This document shows, one piece after another, positions 1 through 64,000 of a DNA stretch of 64,000 bases. Within the stretch, counting starts at the first letter, position 1, and each line of letters starts with the position of its first letter. The notes beneath the pieces were generated by a model. That model was not told the origin of the DNA and ran no database searches. It was given only the letters and a program-made list of their open reading frames with translations. The stretch comes from Dimorphilus gyrociliatus (Eukaryota; Animalia; Annelida): contig CAJFCJ010000013.1 of NCBI GenBank assembly GCA_904063045.1, forward strand, positions 1,222,156 to 1,286,155. The letters run 5' to 3'. The position numbers and the translations under genes were made by a program.

Positions 1-221
1 AGCACCATTACCCCAAATGCCCTAAAAGAATCAATTTCCTCGCTATCATCGTATGGAAGGCCCAGGACGGCATAAACGCTGCTCAGTTTGAAACGTTCCG
101 ATTTCTTTTTACGACGTCTTGGATCCATAGGTTGGATAGTCGGCTTCGGAGTTTTCTCATACATCCAATTAAGTATCAGGCCAAGTATTATAGCAAGGAC
201 GTAGATTATTAAGGACATCAT
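1..221 (-). CDS. Partial CDS (runs off window start): N-terminal transmembrane protein of unknown family
   Basis: Open frame from ATG at 221 to the window edge: MMSLIIYVLAIILGLILNWMYEKTPKPTIQPMDPRRRKKKSERFKLSSVYAVLGLPYDDSEEIDSFRAFGVMV. It has a hydrophobic anchor followed by a basic cluster, and an in-frame stop upstream at 258-260. Candidate non-coding upstream exons end at donors near 428 and 523. Not in the ORF track because no stop lies in the window. Confidence 0.6.
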   Translation of the reverse strand, partial: MMSLIIYVLAIILGLILNWMYEKTPKPTIQPMDPRRRKKKSERFKLSSVYAVLGLPYDDSEEIDSFRAFGVMV

Positions 222-731
222 ACCACTCTCTTTTATAGTCCATTCTTTATGATCAATCTATATTTCACCATTATATTTTATACAATATGATTAGATAGCG
301 TCGTCAAAGAAACAAAGTTTTTTAGATGTGCAATTTACTTATGACAGTTGCTTAGTGGTGAGACAACTATATATTAATTATGCAACAGGTTCTTAACAGG
401 TTTAATATTGATTAATATTATACTTACCAGGCCATACATTACAATATGTAGCTTAGAACGGCTTAGGATGTATATAATATAAAGGATAGGTAGAGAATGA
501 AAACTGGATAGAAAATATTTACCTCAAGTATTCGAACGGATAAAATATGTAAAAGAGCGCGCCAGATCGATTTTGCAGCTGCAAAGATGCGAAAGAGAAC
601 TAACACACTCTGGAAATCGGAAATGGCGACAGAGTTTCTCTTTATTTTGCTTATAAAAAAAAAACTATAAAGGATATAGTCTTGTTGAAATAGAACAGAA
701 TATATTTTGCACAGAACAATTAGATATCGAT

Positions 732-1708
732 TTATGTCAATCCCACAGTTTGACTTCCCTTCGCTATTGCCAGCAGTTCTCTTCCTATATCTTCAAAATT
801 TCCCTCTGTAATTATCGCAAAATCATAAACTTTATTATTCAAAAACTTAAACGCTTAGTTTAAGTATTTAGTATTAACTAAAGATGTGATAAAAGAAGTG
901 AAAATTAGTTATTTACCTTCCAGGAAATCATTACCAAGTTCTCGGAAAGTTACAGCAATCCTTCTATTCTTTATATGGGAAATTTTTATCGAATGTTCCC
1001 ATATGTATCGCGCTTCGTCGGCTATAATAGTAAGAGATCTAGCTGGCAAAGGCATTAAAATTTCAATACCCTTTTTTTCAGGATGAGTTAAAGTTAATAT
1101 AGTGTCTGATAAAAGATTTAAGGTCACTAGCCGGTTTCCCCATATCCAAGTGTCATCTACGTGGGGATCTATTGACGATCCACGCTCGGGGACGTATTCT
1201 AAGTTGCAAACCTCAACTGGGGAAAATTCTGCTAAAAGTTCTATATTCTGCATTTTGTCTGCAATTTTGCGTGAAAATTCCGGAATCCCCTTAAAATCTA
1301 AGTACTTCACTTTACGCTTCTTAAAATTCACTTTAGGGCCGAAATCTTGCTTTCTTCTGCCAGATTGGGAATTGTTCCACGGCTGATTGTCTATATAATT
1401 CATGATATCATCTTCTTCTTCCTTTGTAACGAAATCCGGCAAAACTAGTATTGAGTTTAAAGCTATTCCATTTTCTCTGTCATGTTTGTCCCCCTCCAAG
1501 TAAGATCGCTTACATTTTATGCAATACTTAAACTCCGTCGTGTCTAATATTTTCTAAAAGTTAACAGGAAATTTATATAATGTGACTGTAAAAATACATC
1601 ATATTAAAAAATACCAACATTTTCTTTTGATAGGTTCGGCTCGCATATAAGACATCGCCTAATACCTTTACAACCACAAGTTTTCAGCGTGCCAACCGAT
1701 AATGCCAT
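732..1708 (-). CDS. ALKBH4: Alpha-ketoglutarate-dependent dioxygenase AlkB homolog 4 (3 exons: 1708-1615, 1543-917, 805-732)
   Basis: N-terminal CGCKGIRRCLICE motif, SQSGRRKQDFGPKVNFKK, catalytic DPHVDD, WEH and VTFR, and C-terminal IGRELLAIA, all matching ALKBH4. GT-AG junctions give a continuous frame. Confidence 0.93.
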
Positions 1709-2155
1709 CAGTTTAGAAATGAAAACTGGTAATCGAAGCGGAAATAGTTCAACTCTGAACAACCGGTATGCGGTAGATTTAAACTTCTCTAACAATAAAT
1801 AATTATACACTCAATACAAGACTTTATTAAAATGTTTATAGTAGGAGTATTTTATTTAGAACTTGACGATGTATTTTCTCTGAAATAGTTTAATTTTCAC
1901 ATCATTTTGATGTATAACTGTATATCCATTAGAAACATTTAATAGTAATAGAAAACAATAATTTTCATTATCACAGAACAATGCAGGATTCATTGTAACC
2001 ACTATATGATAAATTGTGAAAATCTTTTTAATCTATTACGAGTGTAAACGCGGACGGATTGATATTAAAACTTTAAGTCTTGAAAAAAACAAAAATAAAC
2101 TCAACTACAATACTTTAATAAGTAGATCTGGACGGCTTTTTTTTGTTTGTTTGTT

Positions 2156-5100
2156 TTAAAATGAAGGCAATTTACTACTTGTAGATTTTCCTGATGCAGA
2201 TCCGTAACGGTTAGTCGACGATGGTCTACTATTAGGTAATGGGGACGGAATTTTTTTCCTTTGTAAAGGATTACCACTTGTATTCATTGTAGTAGTGTCC
2301 TGAGCCTGTGTTTTTTTTTTAAAAAAACAAAAAACAAATCAATACAAAGTAATAATAAGTAAATTATTTATGAAGTTTTTCTTGTTAAAGTCGTTTGATT
2401 TAAAAAAAAATCTGCAAAAAAATTAAATAAAAACAGCAAAAAAGGAAAAAAAATGCAAATTTTTGCAGTAGATCGATTGAAGGAATTGACTTAAACCGTT
2501 AGAACTCCGTCTGCTTTGAAAAAAAATATAAAGCTTAAAAAAGAAGACTTGCCACTGGTAATATATTAAAAAAAAAGAAAAAAAAAGCAAGAAAGAGTAG
2601 AAGAGAGGAAAATATAAGAAAAGGAACTTGAAGTGAAGAAAGAAAAGTTGTATTGTTGTGAAAGTATGTAGAAACAAAATTAGGTGTTATTGGTAAGGAA
2701 GAGAGAGAAAATCAAACTACCTGAATTGGATTAGCGCCAATGTAAGAACCGTTAGACTGCACACTACCTGGTCTAGAAGCCCTGTCGATAGATAAATCAT
2801 CGCTAGCATTCGTCCTTTTCAGAGGTGCATTTCTAGGCTCAGCTTGTGGGATAGGAGGTGCTCTGGAAGAGGGCATGCGACGAGGTGGTGCCATTTTAGG
2901 ACTGGATAGAGAAATCTCATTTTTTTTTTGCATTTGAGTGAACGAAATGGTATTGTGAAGAAACCATGAAATATACATGAAAAGCTCTATTAATGGAAAT
3001 ATTACGAGCGTAAAAATAATTTAAAGCTTATACAATAACAGCAAACAGCGCTTATCGTTCTTCCTTTTTAATTACCCAAAGGAAAGATGGGTAGAAAAAA
3101 AAAGAAAACAGATAAAAACAAGAGAGATAGATAGAATAAATAAGTGAGACAGGAGTATAAATTACTCAAATCTATCTATTTCTCACGTTTTCATCTAGTT
3201 TATCTTAATAACAATGGAAATATAAAATTATTTTTACGCTCGTGTAAAAATTTCCATTAAGAAATTAAGTTGTTAATTAAAATCGATCTGCTAATCAAAT
3301 AAGCATTATTACTGTGTTTTGCTTTTTTAAAGATAAAAAAACAAAATATAATGGAATTTTTTTAGTATTCTAAACAATGGTGCTTTTTTTATAGAAAGGA
3401 GAAAAGAAGGTATTAAATAATAAGAAATCGCATACTTTTGAGCCGAATCAGCGTTTCGTTTCTTCGCTCCAGCATAGAGGGGAGTTAGAGCTTGAGTTTG
3501 AGGCTAAAATAAATATAATATGTAATATATAGTATATACTTTATAATATTATTTGAGATGTTTGTATAAGCTATTACCCTATAATTGTCTAGAAAGCTTT
3601 GAAAACTAACCTGCAATTGTGGACCAGCATTTGCTGATGATAGCAGCTTTTCTGAAGCATTTCTACCAGCGTTCTCATTGTTATTCTAAATAATAAAACA
3701 GTTTTTTTTAAATAATGGTTGATTGACATATACAACAAGAGGAGGAGGAGGGGCTTAGAGCGAAAAGGGATTTTTATAACGGTTTACGGCAACTACTTTT
3801 CTTTTCTTCTAATAGAGGATTATTAGATTAGGCGACTAAGCCGAAATGCAATACGAAAGTTTGTTTTTTTTTAAAAGGGTACCTCTGCTAAGCGAATCAT
3901 AATTTTCTTACCGATGAGAAAAGATTCGAATTAGGAGCTCTCAAAGGTTCGGATAATTCCCTTTTCTTCTTTTTCTTCTTCTTTCTTAGTACTTCACGCT
4001 GTTGAACGCCCATTGAAGTGGCTACTGGTCCTGCTGCCAGAGATGATTGGAGCGGTTTCAGGTGAGCTGGCGGAGCTCGATCTAATTGAGAGAAAAGAGG
4101 CCGTTTATTATAAAAGAAATAATACAGTATACCATTTAGCTATATCTAGTTTTACCTTTGCCAAAAGGCGTTGGAAAAGGAGGAGGTCTATCAGTGGGTC
4201 CTCTAGAGGAATCGGGATCATCTTCTAAGCTCACATAGTCTTCTGGTCCTGGTTGCTTAGTCTGTTGATTTCTATTTGTTGGAGATGGAACTTTCCTACC
4301 CTATAAATAAATGAAAAATTATAGCTAAAAACTGTAGAGAGTGTAATTATTAATTAGGAATGTTTGTTTGAAAAAAGCCTCTAAGCGGTGGATAATTGTG
4401 ACTCACGTGAGAAGCGCTCGGCCTTGATAGGGCTTGGTGACTTTCATAAGAAGAAGGCGAAGGCGATTGTCGATTGCGAGGCAGTGGCTGAGGTCTAGAT
4501 TCAACTTGCATAGCATAGTCTCCAACCCCTTCGTCGGAGACGTCCATATGACCGCTACTTACACTATGTGCATCTTCATCATCTATTTATAGAAAAGACT
4601 AGTTGTTTACTTAATGACAGATTTTAACATTGTGTGAGTAATTTTACGTTTATATAGGTACGTGATAAATAATTCTATAAATAGATAATAAACTTATATA
4701 CCTCTAACTGACATGACAGCATCCTCTAATTGCTGGAAAAATAGCACAAAAAATGTACACATAGTATCAGGAAGTAGCAAAAAAAAATATCTTACTTCAG
4801 CGCCATCTCCAGCTTTCTTCCTCTTACCTCCATCGATTTCTGCCATATCGTGATCGGAGGTAGCACTTGGTGACCGTTTCATCGGTGCCTTTGAGTTCCT
4901 TGGGGAAGGTGACGCTTGTCTACAGTTCGGGGGTCTCGGTGTTCTAGGTGTGGTTGGGGTTTTTGTAGGCGGAGCCGAAGTATGACCAGAATAGCCGTAT
5001 TGCTCATTCTCGGGAGATTGAGATTGAGGAGGTTTCGGTACTAGCGGTATACCTCCATTTTGCATACCATTTATCAATGTGGAATTAAGTGTGCCATTCA

Positions 5101-7237
5101 GTTCAGACGAGGGTGGATAAAGTGTATCTTGTTCACTCCAAACTCTGCCTTCAGCCTTCATTTTTTGCTTTATATAAGAAGCAATAATAAGCATACAGTA
5201 ATGAAGTTGTCTACAACTAGCGTAATCCCAGGCCGTTGCACCATCATTATCCGTGCTCTCAAAGTCGGCTAATCAAAAAGATGCTTAATTAAAATTCTCT
5301 TAAAGAGAAGCCGCAAAAATAAATAGCTGACCTCCCTCCGAGAGTAGATAGTTTACTAACTCTCCGTGGCCGCACATTGTTGCTAAAATTAACGGCGTTC
5401 TTTCATTATTATCTCTATGAGAGAGAGCTTCACGTCCAACAATATCCAAAATAAGCTTTGTCGACTCCAATGATCCTAAATTGGGTGTAATGAGTATGTG
5501 TTTATCTTGAAGTAAAAACTATTAACTAACCCATCTCAGCCGCTACGTGCATGACAGTTTTTCCATCCTCATCTTTCATATTAGCTGAGTCACTTGTTAA
5601 AAGGGTCTTTAAATGGGAGTAAATAATATATAAGCTCTACTTAAAACATGCCCAATAGCATAATAACTTACAGATAAACATTCTAGGGGTTTTGCCCTTC
5701 TAACGGACCAATGAACCCATGAACGGCCTATCTTATCCCTCTCAAAACCGTCACCTAGCTGTGGTAAACCTTTATCTCCTTGCGCTTTCATTATTTTCCT
5801 GTATATGAACAATATAAGACAGTAAATAATAAATGATTGCGTTGTATTGAAGAACTAACGTAAAGTGATCAATATTATCCATTCGACAAGCCCACATTAA
5901 AACAGTCATTCCATCCTTGTCTGTAGCAGTTAAATCAAGGCTGACATCGCGATTTAATAAAACCTGTTAAATGTTAAACGAAACTAATTGATAATCAATC
6001 AATTAAAGAAGGAAGAATAAAAGAGGTTTATGTAAATATTACGTCAATACAGTCGGTACTAGAGCAGGTACAAGCCCAATGTAAAGGGGCGCGTCCAAAA
6101 TTATCTTGAATATTCAAATCAGCATTATAGTTTATTAAATATTCAAGAATATTAGCTTGATCGTCGTGACAAGCTCTATGTGCTGCTGTTGAACCATCTA
6201 CAAATGATAGAATAAAACGATAATTAAAAATTAAGTAGAAAAATCGACACTAAGTATTCTTTATGTTACTCTTGCACTCCTTTTTTTACTCGATCACTTT
6301 CTCTCTCTTTTTCAATTTTTTTAAATTTTCTTACCGATAGCTATTGCATCCGTCTTTATTTGTCTTTCAAGTAGGATCTGCACAGTATTAATATGACCAA
6401 AATGTACAGCATACATTAAAGCATTCCTTCCCAATCCATCCACTTCATTTAACGTTTTTGGATCTAGGACAAGATACAATATGTAACTAGTGTCTTGTAT
6501 GTCTTGTACTGGGTTATGGACGCCTTATGTTACAAAGTATGCATTAATGGACAAGAGATATAGGTTTAATAAGAGGAATATTAAGAAAATATGCCCCTGC
6601 TTGACTTATACCCAATAGCACAATCAAATTGACGATCGAAGGCTAAAGTCAATATCTGCCCTGTGCAAATACACGTACAATTATTCGTTGAAAATCGAAG
6701 TTCGATTGAAGAGTATGTGCATTGGTGATTAAGTAGCGATAACAAATTGTTAGCTATCGTTATCATCCGTTCTACAATTACCTTTATCAATTATATCTAT
6801 AATACTAGAGTTATCTCCCTCCTTGGCTGCTTGAATAATCGAAGGCAGCATAGAAAGAGATTGATTTAAACTAGTTGATGTTTCGTTCAATGATTTTGGG
6901 TTCTCTCGATTAATCCATTTCCATTGAAATTTGTCAGGAGCATCTCTGAATGGTGTCATTGGGCTTAAACCTCTAATTGATGTACTAAGAGCTGATGTTC
7001 CTCCACCCTTCTCATGAGTTTGGAATTTCGCGCGCAAACGCTTATAATACTTTTGCATTTGCAAAAGTGCTAAATTTAAAGCGTCTCTTAATTCTGCACA
7101 TTCTTCGTCTTCGCTTAACTTCAGTAGAAACTCGTGAATCAAAGCGGAAGCCTTTTGGAAATCTACGAATCAGCATTCTTATAAGGTTTACTTTATAAAT
7201 TTGCCTATGAATACTCACCTTTCCGTTTTATCGCCAT
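2156..7237 (-). CDS. Ankyrin-repeat protein (inversin/ANKRD55-like N-terminal ankyrin array, long Pro/Ser-rich C-terminus), about 17 exons
   Basis: Spliced exons encode ankyrin repeats: SIIQAAKEGD, GRNALMYAVHFGHINTVQILL, GSTAAHRACHDD, GRAPLHWAC, GMTVLMWAC, GKTVMHVAAEMG, RTPLILATMCGHGELVNYLL. These are followed by a low-complexity tail with LRKKKKKKKRE, ending KLPSF-stop at 2156. The start (MAIKRK, 7237-7219) is inferred, and splice phases are consistent throughout. Confidence 0.8.
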
Positions 7238-7389
7238 TGAGGGTCACAAAAAGTTATTGCGTTTATTCTGGTGTCATTCATTTATATACCTAGAATCTAA
7301 TTAACAGTGAAAACAATATGATTCACTTTGTTGTTTTCAAATAATTAGATGAAATCGTCAAATTAGTTTATGAAGAAGTTTATGTACTT

Positions 7390-7400
7390 GCCGCCATTTT
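7390..7400 (-). promoter_or_regulatory. YY1-like motif (AAAATGGCGGC) in the ankyrin/PP1 divergent promoter
   Basis: Matches the YY1/Pho consensus. Related CGCCATTTT/CGCCATCTT copies occur at 621-630, 7616-7624 and 8369-8377, and GCCATTTT at 54531-54538, mostly at gene 5-prime ends. Confidence 0.4.
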
Positions 7401-7737
7401 GAAGTTAGGGAATACAAATCCCATGATGCCTTCGAGAATAATAGTTCCATAAATATTAGTTGATAATTTCAAAATAAATACAAAAAAAACTCAAAAATGA
7501 AATTTTTCTTAAAAATCGATCATAATTCTTGTTAAAAAATGAGACAAAACTATAAACTTACGAAGTAAAAACTATATTCAATATATGAAGGCGTAGGAAT
7601 ACTATTATGCTGACTCGCCATCTTTCGCTCCAGAACAGTTGATCGCTACGGAGCGTTATAATCTAGCAATATCTTCAAGCTTTTATACCAGCTAGATCTA
7701 ACTAAATTAGTATAATTTACCTGAAAATTACAATCAG

Positions 7738-10208
<2,471 letters not shown>

Positions 10209-11123
10209 GAAGGTCAAGTCGAATGAAAGCAGTTTGGAAACTGGTCACTTGATCGCTTTCATCCTAAAAGTTTTTTGTTCATACGTCAGTACGTTCCACT
10301 CACGTGACTGTTATCATTATAGTTATTAATATACACATTAGAATTACAATAATACTAGGTAAGAAAGAAGTTACGCGCTAACTGCAGACTTACTAGTTTG
10401 TTCGCAATCATCGAGTTTTACAGGATATATTGCGCATCATATCACCAATGCAGTGTGCTGTGTTGTACAGAACATCTTCAATAGATGTAGAAACCTATTA
10501 TATAACTAAATTAATTACTGCAAAGAGCTGTCATTTTTTTTGGTTGTGCATGTATAATTATCAATAATATTGCTTTTTATTTAAAAATACTTGATTTTTT
10601 TTTTCAATTCGGACGACAATGTAACATCGTTTTACAGGAGTATGATAAAGAGTATCACAAAAGTGGGCCAGTGACGCATTTTAAACATGTTTTAAAAATC
10701 TTCTGTTTCTACGTACTTGTAATTTTTTTGTTTAGGCGTTTGTTTACAATTAAGGTGATGACGTTACAGAGAATTTTCAAATAAATTACAGCGTCAAAAT
10801 TGATTAATTTTCCTTTTACGTAATGTAGCATGCTTTACATAGATATTTAAAAATAATAATATAAAAAAAAACTACGTTGTAAAAATGCAGGGTTCGTCAA
10901 ATTAACAAAAAAAAAGCTTCGCTTTTATATTCAGTTTCTGAGATCAAAGAAAATACAGTAATAGAGGATAGGTGTATTCGTAGTTCGATTGTGTTTGAAC
11001 AACAGGAATATATTTTATCACATTTGCCTAAGTATTACTATTATTATTATAAAACTTTTTATCATTTTCTTTTTGTTTGATTATCACTGTTTTGGTTATT
11101 GTTTGATCAATCTTGGAAAAGTA

Positions 11124-13244
11124 TTAAGATACATTTCCTACTAATCTACTTGAATGAGCGAAATATGAAGCGATCGTTCTACACGTTGTAGAATCTAAAC
11201 GTTGGGGGAAAAGGCATACGTCGTTTTCTATGCTACTGACGGCTTTATATAATTCTCCTTGCTTTTGTGTAGACATATGCATCCCTTTTTTGGGGCTTCC
11301 TGGTAAATACCTTTCCAGATATCCGTCTTCAATATCGAAAAATAAAGGTGGCTTGTCCTCACTCTGTCAAGGAAAGAGATTAAAAGAAGGGTAAAATGTC
11401 GTTAGGCTTTGCTCTTAGTGTTAAACAAGGAAGAAAATCTTACATGCTTAAGATCTTTCAGAGACGCTAATGACGTTCCGGAAACGTTGATAACAAATGC
11501 ATCCGCCCTTCCAGCTCTCTTGTTGATATGATCGAATAAGGTTAACAGAAGTTTTTTCTTACGTAGAGGTATATGAAGAAAAACCGATAATTAATAAATC
11601 ATTAACGAAAAATAATAAATCATCATGCTTACCGCATCACTGTGTGGATCGGATACAATCGATGCCAATTGAATAATATCCATGTAGTATTTTCTTGTAT
11701 CAATTCGGTTGACGTCATTATCATCTATATTGAAAAAGAAACCTTATATGCCTTGCACGCAACTTTTGTTCCTAAGATATATTACAAATATCGCCTAGAA
11801 GAGCGAGACTATATATAGAGCATTCTAGAGAGATAATCATTTTCTATTAAGGAGAAAATTTCTTTTTGTTCACTTTACCTAAGGCAAATAGCAGTAGAGG
11901 ATTCACTATTTTCGAAGCATTGAATTTCAATTCGCCGAACATCTAAGAAATATTAAAATGAAGTAAACTTTTAATTAATGATTGCTTTCTCTTCTTTTTT
12001 TTTTTTAATGCAGAATGCAGAGTCTTTAAATAAATCGATACGATACCTCAAGAACCTGATTCCACATTAATTCTGCATTACCGCATGTGACATCGATTGT
12101 TAACAATCTGGAAGATTTTGAAAAGTATTCTAGGAAAGGTTTTGCAGATGTATCGAATATTGCTGCTCTTTTTTGTGTTCTTCCCGTATCAGCTTCGTCG
12201 CTCTGGCCTCCTGTTTCTTTCATTTTATTACCTGGAGTTGTGCATAGAGGTATCTTTTGAGTGACCACTTTGTCAGGTGGTATGGCTAAATTAAGAGCAA
12301 AAGATACTGGATACTGAAAATAAAGGAATGTAAATCTTATTATTTGCAAAAACTTCTTTGTAAAGAAGATTAAGCGAACCTTCGTTTCAAATTCTTCTAG
12401 AGCTTTCACGCACTCATTTATAATACTTTCTATTCTCAGCAAACATTTTAAATTCGGCATATAATCGATTATATAGACACTCGACTCCTTATCGGGATCT
12501 TGCTCTATTTTATTCTCCACTAGGCTTAGTATCCATCTAATATTGACTTGAGACGAATCGTCCTGGACAACATTAGTTATTATACAAATAGTATACAATT
12601 ACTCACGTTCAACTATTATCATTATTTACCTTAAGTAAGTCTTGTATATCTTTGGAACTTTCAATTTGCATAACGTTTTTTACCTTCTTCGGTAGTTCGC
12701 TAAAAACCAATGATTCGCAAGAAACAAACTTAAACCCAAAAGTGCTGCATAAGTCGTCGACAATACATCCTTTCTTTGAACCTGGTCCGCCTATATATTA
12801 TATATATTTATTATATATCAGTATAAATAAACTTGGTGAAAATACTAAAATAGTAGCTCCATAAACAAATAATGAATACCACATAAAAGACCCTAAATTA
12901 ATTATCAAATATATTCGAAGGCCATTTTTATTGATTATGGTACATGATGCATTGAGAATGACTTTGATCTACTCAGGCGTACAGGAACGCTAACAAACAT
13001 TTATAATGTTCAGTATATAAAATTATCTCTGATCCTGTTTGAGATAATCACTAATCGCGTCATAGGCATTAAAAATATACTTGAAATTATAGATTGTCTT
13101 ACCAAAAATGAAAATTATCTCTGGCTTCCCTTCCGCTCTTTTTACTTCGGATTGTCTTCGAACGCTTATTTTAGGCTTTCTATTAAAAGGTTCCAAAGAT
13201 GCTGCAGATTTTGAACGTTCTGGTGTACTGTTCCCACAACCCAT
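11124..13244 (-). CDS. Adenylate-kinase-like protein with degenerate active-site motifs and an MGCGNS acylation N-terminus, 8 exons
   Basis: Exon 1 13244-13103 (MGCGNS...EIIFIF) splices to GGPGSKKGCIVDDL (P-loop-like). IIDYMPN and a RLLTIDV strand follow the AK fold order, then a divergent second half ending VGNVS-stop at 11124. Confidence 0.72.
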
Positions 13245-13596
13245 TACATATAATTTCTTTTAATTAAATTCTTTGATCGATGTCGAAAAGGTTTATAACA
13301 TTTCTCTTCATATTAATCTTTTAACACGTACGTATACAAAGTGTTTATCAGAAAAAAATAAACGTAGTTCGCTTCAGATATTTTCGTTACCAAAGAAACG
13401 CGTCGTTCGTGGTATTCGAACGGCGATCCTACATACAGGAAACTATCGAATCAAAAAAAAAGAAAAATGTTTATTTTTTAATTAATCTTCTATATATAAT
13501 TTATTTTAAAAATCTATTTATTTCAGGGAAATTCACTTTTTATTATATAGCCGAAGTATAATTTTATACGAAAATAATCTAGTCGCAGGCAATAAA

Positions 13597-13606
13597 GTCA
13601 TGTGAC
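13597..13606. promoter_or_regulatory. M-box/CLEAR-type element GTCATGTGAC upstream of V-ATPase subunit C
   Basis: Exact GTCATGTGAC about 195 nt before the ATP6V1C ATG. MiT/TFE factors (MITF/TFEB/HLH-30) bind TCAYGTGA in V-ATPase promoters. Confidence 0.6.
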
Positions 13607-13800
13607 AAATGTAATATGGTGGAAAATTTGAAGAATTGATAAAATATCGACATATCTTCCAAAGACATTACATTTTGATCTTGATAAAGCAATAACTAGA
13701 TAGGTAAGGTTTTAATCTATATATTTTTCGCCTTAACATTTAGAATCCTTTTAGATTTTTTTTCGTATTCGTCACTTACATCAATATCAACTCTATTAAA

Positions 13801-15820
13801 ATGAATGAATTTTGGCTTATTTCTGCTCCTGGAGATCCTACATGTCAACAAACTTGGGAACGAATGAACCAACTAACGCATAAGCAACATGGCGTAGCAG
13901 ATAATTTTAAATTTCACATTCCCGATTTGAAAGTAAGCACGTAAAGATAACAATCTAGGTTCAATGTCATTTTTTGTAAAAAATTTTAATATTAAATTAT
14001 GCAATCGCAGGTTGGAACATTAGATGTCTTAGTTGGTCTATCCGATGAATTAGGAAAATTAGATATATTTTGCGAACAGTGAGTAAACTGGCTTTTTGAA
14101 TGGATATTTTTTTTTACAAAAGAACTATTTCTTGTCGTTTTAAATAGAGTAACCAAAAAAATAGCGACCTATTTTGGCGAAGTTCTAGAAGATCAGAAGG
14201 AATATTTAGAAGAAAGATTATTGGCTAATGGATGTTAGTAATAATTTATTCATCTTAAAATTTAATTTATATGCAATATAATGTAATTTAATTTTTCATT
14301 ATGTTCTTATTTTTTTAAAAGTGGATCTTGGAACTTATTTGACAAGATTTCAGTGGGATATGGCAAAATATCCCATCAAGCAGCCTCTAAAGAACATTGC
14401 AGATATTATTGCTAAAGTGCGTTTATTTGTTAAATTAAAAATTATAGGAAAATTTATTGTTATGCGTATTTTTCTATTGTTTTTAGCTGGTCAATCAGAT
14501 CGATACCGATTTGAAGGCAAAGTCTTCGGCCTACAATAGTCTAAAAGGAAATTTAATGTCGTTGGAACGAAAAGCTACGTTAGTAATAATAAAATAATTA
14601 ATAATTCATTCGTTTAATTATTTCTTCTATTTGTTTCTCTTACAATTCTATTTGATTAGTGGTAGTTTATTAACAAGAAATATTGGCGATTTAGTCAAGA
14701 AAACCGACTTTGTTTTGGATTCTGAATACCTTACGACACTTTTAGTTGTCGTTCCAAAGTTTGTTATCTATTTACTTATTATAACTATTCTATATTTTGT
14801 TTTCTTTTTATAAAAACAAAAAAGGGCCAACTACAATATTTGGAATACAAAATACGAGAAATTAAGCGATATGGTAGTGCCTAGATCTACCAAGTAAGTA
14901 TTCTATCATTAGATTTTGCTATTTGTTACAATTCATTTACATTTTGGATTGAAAGAGAAATAAATCTTTATAAATGTTGATAAATTATCGCTATTATTAT
15001 TATTGTTATATTCCTTTTTGTATTAAAAATTACAGTTTGATATTTGAAGATAATGAACACGGATTGTATACGGTCACACTTTTCAAGAAAGTTGTTGATG
15101 AATATAAAGCTCATTGTAGAGAAAATCGGTAAGATTTATTCAATATGAACAATAAGTCTACATTGACAATTGGTTACTTTATGATACAAATCCGTTTCAA
15201 TTGGTCTCTCTCTCTCTCTGATGGTTATTCTGCGTTTAAGTCCGTTTTCTTTTTCTCCTTTTTCGCTAGGTTTATTGTAAGGGATTTCCTTTATAATGAA
15301 GAGGAATTAGCTGCGGGAAAGAATGAGCTGAACAAGTTAGCAACGGACAAGAGAAAACAGCTGGTAGGGGATTCGTTTTTTATATTATACGAATATGTAT
15401 AGAATATTATGTATTGAGTTGTTTTCTTATTTCTTAGGGGCCGCTAGTAAGATGGCTTAGAGTGAATTTTAGCGAGGCTTTCACAGCATGGGTTCACGTT
15501 AAAGCTTTACGAGTATTTGTCGAGTCAGTTCTAAGGTTGCTAATAAGTTGCTCTTATTCCCTTTTATATGCTATTTATTTTTTTTTAGATATGGTTTACC
15601 AGTAAATTTTCAAGCAATACTCGTTCGCCCCTTAAAAAAATCCAATAAAAAGCTAAGGGATTTACTTAATCAGCTTTATCAACATCTTGACAATTCCGCT
15701 TATCCAACTGCTGGTGATGCTCCAGCTTTAGATATTCCAGGATTAGGAGGCATAAATCAGGCCGACTACTATCCGTACGTATGCTATAAGATTAATATAG
15801 ATTTATCTGACTTTAAATAG
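13801..15820 (+). CDS. ATP6V1C1: V-type proton ATPase subunit C, 11 exons
   Basis: [82 protein letters not shown] and [10 protein letters not shown]. Confidence 0.96.
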
Positions 15821-16119
15821 CTGGTTTAATTATGTACAAAAAGAAATTGTCTAGATTAAAATATATATATATATATTTACGTGTCGTTTATCATAGTTAA
15901 TGTATCTAGTCAAATAATAATTTAAGCACGTAGAAACTAATGAAATATATATATAGTATATGATAATAAAAAAATTGAGACAAACAACATAAATGTTACA
16001 TCACAGAAGCTTTCCATTCCTGAATACATAAAAATTCCTTTGTTTTCCATATATTGATAGAAAAGTAAAAGTTATTTTAAATAGTATAAATATAAAAAAA
16101 AGAGAAAGATAGATAATAA

Positions 16120-19100
16120 TTATTCTTGAGGTAACAGTTCTCTCCAAGTTTGACGATCCCCTCTCTTCTTGCTCAACCATTGATTACATGGGAATACTAC
16201 TCTAGATCCAGTAGTTTGTTTGTATACTTCGACCTTGTCTAGGAACCAATCAGTTTTGAAAAATGACGAACCATCATGTTCTATTTTTATTTTGGTTAAA
16301 TCTCCTAAAAAAAGAAAAAGTATTGTTTAAACCTTAATGATTGTGGTATAAGTTAATTTTATACCTAGATCTACGCAGTCGATTGTAAAAGTATCTTTGT
16401 TGCCTTTTTCGAATAGGTTTGTGAATTTTTTTGTTAGTTTTCTTTTGCCGCTATCACCAAACTTTCCAAATATTGTTATAAATACGTTGGAATCAGTAGA
16501 CGCCTGCGGTTCGTCTCCAGTGAATACGTGAATATCATATTTAACGTTTTCCAAAGCTAGAATATAGAAGAGTAATTTGTTTTTTAAATGAAAATGTTAT
16601 TTTTAATATTGCAGTATTGTAGTAGGTTACTTACGAGCTGCAATAGCACCTATGGATCCTTCCTGTTTCTTTTTTAAATTGCACTCAACAGCATATCTCT
16701 TCTTTGGTTTTCTCGTAACTTGAATCCAATCTTTACAAGAGAAGTTGAATTTATCGCCTGTAGTACAATCGGTGATTTTAACGGTATGGCAGAACCATTC
16801 ATTTGTTCGGCCTTCTGCATTTTCGTTGAACCTATCTTCATCTCTTGCATAGGCTCCAACCTTAATTGTTTGAATATCGCCAACACTTTTTATTTTCATT
16901 TCGAACGTTGCAGTTTCTCCTCTCTTGAAACAAGTTTTAGAATCATTCCTCAAGAATATAAGATCAGTATCGCCGCTTGTTCCGCAAAGTATTATCCAGC
17001 AATTGTGCACTATACCGGCATCTTTTTTATCCCCCGTAATAATTTCAAATTCATAAGTGTGTTTTCCCCTCCTCGAAGACTCGGGAGTCCTTGGATTTGA
17101 GCAAGGTATTTCTCGAATGATTTGCTTATCATCGTCAGATTTACTAAGCCATTTATTACAGATAAATTTGTAGGTAAATTTTTCGTTATTATCCATGACT
17201 TCAACATTCTCCAAGTGCCAGCCAGACCCGAAGCCTGAATCATCGTGTTGTATACGTATTTTAAGCAAACTTCCAAGACTGAGCAAGTCGAATGAAAATT
17301 CGTCAGTTTGACCTTTTTGAAAGGGTTTTTGTCCCGATTTTGGTTTCTTTAGTTTTAATTCACCGCTATTTCCTTTTTCACCGAATAGTTCTAACGTAAC
17401 ATTTGCACTGGTTCCGGCGTGCGTTTTATTCGTTGTTTTAATCATAATTGTATAGTTTGTCGATTTTAGTTGAGCTTTACCTCTTAGCAGAGCCACCATA
17501 TCGTGACTCAGTCTACCTTTGGCATTAGGTCCTCTTCCCAGCCATTCATTACATTTAAATACATATTTATCACCCGTTAAAGTATGCAAAACTCTTGCTT
17601 CTTTTAGGAGCCACTCGCTTCTTTCGCCTTTACCATCGACCATAACTCGCATTTTAGTGATTGACGATAAATCTTCCATTTCAAATTTAATTTCGTCTTC
17701 TCTTCCTCTCTCGAATCTGTCGGTTCTCTTCGGAATATGAATAGTTTCCGAACTACATGCCGAACCGAATAGCTGTATAGATACTTGACAATCGCTTCCA
17801 GCTCCACTTTCATCAGCAGTAATTAGAGTCAATTCGTATGGTATTTCTATTAAATAAAGAGAAAAGAATATTATTTATTGTAAGGGGTGAAAAATAAAAC
17901 AGTAAAGTCTGATTAAAAGTCAACCTACTTGGTGAATACGATACAACTGATTTTGAATCTTGATCATCAACATTAAATACTCTTGTAGTTTTTCCGTCGT
18001 CTTTGTCGATAGCAAGCCATTGTTTACATTGGAAAGTGTAAGATTTACCCTTCGTTGGCATATCAACTGTTAGTTGTTCTAGAAACCAGCCACTTCCTGT
18101 TGAAACTCCATCGTGTCCAATCTGTTTAAAAACATTTAATAGGGCTATTTAAATTATCTAAAGATGTAACTGAAGAACACTCAAACCTCGATAGATTTCA
18201 GTTTTCTAATATCTTCCGCATCAATTGAAAAGTTCTCTATGGAACCCGGATTGAATCTATTGTTTTCGGTCTGGAACTCTAGAGGTACTCTACCAGTTTC
18301 TTTCTTCGAGCCCTTTAGATTCACCCAAACATTACTCGAGGTTCCATGATCAAAACTTTTACCAGTTTGTACTTTAATGGTATAAGGGATTGGATTTTCT
18401 GGTATATTCTCCAACTCCTTTCTTCTTACCCTTGGACTCTTACTCGAGTGAGATTCCATACTAAGAGTACTACCCTTTCTGCTTGAGTTAAGGGATGAAT
18501 TACTTGTCAGTTCTCCTGTATAATTCTTTTCTGCAATCTGTCTCCCTAATTTTCCATCTCCTTTCTTTTTAGCAAGCCATCTCTCACAATAGAAGATATA
18601 TTTGTCACCGTGAAATTCATCATTAATTTCAACCCTGTCCAAGAACCAATCAGATCTTAGACCACTATCATCGTGCCTGATAAAGATTTTGAATAATTTT
18701 CCAAGATCCGCATTCTCAATATAAAATTTATCACAGTGATTTCTTTCGAATTTATCAAAATGAGTTTCGGATTTTGTTAACTGCTGCTCTCCACTATCGC
18801 CTTTACTACCATACATGGTTAAAAAGACATTAGCATTTGTTCCAGCACCACTTTGGTCTCCAGTATACACGTCCACAGTATATTTGATCACTAAAAAATA
18901 GAGAAAAAAATTACGATTAATCCTTGTAGGCGATGATCAATTAATTAACAAGGATTAGTAAATAAAATCATAATATCTAACTCGTTAAAGTATCTCTTCT
19001 GGTTAGTTTCTTTTTTTCCAATGCTCCTCTTTTATTCCTCCTCTCCTTGATGACATCCTTCGCAACTAAATCTCTAACAATAGCTCTATCGCCCTTATTC

Positions 19101-22100
19101 TTATCAAACCATTTATCGCATTCGAATATGTAAGTGTCTGAACCCTGAATTATGTTTTTGTTTCGATTATTAATTCATTTAGTTATTATTAATAATATAG
19201 TAAATTAACAAAATATTAATATAAGGGTTTGGGGTATCTATAACAGAATTATACAATGGAAGGTGAGGGATTTAATAAGGGGAAATAGTTTATAAAAATC
19301 ATATACAACTCATGCATGGGTAGATCTCGTTTTCATTACAACAATGATCTTTAAAAATTTGATATTTTTTATTATTATTCTTACCGAAGTGGCTTTTTCA
19401 TCCTTAAATTAATTGTTTTGTAACTTAATAAACTCTTTGAAATGTTTAAATATTTTAATAAAATACTTACACTTCCAGTTGGATTGAGTTTTCTAACTTC
19501 TACCTTTTGTAAATGCCAAGCGGCTCCAATACCAGAATTATCATGACCTATTTGTAATTTTTCTATTTCACCAACATCTTCCAACTGTGTAGTAGTTTGT
19601 CAAAAAGAAAGATATATATATATATACTGTATAAACTATATACAAACATTAATAACAAAATCTTCTTTAGCTCCAGCTTTAAATTTCTTCTTCCTTTCCC
19701 TTTTATCAAGGCATAAACTAACTTGTTTTGTACAGGTATCTTGTCCAAAGAGCTTCACAAAAACATCAGCATCCGTACCAGCTCCAATTTTATCCGTTGT
19801 ATAAATAGTAAAGTTATACGGTATACCTGAATAAGAGAATAAAGGTAGATATAGTATAGCATTTATTGTAATATCAATGTTATATTGGTACATTTTTCAT
19901 TATTATATAGCACTGTTAGACTATTACATTATATAATGTATATAAATAATGCGAAAAACACATGAATACTTTCATTAGTTTGAAAAGTATATATACAATA
20001 AATACATAACAATATATTGTCTAATTATGAATGACTATAGACTACAGTTTAGTTACAGTATACTACATAAACAAAATACGAAAAGGTTTACTATCAATAG
20101 TTTATTATTTATACTTTTCTATATATTTTGTCAATTGTCTTTTATCAGCAGTATGTTTCTAACTAGATTGCATTGTTAAAACTAATTAACTATTGTTGGT
20201 TTTCCAAGTAAGCATCTGTAAGCAGGGTGATTACCAGTTTCTCAGAACTTTAGCGTATAGTTAAATATAGCATTTGATAAATGGCAAACTAGTTTTATAA
20301 TTGACGTGTTATGTGACTATAGAGTTTTAAACTGCAAACTTTTCACTATTTTTGTGAAAAGGGAGCTGAAGATAGGGTGAGAAAATGAGCTTTTTTATAT
20401 TTATTAACTATTACAACTTAATTTACCTTTTACCCCGTCTTCGAGTTGAAAAAAAAACATTGATTATCTTGTCTATAAAAGGATGTTTCCTAATAAGGGA
20501 AAGCTTTTTGTTTTTTAAAAAAAATGGGAAAAGAAAAGACAGAAAAGGCTAAAAGGATTTAAGAACAATAAACAAATAGATATAAAGGAAAATACAATAG
20601 ATATCTCACATTTTTCATAGGTTTCAGTCGCATCCTCGTGAGGATATAGATCTCTCTCTATCAATCCGTCTTCTTTACCCTTAGCCAACCATCTAAAGAA
20701 GAAGAATTTTATATATTATATATTAGATATCGGTAATTTAAAAAAAATGGATGTAGTTTAGTTCTTACTTTCCGCATGGGAAGATGTAATTTCGTCCTTC
20801 AGATGGACATTCAATTTCAACTTTATCCAGAAACCAGTCTGATGATAAATTCTTATCATCGTGTCCAATTCTACAAGAGAAGATAAAATACATGAGCACA
20901 TCAGAAAATGAGTGGTTAACTAATTATCGACCTTAGTTTCTGTAAGGTTCCTAAACCAACGGCTTCTATTTGAAACTTGTCAACTTGGTCTCTTTCAAAT
21001 TTGTTACTATAGGTCAATGAGTGCTTTAAAGGTATTGGTCCAATACTATCATCCTATTGTCAGATGGAGAAGATGATTAATAAAATTAAAATAATATATA
21101 ACGAGTCTTACTTTGCCAAATAAATATACGTAGACGTTTGCATCGGTTCCTGCTTTAAACACGTTACCGGTATAGACATTCAATGTATAAATAGTTTTAG
21201 CCTTGGCTATTTCGGCTGCTATAATACTAAGAGATTTACTCTTTGTTATCTCATCTTTCAAAGAACGGTCAACAGGAACGAGCTCCCTGCAAAGAAGACC
21301 ATCCCCTTCTTTTGTAGATAACCAATTCTGGCATGGAAAATAGACAATTTCTCTTCTCTTTGGATCTTCTACTTCTATATGACCTAGAAACCAGGAAGAT
21401 CCTATACCTTTATTGTCGTGTCTGATTTTTGCTTTTGAAAGTCGGCCAATGTCGGGGAAAGTCAAGTTAAAAACGTCCTCTTGATTTTGCTCGAATTTAT
21501 CAAAATTTTGGGACTTTGAGAGGTGAATCTCACCACTATCACCCATATCTCCGGTAAGACTAAGGTAAACATTCGCATTAGTTCCCGCCCCACTTACATC
21601 GGCAGTAAAGACGATAACTCGATAATCGAGTTCTGTGAACAAGATAAAGATTTGCACAGTTCAATACATTCTTTAATTTAAGAAGATCAAATGACAAACT
21701 ACTCACCTTTAAGGCCCTCCCTAAGAGGTTTACCGTCCTGAGTTGTTGGTAAAAGTGTTCTGACAATCTTTTTATCATCTTCATCTTTGGCAAACCATTT
21801 CTGACAAACAAACCAATATTCCTCAATTTTATCTATTTCCCCAGCCCCAAAGGCTTCTATCTTTTCAATAGTTTTCCTTCGTCGTCTTTCCATAATACGT
21901 TCGTCAACTCTTTCCTCCTCTTCATCGTTATCCTCTTCTGGAGCGTCGCAACGACCAATCTTTCTGAGCGAAGGTTTCTTTTTCAACTTTCTCCGACCAG
22001 CAACCAGAGAGCTTTTTATTATAACCAATTTTTCCATATACCATCCAGCTCCTCGACCTGTTCCATCATGGCCGATACGAATTTTTAATATTTTACCAAC

Positions 22101-25100
22101 ATCCGGCGCATAAATCTATTGTTAACAAAAGACCAATTATAAATAATGAATTTTTATTGATTAGAAATCAATAGTTAATTACTTTAAAAGTATCTAATTG
22201 ATTTCTTTCAAAGTTGTCAGTTTTATTCCTTAGGGGAATTTCTTCAGTTTTACCAGATTCCCCATACATTTGAAGGAAAACATTAGCATCGGTACCGCCG
22301 CCCATTTTGTCTCCAGTCCATACTTTGATTTCGTGAGGAATTTCTGGAAACGTATCAATAGATTATAAATAAATTCGATATAATTGTCTTTTTGTTTTTA
22401 CTTATGTCTCCTTCAAGATAATCCGTAGGATTCATTTCGATTTCTATTAGACCATCCCCTTCCGATTTGTCTAGCCAGCGGTGACAGGCAAATCTATACA
22501 TTTCACCTCTAGATGGAACGTCAATTGATACGTCGTCAAGAAACCAACCAGAACCTGGATTACTACCGTCATGTCCTATTCTTAACATTTTTATCTAATT
22601 TGAATTGAAATGGAATGATTAATCATTCAAGGAACAAGACAATTTAAGGTAAAATTTTTTTACTTTTCCAATATCAGATGCTTCTAGTTTGAAGACATCA
22701 GTCCGCCCACGTTCAAATTTATTTGATGTATTATCGGAATATTTTAGCGTTAATTCATCAGTGTCAGATTTTTCACCAAATAATTTCAAATGAACATTAG
22801 CATCAGTGCCTGCACCAGATTTATTTCCAGTTTTTACTGATACGATATACGTCGTTGCTATAGTAATAACAAATAATGAGAAAAGTTAATTGCGAAACTA
22901 TAGAAAATACAATTGACAACTAACTCTGCAATGCACTAGATCCGCCAGGCATAATGACTCTTTCAATTAATCCATCATCTTCGCCCTTGTCGAACCATCT
23001 GTTTGATAAAAAACAAAGATATTAAGTACTTTTAATTAAATATTATTAATAATAAAGAAAATTTACCGTTGAACGTCGAAAGTTTCTTTATTTTTAGAAT
23101 TACTTAAATCTTCAATAACAACTTTATCCAAGAACCACCCAGCACCAAAGTTGGCTCCATCGTGTCCTATTTTAATACATTTAATCTTTCTCAAGTCAAC
23201 AGCCTCTATAATAAATTCATCCGTCTGTTGACAATTAAACAAATGAAAATGATAAAATGATAAAATAACAATAACAAAATCATATTTATCTTACGTTTCC
23301 CCTCTCAAATTTGTTTCTATTCGTTTTGGAATTTCTTAAGAATCTATTTCCAGTGTCACCCTGTTCGCCGTAGATGTTAATGTAGACATTTGCATCTGTA
23401 CCAGCTTTTCTCTTATTTCCAGTAATAATTTGAACTTTGTATTTTTTTACTGAAAATTAAAATATTATATAAATTTATATGAATATGAGAAAAGTACGAA
23501 AAGCGCAATTAAAAGATTCGAACATTGTTGAACTTTTTTAACTAGTTCTCCTTCTGCCGGTAATTCCCTAATTATTTCGTAATCGTCTTCGTCCGTTGCA
23601 AGCCATCTTTGGCAGTTGAAGAGGTATATTTTGCCATTTGGAGAAATAAGATCAATCTAAAGAATTTTATAACTAGTTTTTTATCATTAATCTTTTTAAA
23701 GAATTGAATAAACCTTATCTAAATGCCATCCCGCTGCTGGATTTGAATTATCGTGCCATATTCTTAGTTTATAAGGTGTTCCAACTGCAGATGCGTGAAT
23801 CTTAAACGAATCTGTTTCTCCAGCCTCAAAATTATTGCCTCTATTATCCAGAGTAATGTCATCAGTTTTTTTATATACTCCATCTTTATTTTTTCCGTAT
23901 AAGACCATTTTAACATTGGCATCGGTTCCTGCTCCAGAAATATTTGAAGTAGTAACATTAACAACCCAAGTTTTTTGTTTATCTTTAATTTTTCTCATAG
24001 AAGTATTTTCAAACAACGTTCTCTCAATAAGACCGTCTCCTTCATCGGTTGCCAACCATTTATCGCACAGAAAAAATTGTTCAATACCAGTTGCCGGACA
24101 AAATATTACAACTCTATCAAGAAACCATCCAGAGCCTGGACCAGAGTCATCATGACCAATTTCAATTTTCGAAATAGGACTTAAGTTTTCATTTATATCG
24201 AATTCTAGTAAGTCGGTTCGTCCTCTCTAAGTAAAAATAAAGAAAACATTAAAGAAGTATATTTTAAAAGAATTTTAATAAATACATCAAATTTTCCATT
24301 ATCCAACCAAACTTTTCCGCTGGTTTGGTTCTTACTTCCGTGCATTATAATATAAACTCTTGCCGATGTTCCAGCCGATTCAACATTTCCTGTAATCACT
24401 TTCAAATGATAAGAAATACCCGGCAAGTTGCCAACTGCTCCCACATTATGAATAAGATCTCGGGAAATTAGACCATCATCTTCATCCCTAGCTAGCCATT
24501 TGTTACAGGGGAAATCGTAAACTCTATCGTGTTTAATATCGTCGACAATAATCTTTAATTTTTAACAAAGATATTATTAAAAAACAATCACCTAATGCAA
24601 TTAATTTCTATACCTTTTCCAAATACCATCCAGGACCCAGACCAGAGTTGTCGTGTCCAATATGAACTCGTTTAAGGTTACCCAAAGACGGGCATTCGAT
24701 AGTAATCTCATTTTTACTATTTAAAAAGAAGTAATTAAAACGGAAAGATAAAAAAGAGAGAAATAAAACAAATGAACGAACCTTCCTGATTTAAAACTGG
24801 ATCCTAATTTATGTTCACCAGAATCACCTGATTCCCCAAAAATTGTCGCATATACATTGGCGCTTGTGCCAGATCCACTCTTCGAACCAGTAAGCACAGA
24901 TATCTTATATTTTTGTCCTAGAAATGAGACAAGAAAAAGACGTATTTAAACTGCATGCTTCAACTCCATTTAAAATGATATTATCAGTTTTAGGTGATAC
25001 GTTAATGTTATAATAATGATATAATAAAGATATCTAGGTGATATCGTGATATGCATTATATCTTATTAGTAGAACTTACGACTTTTTCCCTCTGGTTAAT

Positions 25101-27325
25101 TATGTATAATTTATATTGATTAAATAACCGCTACACAATAGAATATTAATTAGAGCTTGATCTATTAATATACCTGAAACAACTTTAGATGGGTCCAGTG
25201 TTCCAACTAAATCTCTTGATATCCTTCCATCGCCTTCATCTTTCGCTAACCATTTTCCGCAAGGGAAATAATATCGCCACCTTTTATTCTTTAGATCTGT
25301 TACGACAACTCTCTCTAGAAACCATCCAGGTCCTAGGCCCGTATTGTCGTGTTCGATACTGTTGTTTAGGAAGACAAAACAAAGCATATTAAATACGTCA
25401 GAATATTTAACAGTAGTAGCTGGAGGGAGTGGAAAGAAAGAAAAAAGGGAAAATAGGAAAAGACCTTTCTCTTAAAGAAATATCACGTTTAATTAAAATT
25501 TTATTTAGTAAGATTTTTACTCTAATATAACAAGTAAAAAAACATATATACGTGTATAGTTTCATTTTATCCAGGTTAATTAAAAAAAATAACATACCGT
25601 ATTTTGTCAATTGGACCAACGCAATTTGATTTAACAATAAAAACATCGCTTTTATTCCTTTCGAACGTATCTCCTATATTATTTCTCAATTGTATCTTAG
25701 GTGAGATACCATGTTTTCCATAAAAAGTAACAAATACTTTAGCATTTGTTCCTCCATTAAGTTTATCTCCAGTAACAGTTACAATCTCATACTCTGTAAA
25801 TTATAGATTCATTAGTCGTTAATGGTTTATTATTATTCTTTCTTTATTTTTATTGCAAAATGATAAATTTTTTACCTGTTCTTGAGTATTGTCTTACAAA
25901 CAACTCTCTACTTAATTTTCCATCACCTTCAAATAGGGATAGCCAATTTTTACAAATACATATCCATGTTTTTCCATTAGCTGTATTAGTTATTTCGATT
26001 TGTTCTAGAAACCAGCTTTCTTCTTTTGTAATTCCGTCATGCTACAATATTAATAGTAATAATAATGTATATTACACGATTATAGTAAAATAATTACCTC
26101 AATTATTATAGATGTTAAATCTCCAATATCATTTCCTCTCATCTTAAAAGTATTTGTACTTCCACGTTCAAAGACAAATCTCTTTCCAGGCCTATTTTTG
26201 ATTTTCTTCGATAATCTCTTCCTAGGTAGCTTTGCCTTGGTACCTTTTAACCTTATAAAAACCTAAATAGCAAAATTCAAAAGGAATTAAGTTAAATCTT
26301 ATTCAAATAATAGGTCAATATACTTTGGATTTTGTTTCTGCATTTTTCCTATTTCCGGTTAAAACTGTAATTTTGTACAGGACGTCATGTTTCTTTTTAC
26401 CAGTCGTATTCCTAGCAGCTAATCTAGATGTTAAAGATTTTCTTATTCTACTGGATGATGTACTTGCGCTATTAGGTCGACTTGGCTGTTTATAATATTC
26501 AATATAAAATATAAAATAAGAAATTTTCATACAACTTTACTCACCACATGACCAAGAAACTTTTTAGTAAAAAAATCATGTAAATGAGGATCATGAAGAG
26601 AACTATAGGACGGAATATCAGCCCTGAGTCCATTAGCGGAAGGATAACCTCTATAATCGAAAACGCTATCGTTTTCCAAGAGTCTCGCTATTATAGATAA
26701 TGTAAAGTAGTTAATTATTTATGTATAACTCTTTACTTTATTAAATAATACGTACGAGCGAATGGAGCATTTCGGCTTATCTTAGTCTCGCTAGCATTAC
26801 GATGACTTAGATCCAAAGCACTAACATTGTAACTTCTATTGACTTTATGTTGTTTTGGATATGGCCATTGACAAGCGGAAGACGACTTACCAGCTATTTT
26901 GTGATAATAAAAAATGATTTAAATCTTATCGTTTATATAGTTCTTTTTCAGTGGACTTATTGTTTGATTATGATTTGAATATGATAATATAGGCCTTAAT
27001 GGCCCTATAGGCAAATATTTCTTATGGCTACAAAATTAAAGTGTATATAACTCTATGTTAAATGCTTAGGATTAAGCGAATTTTTAAATAATTAATATAT
27101 ATCTTGTGTATCAAATTTAATCGTTTTCTTCGAAAGTCTACTATAATTTCTTTAACAAAGCTTACCAGAATTGTATGAAGGTATTTTATGAGTAGGTGGT
27201 TCATAGTTTACTGCAAAAGGTGCTCTAGGTTCCCTAAATTCCAACTGTCTTCCAGGATAGGACGACTTTCTTGGGAAATGTAAAGCTTGACGAACCCCCT
27301 CTGAATTACTTATGGGGGCTTGCAT
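16120..27325 (-). CDS. LOXHD1: Lipoxygenase homology domain-containing protein 1 (about 17 tandem PLAT domains plus a roughly 180 aa N-terminal extension)
   Basis: Repeated PLAT signatures (Y.I.V.TG...AGT.ANV, KFERG..D.F, I.IGHD..G...GWFL..V, F.C..WL...EGDG) across more than 30 exons. C-terminal [20 protein letters not shown] matches the LOXHD1 end. The start at 27325 (MQAPISN) is inferred from phase-consistent upstream exons. Confidence 0.9.
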
Positions 27326-27868
27326 TCTCCAGATTTTTCCTTAGTCGGCAATTTCGTTCAATATTATCCTATATGTTGAGCGATATTAAGTTTCCTTACT
27401 TATTCTTAATATATCAAAAATTTGTAGTCACAAATACAGCTTTAATGATGAAAAAATATTAGTATAAGCGTTATCCGTTAGCTCCGATACTAATTATTCC
27501 CGTTTCTATAGAGAATTAAAATAATAATAATTCCTGGAAACTTTGTAATTTAAATTTGTTTATCGGTTGCTTGGATCCGATTTCGGAATTTCATCATTGA
27601 ACATTTTTCAACCAATTAGAATTAAAGAATTTTTGAAAAATATGCTTTTGTTTTATAATTAGTATATCATTAAAATATTCACCCGTATGATATTTTTTAA
27701 TAAATGCGAAAACTACTTTTAAGGTTGTTTACTTCCGGTTTCTCTTTGACGGACATTGTTCGAAGAAAAAAGCACATGTCAAAGCTATGAAATGATAAAA
27801 AAAAAATCCTGACATATTTTATAAGTTAAATTAATTAAGGATATATAATTCTTAGTGTAATAAACATA

Positions 27869-30420
27869 ATGTACTACCGAATTACAGCGCTCATTAGGAA
27901 TAATCAAACTTTTATTGCAAACAAACTATCAACCCATAGGATACTTCAACGATCTTTTTCTTTAAAAAACAAATACGATGTCAGTAGAAACATCAATCAT
28001 TAAATTGTAAATTTATAAAGTGATGCAAATATGTTGTAGGTAATCGTCGTTGGTGGTGGCCATGCCGGCATAGAAGCAGCATCAATATCAGCCCGAACTG
28101 GAACGCCAACATTACTGGTAACACATAAAAAAACAACCATAGGAGAAATGTCATGCAACCCGTCCTTTGGTGGAATAGGTAAAGGCCATCTCGTTCGAGA
28201 AATAGATGCATTAGACGGTATCTGCGCAAAAATATGTGGTAAAATATTTTATGTTTAAGTATATGTGGTATAAAGTATAAATATACGTTTATCTCAAATA
28301 GACAAAGCAGGAATATTCTATAAAGTCCTTAATAGAAGTAAGGGTCCCGCTGTTTGGGTAAATACTTTAATGTATAATTAATCGAATTAATTTCTACCTT
28401 TATGCATAATCAAAGTAAATGAAATTGAACTTTTTATGAAACTATTGCTAAATTGTATACCTTTCACTCAGAACGATAGGTCTTTTGTGAAATATTGAAT
28501 TTGAATAGGTTAAATATTCAATGTGAAATGGAAAATTCCAAATTTCTAGACTGTTAATTAGTACTCATTTCTTGTTAACTTTATTGTATAATATTTATGC
28601 AAGAGGCTCACTTCGGAAAGCAAGTTTAAAATAGCTTACCTAACTATTCGCTGAGAGATAATATCTATATGCAAAGTGGGTTGGGTATATAGTTTATTCC
28701 TTTTTATTTTCTTTTAGGGATTAAGGGCTCAAATTGATCGAAAACTTTATAAAAAATATATCCAAGAGGAACTTGATCAAACACCCAATTTGGATATTAT
28801 TGAAGAGTCCGTTGAAGATTTAATAATAGATCATAATTTTGAAAAACCTATTTGTCAAGGAATTAGAACTGAATCTGATCTTGAAATATTTTCAAAATCT
28901 GTTTTATTAACTACTGGAACGTTTCTTAAAGGACAAATAAATATTGGTCTAGAGGTGAAAGAAGCTGGAAGATTAGGTGATAAACCATCGATTGGTCTAT
29001 CAAATACTCTTCGTAAATCAGGATTTCGATTGGAAAGATTAAAAACTGGAACCCCTCCTAGAATTGATAAATGCACTATTAATTTCTCTGTGCTATCAGA
29101 GGAAATTGCCGATAATCCGCCAATTCCTTTTTCCTTCATGAATAATAAAGTAAAAATTCCACCCGAGGATCAAGTCGTTACTCATTTAACCTATACAACT
29201 CCAAAGTTAAATCAGATAATTGTGAAAAATCAGCATTTGAATAGACATGTTACAGAGGAGACGAAGGGTCCCAGGTATTGTCCTTCAATCGAATCAAAAG
29301 TGTTAAGATTTGGACATCTTAATCATAGAATTTGGTTGGAACCTGAAGGATTGAGTAGTAACGTTATTTACCCTCAGGGTTTATCGTGTACACTCCCCGC
29401 AGAGCTTCAACAAAAACTTATTAATACAATACCTGGCTTGGAAAATGCAAAGATGCTACAACCTGGCTATGGAGTTGAATACGATTACGTTGATCCTCGC
29501 CAATTAAAGAGAACGCTAGAAACCAAAAAAATTGAAAATTTATATTTGGCTGGTCAGATAAATGGAACGACCGGATACGAGGAGGCAGCTAGCCAAGGAT
29601 TAATAGCTGGATGCAACGCCAGTATGAAAGCGCGAGGAAGATCCGATGAATTTATATTATCAAGAAGCGACGCCTACATAGGGGTTTTAATAGATGACTT
29701 GACTACAAAAGGAGCTTTTGAGCCCTACCGTATGTTTACGTCTAGAGCAGAATTCCGTCTACTATTACGCCCTGATAATGCTGACGCAAGGCTTACACTA
29801 CCTTCATTTAAATACGGGTTTATTCATGAAAAAAGACACAGTATAGCTTCAAAAAATAATATTTTAGTAAATGAATTATTAGATCTTTTAAAAAATTTTT
29901 CTTTGACGTCTAAAAAATGGAACGAGCTATTAGAAGTAAGACCTGTTCATAGTACAGCTCAAAAGACTGCTTTTGAATTATTAGGCGGTGGCAAATTACA
30001 GCTTCAAAACTTATTTAATCTTTTCCCAGAAATATTTAAAATAGAGAGGTTCGAAGAAAACATACTTGAAAGAGTTAGAATAATGGCTCTCTATAATAGT
30101 GCAATTGAACGCCAACAATTACTTATAAAAGAATTAAATCAAGATTTTCAAATGAAATTACCATTCAATTTAGATTATGATCAACTGAATATAAATAATG
30201 ATGCAAAAATTGAACTAAATGAGACAAAACCCGATTCAGTAAGGATAAATTTTTTTCTTAGTTTTATAGATGAAAAAAAAACATTAATAAGCAGTATTTG
30301 CCTTTTTTCCATATTCTAGTCTTGCGTTTTATTCGTTTGCAGATATTGGCTGCTAGTCGTTTACAAACTGTTCGACCATCCGACATAATGATACTTTTGA
30401 AGTTTGTTAAGAGAATGTAG
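27869..30420 (+). CDS. MTO1: Mitochondrial tRNA modification protein MTO1 (GidA/MnmG family); exons 27869-27979, 28050-28238, 28302-28357, 28718-30239, 30343-30420
   Basis: Basic presequence followed by [74 protein letters not shown] and [12 protein letters not shown]. Confidence 0.96.
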
Positions 30421-30435
30421 AACGAACACTTTTAT

Positions 30436-31758
30436 TTAAGCCTCATCTTCGACTTCATCGTTGCAGTTAGAAGATTTAACTTTCAGTCTTAAAGCCACAC
30501 AGAAGGCTGTAAATAATAAAGTTGACGATATAAGTAACAAAATCCTGTTTCCCTGCTTCCAAGTATTATTATGTAATGAACATAGGGCAAGGCATGCGAT
30601 GAGATTCAAAGGCACCCCAAAAATAGCCCTTAACAATTCTACATGTTTTTCAGGAAGTATTCGTTTTCTTAATTCCATCATGGATGGAAAATAAATACCT
30701 GCCCCTATTTCAACAATTAATAATCCCAGGAATGTACCGAATCTTGCTGGATGATCTGGTGTTGTGAAAAACGCACTAATCGCAAAGCCAATACAGCTAG
30801 TACTAATTGATATTATTATTAAAATATTTTGTGTTTTGTGTTTTTTTAATATTTCGTAAACAGCTCCTCCTATTAGAACGCATATCATAAATGTTGAGAA
30901 AATAATACCGTAACTTGGGCTAGGAGGAGTCAGGACAGGGGTCCAGACGAACACGAAAATAGCCATGGAACTTTCGAAAAGAGCCTCTAGAACACCTAAA
31001 GTTAATACTTCAGGTTGCTCAGCTAATTCGCGTATTGCAGGTAAAAATGAAAATTTTCTTTGGCTGTTATCAGTAGCTTCATCGGGGATGTTCCATTGGA
31101 AAAAAATTAAAAATGTTGAAGCTGCTAAGAATGGAGCAGCAAGAATATAAGGAGCAACAGGACCATATCCCATCCATTCGGCCATCACATGTGCAATAAT
31201 ACCAGAGCTGATGGCTAGAAGACCATTAAATACGGCAGTTTTGGACATTGATGAGGCTATCCATTCTTTTGGAAAATCATATGTTACTACATGTTGATGG
31301 AAGTACCACCTTTCGAATGTTCTGAACATGATTGGTGTTGTAAGACCACTAAGAGCTCGTGCAATTATTAAAACCCCGTAATTAACTGATAGCTTCATCA
31401 GACTGGATATTGCGTAAATTGCTGTTGTCACCATTAAAACTTTCCTTGAGGAATATCTATTCGAAAGAACAGTTAACCAGGTTCCAAGAAAGACTGTCGA
31501 AGCAAAACCCGACACATAAATAATAGCAATTTGATCTTCCGTAAATCCATATCGGCTATAGAGAGCATACAAGTAAGGTCCCTGCAGCCAATCTCCAACA
31601 ACGGCTGGAAGGTATGCAAGAAGGTAACTCCTTTGAAAAGATACAAAATTTGGATTAGCATTTGAATTTGTTTTTTTCCTATTCTTCCACGATATTAGCT
31701 GTATTATTGTACAGGCTAAAGAAAGAAATCCAAAAAAAACATATCCTAAATTCATCAT
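30436..31758 (-). CDS. MFSD5: Major facilitator superfamily domain-containing protein 5 (molybdate-anion transporter family), intronless
   Basis: 440 aa single ORF with FQRSYLLAYLPAVVGDWLQGPYLYALY and LFESSMAIFVFVWTP, and multiple TM helices. Confidence 0.92.
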   Translation of the reverse strand: MMNLGYVFFGFLSLACTIIQLISWKNRKKTNSNANPNFVSFQRSYLLAYLPAVVGDWLQGPYLYALYSRYGFTEDQIAIIYVSGFASTVFLGTWLTVLSNRYSSRKVLMVTTAIYAISSLMKLSVNYGVLIIARALSGLTTPIMFRTFERWYFHQHVVTYDFPKEWIASSMSKTAVFNGLLAISSGIIAHVMAEWMGYGPVAPYILAAPFLAASTFLIFFQWNIPDEATDNSQRKFSFLPAIRELAEQPEVLTLGVLEALFESSMAIFVFVWTPVLTPPSPSYGIIFSTFMICVLIGGAVYEILKKHKTQNILIIISISTSCIGFAISAFFTTPDHPARFGTFLGLLIVEIGAGIYFPSMMELRKRILPEKHVELLRAIFGVPLNLIACLALCSLHNNTWKQGNRILLLISSTLLFTAFCVALRLKVKSSNCNDEVEDEA

Positions 31759-31918
31759 TTTTACAACTATATTGCCAAATTTTAACAGACGACAATTTTC
31801 ACTAACGCCACCTGTAACAGACTATTTTGCCTAGATTTGCAGACGACGAAAGCGATAAAGAGGACATCTGCAGTCAGTCTAAGAGCCTTATCAAAAACAC
31901 CTTTGGTCTCGGAAAAAA
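31759..31918. promoter_or_regulatory. 160-nt bidirectional promoter region between the MFSD5 and TMEM120 start codons
   Basis: Divergent ATGs at 31758 (-) and 31919 (+), with a locally higher-GC segment between them. Confidence 0.6.
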
Positions 31919-33990
31919 ATGACTTCGAATGCTCTTAAAACTGCCCAGAAAGAATGGGAGGAACTACTTGGCGAGTTTGCGGAAGTTGAAGTAAGTGTTA
32001 TTTTAAAGGATACGCTTTCCAATTGATTTAACTATTAAAAACACCATCAGAAAGTGCATGAAAACTATTGTAAGGAAATCGAGAAGGTTAAAGAGCTCCA
32101 AAGCAAATGCATGTCCGGGATTGCTCATCAAAGATATCGCATGAAACAGATCCTTCAAGATCTCAAAGGGTTTGAGTTTCGATCGCAAGAAATATTAAAT
32201 CTAACGAATCGTTAAAATTCCAGGGAATCTCTAAGTAAGGAGGATGAAGAACAATTGAAAGAATTAAAAACCAGCATGGATGAGCAGAAGGCTTGCTGTA
32301 GGGAATTAGAAGAAAATCTTCCACATACAAATGGGTAATTTTTTCGGTTAGAATAATTGTACATTTTAACATAATGTTCAAACAATTTTTTAGAATATAT
32401 TTGTCCATAATTTTGGGTTCTGTAAACGTATCTTTGCTTAGTAAACATGACAAGTAAGTATAAAAATATTCACTTTTTGTTTCTTTTACGTTTTTTAAAC
32501 AAAATAAAAACATCATTATAATATATTCTTAAATAATAATATCCTTTTTCCCATTTTTCATATTACGCTACAAAAAAGATACAAGTATAAAGAAGATTAT
32601 GAAAGATTTAAGCTATACGTTAACATAATAGTCTTTTTCTTTGGCTTAATCATTTTCTTATCACCGTATTTTAGGTTTGTAAAAAATTAGAGAATTTCTA
32701 TCTATCGAAAAAATCGTTTCTTTTCTCTTTTTTGTTTTTATATGGAAAAATATTATAGTAAAAAAAATTTTCAGGGTAGCAGATGCCGCATTCCAGTTTT
32801 TAACTGTTTGGTATTATTGTACTTTAACAATACGCGAGAGTATATTGAAAGTCAATGGATCTAGGTATTTTATCCATGTTTTTGTCATTATTAATCTTAT
32901 AATATTTTTCTATTTCTAACTTCCAAGGATAAAAGGATGGTGGATGACACATCATTTTATATCGACGGTTTGCGCCGGTATAGTATTGATATGGTATGTA
33001 TTTACATAGATAAATAATGATATTTTTTCTGGCAAATGTATATCAATAAATTCAAGTCTTTTTTTTTTTTTACTTTAAAATTTGTCTTTAAGCCTATTTT
33101 GAAAAGCTAAATCATAAATTTTCAAGGACCTTGACTGCTACAAAAAAAAAGAATTTGTTTTTAATTTTCAAACAACGTTATCAATAGGCCTACTGTTTAA
33201 ACGTATATTATCAAAATAGTTTGATCGTTTAAAAATATTTTGTTTTCAAATAACATGCAAATATCATTTTATATACTGTATACTACATTTGATTTTTTTC
33301 TTTTTTTTAAAGGCCCGATGGTTATACTTATACACAATTTAGAGGACAATACTTATTCTTTTGTATTTACTTATGTAAGTATTCCTTTACTTGTGGAAAT
33401 AATTATGAAAGTACTGTTGAAATTTCCTTTCTAGGTATGGTTTCTGTTGGTCAATTCTACTATCAGAGAGGAATGCTCTATCGTTTGAGGTCTTTAGGTG
33501 AAAGGCATAATATGGATATAACAGTCGGTATGTAAATATTTAACATCTAGTAGTTTAACTATACAGTACTTACTAATGGAAAAGGTATAATAAAGATTAT
33601 TTCGGTTTTAAATTACAGAGGGATTTCAATCCTGGATGTGGCGAGGATTAACATTTATCTTACCGTTCTTGTGCGGCGGTTATGTAAGTCGATAGTTTAT
33701 ATATACCACTGAAATTATATCATTTGATTATAATTATTCAGCTCCTACAACTGTACAGTAGTTATTATCTATTCTTTCTATCAAGAAATGAAAAGTGCAT
33801 TGAGTGGCAGGTTTTAGCTTCTGCCTTTATATTTTTACTTCTCTTTCTTGGAAATTCTTGGACAACGTTCCTAGTCTTGCGACAGAAAATTGGGCCAGGT
33901 ATATGGAGACAGAATATGGACTTTATCGTCAGAAACAAGCTTCGATTACAAAATTCACTTCAGAAGACAATGAAGGCTCATGATAATTAG
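31919..33990 (+). CDS. TMEM120A: TMEM120/TACAN family membrane protein, about 11 exons
   Basis: N-terminal coiled coil (EWEELLGEF), [53 protein letters not shown], and [18 protein letters not shown] versus B paralog is not resolvable. Confidence 0.93.
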
Positions 33991-34205
33991 ACAAAAATAA
34001 ATATTTAATAAATTTCTTTCTGATTGTTTTCTTTAAGTCGAAAAACAAAAAAAAGGCAATTTTTTTTTCTTTTTAATTAGAACTTTGTTTCTAAAAAATG
34101 CAAGCTGTTTAATAAAAAAAAATATAGAAAACAAACGCAGTCTCTGTTTAATATTTGACTCTATCTCTTTATCCTTATTGGTTACATTATCATTGGGTAT
34201 GGATT

Positions 34206-36801
34206 CTAGCCATTTAATACAGTATTTGGCAGACTCTGATCGTCAGAGCAATATGCGTCTGCTGATTCTATGGAAAAAAAAAGCAGAATTAGTGATAGGG
34301 AAAAAATAGCCAATTAAAAAGCATTGTTCTTAATGAATCATTGTACTTACCTTTGACGGCTTTTTTCTGGGCCATTTTATCTGGAATTATATACATAGCA
34401 TTAGCCAGGAAAAATCCTCCGCCGAGTACACAAATGAAGCAGTTGATATATAGAGAATATTGAAGAGATTTATATTGTTTGTAATTATGAGAATAACTTG
34501 CTAAAATGCTTCCAATACTTCCCGCCACCTGAAAAAGATAAAGAGTTGATAAATAATTTTTATTAGTAAACTACGCTTATATTAGGCTACCTGTCCTATA
34601 AGAAAGGGGCTTCCGGCATCTCCGAAAGCGTGAGACATAAGAATTTGACCGGCTTCGGCTATTGATCTTCGATTAGGCACAACAACGTACAGGAGAATAT
34701 CTGCAACAATTGGCCAATTCATGCAGAGTAGTGTTTCACCGATAAATATAAATATCCAGGTTGCGACTAAGCATTTCTTTGATAGATAAAGAGCTAGAAA
34801 GAGGAAAGGCGAACATGATAACATGCCAAAAGCGCAAATCAAAGGATCGGCTTTTTCCGTATACTTTCTTAAAAATTTAGCAGTGTGCCAGCCAATAGCC
34901 ACTCCTGTTATCCCCGCAACGCAGGTGATTGACCCAAAAACCATGCTAACAGTTTCCCTACTCATCTTTGGACTTCCACCTGTTACTTCAGTTTGAGCAA
35001 GTATGGAATGATTCAAGTAATATGGGGCCCAAAAGGCAAGAGCGCCCGTAACAAATGCGACGCATGTAAAGCCCAGAGAGGATAACATAAAACTACGATT
35101 CTTGCCGAGATAAACAACATCCGACTTAAGCGAACTACTTTGCAGATGAGATCCTCCTTCGCTAGCTCCTCTAGAAGGCTCTTTCACCAGCCAAATAATA
35201 AGTAATACACAAACAATACCAAAGACAGGCGTAATCCTTAGCGACCACCGCCAATCGCCTGTAGCTTTTTCAACCCCCGATGCTATAATATAGCCAAGAC
35301 CAGACCCAACTGGAATAGCGAAATAGAATAAAGATAACATATTTGTTCTCATTGTTCCGACAAATAAATCAGCTATAATCGTTGGAGCAATAGTCGAATA
35401 ACTTGCTTCACCAACACCTACAAGAGAACGCATCAATAAGAAGCTCCAGTAGGTTTTCGTTGTAAATGAACTGCCAAGTGTTATTCCTGACCAGAATAAT
35501 ATTCCAACCGACATAAGTACTTTCCTATTGTACCGGTCGCCAAGGTAACCAAATACCGGTGAGAAAATCATATACGAGAGTATAAAAGACGTTTGGATTA
35601 GACCAAGTTCGTTTAGGTGATCGTCATCGCTTGTCGAATTTCCGCTTGTACCATTACCAAAGAGAGTTGAATTCATAGGAGTATTATCATTTTTAAAGAA
35701 GTTGTCTTTAATCGATTGTAAAACCCCTGTTTAAAATGAGCATAAATCTTTATTATTATTGCATTATCGATCATTAAATTTATATATATATATATATTAA
35801 CATTTATAATCATAAAAAAAAGAACATACCAGCACAAATGCACCTATCTATATAATTCAGTAAATTAGCTAATATTAATATAAACATAATAATTATAGCG
35901 TTCTTTGGATTTCCCGAAGATTCTCTTTCGACTTCGTCTCCGTTGTCTAACTCAAACTTATCCTCTAAAGGATGCTTTTCCTCGTACATAGTACATTTTT
36001 CTTTGTAATTTGAGGATGTCATATTTTTAAATATTCTATTTTATCTAAATAGAATCAATCAGCTTCTCTTTATTCTATTGCGAAAAAAACGACAATATTC
36101 TTCTTGGAGCGATTGCTCTATTCCTCTTTCTTTTTTTTGTACTTTTCTTCTTATTCTTTATTCTTTTATAAGACAGCAGGTTCAATCACGCTCGTTACGT
36201 GTCGCAAGCTTCGTTTAAAATATTGTATTATAATAATCAATAGGTATATGGATAATGTTCAATAGACATAGGTGGACATTATACTGTTTACGTAACCAAT
36301 TCTTGTATGATAAGGGTACTACTTGTGATTTGGTAAATAATTTTAAGAAAGAAAAACAATAATAACTATGATCATTTGTGCTATTTTATGGTCTTTATCA
36401 AGATAGATTATTAATTTATATTATCTGGACCAAAATTGGGTCCGTTGCTTGTTTTTAATGTTAATTGTTTATGTTCTAAACTGACAATTTGTGCAGAGAA
36501 ATGTATAAGTTTTATCTTTTCGGAATAATCTGAAATAGTAACCTCCAACTTACGTAATATCTAATCATTTGATAATATCTGATAAATAACAGTGTTTACC
36601 TGCAACAGTAAAACGATCCATGTAGTTTAAAAGATTCGTCCATGTTAGAATTGCAACAGTTATATAACCAAGACGATTACTTCCCGTTTCATGCATATGA
36701 GAGTTTGTTTCATCTTCCAAGGTCCGAGTTTCTTCTATTTCTGTTGCGCGATCTTCGTTTACTAGGAGAGGAGCATCATCGGTATTTCTTTTTCGGTCCA
36801 T
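34206..36801 (-). CDS. SPNS1: Spinster-family MFS transporter with two alternative first coding exons (36801-36600 or 36022-35830) joined to a common body starting at 35726
   Basis: NLLNY(M/I)DR TM1, FGYLGDRYNRK, RSLVGVGEASYSTIAPTIIADLF, FYFAIPVGSGLGYI, and SHAFGDAGSPFLIG. Stop at 34206. Confidence 0.93.
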
Positions 36802-37873
36802 CTTTTACTAATCTGACTTTTAATATCACTTCGTAATCTTATAATCAAGCTAAATCTTTCAATAACAGTCGAACGGATTCACTTCACTCGATCATCATTT
36901 CGTAACTTATTACGATACTTGTAAATATTGTCTTTATCAGCTGCCGGAAGTTATTCGGCCATATTTGCAAATCGAACGTTTTAGCAATAGTGTTTTGTTG
37001 AAATGTCAATGACACGCAGAAAAATGAAAGTTAGTTTTAAATTAATAATCTATAAATACCCTTCCTCGAATATTAAACAAATTATGAAACCATTAGTCGA
37101 TAAACTAAAGTTGTTTTTTTTTTCTAGTCAAAAAGCATATTTTCATTGAATGCAGAGCGGGAGTTTTAAAATTATTGCCTCTTTAACGATCAATACAAAC
37201 CCATTAACAATAGAGACTACAAATGAACGCTAATAATAGTTTATATTCACATATTTATATATGGAATCCATATATTGGACACTAATTAAAAAGAAAAGGT
37301 AACACATTTCGTTAATGATGGATGGCAATTCAATAATTTCACCCTAGTTTTATAGGTTCATTTTTTATATACACGTAACTGTATCTAAAAATAAGAAAGT
37401 ATTAAATGAAACAAGTTTAGAATTTCGTTTCTTATGTTACCCAAAATATTATACATAGATATAGCATCAATTTTCATCCTAATTTCTAAGGGTTATTGAA
37501 CTATATGACGAGATCATGGTTTAGCTAAATTATATTGCACAAGGGCAATTAACTGTAAAATAAACATGATCTTTTATTTCGTTAAGAAAAGACCTTGATT
37601 TATATTTCATTCCGTTTTCAGAGTGTTTCACAAGACGGAAAGGAAATGATTTTTTTTTCATATTACCACAGGAAATTTTAAGGTGTTAAAAATAAAAATA
37701 AAATTATATTCGAAAACCGTGAAAATTAATTTTATTAATAATTTATTTATCAAGCTCTTAGATCATTAAAAGTAGAAAAATGACTAAATAAGATATAGTT
37801 TCATGTTACTAATAACAAAACTGGCCATCAACCTTTAGTTTAAATATTGTAATGTATATAGTAGTATATATAA

Positions 37874-37876
<3 letters not shown>

Positions 37877-37906
<30 letters not shown>
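37877..37906. repeat. (TA)n microsatellite
   Basis: Uninterrupted TA dinucleotide run of about 30 nt. Confidence 0.9.
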
Positions 37907-37908
<2 letters not shown>

Positions 37909-39170
37909 GCATGGAACTGAAGGCTGTGTAATTCTTTCATTTGAATACACTTATAGATGTTATAAATGTTTATATATACTGTACATATTGAAAAATTTAC
38001 GCAATTAGCAATCCTTTTTCCTTTCCAAATAGATAGATACTGATTGTTTTAATTCATCTTAAATGATAGTAATAATTTAGAATAGGTTTGTTATCGGTTT
38101 AATTAAAGAATACTCAAATTAATCATACAATTTTCCATCTCTCTCTCTCTTTGTCTTTATCTCTTTCCTTCCTTTAATTTTCTATCTACCCATCAATCCA
38201 TCTTTATTTATATATTTATTTATTTTAACTTTGCGTAAAATTAATCTCTGTACCAATTGCAGATTACTTGATATCTTAAAAATCCAATATTTCATTATAA
38301 AACTTATCACTATCATTTAATGATTCGAGGGATCATTAATTTTTTTGTCTTTGGAGTGGTTCCCTCTCCCATCACTCCTCCCTTTTTTTTAAATAAAATA
38401 ATATGTTAAAAAAGAATATTTCTTTTCTAAAGTAGTATGAAAACTAAATAGACTGGCAATCTATATCTTAACACTGTAGAATCAACAGAAGCTCTAATGT
38501 CATTTTGGATCTTTTCAAACTATTGTTATTTATGACAAAATCGGTTGATCACCTTTACGCTTCTTGATATATACAATATGCATGATGAATATAATAACTT
38601 ATAGAGTAAATGATTGTTTTGTACAAGAGTTTTCCTAGATACATTAACTAATTATCCTACAAGAGTAAAGGGCTAAAGGATATTTGCGTGTCTTTTTCAA
38701 AATATTTCTCTATTTAGCACTTTTAAAGGGAAACGTTTTTTTTTTCTTATTATACAAGCTTTCTGAAGAAAAACGTTGCTGTACTACTCGCACAAAAAAA
38801 ATGAATAATGATAGAAAGAGCTTATTAGAGAAATAAAAAAAGCATACGAAAAGTTAATCTTTATTTTTAAGCTTGATTGGTGGTATTTCGTTATTTTTGT
38901 GTATTATTTATCTATCCTTTAAATATATTATAAAATAGATTTATTTTTAAAAAAGATGGACAAAAAATTACATACATTTATATTATAAATCATACAAGAG
39001 TTTGCTTGTAGGTATATGTTTTTATAAACATAAAAGCCGTATTGTTTACGAGGCAAAAATGACAATGATTCCTATTCAACTGGAAGAGAGAATTTTCGAG
39101 TACTTTACCGTATCAATTTCAAAATAGAACAACAGACTAATAAACAACTAATGTGAATGTCATATTTTGC

Positions 39171-39473
39171 CTAATCGTTCTTTTCATCTATTGATCCTTC
39201 CTGTACATTTCTTTTCGCCTCTTCGATTTTTCGACGAAGAAAATCACGCTGTTTTCGAAGCATTTTGTTTTCATGAGCCAATACAGTGATCAAATCACGA
39301 ATCTTACGCAAGTTTTTCTCTGTTACTCTGTGGCGCACCTTGCGTATTGAGCGTACACGAATAAGGTGGCATTTCTCATTAGAAGTTTGATTCCTGCTTC
39401 GATCATCGCCATTATCACCACCATCATTACTTCTTCCACTAATTGATGAACAATGCATTTTTCTGTTCGTCAT
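39171..39473 (-). CDS. Small basic-region/leucine-zipper (C/EBP-like, degenerate) protein of about 100 aa
   Basis: From the ATG at 39473: SIRKVR basic motif and heptad I-x6-L-x6-L-x6-L (KIRDLITVLAHENKMLRKQRDFL). A splice acceptor at 39535 precedes the ATG. Higher GC than the flanks. Confidence 0.55.
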   Translation of the reverse strand: MTNRKMHCSSISGRSNDGGDNGDDRSRNQTSNEKCHLIRVRSIRKVRHRVTEKNLRKIRDLITVLAHENKMLRKQRDFLRRKIEEAKRNVQEGSIDEKND

Positions 39474-40049
39474 CTGGCCTGAACTTCTCCTTTTCAGAAA
39501 GTGACTTGCCGTTAGCTTTAAAGGGCGCCACCGTCTAGGAAAAAAAACCACGTGATTGACTATATTCGAATCCGCTTTATAACTCAGTTTGTCTGATATT
39601 TTAATTAAACTAATTTACCGCATTCATAACTTAATTTGATCAAAGATTAATCCACTTGAGATAATAGTTAACCTAATGTTTTATCAACACCTTATTGAAA
39701 GATAGAAATGATTCTTAATTCAAATTACAATGAGTTCTTACTGATTACGTACGCTAATTTCCCTCCTTACCTAATGTAATACTTTATACCTAATTAATTC
39801 TGGGAAACTAAACTATCCAAGTTCTTAACTTCTTCAGGCGCACACTGGAATTGGGTAGCTGATAGCTGATCGACGTTTTTAAAGAGTACCGAGTTTTTTA
39901 TTCAGATGTAGAGAACAAAAAAAAAAGAACAACGTAACAAAAAACGTGACGTTTTGTTTTTCAAAAGACGTAACGTAAAAATTACAAAATAGAAAAAAAA
40001 AGAACAATAATAATATTTATTTAGACGATTATTCGTTTTTTTTTTTATT

Positions 40050-42643
40050 CTATTTTGGGTCATGATCGAACATTCTTTGTTCTTCGTCGAGAGGTACCAT
40101 TCCTTTAACAGATTCGACATTGAAATCGTCAACAGAAGGAAAGTCTTTATTGTGTTCCTGTTATTAAAAGGGATTATGTAAACACACGCCACGTAGTGGG
40201 TCTATTGTATTTATGGAAATGTATTACAAATATTGTATACATAGGTAAAAAGACTTACATCTTTTGGGGCCGACATTTTATTGAAAACTCTCATGTACTT
40301 CTCTTTCTCCGCCTTCAATTGTCCTTTTAACTCCTTTTCACTTCTTAAACGGTAGGAAGCGGCTATTTTATTATTGCCATTTATTAAAAGAACGCTATTA
40401 AACTGTTCTACGGCTTCTTTAAAAGACTTTAATCTATAATAGGCCTATAAATTGAAAAAACCATTTTTAATCTGAATGCAACATAATATTTCCTGAATAA
40501 TTACTGTTCCAAGTCTAAAGAGAGTTTTTTCATCATTCTTTCTAACAGATAGCGACTGTTTACACTCGTCGATGGCTTCGTAGTTAAGCTCCAAGTTAAG
40601 GCTACATTGAGCAGCATTGGAAATTGCCGTTGCCATTAAAGACTCCATTTCTTCATGCTCTTTCGTATTATCAGAACAAAAAGCTAACTTACAATTCTCG
40701 TAAATGTCTTTGTAAATCGATCGAGAGATGTCATACCGTTTCCGCTTTAGAGAAAATGTTGTTTAGTTAATTAAAGAAGAGGATTTGTGAAATGTACAAA
40801 CTGTGAAAAGCTCTTTGGCGCAATCCTTCTTCATCGTACAGCATTTCAGTAATTCGCTTCTCGATAATCCGGCATTTTTAAGAGCCTATCGAATATATAA
40901 TTATTTGTAGTTTTATCTTTTCTTTCCTCTAAATACTTATTACGAACATCGACAAAATTCAGTAAAGTTATTTCGTAAACAATATCCTGTTTCGGTTGAA
41001 TATTAAACGGTTTGTATCCGTACTTTCCGTAAGCTTGACTAGATTTTATGTAGAATTTAGCTTTTTCACCTAATGTTAGATTTTTAATAGCCAACACAAC
41101 TCCATTGACAATATTCCTCTCACGCGCTTCGCACAAAACGAAACTTTCAATCCTCTTATCGAATATTTGATCTTTTACGAATCCGATTAATTCGACTGTA
41201 GTAATTAAAAAACAGATAAGATATTTGTAAAATATCGTTAATAATGTCTATCATCATAATAAGCTTAAAAGAATAACAAGTGCTTTATTCCTCCTACCTG
41301 TGACGAAAGTGTCCATATTCTCTATTGTTAGATTGTCAACGCCTTTAATAATCGTATGTTTAATGATGCACCTATTTTGTTTTATCGAAATATCTTCTCC
41401 TATGGATGAATTACGATTAAACAAGTTAATTAGTATTTAATAAAATAGTCTTTAAGTGAAATGTTTAGAACCTTTATCAACTGAATGGACAACGATGTAA
41501 ATGACTGTATCCTCCCCCGTAGGAAAAGCAGGACTTTCCTTGAATAGGTGACTCTTTTGAGATTCTAAATCACATAAATACAAGGCTCTTTCATATAATT
41601 TCATAGATTGGAGAAGAGAAGTAATACAAGGAAGGAATTTATCTGTAACAACATGATGTTAATTAGTATTCTAGACACTATTGAAATTATACTTATACTA
41701 ACTATCTCCTACGGTAATAGGAAGAACATCTGACTCAGTTAAGTTACTTTCAAGTACTGTTCCGTTTCTTCTTAGTATTGCGTATCCAATTTCGACATGT
41801 TGGTTCAATTGTAAGAAAGGACCATTGCCTTCTTCCAGGGTCATTTTTAAAATTTTATAGCCATTATCATTTGGTAATTGTTCGAAATTATCTTTCGTAA
41901 CAATCCCTTTAACAAAATTACTAAGTTTATCTAGGGATTGATCAGCAGTTGATCTAAAAAAAGAAAGTAATTCGTATTTAGAAAATCCATGAGATTAAAA
42001 ATCCCAACTAAGAAAAGGATTTTATAGAATAGCCGCTAATCTGACTTACTGTATATACAAGTAAATATATTTAAATACTATACTATCTCATAAAATACAA
42101 TTTTTGTTATACAACCATTAGGACATACTGTGCTAAATCTTATTTCTTTTTCTCTTCCTAAGTTAAAATCCGTGACAAACACAAACTATACTATTTAAAT
42201 TAGAATAGAGAATTTTGTCCGTAAAATGGAACATTCTATCATATCCATTTCATTCATAAAATACTAACTGATGATACACTTAATTAATTCAAACTTAACA
42301 CCTTTTACATTTAGGCGGAAAAACTATAATTGTATATAACAGAAAATTATTCTTAATAATTTTTAATAATTATGACAAAAATCTTTAATTTTAATAAAAA
42401 AATAAGGTAAAAATTACATTTTTAAATATAAATTAGTCTAATTTATGAGTGGGGAACAGTTTGCAACTATTGCATTGTTCTCGTTTAATGAAAAGCACTT
42501 TTAATCATTTTTTTTTTCTTTGAGCGATATAGACAGACATATTTAAAAAAAATTTTTTTCTTTCGGATCAAAGTGAACGAAACTTTAACTTACACTTTTA
42601 TGGATTGGTTATTAGCATTTCTAGACTCTTCAATATTTGGCAT
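40050..42643 (-). CDS. Divergent FKBP4/5-like immunophilin (two FKBP domains plus TPR), about 8 exons
   Basis: FK2-like IVNGVVLAIKNLTLGEKAKFYIKSSQAYGKYGYKPFNIQPKQDIVYEITLLNF, TPR-like AISNAAQCSLNLE and EKTLFRLGTAYYRL, and C-terminal EKEKYMRVF. First exon (42643-42594) is inferred from a phase-2 splice match. Confidence 0.75.
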
Positions 42644-43170
42644 AATTAACTTTGTTATTGTTTTATTTGTTTAGATATAAAACAAAAGTACAAGATTCGT
42701 GCTTTGTAAACTATATAATCTGGTACGAAATAGACATTTTCTGGAAAGGTGTTACTAAATACCAAATAAACTGGTCCTACTTAATTCAGGGTCAAGATTT
42801 CAATAATGAAACTAGCTAACCTTGGTCGTATCATATAAAAAGTCTATTTTTTGTAGTAACATTTTCCTTTGTTGGGATTTCATTAAAAAGAATAAGGGTT
42901 CTATTATCACTTCGGTCTAATTTATTGACTTTGCAACTTTGTTTTATTGTCAAAAATTGACTATTTGTTAAAATTAGTATAGTTGTAAGCATTTTCATTT
43001 TGTTGGTTAAGTATAAAATATTATTAATTACATCCAACAAGATGTCGCTAGTGCTTTTAAAAAGTAGAGGTCTTGACTGGAAAAATACAAGCAGCTGATC
43101 GTAAGCGACAAGGATAAAAGTTCCGTTTTTAGCAGTTTATAAATTCAACTGTGAAACGCAATAATCGAAA

Positions 43171-45998
43171 ATGCTAAGATTAAAAAAGAGCTTCGATTAT
43201 TCAATATCGATCTTGAGAAATTATGCTCATGTTACACTTAAAAATGGATGTAGGGCAAGCTCTACATACAATCAGGTCATAAATCCTTTTCCCGCCACGT
43301 ATAAAGACGTCTATGAAAAATCGTTGAAGAATCCAGAAGAGTTTTGGGCAGAGGCTGCTGAGCAAATTAGCTGGTTCAAAAAATGGGATAGGGTCCTGGA
43401 TAATTCCAATGAGCCATTCACTAAATGGTTTCTATAGAGACAATAACAGACTAATAAGGAATATATACACCCATTTTTTTCCTTATATAGGTTCGCTGGA
43501 GGTGAATTAAATACAGTCTATAATGCCGTGGATCGTCACGTGGACAACGGCTTTGGCGATTCCCTAGCTATTATACACGATAGTCCAGTTACAAATACAA
43601 TAAGAAAGATGACATTCAAGGAATTACAAGAAGAAGTCTCCAAATTTGCTTTTGTCTTGAGGAAACACGGTATTGAAAAAGGTGACAGAGTCTTAATTTA
43701 TATGCCAATGGTACCAGAAGCAGTTGTTGCTATGTTAGCAATTGCCAGAATAGGAGCTGTTCATTCGTTGGTCTTTGGAGGATTTGCCTCTAAAGAATTG
43801 GCCAGTAGAATAAGTCATGCTCAAGTTCGTGTGTTAAATATGCAAATTAATTTCAATGTTATGAGGGGAAAGGATGCGGGAAGATGTTGGGTTTCTTATT
43901 AATTAGTATAATTATCTAACTGGTTCTTTTTTGGGGTTCTTTTTCAGCCGAAATTAATTGTTAGCTGCAACTGTGGAGTAGAACCGAATAGGATCGTCGA
44001 TTACAAACCACTTCTAGACATGGCCATTGAATTCTCCTCCTTTAAGCCTCAGACATGCATTATATATAATCGTAAAGAAACGGATGTAAGTAAATTACAT
44101 GTCGTTTTTTATTTTATTAAGCATACTTTATATGTCTATTAGTGCTGATTTTTCATAGAAAAACACATCTTCTCCATACAAATAGTATATATTGCCTATG
44201 TACTAGATTATTACAAACACGTATATAGATGTATATATACAGTATATATCTTTACTGCAGTTTGCGGACGCCCCTTTGGTGAAAGGTAGAGACGTATGCT
44301 ATCAAGAAGAGATGAGTGGAGCTAGAAGTGTCGATTGTGTTCCAGTTTCCGCTACAGATCCCCTATATATTCTATATACATCTGGGACTACGGGACTACC
44401 CAAGGTTTAACCCCCAATTAACATAGTTGATTAAATCAGGCGGTATAGTATAGTGGAATGTTTTTTCTTTGTAGGCTGTCGTTAGACCCAGCGGCGGTAA
44501 TGCTGTAGTTCTGAATTGGTCCATGAAAAATATATACGGTTTAGAACCTGATGACGTAAGCGATTTGTCGAAATATTATTATTAACTGATTTTCAAATTG
44601 TTTTCCATTTGTTATTAGGTTTGGTTTGCGGCGTCGGATTTAGGTTGGGTTGTTGGACACTCATATATTGTTTATGCACCACTTTTACATAGAAATACAA
44701 CAATACTATACGAGGTATGTATATAATCGAATAGTCGTTAAATGTCAATATAACTTAATCAACACAAAACTATTCTTATATAAGGGTAAACCGGTTAATA
44801 CCCCTAATCCGGGCGCCTATTTCCGAATGTTCTCGGAGCACAACGTAACGGCTATGTTTGTCGCCCCTACCGCATTAAGAGCTATTAGGAGGGAAGATCC
44901 GGACGCAGATTACGTTAAACCGTATAGTTTTCCAAATTTGAAGTATCTCTTCGTTGCCGGAGAGCATTGCGACCATGAAACTATGGAGTGGATCAGAAAT
45001 ATAATTAAAGTACCAATTTTGGATAATTGGTGGCAAACTGAAACTGGATCAGCTATTACAGCTACTAATGTAGGCCTCGGGAATGATCTATATCCACCTT
45101 CAGGCGTTGCCGGTAAACCAGTACCAGGATGGGATTTACGTGTCATTCGCAAAGACACTACTGAATGTAACAATTACGAATTAGGTCAAATTGTTGCCAA
45201 GCTGCCTTTACCTCCAACGTGCCTTTCTACTCTTTGGGAAGCAGATGATCGATTTCAAGAATTATATTTCTCCAAATATCCAGTAATTTGTTTAAATATA
45301 AATTTTTAACCATCTATATGATGTTTCTTTCCTCTGTTTCCACTTGGAAAACAAAACATTAGGGCTATTACGATACAATGGACTCTGGTTACAGAGATGA
45401 ATTCGGAAATATTGCAGTTATGGCCAGATCGGATGATGTTATCAACGTTGCCGGACACCGTTTGTCGACAGGTCAATTAGAAGAAGCTATTCTTGAAGAT
45501 GATGAATTAGCCGAATGCGCTGTGGTTGGAACTCCTGATCCAGTTAAAGGACAAGTTCCATTAGGCTTGGTTGTATTAAAGCACGGTTAGGAGTTTTAGA
45601 TATTTTTTTCCGTTGTTTTATTCTTTGTCTGTCAACTAACCATTTCTATGCAGTTAAATGTAAATATTAGATGGTATAATTTGATAGTTTTTACGTATTT
45701 CGCTTGTTATTCATTTTTTACATTTAAAGGTCAAGCCGATAACCCAGAAAAGATTAAAGACAGAGTAATAAAAGCTGTAAGAGAGCATGTTGGACCAGTA
45801 GCTGCTTTCAAGACAGTCGTCATTGTACCCGGTCTACCGAAGACAAGATCAGGAAAAATAGCAAGGAATACGATAGCAGCAATGGCGGCAGGAAAACCTT
45901 TTAAAATTCCTGTAACGATAGAGAATCCAAATATCTATTTGGATATGGAGAAAGCATTCATTGAGGCTGGCTTTAACCCCACACCGCCACCAGTTTAG
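43171..45998 (+). CDS. ACSS3: Acyl-CoA synthetase short-chain family member 3, mitochondrial (propionate-CoA ligase-like)
   Basis: Presequence, [72 protein letters not shown] and LPKTRSGKI. Confidence 0.93.
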
Positions 45999-46198
45999 AA
46001 ATATTTTACCCTATTAACAAGTCTAATTAGTTATAACAATAAACAAAAATATTCTATTTTCAAAGAAAACTTGGGCAAACAAAAGCAGAATATCTTTTAT
46101 ATAAATTTTATTTTAACCACCAAATCCCCTCTTTTTATATTTTTTCGATTTTGTTTTGTTACTTTTTTAAGGGTATAATCTTTTTCTTCACAAATTTT

Positions 46199-48038
46199 CT
46201 ATTTTCTTGGCTTAACACTTTCTGCAATATTCTTACAAAAGACTCTTTCGGGTGTTGAAGTGGAAGCCGTTGCCGATCTTGTTCGTTGTCTACCGTAAAC
46301 GTCGAAAGGGGTACTAAACGCTAATCCACCTGAATTTAAAGCTAATTCGTCATAGGATTTGTAATGGCCGTAAGGCGTCGCCCAGACAAAGTAATCGCGT
46401 TTTGTCGATACTTCCCAAGGATTCAGATCGGAAGAAACCTTTTAAATATAAGTATTTTCACTTTCGTCTAAAATAACAGTAATAGAATAAAACTTACATT
46501 TTCGGCGCTAACCGAACGCTTAATTTTTCTCGGCGTAACTTGCATCTGTCGTTTCATCGGCGTACCAGTTGTCTGACAAGATGGCAAATTTTCGCTTTTA
46601 TTTTTTTGAACATCCACCATCCATAATAGTCTTAAACCACATGCGTAGCTTATCATCTATCGATAACAGATATAATATAATTAAAAAGGAAGTCTAATAA
46701 ATCATTTTAACATAATTTATATAAAATAGGAGCGAGATACAAAAGTAAATTTATAGTTGTATAAGAATATACATATATATATATACTGTATATATTGTCT
46801 TTTTGTATTATTAACATTGTTTCCATCAATCTAGATAATTAATACCTTTTAAGGGTGGAAATAAAAGATTATTATCTAATGCATCCGTCTATTACATTGA
46901 TATTACTAATATACAGTATATATACTATAAAAGTTAATTAATAATTGGAAGTAAGCCTAACTTTCTTCTTACCTGAAGAAAGGTTGTTGCGAAGCCTATA
47001 ATTATAAGGATTACTAGGAATCTCTTTATTTCTGCCATCTCTTTCGGACACTAGAAATAATTACGGTAATATTAAAATATATTTAAATAAATTAATTAAT
47101 ATTCATAAATCAATTAATAATTACAAAATTTGTACTTACATTGCATAATATTGAGATTTGAACGAAACCCTATTTAAATACAATATATAAGATTTTTAAA
47201 GGTGAAATAATGTCAATTTTTTTCAGTCTATAGATGTCTTTTTTTTTGTGTAAAAAGATTTATTTACCTCACTCAAAAACATGGCGTAGTTACAGGATAA
47301 CCCAACATTTAAGGCTATCGAAACAAAGGCGAGAACCAAGTACTGTTATGGTTTTATCATCAATATAATCAAAATATTGTATGTATCATGAAATTTGTAT
47401 AGAATATAGAGTAGAAGGAACATTCTTAAATAAAACATGTAGAACGTTATAAGCTATTAAACAACCTTCTGCTACTACTACTATTTTAATTAATCAGCTT
47501 GTTTTCATATGAACAAACAGAGATAAAAAGGATAATACTTACCACAGTAATTAGTTTTATATTAGCTAAAACTGCGACTAAATAGGCTATGACACAAGAA
47601 AAAATCGTAAACCCAGATACACCCATTGCAAAACCTATTTTTTTAATAAAAAAAAAGAATATTCCTTTTAACTTATTCTTAAAAATGAAATTGATAAAGA
47701 ATATTGTACCAGTTTTTTCCAACATTTTTTCGTCTATAAGCTTTTTTTCTCTTATATTAGTAAGACTAGGTAACAATAACATCAATATGCTTATCATCAA
47801 ACTAGCCACGTTCATTATCTATTATGGAGAAGAGGGAAAATGCTTGACAATTATAATGAATCTTTAAATTTCTATATACCGTTAGAATAGCATTTATTCC
47901 GGCTAAACAAGCTCTTAAATTGATAGCCACTGGCTTATCATCAACCAACATCTTTTTTTTCTTCCACAGCATCATTCCAGGTGGGGATACGAATTCTTCG
48001 TCACTGGCACGACTAAAATGACAATTAAATGAACCCAT
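46199..48038 (-). CDS. Orphan four-transmembrane (tetraspan-topology) protein with a cytoplasmic tail, 8 exons
   Basis: Phase-consistent exons give four hydrophobic segments (AGINAILTIMNVASLMISILMLLL; GFAMGVSGFTIFSCVIAYLVAVL; VYLVLAFVSIALNVGLSCNYAMFL; FLVILIIIGFATTFLQMISYACGL) and a tail ending VKPRK-stop at 46199. No family recognised. Confidence 0.65.
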
Positions 48039-48304
48039 TCATTCGCTTTTCAACAATTTACCCTATTAACCAACAAGTACTCTCTCTCTCCTTACTTGTT
48101 CTGTAATGTCGAGTGACTAAAACCTAAAGAACTCACTCAATTTTAAATAAAAAGTTAATAAAAAATACAGACAAGGATTTTTTTAGACGCAAAGAAAGTG
48201 TTAAACAAAGTTTTGTCATTTTATTTCAATATAACAGCATAGATTAAACCTTTATAAAAATTGCATTGAAAGAATGTGTATAATAGTAATAGGATTAATA
48301 ATAT

Positions 48305-48307
<3 letters not shown>

Positions 48308-48343
<36 letters not shown>
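48308..48343. repeat. (TA)n microsatellite
   Basis: TA run of about 36 nt. Confidence 0.9.
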
Positions 48344-48347
<4 letters not shown>

Positions 48348-48977
48348 GTATTCATTTATTTATAAACAATTTCTATAACTCTTATAAGGACAAAAAAATT
48401 GGCATAGTTTATATTTGTTTTGGAATGTATAATAAATAAAAAAATAGGAAGAAAATGTAACTGTATGATAACGACTAAAAGTGTAACATTTTCTATATGA
48501 ATTAAGTCGTTAAAAGTCATTTTTTTTTCCATCTTTTTAATTATCTTCTCTTTTTTTGGAATAAATTCAAAAATACTTTTAAAACGAAAGACTCAACATC
48601 AAGAAAGCTCAAATAATTTTTGTTTGTTTATTTGTTTGTTTTTTTTTTTTTTTTTTTTTTATTAATTTTGTTTTAATGCCAAAAATTCTTGGCAACTTTT
48701 ATCTGAACAAGAAATATATTTATATATAATGTACAGTAAATGTATATATAAATATATTATCTATCATTTCAATTTAAGAAAATTAATTTTATAATAATTT
48801 GTTTGTCTCTTTTTTTTTCCTTGATATAAATTTGACGCTTACTCTGGTTGTTGTAGAGTTATTTTTTTTCTCTACTTTCATTCTTTAGATTAAATTTCAT
48901 ACGTAAACATATCTATTGTATATAACAACCGGTATATACAATATATATATATTGAGGAAAATTATTGTTAATTGTTA

Positions 48978-51240
48978 TTATTGTTTCTGTTCCAATTCCC
49001 TAGCTAATTGATCTCTTTCATTTTGCAGTCGATTTACCCTAGTGGTAGTATTTGCTAATTGTTGGACAGCTGCTGCTCCGTCTTGCTGGAGTCTATCAAT
49101 TCTATATAGTAGTTGCTCGGATAAAGGTCTTGAAACATCGTTTCTCATATTCAATTTCTTTCCAATTGTTGCTAAGACATGTTCCAAGTGGAACAATCGG
49201 CCACGCAGCGCAGAATTATCTTCTTTTAAATGAGTTATATCATTTAGCATGTGCGCTACTTCAGTTTGATGCTTATCAATCAAGCTATTAAATCTTCTTC
49301 GCAAGTCGGTCATGTCATTATTCATACCTAAATAAAGACAATGGGATTAGTTGTATATACACATTACAATTTTAGATAAAACAATAGCATAAAATAGATA
49401 ACAGATTGAAAAGACCAACAATTGAAATGAAAAATAATTCTTACTATTTATATTTAATATTCTATCTTCTGTTCGAGTAATAACAGCATGTGAAATATTT
49501 AAATCAAGTGGAGCGGCACCGGGCGATGTATCCATGTAAGTTGGAGGTCGATCATTTAATAAAGTCAACTTTACTCGGTCAATAATTATTTTAACCGGAA
49601 AAACTTTTTCCGTAAGGACTTCATCCTCGAATAAATCGCCTAAATTCGTAACGGATGAGTTGCTTATTTTTAAATCTAGATCGCATATTTGAATATTCAA
49701 AGCCGAATCTTGATAACGTAATTTCACGGGAGGCTCATTACGTTTCGGTAAGAAATTATCCGCCTCAGCACCTCTATCTGTTCAATAAAAAAACAAGAAA
49801 ATAATTAGACTTATAAAAAATGGAAATAAAGAAAAACTATATATATATAAATATGAATAAATATATATATATACAGTATATATATATATATCTGTTTTTT
49901 TTTTAAAGCATCATCAAATAGAATACCAGTTATGTTGCTTGTTATATATATATTTTTTTTAAATTCTCCTTTCTTTTCTTCTCAATTTTATATCATTTTT
50001 ATTGATTTTTTTTTTGTTGCTTAAAAGTGCGTATTGTTTATATAAAAAAAAATGGAAAAGAAAAGAAAAATAAGAATAATCAGAATAAGAAAAAGAAGAA
50101 GATAATGAAAAAAGAATTATTTTAACAATAACAATAATAAAAATTGTAATAATAATAAAAAATAAAATAAAAGGAATACTATTATCTTTTAAATGGTATT
50201 TCTTTTAATTATCATTCTTTTTCTATATATAGTAATATATTTTATTAATAGATTTTTTTTTTGCTCTTCTTTTTCACTTCTTCTTTTTATTTTTTAAAAA
50301 GGAAAAAAATGTATAAATTAAAAGAAAAAATAGAATGGAATCAATGAATAAATATAAGGGTAAACAATCGATACGCGGGTAGAAAAAATGGAAATTCGAT
50401 AAGAGAAAAATCGAACAACACGATCGAAAGAATTAACATGCTTATTACACCGATTCTACTTACTGCTTGTCGCTAGATTGATTAGACAATATAGTTTTGT
50501 TAATCAATTGTAAATAATAATAAAGATATTTTTAAACTTCTTCTCATATTGTACAACTTTGGTTATATTTTATGCTTGAACTATATTACTTTATGCAACT
50601 TATACATGTACCTCTTAAAAACCTGCGCAAGAAAATGCTATAACATTGGCCAAACACAGGTTTGATTAGTCAGCCTGAAGGCTCATCTTTAATTGCCAGT
50701 TAAGGTTTGGCCAAGTTATAATTCAATTAACTTGCCTAGGGTGTGGCCAGGTTATAATTCAATTAACCTTCCTAAATGTTGAACCTTGTAACATTCTGTT
50801 ACTAAAGATAAATATGAACTACACAGTTCGGCAACTGTAAAGTTAGCAGAGGCAAACCTCAAAGTATATAAATCCTCACAATTTTCATTTTAAGCATTCG
50901 TGTCTCCAAGAACCTGGGAAGATAACCTCAAAACAACCTCCACTGGAGCCAACCTTCTAGTCCTCAACATTGGAAGACAGTTTGGTAATTTGGTAACCTG
51001 CTATTACGAACTATCTACTCTGCTATTGAACTCTCATATTGCACTTGCTTAAGTATTATTATTTTGAATAAACCATTTTTATTTAAACACTTGTTTAAAG
51101 GTTCGAGTAGAACCGGTATTGTTGTAACTTGCAAACGCATAAATTGGCCAGGCAAGAGCAGTACAATATGTTCCTTTGTTTTGTTTAGTTTTCTCTTGAT
51201 TTTTAAAACAAACAAAATAATGTTTTCTACTACTACTACT

Positions 51241-51273
<33 letters not shown>

Positions 51274-54200
51274 CGTAATTATGTGATAGCTGTATAATTT
51301 ACATACTATTTTTAGTGAATCAAACTAAACAATTTGAAAATAATGGAACTTTTAAGAAAGAATAAGGATACTATATATAAAATATTAATTAATACACTTA
51401 CCATTTATTATTTTGGCCTGAAAACTATCAACTGAGACATTACCGTATTCTCGTGGAACAACATGATCCACAGTGACGGCAACGACGAATGTATCCGAAC
51501 GATTATGGACAGCCAATTGAGCACCCAATATTCTTATAGCACTTATTGACGCTATAGATTTAAACCTATCTATTGATGATGTGACCGATGCATTGTCGTC
51601 CAAGGCCTCCTCACCAATTGAAACAGTCCCATCAGAGCTTGTACTCATTCTTCTCGTACTGATAAAAGCTGGTTCAACGATTCCATTTAGCACCTTCTGA
51701 ACGTACTCGTCATCAGCATCTGAACCTGAGCGAACTGAACTAACATCGTCAATGTCATCTTCTAAAGGCAGTCTCGTTGATGTTCTACTGGAAGACATGG
51801 GCGTACTGTTATGCTGACTAGAAACAGCATTGTCCAACGTCTCCATATCGTTACCATCTTCTACATGCCTTTTTGCATCAACCGAATCGTAGACAGCTTT
51901 TAAACCTGTTCTATCAGCTTCGTAATCTTCTGGCGCATCCAAATAACTGGGAGGAAGTTCTGGAATTCTTGGACATACAAAAGCCAATTCGATTTCTCGG
52001 ACAATAGCCGATAGGGAAACAGTCGACGATGAAGACTTGGACGTAGTTTGAGCAGCTTTCAGCAGTTTATCTTGAGTATCTTTTATGGCTTCAAGCAGCC
52101 TAAGCAAGAACAAATACTGATAATGATTTAATTCTACGGCGATTTTATGGCTTATGTTGAATAGAAACGAATAATCTGCATAGTTCTGATGACTAGTTTG
52201 AGCATTTGGCATTGTTAGCCAGATAGTTACTGGAAACGCCTCCACAAAATTAACAGGTCGCCTAGGGGAGCTTAAAACACCTATAAATTCAGCCCAAATC
52301 TGTTCGATATGCAAGCACCACAAGTCCCGATTCGATTTTGTATGCAGGGAATTAGTCCGTAAATTTACGTTGCCGTTCGGTGGTAAACGGCGACCTGCCA
52401 GCACGTCATTTATGCTAGAATCAAAGAACAAGTCAGCACTTTTTTGCACGTGATCTTCAAACACAGGCGGTAGGCATATCATGTCTGAAACGTGATTTGG
52501 AAAAGTTCGGGAGCAGAATAGAGAAGCGTCTTTAAACGAGCGTAGGGTAGATGCCAGTTGTTGTAGTGAAGTTTTGGCTTCCAGTTGAACGTTGGTTAAT
52601 ACTATTCTAGAGGCTTGTATTTGAACAGCGTGAGGTCTTTCTCTTTGGTTTTCGGTAGTTTCTGAAGGACCAGCTCGTAATATAATTCTAGGCATTAAAC
52701 TAGTTAATTTAATATTATAATGAGCGCTTTCTGTGGGCTTCGTCTTCTCTGTTTTTGACGTTAAGTTATTTAAAAGGCCTAGTACAAATGAATGTAGCCA
52801 GAGTATCGAAAGATAGTCTAGCTTCACCTTTATAGGATTGAAAACCGCGTATAAATTCGACGGTGGGACAGGATAATATTGTTGTGGGTCAGAATAGAAA
52901 TATTCGGTGAAATCAAAGTGTAAGGACGACATATCACTCGGAAGTAGCAACTGCTTTTTATCCGACATAATGAATTTCTTACTAGCACTACGTGTTTGGT
53001 GAGGTGTAGATACTCTATAGATAGCAAAATCCTCTAATTTAAATATAAGTCCATACTCTAGCAATTTATCTTTGCAGTCTGCAATCTTTAAACAGTCTTT
53101 TACCAGGTCTAATTGCTGTCGAAAATTATCAAGCAAATCTGACGCCCATTCGTATCTGGCTGCCATATTTTCGTCATAACCCGCCCACCAGGTTCTCTCT
53201 GCGCCTGCCTTATGATAAGGTTGAAAGTGCACTTCCATTCGAAAGAGGGACAATTGCATAGCGGCACCTGTGATTGCAGCATCACTTTCGTCGCATAAGT
53301 GAACGTCGACTCGTCCAGTATAAACGTGGTAGGAAGTATGGCGAGGATCGTGCTTAATAAACGCTCTATCACGATCGTTTAATTTCCTCTTGTCCTTTAC
53401 TCTGTTAATCGAAATGTCTTTATTATCAGTCATCCGTACGTTTTCTGTTCTGGCCTTATCGATCAGTTGTTTTAGGGATATTCCAAAAATGATTGCTGCT
53501 TTTAATTGAGTATCAGTTAAAACCCATAGTAAGTCGTCCAAGTGTAATTGTAATTTCGAAGAAATCATTTGGCAATCGCTCATCCTCTTTTTTAAAGTTA
53601 TCCTTAATTTGGCTTGATTTGATATTAATCTTAAAGGTGTAGTAAGGGCAGAATCTAAAAGGGCGTTAGCCTCAATCCTTAACGTTTGCCATCTTGCTTG
53701 TTTAAATATAATTACTTGAGTTCTAGCTTCATCTTTTAACCTAGTTTGTCGTAAATCATCTGCTCTAGCCCATAGGGGCGTGACACTATCCACAAGAATT
53801 CGTGAAATTTGTATAGATGCATGGAAGGTTGGTGATAAAAAATTAACGATTACTGAGTTTATCGACACAGTCATACCATCAACGATACTTTCAGTTAATC
53901 CATATCGTCCCTGTGCCATTTGGTACATTGGAGTAGTATTTTGCGGTCTTAATGTTTCACAGGTTTGCATATCAACGTGAACTTCGTCCAGATACTGCAA
54001 AATAAACAATAAATATCGATTACAAAGAAATTCAATATCATCCTTACAAGACATATTGGAGCGCTTTTTAATTTGGTCCATTGAATCTGTATTAAGCAAG
54101 TATTGAAGAAGTTATTCATAGGTCAACATTTTCGTTGATAAGAAATAGATAAAAAAAAATATACCTTTATTGCTACTCTATTAACAGAAGCGCTTTTAAT

Positions 54201-54471
54201 CATTACCCAGCTGGGTAGGTCCAACACATGAGTCAAAACATTTTCGTCTAATTCTAGGTTACTTAATTCGCCTTGTCCCTTTAATGTACTAATATGTATC
54301 TTGTCTGGAGACAAATTCTTTGCAAACCTGAAGTAAAATGGTAAAGTTTCAATTGTGAAATACGTCGGATCAGTGACAAAACAACAAATTATATGAGAAA
54401 TTACAAAAGTAACGTGACTGAATTTACCTTGATAGTTGCTTTAATATTTGATTTTTAATTATTCCTGCCAT
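48978..54471 (-). CDS. BLTP3B: UHRF1BP1-like / bridge-like lipid transfer protein 3 (SHIP164); exons include 54471-54428, 53994-51402, 49777-49445, 49327-48978
   Basis: MAGIIKNQILKQLSRFAKNLSPDKIHISTLKGQGELSNLEL (chorein-N), IQWTKLK, LRLISNQAKLRITLKKRMSDC, LDDLLWVLTDTQLKA, LNHYQYLFLLRL, and a C-terminal coiled coil. Confidence 0.92.
50708..50775. repeat. Two-copy 36-bp-period tandem repeat with internal dyad symmetry
   Basis: tggccaagttataattcaattaacttgcctag (50708-50739) and tggccaggttataattcaattaaccttcctaa (50744-50775). Confidence 0.85.
51244..51273. repeat. (AAT)10 microsatellite
   Basis: Ten perfect AAT units in the BLTP3B intron. Confidence 0.9.
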
Positions 54472-57400
54472 TTCCTGGCAAGAAAGCTATACTTAACAAC
54501 TATCCGAAGCCGAAATCGTGATGGTGTACGGCCATTTTGGATTTGAAAATCTATTTTCCCTACTGTATATGTGAGGCTACCTGTTCCGAAACAGAAATAA
54601 ACACATCGAGCAATGCGTTTAGCACAAACCTATTATATGCTAATTTTTTCTCGCGGCAACTTATGAAACGCTCTATATTTATACAATATTTATAATTAAT
54701 GAATCACCTAAAAATATATTGATTTCATCCCTATCCAGAAGGTAAGCCATCTATGTTAAAGATCTAAATATTAGGGGAGAAATATAGCTAATGGAGAAAA
54801 AATACACAAATAGATTTCTAATCAATAATTCAGGTTTTATTGTACAAAGGATGTAAGAGAAATTAGTAAAAGTAGTTTATTTAATCCTAAAAACATACGC
54901 TTGCAGTTGAGGTATAAAAAATTAATCTAGCCAATCAGATTGTACGTTGAAAGAATAAGCCAAAAAAAAGTACTGCAACGCTCAGCCGCAACAATACCGA
55001 AAAAAAGATGTTTTATAGCTAAGTTTTTCCAGAATGCGTGGGTGGGTTATGGTAAATATGCTTAAGATATTATGTCTAATATTTCACGACCGTGCCTCTT
55101 CACTTTCAACGTCTATAGTGAAAATGAAGAATTCGTATACGGTAACCTAAACAGAGAATATTCCACCTGTATTTAAAAAATGCATTATCTTTATATGCAT
55201 TCTACAAAAAAATCTGGATACCCACACTTCTATGTATAGTTTATAGATAATATTTATAACGTATAAATGTATATTTCAATGTCAAAGTGTGCATGTTTGC
55301 TTTCATATGTTAAAATGTTATAGACCTTTGATAATTTACTACTACTGTGTCCAGCATTATATTTATCCGTACTCTGGAGAGTAATCTTAGTTAATTCTAC
55401 TGTTTCCTTACTAGGGGAATAAATGCGACGATAATGTAGACAAAATTCTATACAATATACACACGCATATACAGTAAATATATAAATATATATATACTGT
55501 ATATATGCTGCAAAATGAACGAATTGCAATATCTTATACAGTATTTATTTGTATACTATGAAATAACTATAAGAGAGTTCAGTTATTTAAACAATATAAA
55601 TAATTATAAAATGATAAAGTCGGTCGGTTACAAAAGTCTAAAAGGTATACATAATACTCTTACATCCTCCCCTTTTATTTATTGGAATATTCATTTCCGT
55701 TTATGAACTAATAAGAGAAATTCCCTGAGCAGAAAACTGATTAACTAAATAGAACATTCACCCCTGGAATATTTAAAACCGATTTATTTACAATACGTTT
55801 TTATTTGGCTTTTATTATTAAAAAGAATAATAATAAAAAAAATAATTAGAACAAATCTTATCAACCAAAAACTTTTTATCTAGAAATTTTAACATTCTAA
55901 ACAAAAAGAATTAATTATATTTTCCGCAATGATAATTTTAATAAAACACTTCAAAACAATGTTTAATACTGTATAACAACGACAACGACTCTTTCTTTTC
56001 CCTTTTTAACAGGCCTAATAGAAAAAGTAACCTGAACAAAAAAAAATTGAAATTCATCATAAGCTAATGTTCTATGCTTGACATTTTCCAGACTTTTTTT
56101 TTTTTAATGCTTCTAAAGTTGGTAACTTACTCTTTTTCCTCTTCCATAAATGATATGTCAAATAGAAAAAAGAGCGTTTTTTTTATACAATATAAATAAA
56201 GACGAAGTAGAGTATATACTATTTTTATAACGTATGTGAAAAACTTACATTTAACTATTGTAGTACTAAAAATATAGACGGGAAACATTGACTTTAGAAA
56301 TGTTTGTCAAGTCATCTATGACTACCAAACGGAGCATTTTTTTGATCAATTTTTTTACTTGGTTGGTATTAACTTGTCGGCTGAATGGAAGTAGTTTAAT
56401 AACGAATCATTTTTATACTAAACATAATTATAAATATCTGTATGATTTAGGAGTCTTTTTAAAGCTTTATAAATGATATACAATACATCTAAATTGACGA
56501 ATTTGCATTATTTCAATAAAAACAATCAACTGTAGTTTGGTAGGGTTTCTCAAGTCCTTTTCCATTTCCATCTCTGTCAAGTAGAAATTTAATTCGAGTA
56601 ACCAGGTATGCTTATCTCGTTTAAACGTCTACTAAATCGTGATATTTGGGAATTCTAGTTTATTGGTAACATTTTATTACGTGGAAAAAGCATATTGAAA
56701 ATTTTGGTAACATATTCTATAAATGCTAAAAGTTACTTTTTGCAAAAAGAGTAGACTTATCACGATAGTGACGCTACATGCAACCTTCACAATTCCCCAC
56801 TCTACAAATTATATCATCTCAAATTTATAATAAATACCTACTCAAGATTTATCTTTTTTCCCTTGTCTTACTTTTTTTATTTCTCTCAGTCTCTCTCTCT
56901 TTCTTTCCTTCAATGCCTCTCATTTTCTATTCCCGTAGTTTAATGGATATTTTAAGAACGTTAAAGGTTTTCTTCTCTTTCAATCTTGACCACCCGTTGG
57001 ATCGTATATTAAAGATAATGGATGTGTTTTACACCCGTCCAAAACTTGGCATATACCAATTTAAAAAGTATGTGTACGGTATATACAGAATAAGGATATA
57101 AGTATATAAACGACAGATTAGAGTTCAAAGTCGATATACCTTTGTTTCTCTTTTCTTTGAATAATTCTCCTACACCATTTATAAACCCTGATTAACATTT
57201 ATATAATTTTTTTTACATATTTCTTAAATGTTCTCTATCTAAGCATTCTAATTTACTAATAGCTTAGACAAAAACCAAAAGATTCCCACCAATTATCTTG
57301 GTTTTATAATTCTTTTAAGCGTAAATGATGAGTGGTGACAAAGCAGTTGCTGCATTAGAGTTGGCATTTCTATAATCATTTAAATGAACCAATTTCCATA

Positions 57401-57732
57401 TTCTATATAGCATTTTCTACTTTTTCCTCCTCTTTAAAATTCTTTTTTTATTCCTTTAAACAAATTAAAGAAATAGTTGAAATATCTGATAGGAATATTT
57501 TATACAAGTTGCCTAAAGGACGGTCTATATGAATATGTAAAAATTGTTAAAAGATAATATCGCATTATCGTATCAAAGTAGCTTAATAGAATCAGGATTT
57601 TTCTCTTAAAGTTATAGGCAATATAAAAGGGTTGCAATGTCATCCGATATTAAACGGCTTAAGGATTAATATCCTTTGACGTTCCATTTTATCGCAACAA
57701 TCTAAAAACACACTATGAAAAATGAACGATAA

Positions 57733-57838
57733 TCTCTGTCTCTATGTATCTCTCTGTCTCTCTCTCTCTCTGTCTCACTCTCTCTCTGTCTCTCTGACAC
57801 ATATATATATATATATATATATATACAGTATATATATA
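57733..57838. repeat. Compound (CT)n/(TA)n microsatellite
   Basis: Imperfect CT/CTGT tract followed by a TA run interrupted by CAG. Confidence 0.85.
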
Positions 57839-59489
57839 GACATCTACAAACAAAGGAAATTCATGAATATGAAACACAATGTCTGTATTACTAAAGATAT
57901 AATCAGCTTTTCATAGTTTATTTTTATTACTTATTTATAAAATACCTGAAAAAAATTTAATTATTGTTAAGTTTATATTTGTATTTAAAAAAATTGACAA
58001 TTCTGAAAAAGAAAAGAAAAAGTCAATAAATGTTTCATTTTGTTATTAAAAAAGGAATTTGAAAGTAATTAGTAATATTTATTTTTCCACTTTTATACCT
58101 TATTACTAGAGTATTAGAGTGAAATATGCATAAATATGCAAAGTTGACTCTATAAGGAATTATTATATCCTATTTAGATGTAAATTTGATACAATTGAAA
58201 TAAATGTATGCCTTTTTAAAAGAATCATTTAAATGAAAGAAACATGACTGTTTAAAAGTGCTATGTATAATTTTATATATTTTCTTATACTTTATAAAAT
58301 ATTAATATCTTGGCGTTAGAAGGGATGCTTAGACGAAGAAAAAGTAACATTATACCTCTTCATAATATGTCGCATGTATTTGTTTAATCGTACGTCTGTT
58401 AAAAGCTCTACTATTGGCAGGTATAACCTATTAAATATTAAGAAAAAAAAATAACATCTAAGATGCATTCTCATTTACTATATACAATGGATGCTATACT
58501 TTCTATTATTAGAAAAAAAAGTCCTCTATTTTAAGGGGAAATAATTTCTACGAAAAGAGGAAAGAGGATGAAAAATTTAAATATTCTAACAAAGATCTTT
58601 GACTAGAATGCGACAAACTACTTGGGACTATTGGGAGTTAATTATATTATACCTAAATATCATATGAATGCTATGGAGTACCATTATAAAAGCGTAGTAC
58701 TTCTGTATAATATTCCATGGTAAGCCTCTTTTTGTTGTAGAGAGAAATTGATAACAAAAAAACAAAGAATTAAAACAAAAAAGTTTACTTAAAGCGTAAA
58801 AGACAAACATAAAATATTTATCATGAATAGAATCATTTATACTTTTTCAATATTAACCCGAGCAACTAGTACCCTTAAACTGACAAACAATCACGGATGT
58901 CATGCTTTTCACAAGGCTTAATTTTTACATGATTACAATCATGATAAATTAGTTTTCCTTTTCTTTAGTTCTCGATAATAGAGTTGAAGTTTACTTTTAT
59001 AAAAAAACAGACACCTATTAACAAAACGGCACTTTCTAGTATATACATTCATGATTATTTTCTGAAATATACTATTAAATAGAAAGGGTTAATACTCAAG
59101 AAATATTATCACCATATAGGAACGCTGTCTTTTCTCTCTTCATGGCCCTTATTTGTACAGAAAGTATATAATTATAATATCTATAAAAAAAATCATGCTA
59201 TACTGCAAATTTGAATAGGTGAAGTTGTTTCCTCCGCTCTTCTCTTCACATTCTTTCTCGCTTCGTTCAGATCAATAGCTCATTTTAACAACAGTCTTTT
59301 GCATTATCTCCATTTCCTTCGATGAGATTTTTGTTTTACTTGTTGCCTTTCTTTTTTTTTCTTGCTCTAAATTTAATTTAAGTGATACTTGCATGAAAAG
59401 ATTTATATTATTTCGGCTATCGCAAGGATGAAAAGGCGCAAAAAGGGAATATCTAATCATGAAATTATCTATTCATTTATTCTTCATAT

Positions 59490-59534
59490 CAGGTAGAATA
59501 ATAGGATTTACAAAATATCCAGGTAGAATAATAG
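59490..59534. repeat. Short tandem duplication (caggtagaataatag x2, 30-nt period)
   Basis: Identical 15-mers at 59490-59504 and 59520-59534. Confidence 0.75.
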
Positions 59535-61801
59535 AATAAAATTCTTACCAAGGACAAACTTCTTATACTGAGATCCGGATAGAATATGTCATTCTTCTTT
59601 CCGGAAAACCCGAATAAAGTATAATGCATTCCTTAGTAACAAAACGAAAAATTGTTCGACTGACATTGAAACTGACTTTTAATACAAGCTTTCGGCAAGA
59701 TGTCAAGAACGCACCCAATAATTAACTAGGCAGAATTCCGGGAAAAGAACAAACAGACAACTCTGTATGAACTCACAAAAAAAAAAAAAAAACATTCTAA
59801 AAGAATAAAATTATATTTCGTTTTTTTTTTATAAAAGAACGTTCTAAATATTGTTTATGTTTTTTTTGTTAGCTTTGACTTATGAATCATGGAAAATTTA
59901 ATCAAATTTAATAAATGCGATAGGAAAAGAACATATTTTTAGAAAATACATTTGCTCCATAATTTTCATAAAATCTGTTGCTTTTTAAATCTTTAGAGGA
60001 AGACGGAAGAAAAGGAAATAAAAAAAAGGAGCACGTTAGCAATGGCGTGTCAAATTATAGAATTTTCTAGCTTTTCCTATAATACTATGCTTTTTTATGG
60101 TATTACAGTTGTCACTTCCAAGAGATACAAAAATGATTGACGAGAAATGCTAATTACAATCTATATTAATTATTATTTAATATTTTAATTTATAAACAGT
60201 AGTAAAATCTGCAATTGACCTAGATAGAGGAAATCTTTTTCATTAGCCTATTGATTTGTTTCCTTCTTTTTTCAGTATTGGACTACATCGAAAAAAAATA
60301 TTTATTTCTTATTTTTGTGCAAAAGTACACCAAAGGAATTTCTTTTTCATTAATTATGTGGAAAAGTCTGAGTTGATTTGATATACTTGAAATATAAAAC
60401 AGAGGTATTCTCTTTAAATGAAATCTCACCTTTGATACCGAAATATTCTTAATATTGTATTTTAAATATTGAAAATAGTTTTTATGTCGTCATTTTATTA
60501 ATTAGATTCTTTTAAATCTGTATGTAAATTAAAGGATGATTAATTATTGCTATTTAATATACTAATATTAATACCAATAAGATGTTCCTATTGCTTATGG
60601 ATGACTATTTATTTGATGGAAAAAAGAGAAGTAGCCTGAAGCTCATCTTTTGACTCTGAAACGAAGCCTTATAGTAAAGACTTTTTTCCGCTTCCTGTGT
60701 CCCTTCTCAGTTGAGAAGAGATAGAGAGACACGTTGCTATATCATCTACATTAAATAAAAACACCTTGGATGTTTTGTCCTACGTCCTTTGTTTTTAATC
60801 CTTCTTGCAGTCTAACCCTTACTCTCCCACCATCCGGTAATCAGCCTCCCGATCTTCTTACAGTAATGGGAGAGTCTTCTTTTATGGATTTTTGTTTTTG
60901 GCTAACACAATAACCATTAGCAAGTTTTCGAATGATTTACAATATGAATTAATAATTATTATCTTATAATTTGATTTTCTCATCTTGTATTTATAAATAA
61001 TTAATTTCATTAACAAAAAATTTTTGGTACAACCTAATAAGAGCTGGATAATTATATTTCTATATAGTTCTTGCCTACTATAATATTTTGTTACTAATAC
61101 GCTCTATTGTTGTTATTATTGAAATTTTACAGTTTAATCTTCTTGTACGTTCAATACAATTGGATAATCCTTAATTATTCTTTTTAATCCATTTATAAAA
61201 AGATATATCATATGTGTTAAACTTAATAGGTCTTGTACAGTACACTTGTACTTGGCTAACGTTTAGTAAATTTATAGTAAGTACGTTTCTTTCTGACTGA
61301 TAAATTAGGATTTTCCATCTAGTGACTACGTTCTAAAATATTCAAAACCTTTATCTTTGGAAGTGAATCATTACATTCCGAAAAGAAAAAACTCTGAAAA
61401 AGTGATAATAAATTGCAGGTTTTCGAAATGAAGATAGATTGATGAGTAAAAAAATAAGTCGATAACTCCCTCTGTCGTACATAAAATCAACTAAGAGAAG
61501 ACAAAATGATTAAAAGGGATAGATCAAAGATAACTTCAAAAGAATTTAAGGAGAATGGATTCGAATTCTTAAAGCATTTTATTATTATGAAAGTCGATAA
61601 ATTGTTTTTATTAAAAAAGAAATCTTTATATTATATAGATATTTCCCCAAGTTATTTGTTTGATTTATAAATTTTCATTGCCCATTTGAATAGACCCCGA
61701 CTCTTCCTTGGGGGGAAAATAATATTGTTATCCTCAGATTACATTTAAAAAGATAAAGGACTTAGAATACATAATAAGTAATAAACAATGTCTTTATTAT
61801 T

Positions 61802-61831
<30 letters not shown>
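61802..61831. repeat. (CT)n microsatellite
   Basis: CT run with one GT interruption. Confidence 0.8.
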
Positions 61832-61832
<1 letters not shown>

Positions 61833-62951
61833 TAAGTCTCTTTCTTTCTGAAAACACTACTACCGTGTAATGATAATATTTAAAGAAAAACTGTACCTAA
61901 TACTTTTTCAAGTAAATAAACATTCAAGGTGACGAAGAAATATGCATGATATTTTACAGTAAAATCCTGAATAAATAAGCAGAAAATACTGCCTGTACCC
62001 GTACAGACACATTTACTCTTTCTTTTCCCCAAAAGAGTTATATATTGGATTTTTTTTCTCTTCTATATTCGAATATTAATAACTATAGAACAAAAAAAAA
62101 AGATACAAATAAATTGCTTTAATAACAACGCCACTAACTTTACTAGATGTACTTATTTATAGGATGGCGATATGACACATAGTACTTATAGTAAATAGTT
62201 AATTGACTGAATTGCGCACTTTCTTTTACTATAAATTATTTAGTATTTGATATTTTATTGTTTATGAATTAATAAGTAAATTCAGTTTAATAATAATAGG
62301 TTATATATTATAATATAATGCAATAATATGCGATATATAAATAAATACGGTATATATTGTCACTCAGCCTATATGCTAAAACAGCAACAAATTTATAGCC
62401 TGTGACTGAATAATAGTTAACCGGAAATAAAACTAGTTGTTTTAAGAATTCTAATATACAGTATATACTGTATATACTAAAACATAGGTTAAATTTTGAT
62501 TGATACAAGTCTTATTTTCAATTTAATAACATTATTTATTGCTAATAATAGTAGTTTTTTGTACTTTGGGAACAAGTTTCAACACTCTCAGCTCAAGAAC
62601 AAATCATCCCGTTTATTAATATGTTCATAATATTAATATATACATATATATATTTATATACATATATATATGCAGTATACTGTATATAAAACAGACAATT
62701 TAAATATAGCTTTATCGAAAGTAAAGGCAACAAGCGCTTTTGTTTTTCTCTATCGCTTCTTATATCTTGTGGATTTTTTGTTTTTCAAAATGAGGGCAGG
62801 TGTTATAATATAGAATATACGTATTATATTAACGACAAGAATTGGAGAAGAATGAAAAATTAGCTAGAATTGAAAAAAAAAAAATAAATACAAAAAAAAT
62901 TTGGCAGTAGGAACTGTGATTTTTGTTTGATAATAGAGGAAGGGGAAATAT

Positions 62952-63754
62952 TTAAACAGTGCTTCCAGTGCTTGCTAAATCGAGTAGAGCGGAAGCAGCT
63001 TTCTGAGTATCCCATGAGTATTTCTTTAACAACTCTTCACATTTCTCTCTGGAGCCTATACCCAATCGGAATAAGGTTTCGACTTGTAAATATCTTACTG
63101 CTCTCTCCTCGTTCCACTTGCAGGCTAATAGAGCAGCTTGAGCTTCTTCTTCGCTAACGCCATCTACAGATTTGGAGACCTTTTTCACGGCTTCACGAGC
63201 TTGCAGCATTGTTAGGCCGTCACCTGGATTGGTTTGACGACATTCTGGTCCTCCTGGAGCTGAATCTTTAATATAATAGTGTGTGTAAGAAGCCTGAACA
63301 CCGTTACGCATTGATGGTTCAATAGTGGGTGCAGACCACTTAACTGCGCTGTCGCCAACATTCGAGTAGGTAGGCAAGTTGTCAATGTTCGAGTAAGTAG
63401 GATATTGCGAAGGTGTAGGAGCTTTGTTAGGCAGCGGTGGAAGGTCGTATAGAGGCTCCGCTTTCTTAGATCCGTTCAATTTACTAAGATCAATTTCGAA
63501 AGGATCTTTTACAGCTGGTGCAGTTACTTCGCTCAAAGCAGTCGGTAGACTGCCACATCTCTCTGAAAGTGGTCCATCCCAAGAAAATTCCGACTTACTT
63601 TGATTAGTTGGTGATAAATCAATAAGAGGTTTTTCAAAATCGTCCGTTTTCTTTGACATTGATGAAGTTAAGTCGTCAATAAGTTGTTTATCGTTGTCCT
63701 TAAAACGTTTATAAGAGAACTGCTTCGTTGCTTTCGTTCCGGGTAATAATACCG
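62952..63754 (-). CDS. TNK2: Terminal exon of activated Cdc42-associated kinase (ACK1/TNK2 family); upstream exons lie beyond the window
   Basis: Clathrin-box-like PLIDL, DPF motif, Mig6-homology THYY, and tandem UBA-like region EAQAALLACKWNEERAVRYLQVETLFRLG...YSWDTQKAASALL. Acceptor ACAG at 63755-63758. Confidence 0.85.
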
Positions 63755-64000
63755 CTGTTATGCAAGTTTTTAAATACAAATAAATATCTAACAACGGTAT
63801 GTAAGGTCGATGAATATTTAAGAAAGTTACCAAGATTATCTAATCTAAACACTCAAGCCTATACTGTTAACGCTAGTTTACTAATATGACTAGTATTTAA
63901 ACAGTTTTGGCCGAGCGAAATCAACACAAAGCTTGTAATACGGCATATATATATATTATCTAAGTGTCTTCATAAGCCTATATTTTCCAGGATTCACCAT

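What the first reader, a model, noticed from the sequence alone, without database searches (positions are those of the whole stretch)
35830..36801. Spinster has duplicated, mutually exclusive first exons: two N-tail + TM1 modules, only one with a dileucine lysosomal signal
Seen: exon 1A (36801-36600, MDRKRNTDDAPLLVNED...WTNLLNYMDRFTVA-G) and exon 1B (36022-35830, MTSSNYKEK...LANLLNYIDRCICA-G) each begin with ATG and each encode the conserved spinster TM1 motif NLLNYxDR. Both end in a phase-1 GT donor that splices in frame to one shared exon at 35726 (GVLQSIKD). No second gene body lies between them, and they cannot both be in one ORF. Established: [DE]xxxL[LI] is an AP-adaptor lysosomal sorting signal. 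DDAPLL in 1A fits it, and 1B has no such motif. The residues after DR also differ (FTVAG vs CICAG). Inference: alternative promoters switch one transporter between a lysosomal form (SPNS1-like lysolipid exporter) and a differently localised, possibly plasma-membrane form (SPNS2-like S1P exporter). This would achieve by exon duplication what vertebrates did by gene duplication.
Basis: partly seen in the sequence, partly recalled or inferred. Interest (0 to 1): 0.8.

Follow-up and report, generated by a model that had tools for sequence, protein, structure and literature searches.

The report
Two alternative first exons in spinster
A lysosomal lipid-transporter gene (spinster/SPNS1 type) in the tiny annelid Dimorphilus gyrociliatus has two interchangeable first coding exons, both seen spliced in RNA; the public gene model wrongly strings them together, and it is untested whether the minor form goes to a different membrane.

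Summary
Observation confirmed. On the minus strand, exon 1A (36801-36600) and exon 1B (36022-35830) each start with ATG, encode a tail plus TM1 with NLLNYxDR, and end in a phase-1 GT donor that fits the acceptor at 35726. A TM1 profile scores 1A at E 2e-15, 1B at 3.5e-8 and nothing else in the window.

Contigs of one RNA run of the same organism carry both junctions: 1A-exon 2 at depth 318, 1B-exon 2 at depth 38. No 1A-1B junction was seen.

The genome is Dimorphilus gyrociliatus (GCA_904063045.1). Its single 582-aa model matches 1A plus part of 1B in tandem, which these contigs do not support.

1A is the ancestral exon. Its DDAPLL is the local form of a D-x-x-P-hydrophobic-hydrophobic tail motif found across animal SPNS1. 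1B is minor and has no detectable orthologue. It departs at four positions that barely vary in 114 homologues.

Its transcript has a leader of at least 510 nt. That leader ends in a conserved block that looks like a core promoter, but also like a 3' splice site 70 nt after the 1A donor. A non-productive cassette reading therefore remains open.

The lysosome-versus-plasma-membrane switch is plausible but untested. The SPNS2 analogy is weak, because a second spinster gene exists.

The parts
36600..36801 (-). Exon 1A: the ancestral first coding exon (tail + TM1), with a phase-1 GT donor at 36599-36598
   Evidence: Translation. 73% identical to the N-terminus of the relative's transcript-derived protein P0001. 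Junction 36599->35725 seen in runs X3 (depth 318) and X2.
36763..36780 (-). Codons for D8-D-A-P-L-L13, the acidic dileucine-type motif of 1A
   Evidence: Identical in two related lineages (P0001, P0121). Aligns with DTAPIV / DTAPIL / DSAPFF of other animal SPNS1.
36613..36636 (-). NLLNYMDR, the TM1 signature of 1A
   Evidence: Followed by the canonical FTVAG.
36512..36571 (-). Conserved intronic block 1 (about 91% identical to the relative). It contains GATATTA about 30 nt upstream of TCAGATT (Inr-like), a consensus GTAAGT at 36553-36548, and ttactatttcag, a 3' splice-site-like AG at 36531-36530
   Evidence: Alignment A2 and identity profile. The 1B-bearing contig of X3 ends at 36532.
36023..36532 (-). 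Leader of the 1B transcript (at least 510 nt, transcribed continuously with 1B)
   Evidence: X3 contig 7 is continuous over 35829-36532. It has 3 uATGs against about 8.6 expected (P about 0.02).
36173..36275 (-). Conserved intronic block 2 (85-100% identical to the relative over about 100 nt); function unknown. In D. gyrociliatus it is followed by TATAAAAG, about 140 nt upstream of the 1B ATG
   Evidence: No Rfam family matches.
35830..36022 (-). Exon 1B: a diverged duplicate first coding exon (different tail + TM1), with a phase-1 GT donor at 35829-35828
   Evidence: Translation. TM1 profile E 3.5e-8. Junction 35829->35725 in X3 contig 7, depth 38. Coding-like codon score.
35843..35866 (-). 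NLLNYIDR of 1B, followed by CICAG instead of [FY][TS][IV][AS]G
35830..36000 (-). 171-nt internal-exon version of 1B (acceptor AG at 36002-36001, weak pyrimidine tract), apparently used by the public 582-aa model
   Evidence: The annotated gene spans 36801-34206 with a 582-aa product. 1A + this piece + exons 2-4 gives exactly 582 aa. No such junction appears in the X3 contigs.
35727..35829 (-). 103-nt intron between 1B and exon 2; it is also the 3' end of the 873-nt intron 36599-35727
   Evidence: Joints 'skips 103' and 'skips 873', both with GT..AG ends on the minus strand.
34591..35726 (-). Shared exon 2 (378 codons, most of the MFS body)
   Evidence: Pfam MFS_1 at E 2.4e-32. About 60% identical to animal SPNS1 and 89-91% identical to the two Logan relatives.
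34351..34528 (-). Shared exon 3
   Evidence: The exon 2-3 junction is in an X1 contig. tblastn of P0001 matches here.
34206..34267 (-). Shared exon 4 with the stop codon
   Evidence: The end matches the end of the annotated gene.

Best explanation
This is the SPNS1-type spinster gene of Dimorphilus gyrociliatus.

Exon 1A is the ancestral first coding exon. It encodes a cytosolic tail with the conserved acidic D-x-x-P-hydrophobic-hydrophobic motif (here DDAPLL) and a canonical TM1.

Exon 1B is an old or fast-diverged duplicate of that exon. It sits inside the unusually long 873-nt first intron. Each exon is spliced, without the other, to exon 2.

Shown:
- both junctions exist in RNA;
- the 1A form dominates, about 8 to 1 by contig depth in one run;
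- the 1B RNA carries at least 510 nt of its own upstream sequence and no 1A sequence in the assembled contig.

Inferred:
- the 1B RNA starts at an internal promoter in conserved block 1 (a TATA-like box 30 nt upstream of an Inr-like TCAGATT at 36533-36527);
- it is translated from the 1B ATG into a 522-aa transporter;
- that transporter keeps the essential TM1 Asp-Arg pair but has a different tail without the sorting-type motif and an altered TM1 end (DRCICAG);
- it may therefore differ in trafficking, in transport properties, or in both.

The public 582-aa model, which puts both TM1 modules in tandem, is most likely an annotation error.
For: - Sequence anatomy.
- RNA joints with GT..AG ends in X3 (1A-exon 2 at depth 318, 1B-exon 2 at depth 38), and 1A-exon 2 again in X2. 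Contig 6 is unbroken across the 1A donor, and contig 7 is unbroken across 36001.
- 1A-type transcript in a relative (P0001/L005).
- TM1 profile E-values.
- The residues of NLLNY-DR are kept although 5 of their 7 codons differ, three of them by two bases. This points to selection on the peptide after duplication.
- The ORF of 64 codons is open in 32% GC DNA. My estimate of the chance probability, from base composition, is about 0.006.
- The codon score is coding-like in frame only.
- The leader is depleted of uATGs, with 3 against 8.6 expected.
- Block 1 is conserved at about 91%, against 30-65% in the flanking intron.
- In D. gyrociliatus, introns that are much larger than usual tend to hold open-chromatin regulatory regions. 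The median intron is 66 bp and UTRs are long (PMC7854359).
- The TM1 Arg (R76 in human SPNS1) is needed for transport (PMC10115416). Mapping it to the DR motif is my inference.
Against: - The 1B junction rests on one contig of one run from one study, and contigs show neither the true 5' end nor the strand.
- Contig 7 ends exactly where a graph branch would lie if 1A were spliced to the AG at 36531-36530. That would be a 70-nt intron, typical for this genome. Such an RNA would stop after 106 codons.
- No orthologue of 1B was found among short ORFs or among 1.84 billion representatives.
- The nearest relative has no 1B in the 300 nt upstream of exon 2, and none in the roughly 265 nt after conserved block 2.
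- The relative's transcript contig runs unbroken through the 1A-exon 2 junction.
- 1B departs at four positions that vary little or not at all in 114 homologues.
- There is no evidence for the protein.
Confidence: 0.55

Rival explanations
1. Non-productive variant or relic. The 1B-bearing RNA starts at the 1A promoter. The long first intron is then removed as two short introns (70 nt and 103 nt), leaving a 700-nt cassette (36529-35830). The reading frame from the 1A ATG stops after 106 codons. 1B would then be a decaying duplicate, or part of a regulatory 'poison' exon, and no isoform B protein would be made.
For: - ttactatttcag|A lies 70 nt after the 1A donor, close to the 66-bp median intron (PMC7854359).
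- Contig 7 ends at 36532, which is the first base shared by the genomic context and the 1A-spliced context (CAG).
- The site is conserved in the relative.
- 1B is minor.
- 1B has no orthologue.
- 1B breaks four conserved TM1 positions.
- The predicted product is a truncated ORF.
Against: - Contig 6 runs unbroken across the 1A donor, and contig 7 carries no 1A letters, whereas at the exon-2 end both contigs carry 28 shared letters.
- The 1B ORF, its ATG, its phase-matched donor and its NLLNY-DR residues are intact despite saturated synonymous change.
- uATGs are depleted in the leader.
Confidence: 0.3
2. Two promoters switch one transporter between a lysosomal SPNS1-like lysolipid exporter (1A, with the dileucine) and a plasma-membrane SPNS2-like S1P exporter (1B). 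This would replace by exon duplication what vertebrates achieved by gene duplication.
For: - Alternative 5' exons are real in RNA.
- The motif is present only in 1A, and its position is conserved across SPNS1.
- N-terminal dileucine motifs direct other lysosomal MFS transporters. Sialin LL mutants go to the plasma membrane (PMC11116495). The same is reported for CLN7 (Steenhuis 2010, as cited in PMC5627054).
- SPNS1 can transport at the cell surface when it is present there (PMC9546575, PMC10115416).
Against: - No localisation or transport data exist.
- No paper on an SPNS1 sorting motif was found.
- The strict motif is present in only 5 of 106 homologues.
- The shared 11 TMs are SPNS1-like, and SPNS1 did not transport S1P (PMC9546575).
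- The genome has a second spinster gene.
- 1B appears restricted to this lineage and is minor.
Confidence: 0.15
3. The public model is right: 1A and most of 1B are joined in one mRNA (acceptor at 36002-36001), giving a 582-aa protein with two TM1 modules in tandem.
For: The annotated gene span and the 582-aa length fit exactly, and the piece is in frame.
Against: - There is no 36599->36001 junction, and contig 7 runs unbroken through 36001.
- The acceptor has a poor pyrimidine tract.
- An extra TM would invert the topology of the remaining 11 helices of an MFS fold. This is my inference from the 12-TM MFS architecture.
- The relative's transcript-derived protein has 525 aa and no insert.
Confidence: 0.03

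Closest known systems
Vertebrate SPNS1 (SLC63A1), the lysosomal proton-coupled LPC/LPE exporter
   Same: - About 60% identity over exon 2 and an MFS_1 fold.
- TM1 NLLNYMDRFTVAG is identical in 1A.
- The GEASY acidic residue of TM4 is present.
- The tail motif lies at the same place (DTAPIL in reptiles, DSAPFF in fishes, DDAPLL here).
   Different: A second, mutually exclusive first exon with a divergent tail and TM1. None is annotated among the 120 best homologues, all of which have a canonical TM1.
Variable-first-exon genes (UGT1A, clustered protocadherins; from general knowledge)
   Same: Homologous alternative first coding exons are each joined to common downstream exons, and one is used per mRNA.
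   Different: There are only two exons, the variable part is one tail plus one transmembrane helix of a transporter, and separate promoters are not shown.
N-terminal (and C-terminal) isoforms of mollusc 'protein spinster homolog 1-like' in NCBI annotation (for example Mizuhopecten P0056 and P0057)
   Same: Alternative 5' coding exons change the cytosolic tail right at the sorting-type motif (SD|TAPIV versus TN|TAPIV).
   Different: In molluscs the switch point lies upstream of TM1, so TM1 is shared. Here the tail and TM1 are one exon, and the whole module is duplicated.
N-terminal dileucine sorting of the lysosomal MFS transporters sialin and CLN7
   Same: An acidic dileucine in the N-terminal cytosolic tail, as in DDAPLL of 1A. 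Its removal sends sialin to the plasma membrane (PMC11116495). The CLN7 case is cited in PMC5627054.
   Different: For spinster/SPNS1 no such experiment was found. Here the motif is removed by exon choice, not by mutation.
Drosophila spinster/benchwarmer alternative splicing
   Same: [quoted passage not shown]
   Different: The paper I could read does not describe duplicated TM1 first exons. I could not open the original description.

Membership tests
Spinster / SPNS (SLC63) MFS transporters | MFS fold with 12 TMs | tested here: met
   Pfam MFS_1 at E 2.4e-32 on exon 2 alone. With one first exon the protein has 522-525 aa, like its homologues.
Spinster / SPNS (SLC63) MFS transporters | TM1 signature NLLNYxDR with the transport-essential Arg | tested here: met
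   Present in both 1A (NLLNYMDR) and 1B (NLLNYIDR). R76A abolishes transport in human SPNS1 (PMC10115416); equating R76 with this Arg is my inference.
Spinster / SPNS (SLC63) MFS transporters | Canonical residues after DR ([FY][TS][IV][AS]G) | tested here: met
   Met for 1A (FTVAG). Not met for 1B (CICAG), whereas 114 of 114 homologues have F/Y at +1, T/S at +2 and V/I at +3.
Spinster / SPNS (SLC63) MFS transporters | Closest relatives are SPNS1 orthologues | tested here: met
   The named top hits are 'protein spinster homolog 1' of spiralians and vertebrates at 57-63% identity.
Alternative (variable) first-exon gene | Each first exon is spliced to the same second exon | tested here: met
   Joints 36599->35725 and 35829->35725 in RNA contigs.
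Alternative (variable) first-exon gene | Mutual exclusion | tested here: inconclusive
   No contig joins 1A to 1B, and contigs 6 and 7 are unbroken at the relevant sites. However, contigs drop rare forms, and a 1A-36529 junction cannot be excluded.
Alternative (variable) first-exon gene | A separate promoter for each first exon | tested here: inconclusive
   The 1B contig ends at 36532 in a conserved TATA/Inr-like block, which is also a 3' splice-site-like sequence. Contigs cannot show transcript starts.
Acidic dileucine [DE]xxxL[LI] adaptor-binding signal | Consensus sequence in a cytosolic tail | tested here: met
   D8-D-A-P-L-L13 lies in the N-terminal tail of 1A, 43 residues before TM1. 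It is absent from 1B, where EEKHPLE and DKFELD each lack the second hydrophobic residue.
Acidic dileucine [DE]xxxL[LI] adaptor-binding signal | Conservation in orthologues | tested here: inconclusive
   Identical in two close lineages. The strict form occurs in 5 of 106 homologues, and the relaxed forms ([DE]..P followed by two hydrophobic residues, or [DE]xxx[LIM][LIVM]) in 84 of 106.
Acidic dileucine [DE]xxxL[LI] adaptor-binding signal | Binds AP complexes and directs lysosomal delivery | not testable with these tools
   This needs localisation or binding experiments. No SPNS1 study was found.
SPNS2-type plasma-membrane S1P exporter | Orthology to SPNS2, or S1P transport at the plasma membrane | not tested
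   The 120 best hits are SPNS1-type. No SPNS2 sequence was compared directly. Transport and localisation are not testable here.

The most novel reading that the evidence does not exclude
D. gyrociliatus drives a duplicated 'tail + TM1' exon from an internal promoter. This makes a second spinster transporter that escapes adaptor-dependent lysosomal sorting and works at another membrane, possibly with altered substrate handling because TM1 lines the cavity. As a corollary, the D-x-x-P-hydrophobic-hydrophobic tail motif conserved from spiralians to vertebrates would be the so far undescribed lysosomal sorting signal of SPNS1. Spiralian SPNS1 genes would then repeatedly toggle this signal through alternative terminal exons.
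Probability: 0.2. Interest if true: 0.65.

Novelty: new variant of a known kind. Interest (0 to 1): 0.42.

Why it matters
SPNS1 is the lysosomal exporter of lysophospholipids, and its loss causes lysosomal storage disease. I found no paper on how it is sorted to lysosomes. A natural isoform pair that differs only in the cytosolic tail and TM1 offers a ready-made experiment on two questions: which tail residues send spinster proteins to lysosomes, and how far TM1 can vary. The conserved D-x-x-P-phi-phi motif seen here gives a concrete candidate signal to mutate in human SPNS1. There is also a practical result: the public D. gyrociliatus model for this gene (582 aa with two TM1 modules) looks wrong and should be split into two isoforms of 525 and 522 aa.

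Tried and rejected
1. Short-ORF homologue search with the 1B ORF found no candidate. An exhaustive phmmer search of the 64-aa exon against 1.84 billion representatives gave no hit at E <= 0.001. Full-length B-type isoforms would be hidden inside A-type clusters, so this excludes only separately called 1B ORFs.

2. The relative's genome is incomplete here. Contigs L006-L009 (1A plus about 700 nt downstream) and L001-L004 (starting 300 nt upstream of exon 2) do not overlap. Whether 1B is present in the unassembled TA-rich gap is unresolved.

3. A JGI metagenome scan with exon 2 returned only distant MFS genes at 26-34% identity.

4. An exact look-up of the window's exon-2 ORF for other strains found nothing on record.

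5. No Rfam family matches the first intron.

6. The inverted-repeat search gave only AT-rich, weak pairs. I rejected a docking/selector RNA structure as unsupported.

7. I considered spliced-leader trans-splicing as the reason for the contig end at an acceptor-like site. I rejected it because the genome paper reports no spliced leaders or operons (PMC7854359).

8. I considered a recent tandem repeat as the reason for the near-equal contig lengths (731 and 732). I rejected it because the two segments share no word of 12 or more bases.

9. The paralogue DgyrCDS933 has a single TM1 exon, so the duplication is specific to this gene.

10. No paper was found on SPNS1 sorting motifs or on spinster alternative first exons. 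The original Drosophila isoform paper is not held.

Full report
**What is in the sequence**

On the minus strand the window holds one spinster-type MFS gene.
- Exon 1A (36801-36600) starts with ATG. It encodes 67 residues ending ...NLLNYMDRFTVA, and ends with one extra G before GTAAAC.
- Exon 1B (36022-35830) starts with ATG. It encodes 64 residues ending ...NLLNYIDRCICA, and ends with one extra G before GTATGT.
- The acceptor AG at 35728-35727 opens exon 2 at 35726. Either donor completes a Gly codon, followed by VLQSIKD.
- Exon 2 runs to 34591 (378 codons). Exon 3 is 34528-34351, and exon 4 is 34267-34206 with the stop codon.
- The two products have 525 aa (A) and 522 aa (B).
- Exon 2 alone hits Pfam MFS_1 at E 2.4e-32.
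- No other spinster-like exon lies in the 64 kb.

**Is it more than chance?**

I built a 29-position profile of TM1 from 89 distinct homologue segments, leaving out the closest relatives. I searched it against every stop-free segment of the window in six frames.
- 1A scores 53.1 bits (E 1.8e-15) and 1B scores 29.8 bits (E 3.5e-8). The next-best segment scores 6.7 bits.
- The 64-codon frame of 1B is open in 32% GC DNA. From base composition I estimate the chance of that at about 0.006.
- Its codon-usage score is coding-like in its own frame only (+1, against -35 and -50 in the other frames). Only 1.5% of non-coding windows reach that score.
- NLLNY-DR is shared, yet 5 of its 7 codons differ, three of them by two bases. 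The peptide has therefore been kept while silent sites were overwritten.

**Organism and public annotation**

The neighbouring single-exon MFSD5 gene is an exact match to a protein of assembly GCA_904063045.1, contig CAJFCJ010000013.1. The named Dimorphilus gyrociliatus protein DgyrCDS933 lies in the same assembly.

The public annotation has one gene spanning exactly 36801-34206, with a 582-aa product. Exon 1A, plus a 171-nt internal version of 1B (36000-35830, weak acceptor), plus exons 2-4 gives exactly 582 aa. I infer that the public model puts both TM1 modules in tandem. I could not confirm this by an exact look-up, because that would have meant typing the sequence.

**RNA evidence**

I had one read-laying run, on 2,901 letters. 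All three runs are stored as contigs.
- Run X3 is the same organism (no mismatches) and is cDNA, since it holds spliced forms. It has two relevant contigs.
  - One, at depth 318, joins 36599 to 35725 (873 nt skipped, GT..AG) and runs on beyond 37000.
  - The other, at depth 38, joins 35829 to 35725 (103 nt skipped, GT..AG). It is continuous from 35829 to 36532.
- Run X2 also has the 1A-exon 2 junction.
- Run X1 has the exon 2-3 junction.
- No contig joins 1A to 1B. The 1A contig is not broken at the 1A donor, and the 1B contig is not broken at 36001.

1A is supported in two studies plus a relative's transcript. 1B is supported in one study. Contig depth is a rough measure; the ratio is about 8 to 1.

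**Which exon is ancestral?**

Two close lineages in Logan data are 89-91% identical in exon 2. They have a 1A-type N-terminus with TDDAPLL[VI]NEDR unchanged (P0001 from a 1,842-nt transcript contig, and P0121 from genomic contigs).

Across the 106 best homologues whose TM1 could be located:
- the strict [DE]xxxL[LI] motif occurs in the tail of only 5;
- 84 match a relaxed acidic di-hydrophobic pattern ([DE]..P followed by two hydrophobic residues, or [DE]xxx[LIM][LIVM]) somewhere in the tail. A clearly homologous D-x-x-P-hydrophobic-hydrophobic motif (DTAPIV in molluscs, DTAPIL in reptiles, DSAPFF or DSAPFL in fishes) recurs at a similar place in most of them.

DDAPLL is thus the local form of an old, conserved tail motif.

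All 114 homologues with a TM1 motif have M or V inside NYxDR, followed by [FY][TS][IV][AS]G. 1A is canonical. 1B has I and then CICAG, so it departs at four such positions.

The stretch EEKHPLED in the 1B tail may be a worn copy of DDAPLLVNED that has lost the second leucine. This is a weak resemblance and my reading only.

**Is 1B conserved?**

I found no evidence that it is.
- The short-ORF search found nothing.
- The exhaustive search of 1.84 billion representatives found nothing.
- In the nearest relative, the 300 nt upstream of exon 2 contain no 1B, whereas in D. gyrociliatus it lies 104-296 nt upstream.
- The roughly 265 nt that follow conserved block 2 in the relative are non-coding and TA-rich.
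- An unassembled gap remains between these contigs, so absence is likely but not proven.
- The relative's transcript contig passes through the 1A-exon 2 junction without a break. In X3 the graph breaks there.
- The paralogue DgyrCDS933 has one TM1 exon.

**Where does the 1B RNA start?**

This is the main open point. The first intron (873 nt) is far above the 66-bp median. In this genome, unusually long introns tend to hold regulatory open chromatin, and UTRs are long (PMC7854359).

Two blocks of the intron are about 90% or more identical to the relative, while the rest is 30-65% identical: 36571-36512 and about 36275-36173.

The 1B contig ends at 36532, inside block 1. Block 1 can be read in two ways.
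- As a core promoter: GATATTA lies 30 nt upstream of TCAGATT, which fits the Inr consensus.
- As a 3' splice site: ttactatttcag lies 70 nt after the 1A donor.

If 1A were spliced there, the contig would end at exactly this base, because CAG is shared with the end of 1A. The RNA would then stop after 106 codons.

Points against the splice-site reading:
- the 1A contig is unbroken at its donor;
- the 1B contig has no 1A letters;
- the leader has 3 uATGs where 8.6 are expected (P about 0.02).

Spliced-leader trans-splicing is excluded by the genome paper. I cannot settle this question with contigs.

**Function**

In human SPNS1, R76 pairs with E164, and R76A abolishes transport (PMC10115416). I infer that this arginine is the Arg of the NLLNYxDR motif. 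Both exons keep it, so isoform B could still be an active transporter.

N-terminal dileucine motifs direct other lysosomal MFS transporters. Sialin without its LL goes to the plasma membrane (PMC11116495), and the same is reported for CLN7 (cited in PMC5627054). SPNS1 transports LPC at the cell surface when it is there, and it does not transport S1P (PMC9546575).

An isoform without the motif could therefore work at another membrane. I found no study of SPNS1 sorting, and nothing here tests localisation. The SPNS2 analogy has no support: the shared body is SPNS1-like, and the animal has a second spinster gene.

**Verdict**

The reading of mutually exclusive first exons is supported by RNA. Separate promoters and a functional isoform B are likely but not shown (confidence 0.55). 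A non-productive cassette or a relic exon is the main rival (0.3). The localisation switch is a reasonable and testable hypothesis, with about 0.15-0.2 for the full model.

This is a new variant of a known kind of gene layout. Earlier notes of this scan list several alternative first-exon genes in the same genome. Here the layout is applied to a transporter's sorting tail plus its first helix.

Noticed in passing
window 34206-36801 (minus strand): The public D. gyrociliatus annotation has a single 582-aa model for this gene. The length fits 1A + 36000-35830 + exons 2-4, which gives two TM1 modules in tandem. The RNA contigs do not support that junction.
   Followed up: partly
window 36512-36571 and 36173-36275: Two intronic blocks are about 90% or more identical to a relative whose other intron sequence is only 30-65% identical. 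Block 1 also holds a perfect GTAAGT (36553-36548) 46 nt after the weaker 1A donor. Block 2 contains GACACGTAACGAGCGTGATTGAACCTGCTGT. No Rfam family matches either block.
   Followed up: partly
proteins P0003-P0120 (homologues of exon 2): Animal SPNS1 tails share a D-x-x-P-hydrophobic-hydrophobic motif (DTAPIV, DTAPIL, DSAPFF). Many spiralian tails also share PPFDDTVQL. I found no paper describing either as a sorting signal.
   Followed up: partly
P0056 vs P0057 (Mizuhopecten); P0051, P0063, P0070 (other scallops): NCBI isoforms of bivalve SPNS1 differ just upstream of TAPIV (SD|TAPIV versus TN|TAPIV). They also have alternative C-termini, one of which carries DDPIIL. Terminal exons that add or remove sorting-type motifs may be common in spiralian SPNS1 genes.
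   Followed up: partly
L001-L004, bases 1-110: Four contigs from four runs of the relative all start within one base of each other, 300 nt upstream of exon 2. They start in sequence with TTAGG-like repeats (GGTTAGG, GGGGTTAGGATTAGGG). This is probably the edge of a repeat or an insertion in the first intron.
   Followed up: no
window 35841-35853 and 36262-36274: A 13-nt stretch in conserved block 2 is complementary (11 of 13) to the 3' end of exon 1B, just upstream of its donor. In AT-rich DNA this may be chance.
   Followed up: no
window 36802 to about 40050: About 3.2 kb upstream of 1A carries no annotated gene. The 1A contig of run X3 continues for 301 letters beyond 37000, so the 1A leader may be about 500 nt long (with 9 uATGs) or may include an upstream exon.
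   Followed up: no
window 34657-35392: A coral metatranscriptome (X1) holds a slightly different strain. It has 7 differences in about 800 nt of exon 2: 4 synonymous and 3 conservative (C>Y, V>I, S>T).
   Followed up: yes
window 36568-36801 vs P0122, P0123: The phase-1 intron right after ...FT[VI]AG is at the same place in gastropod genomic ORFs (Littorina, Pomacea), so this exon boundary is old.
   Followed up: partly
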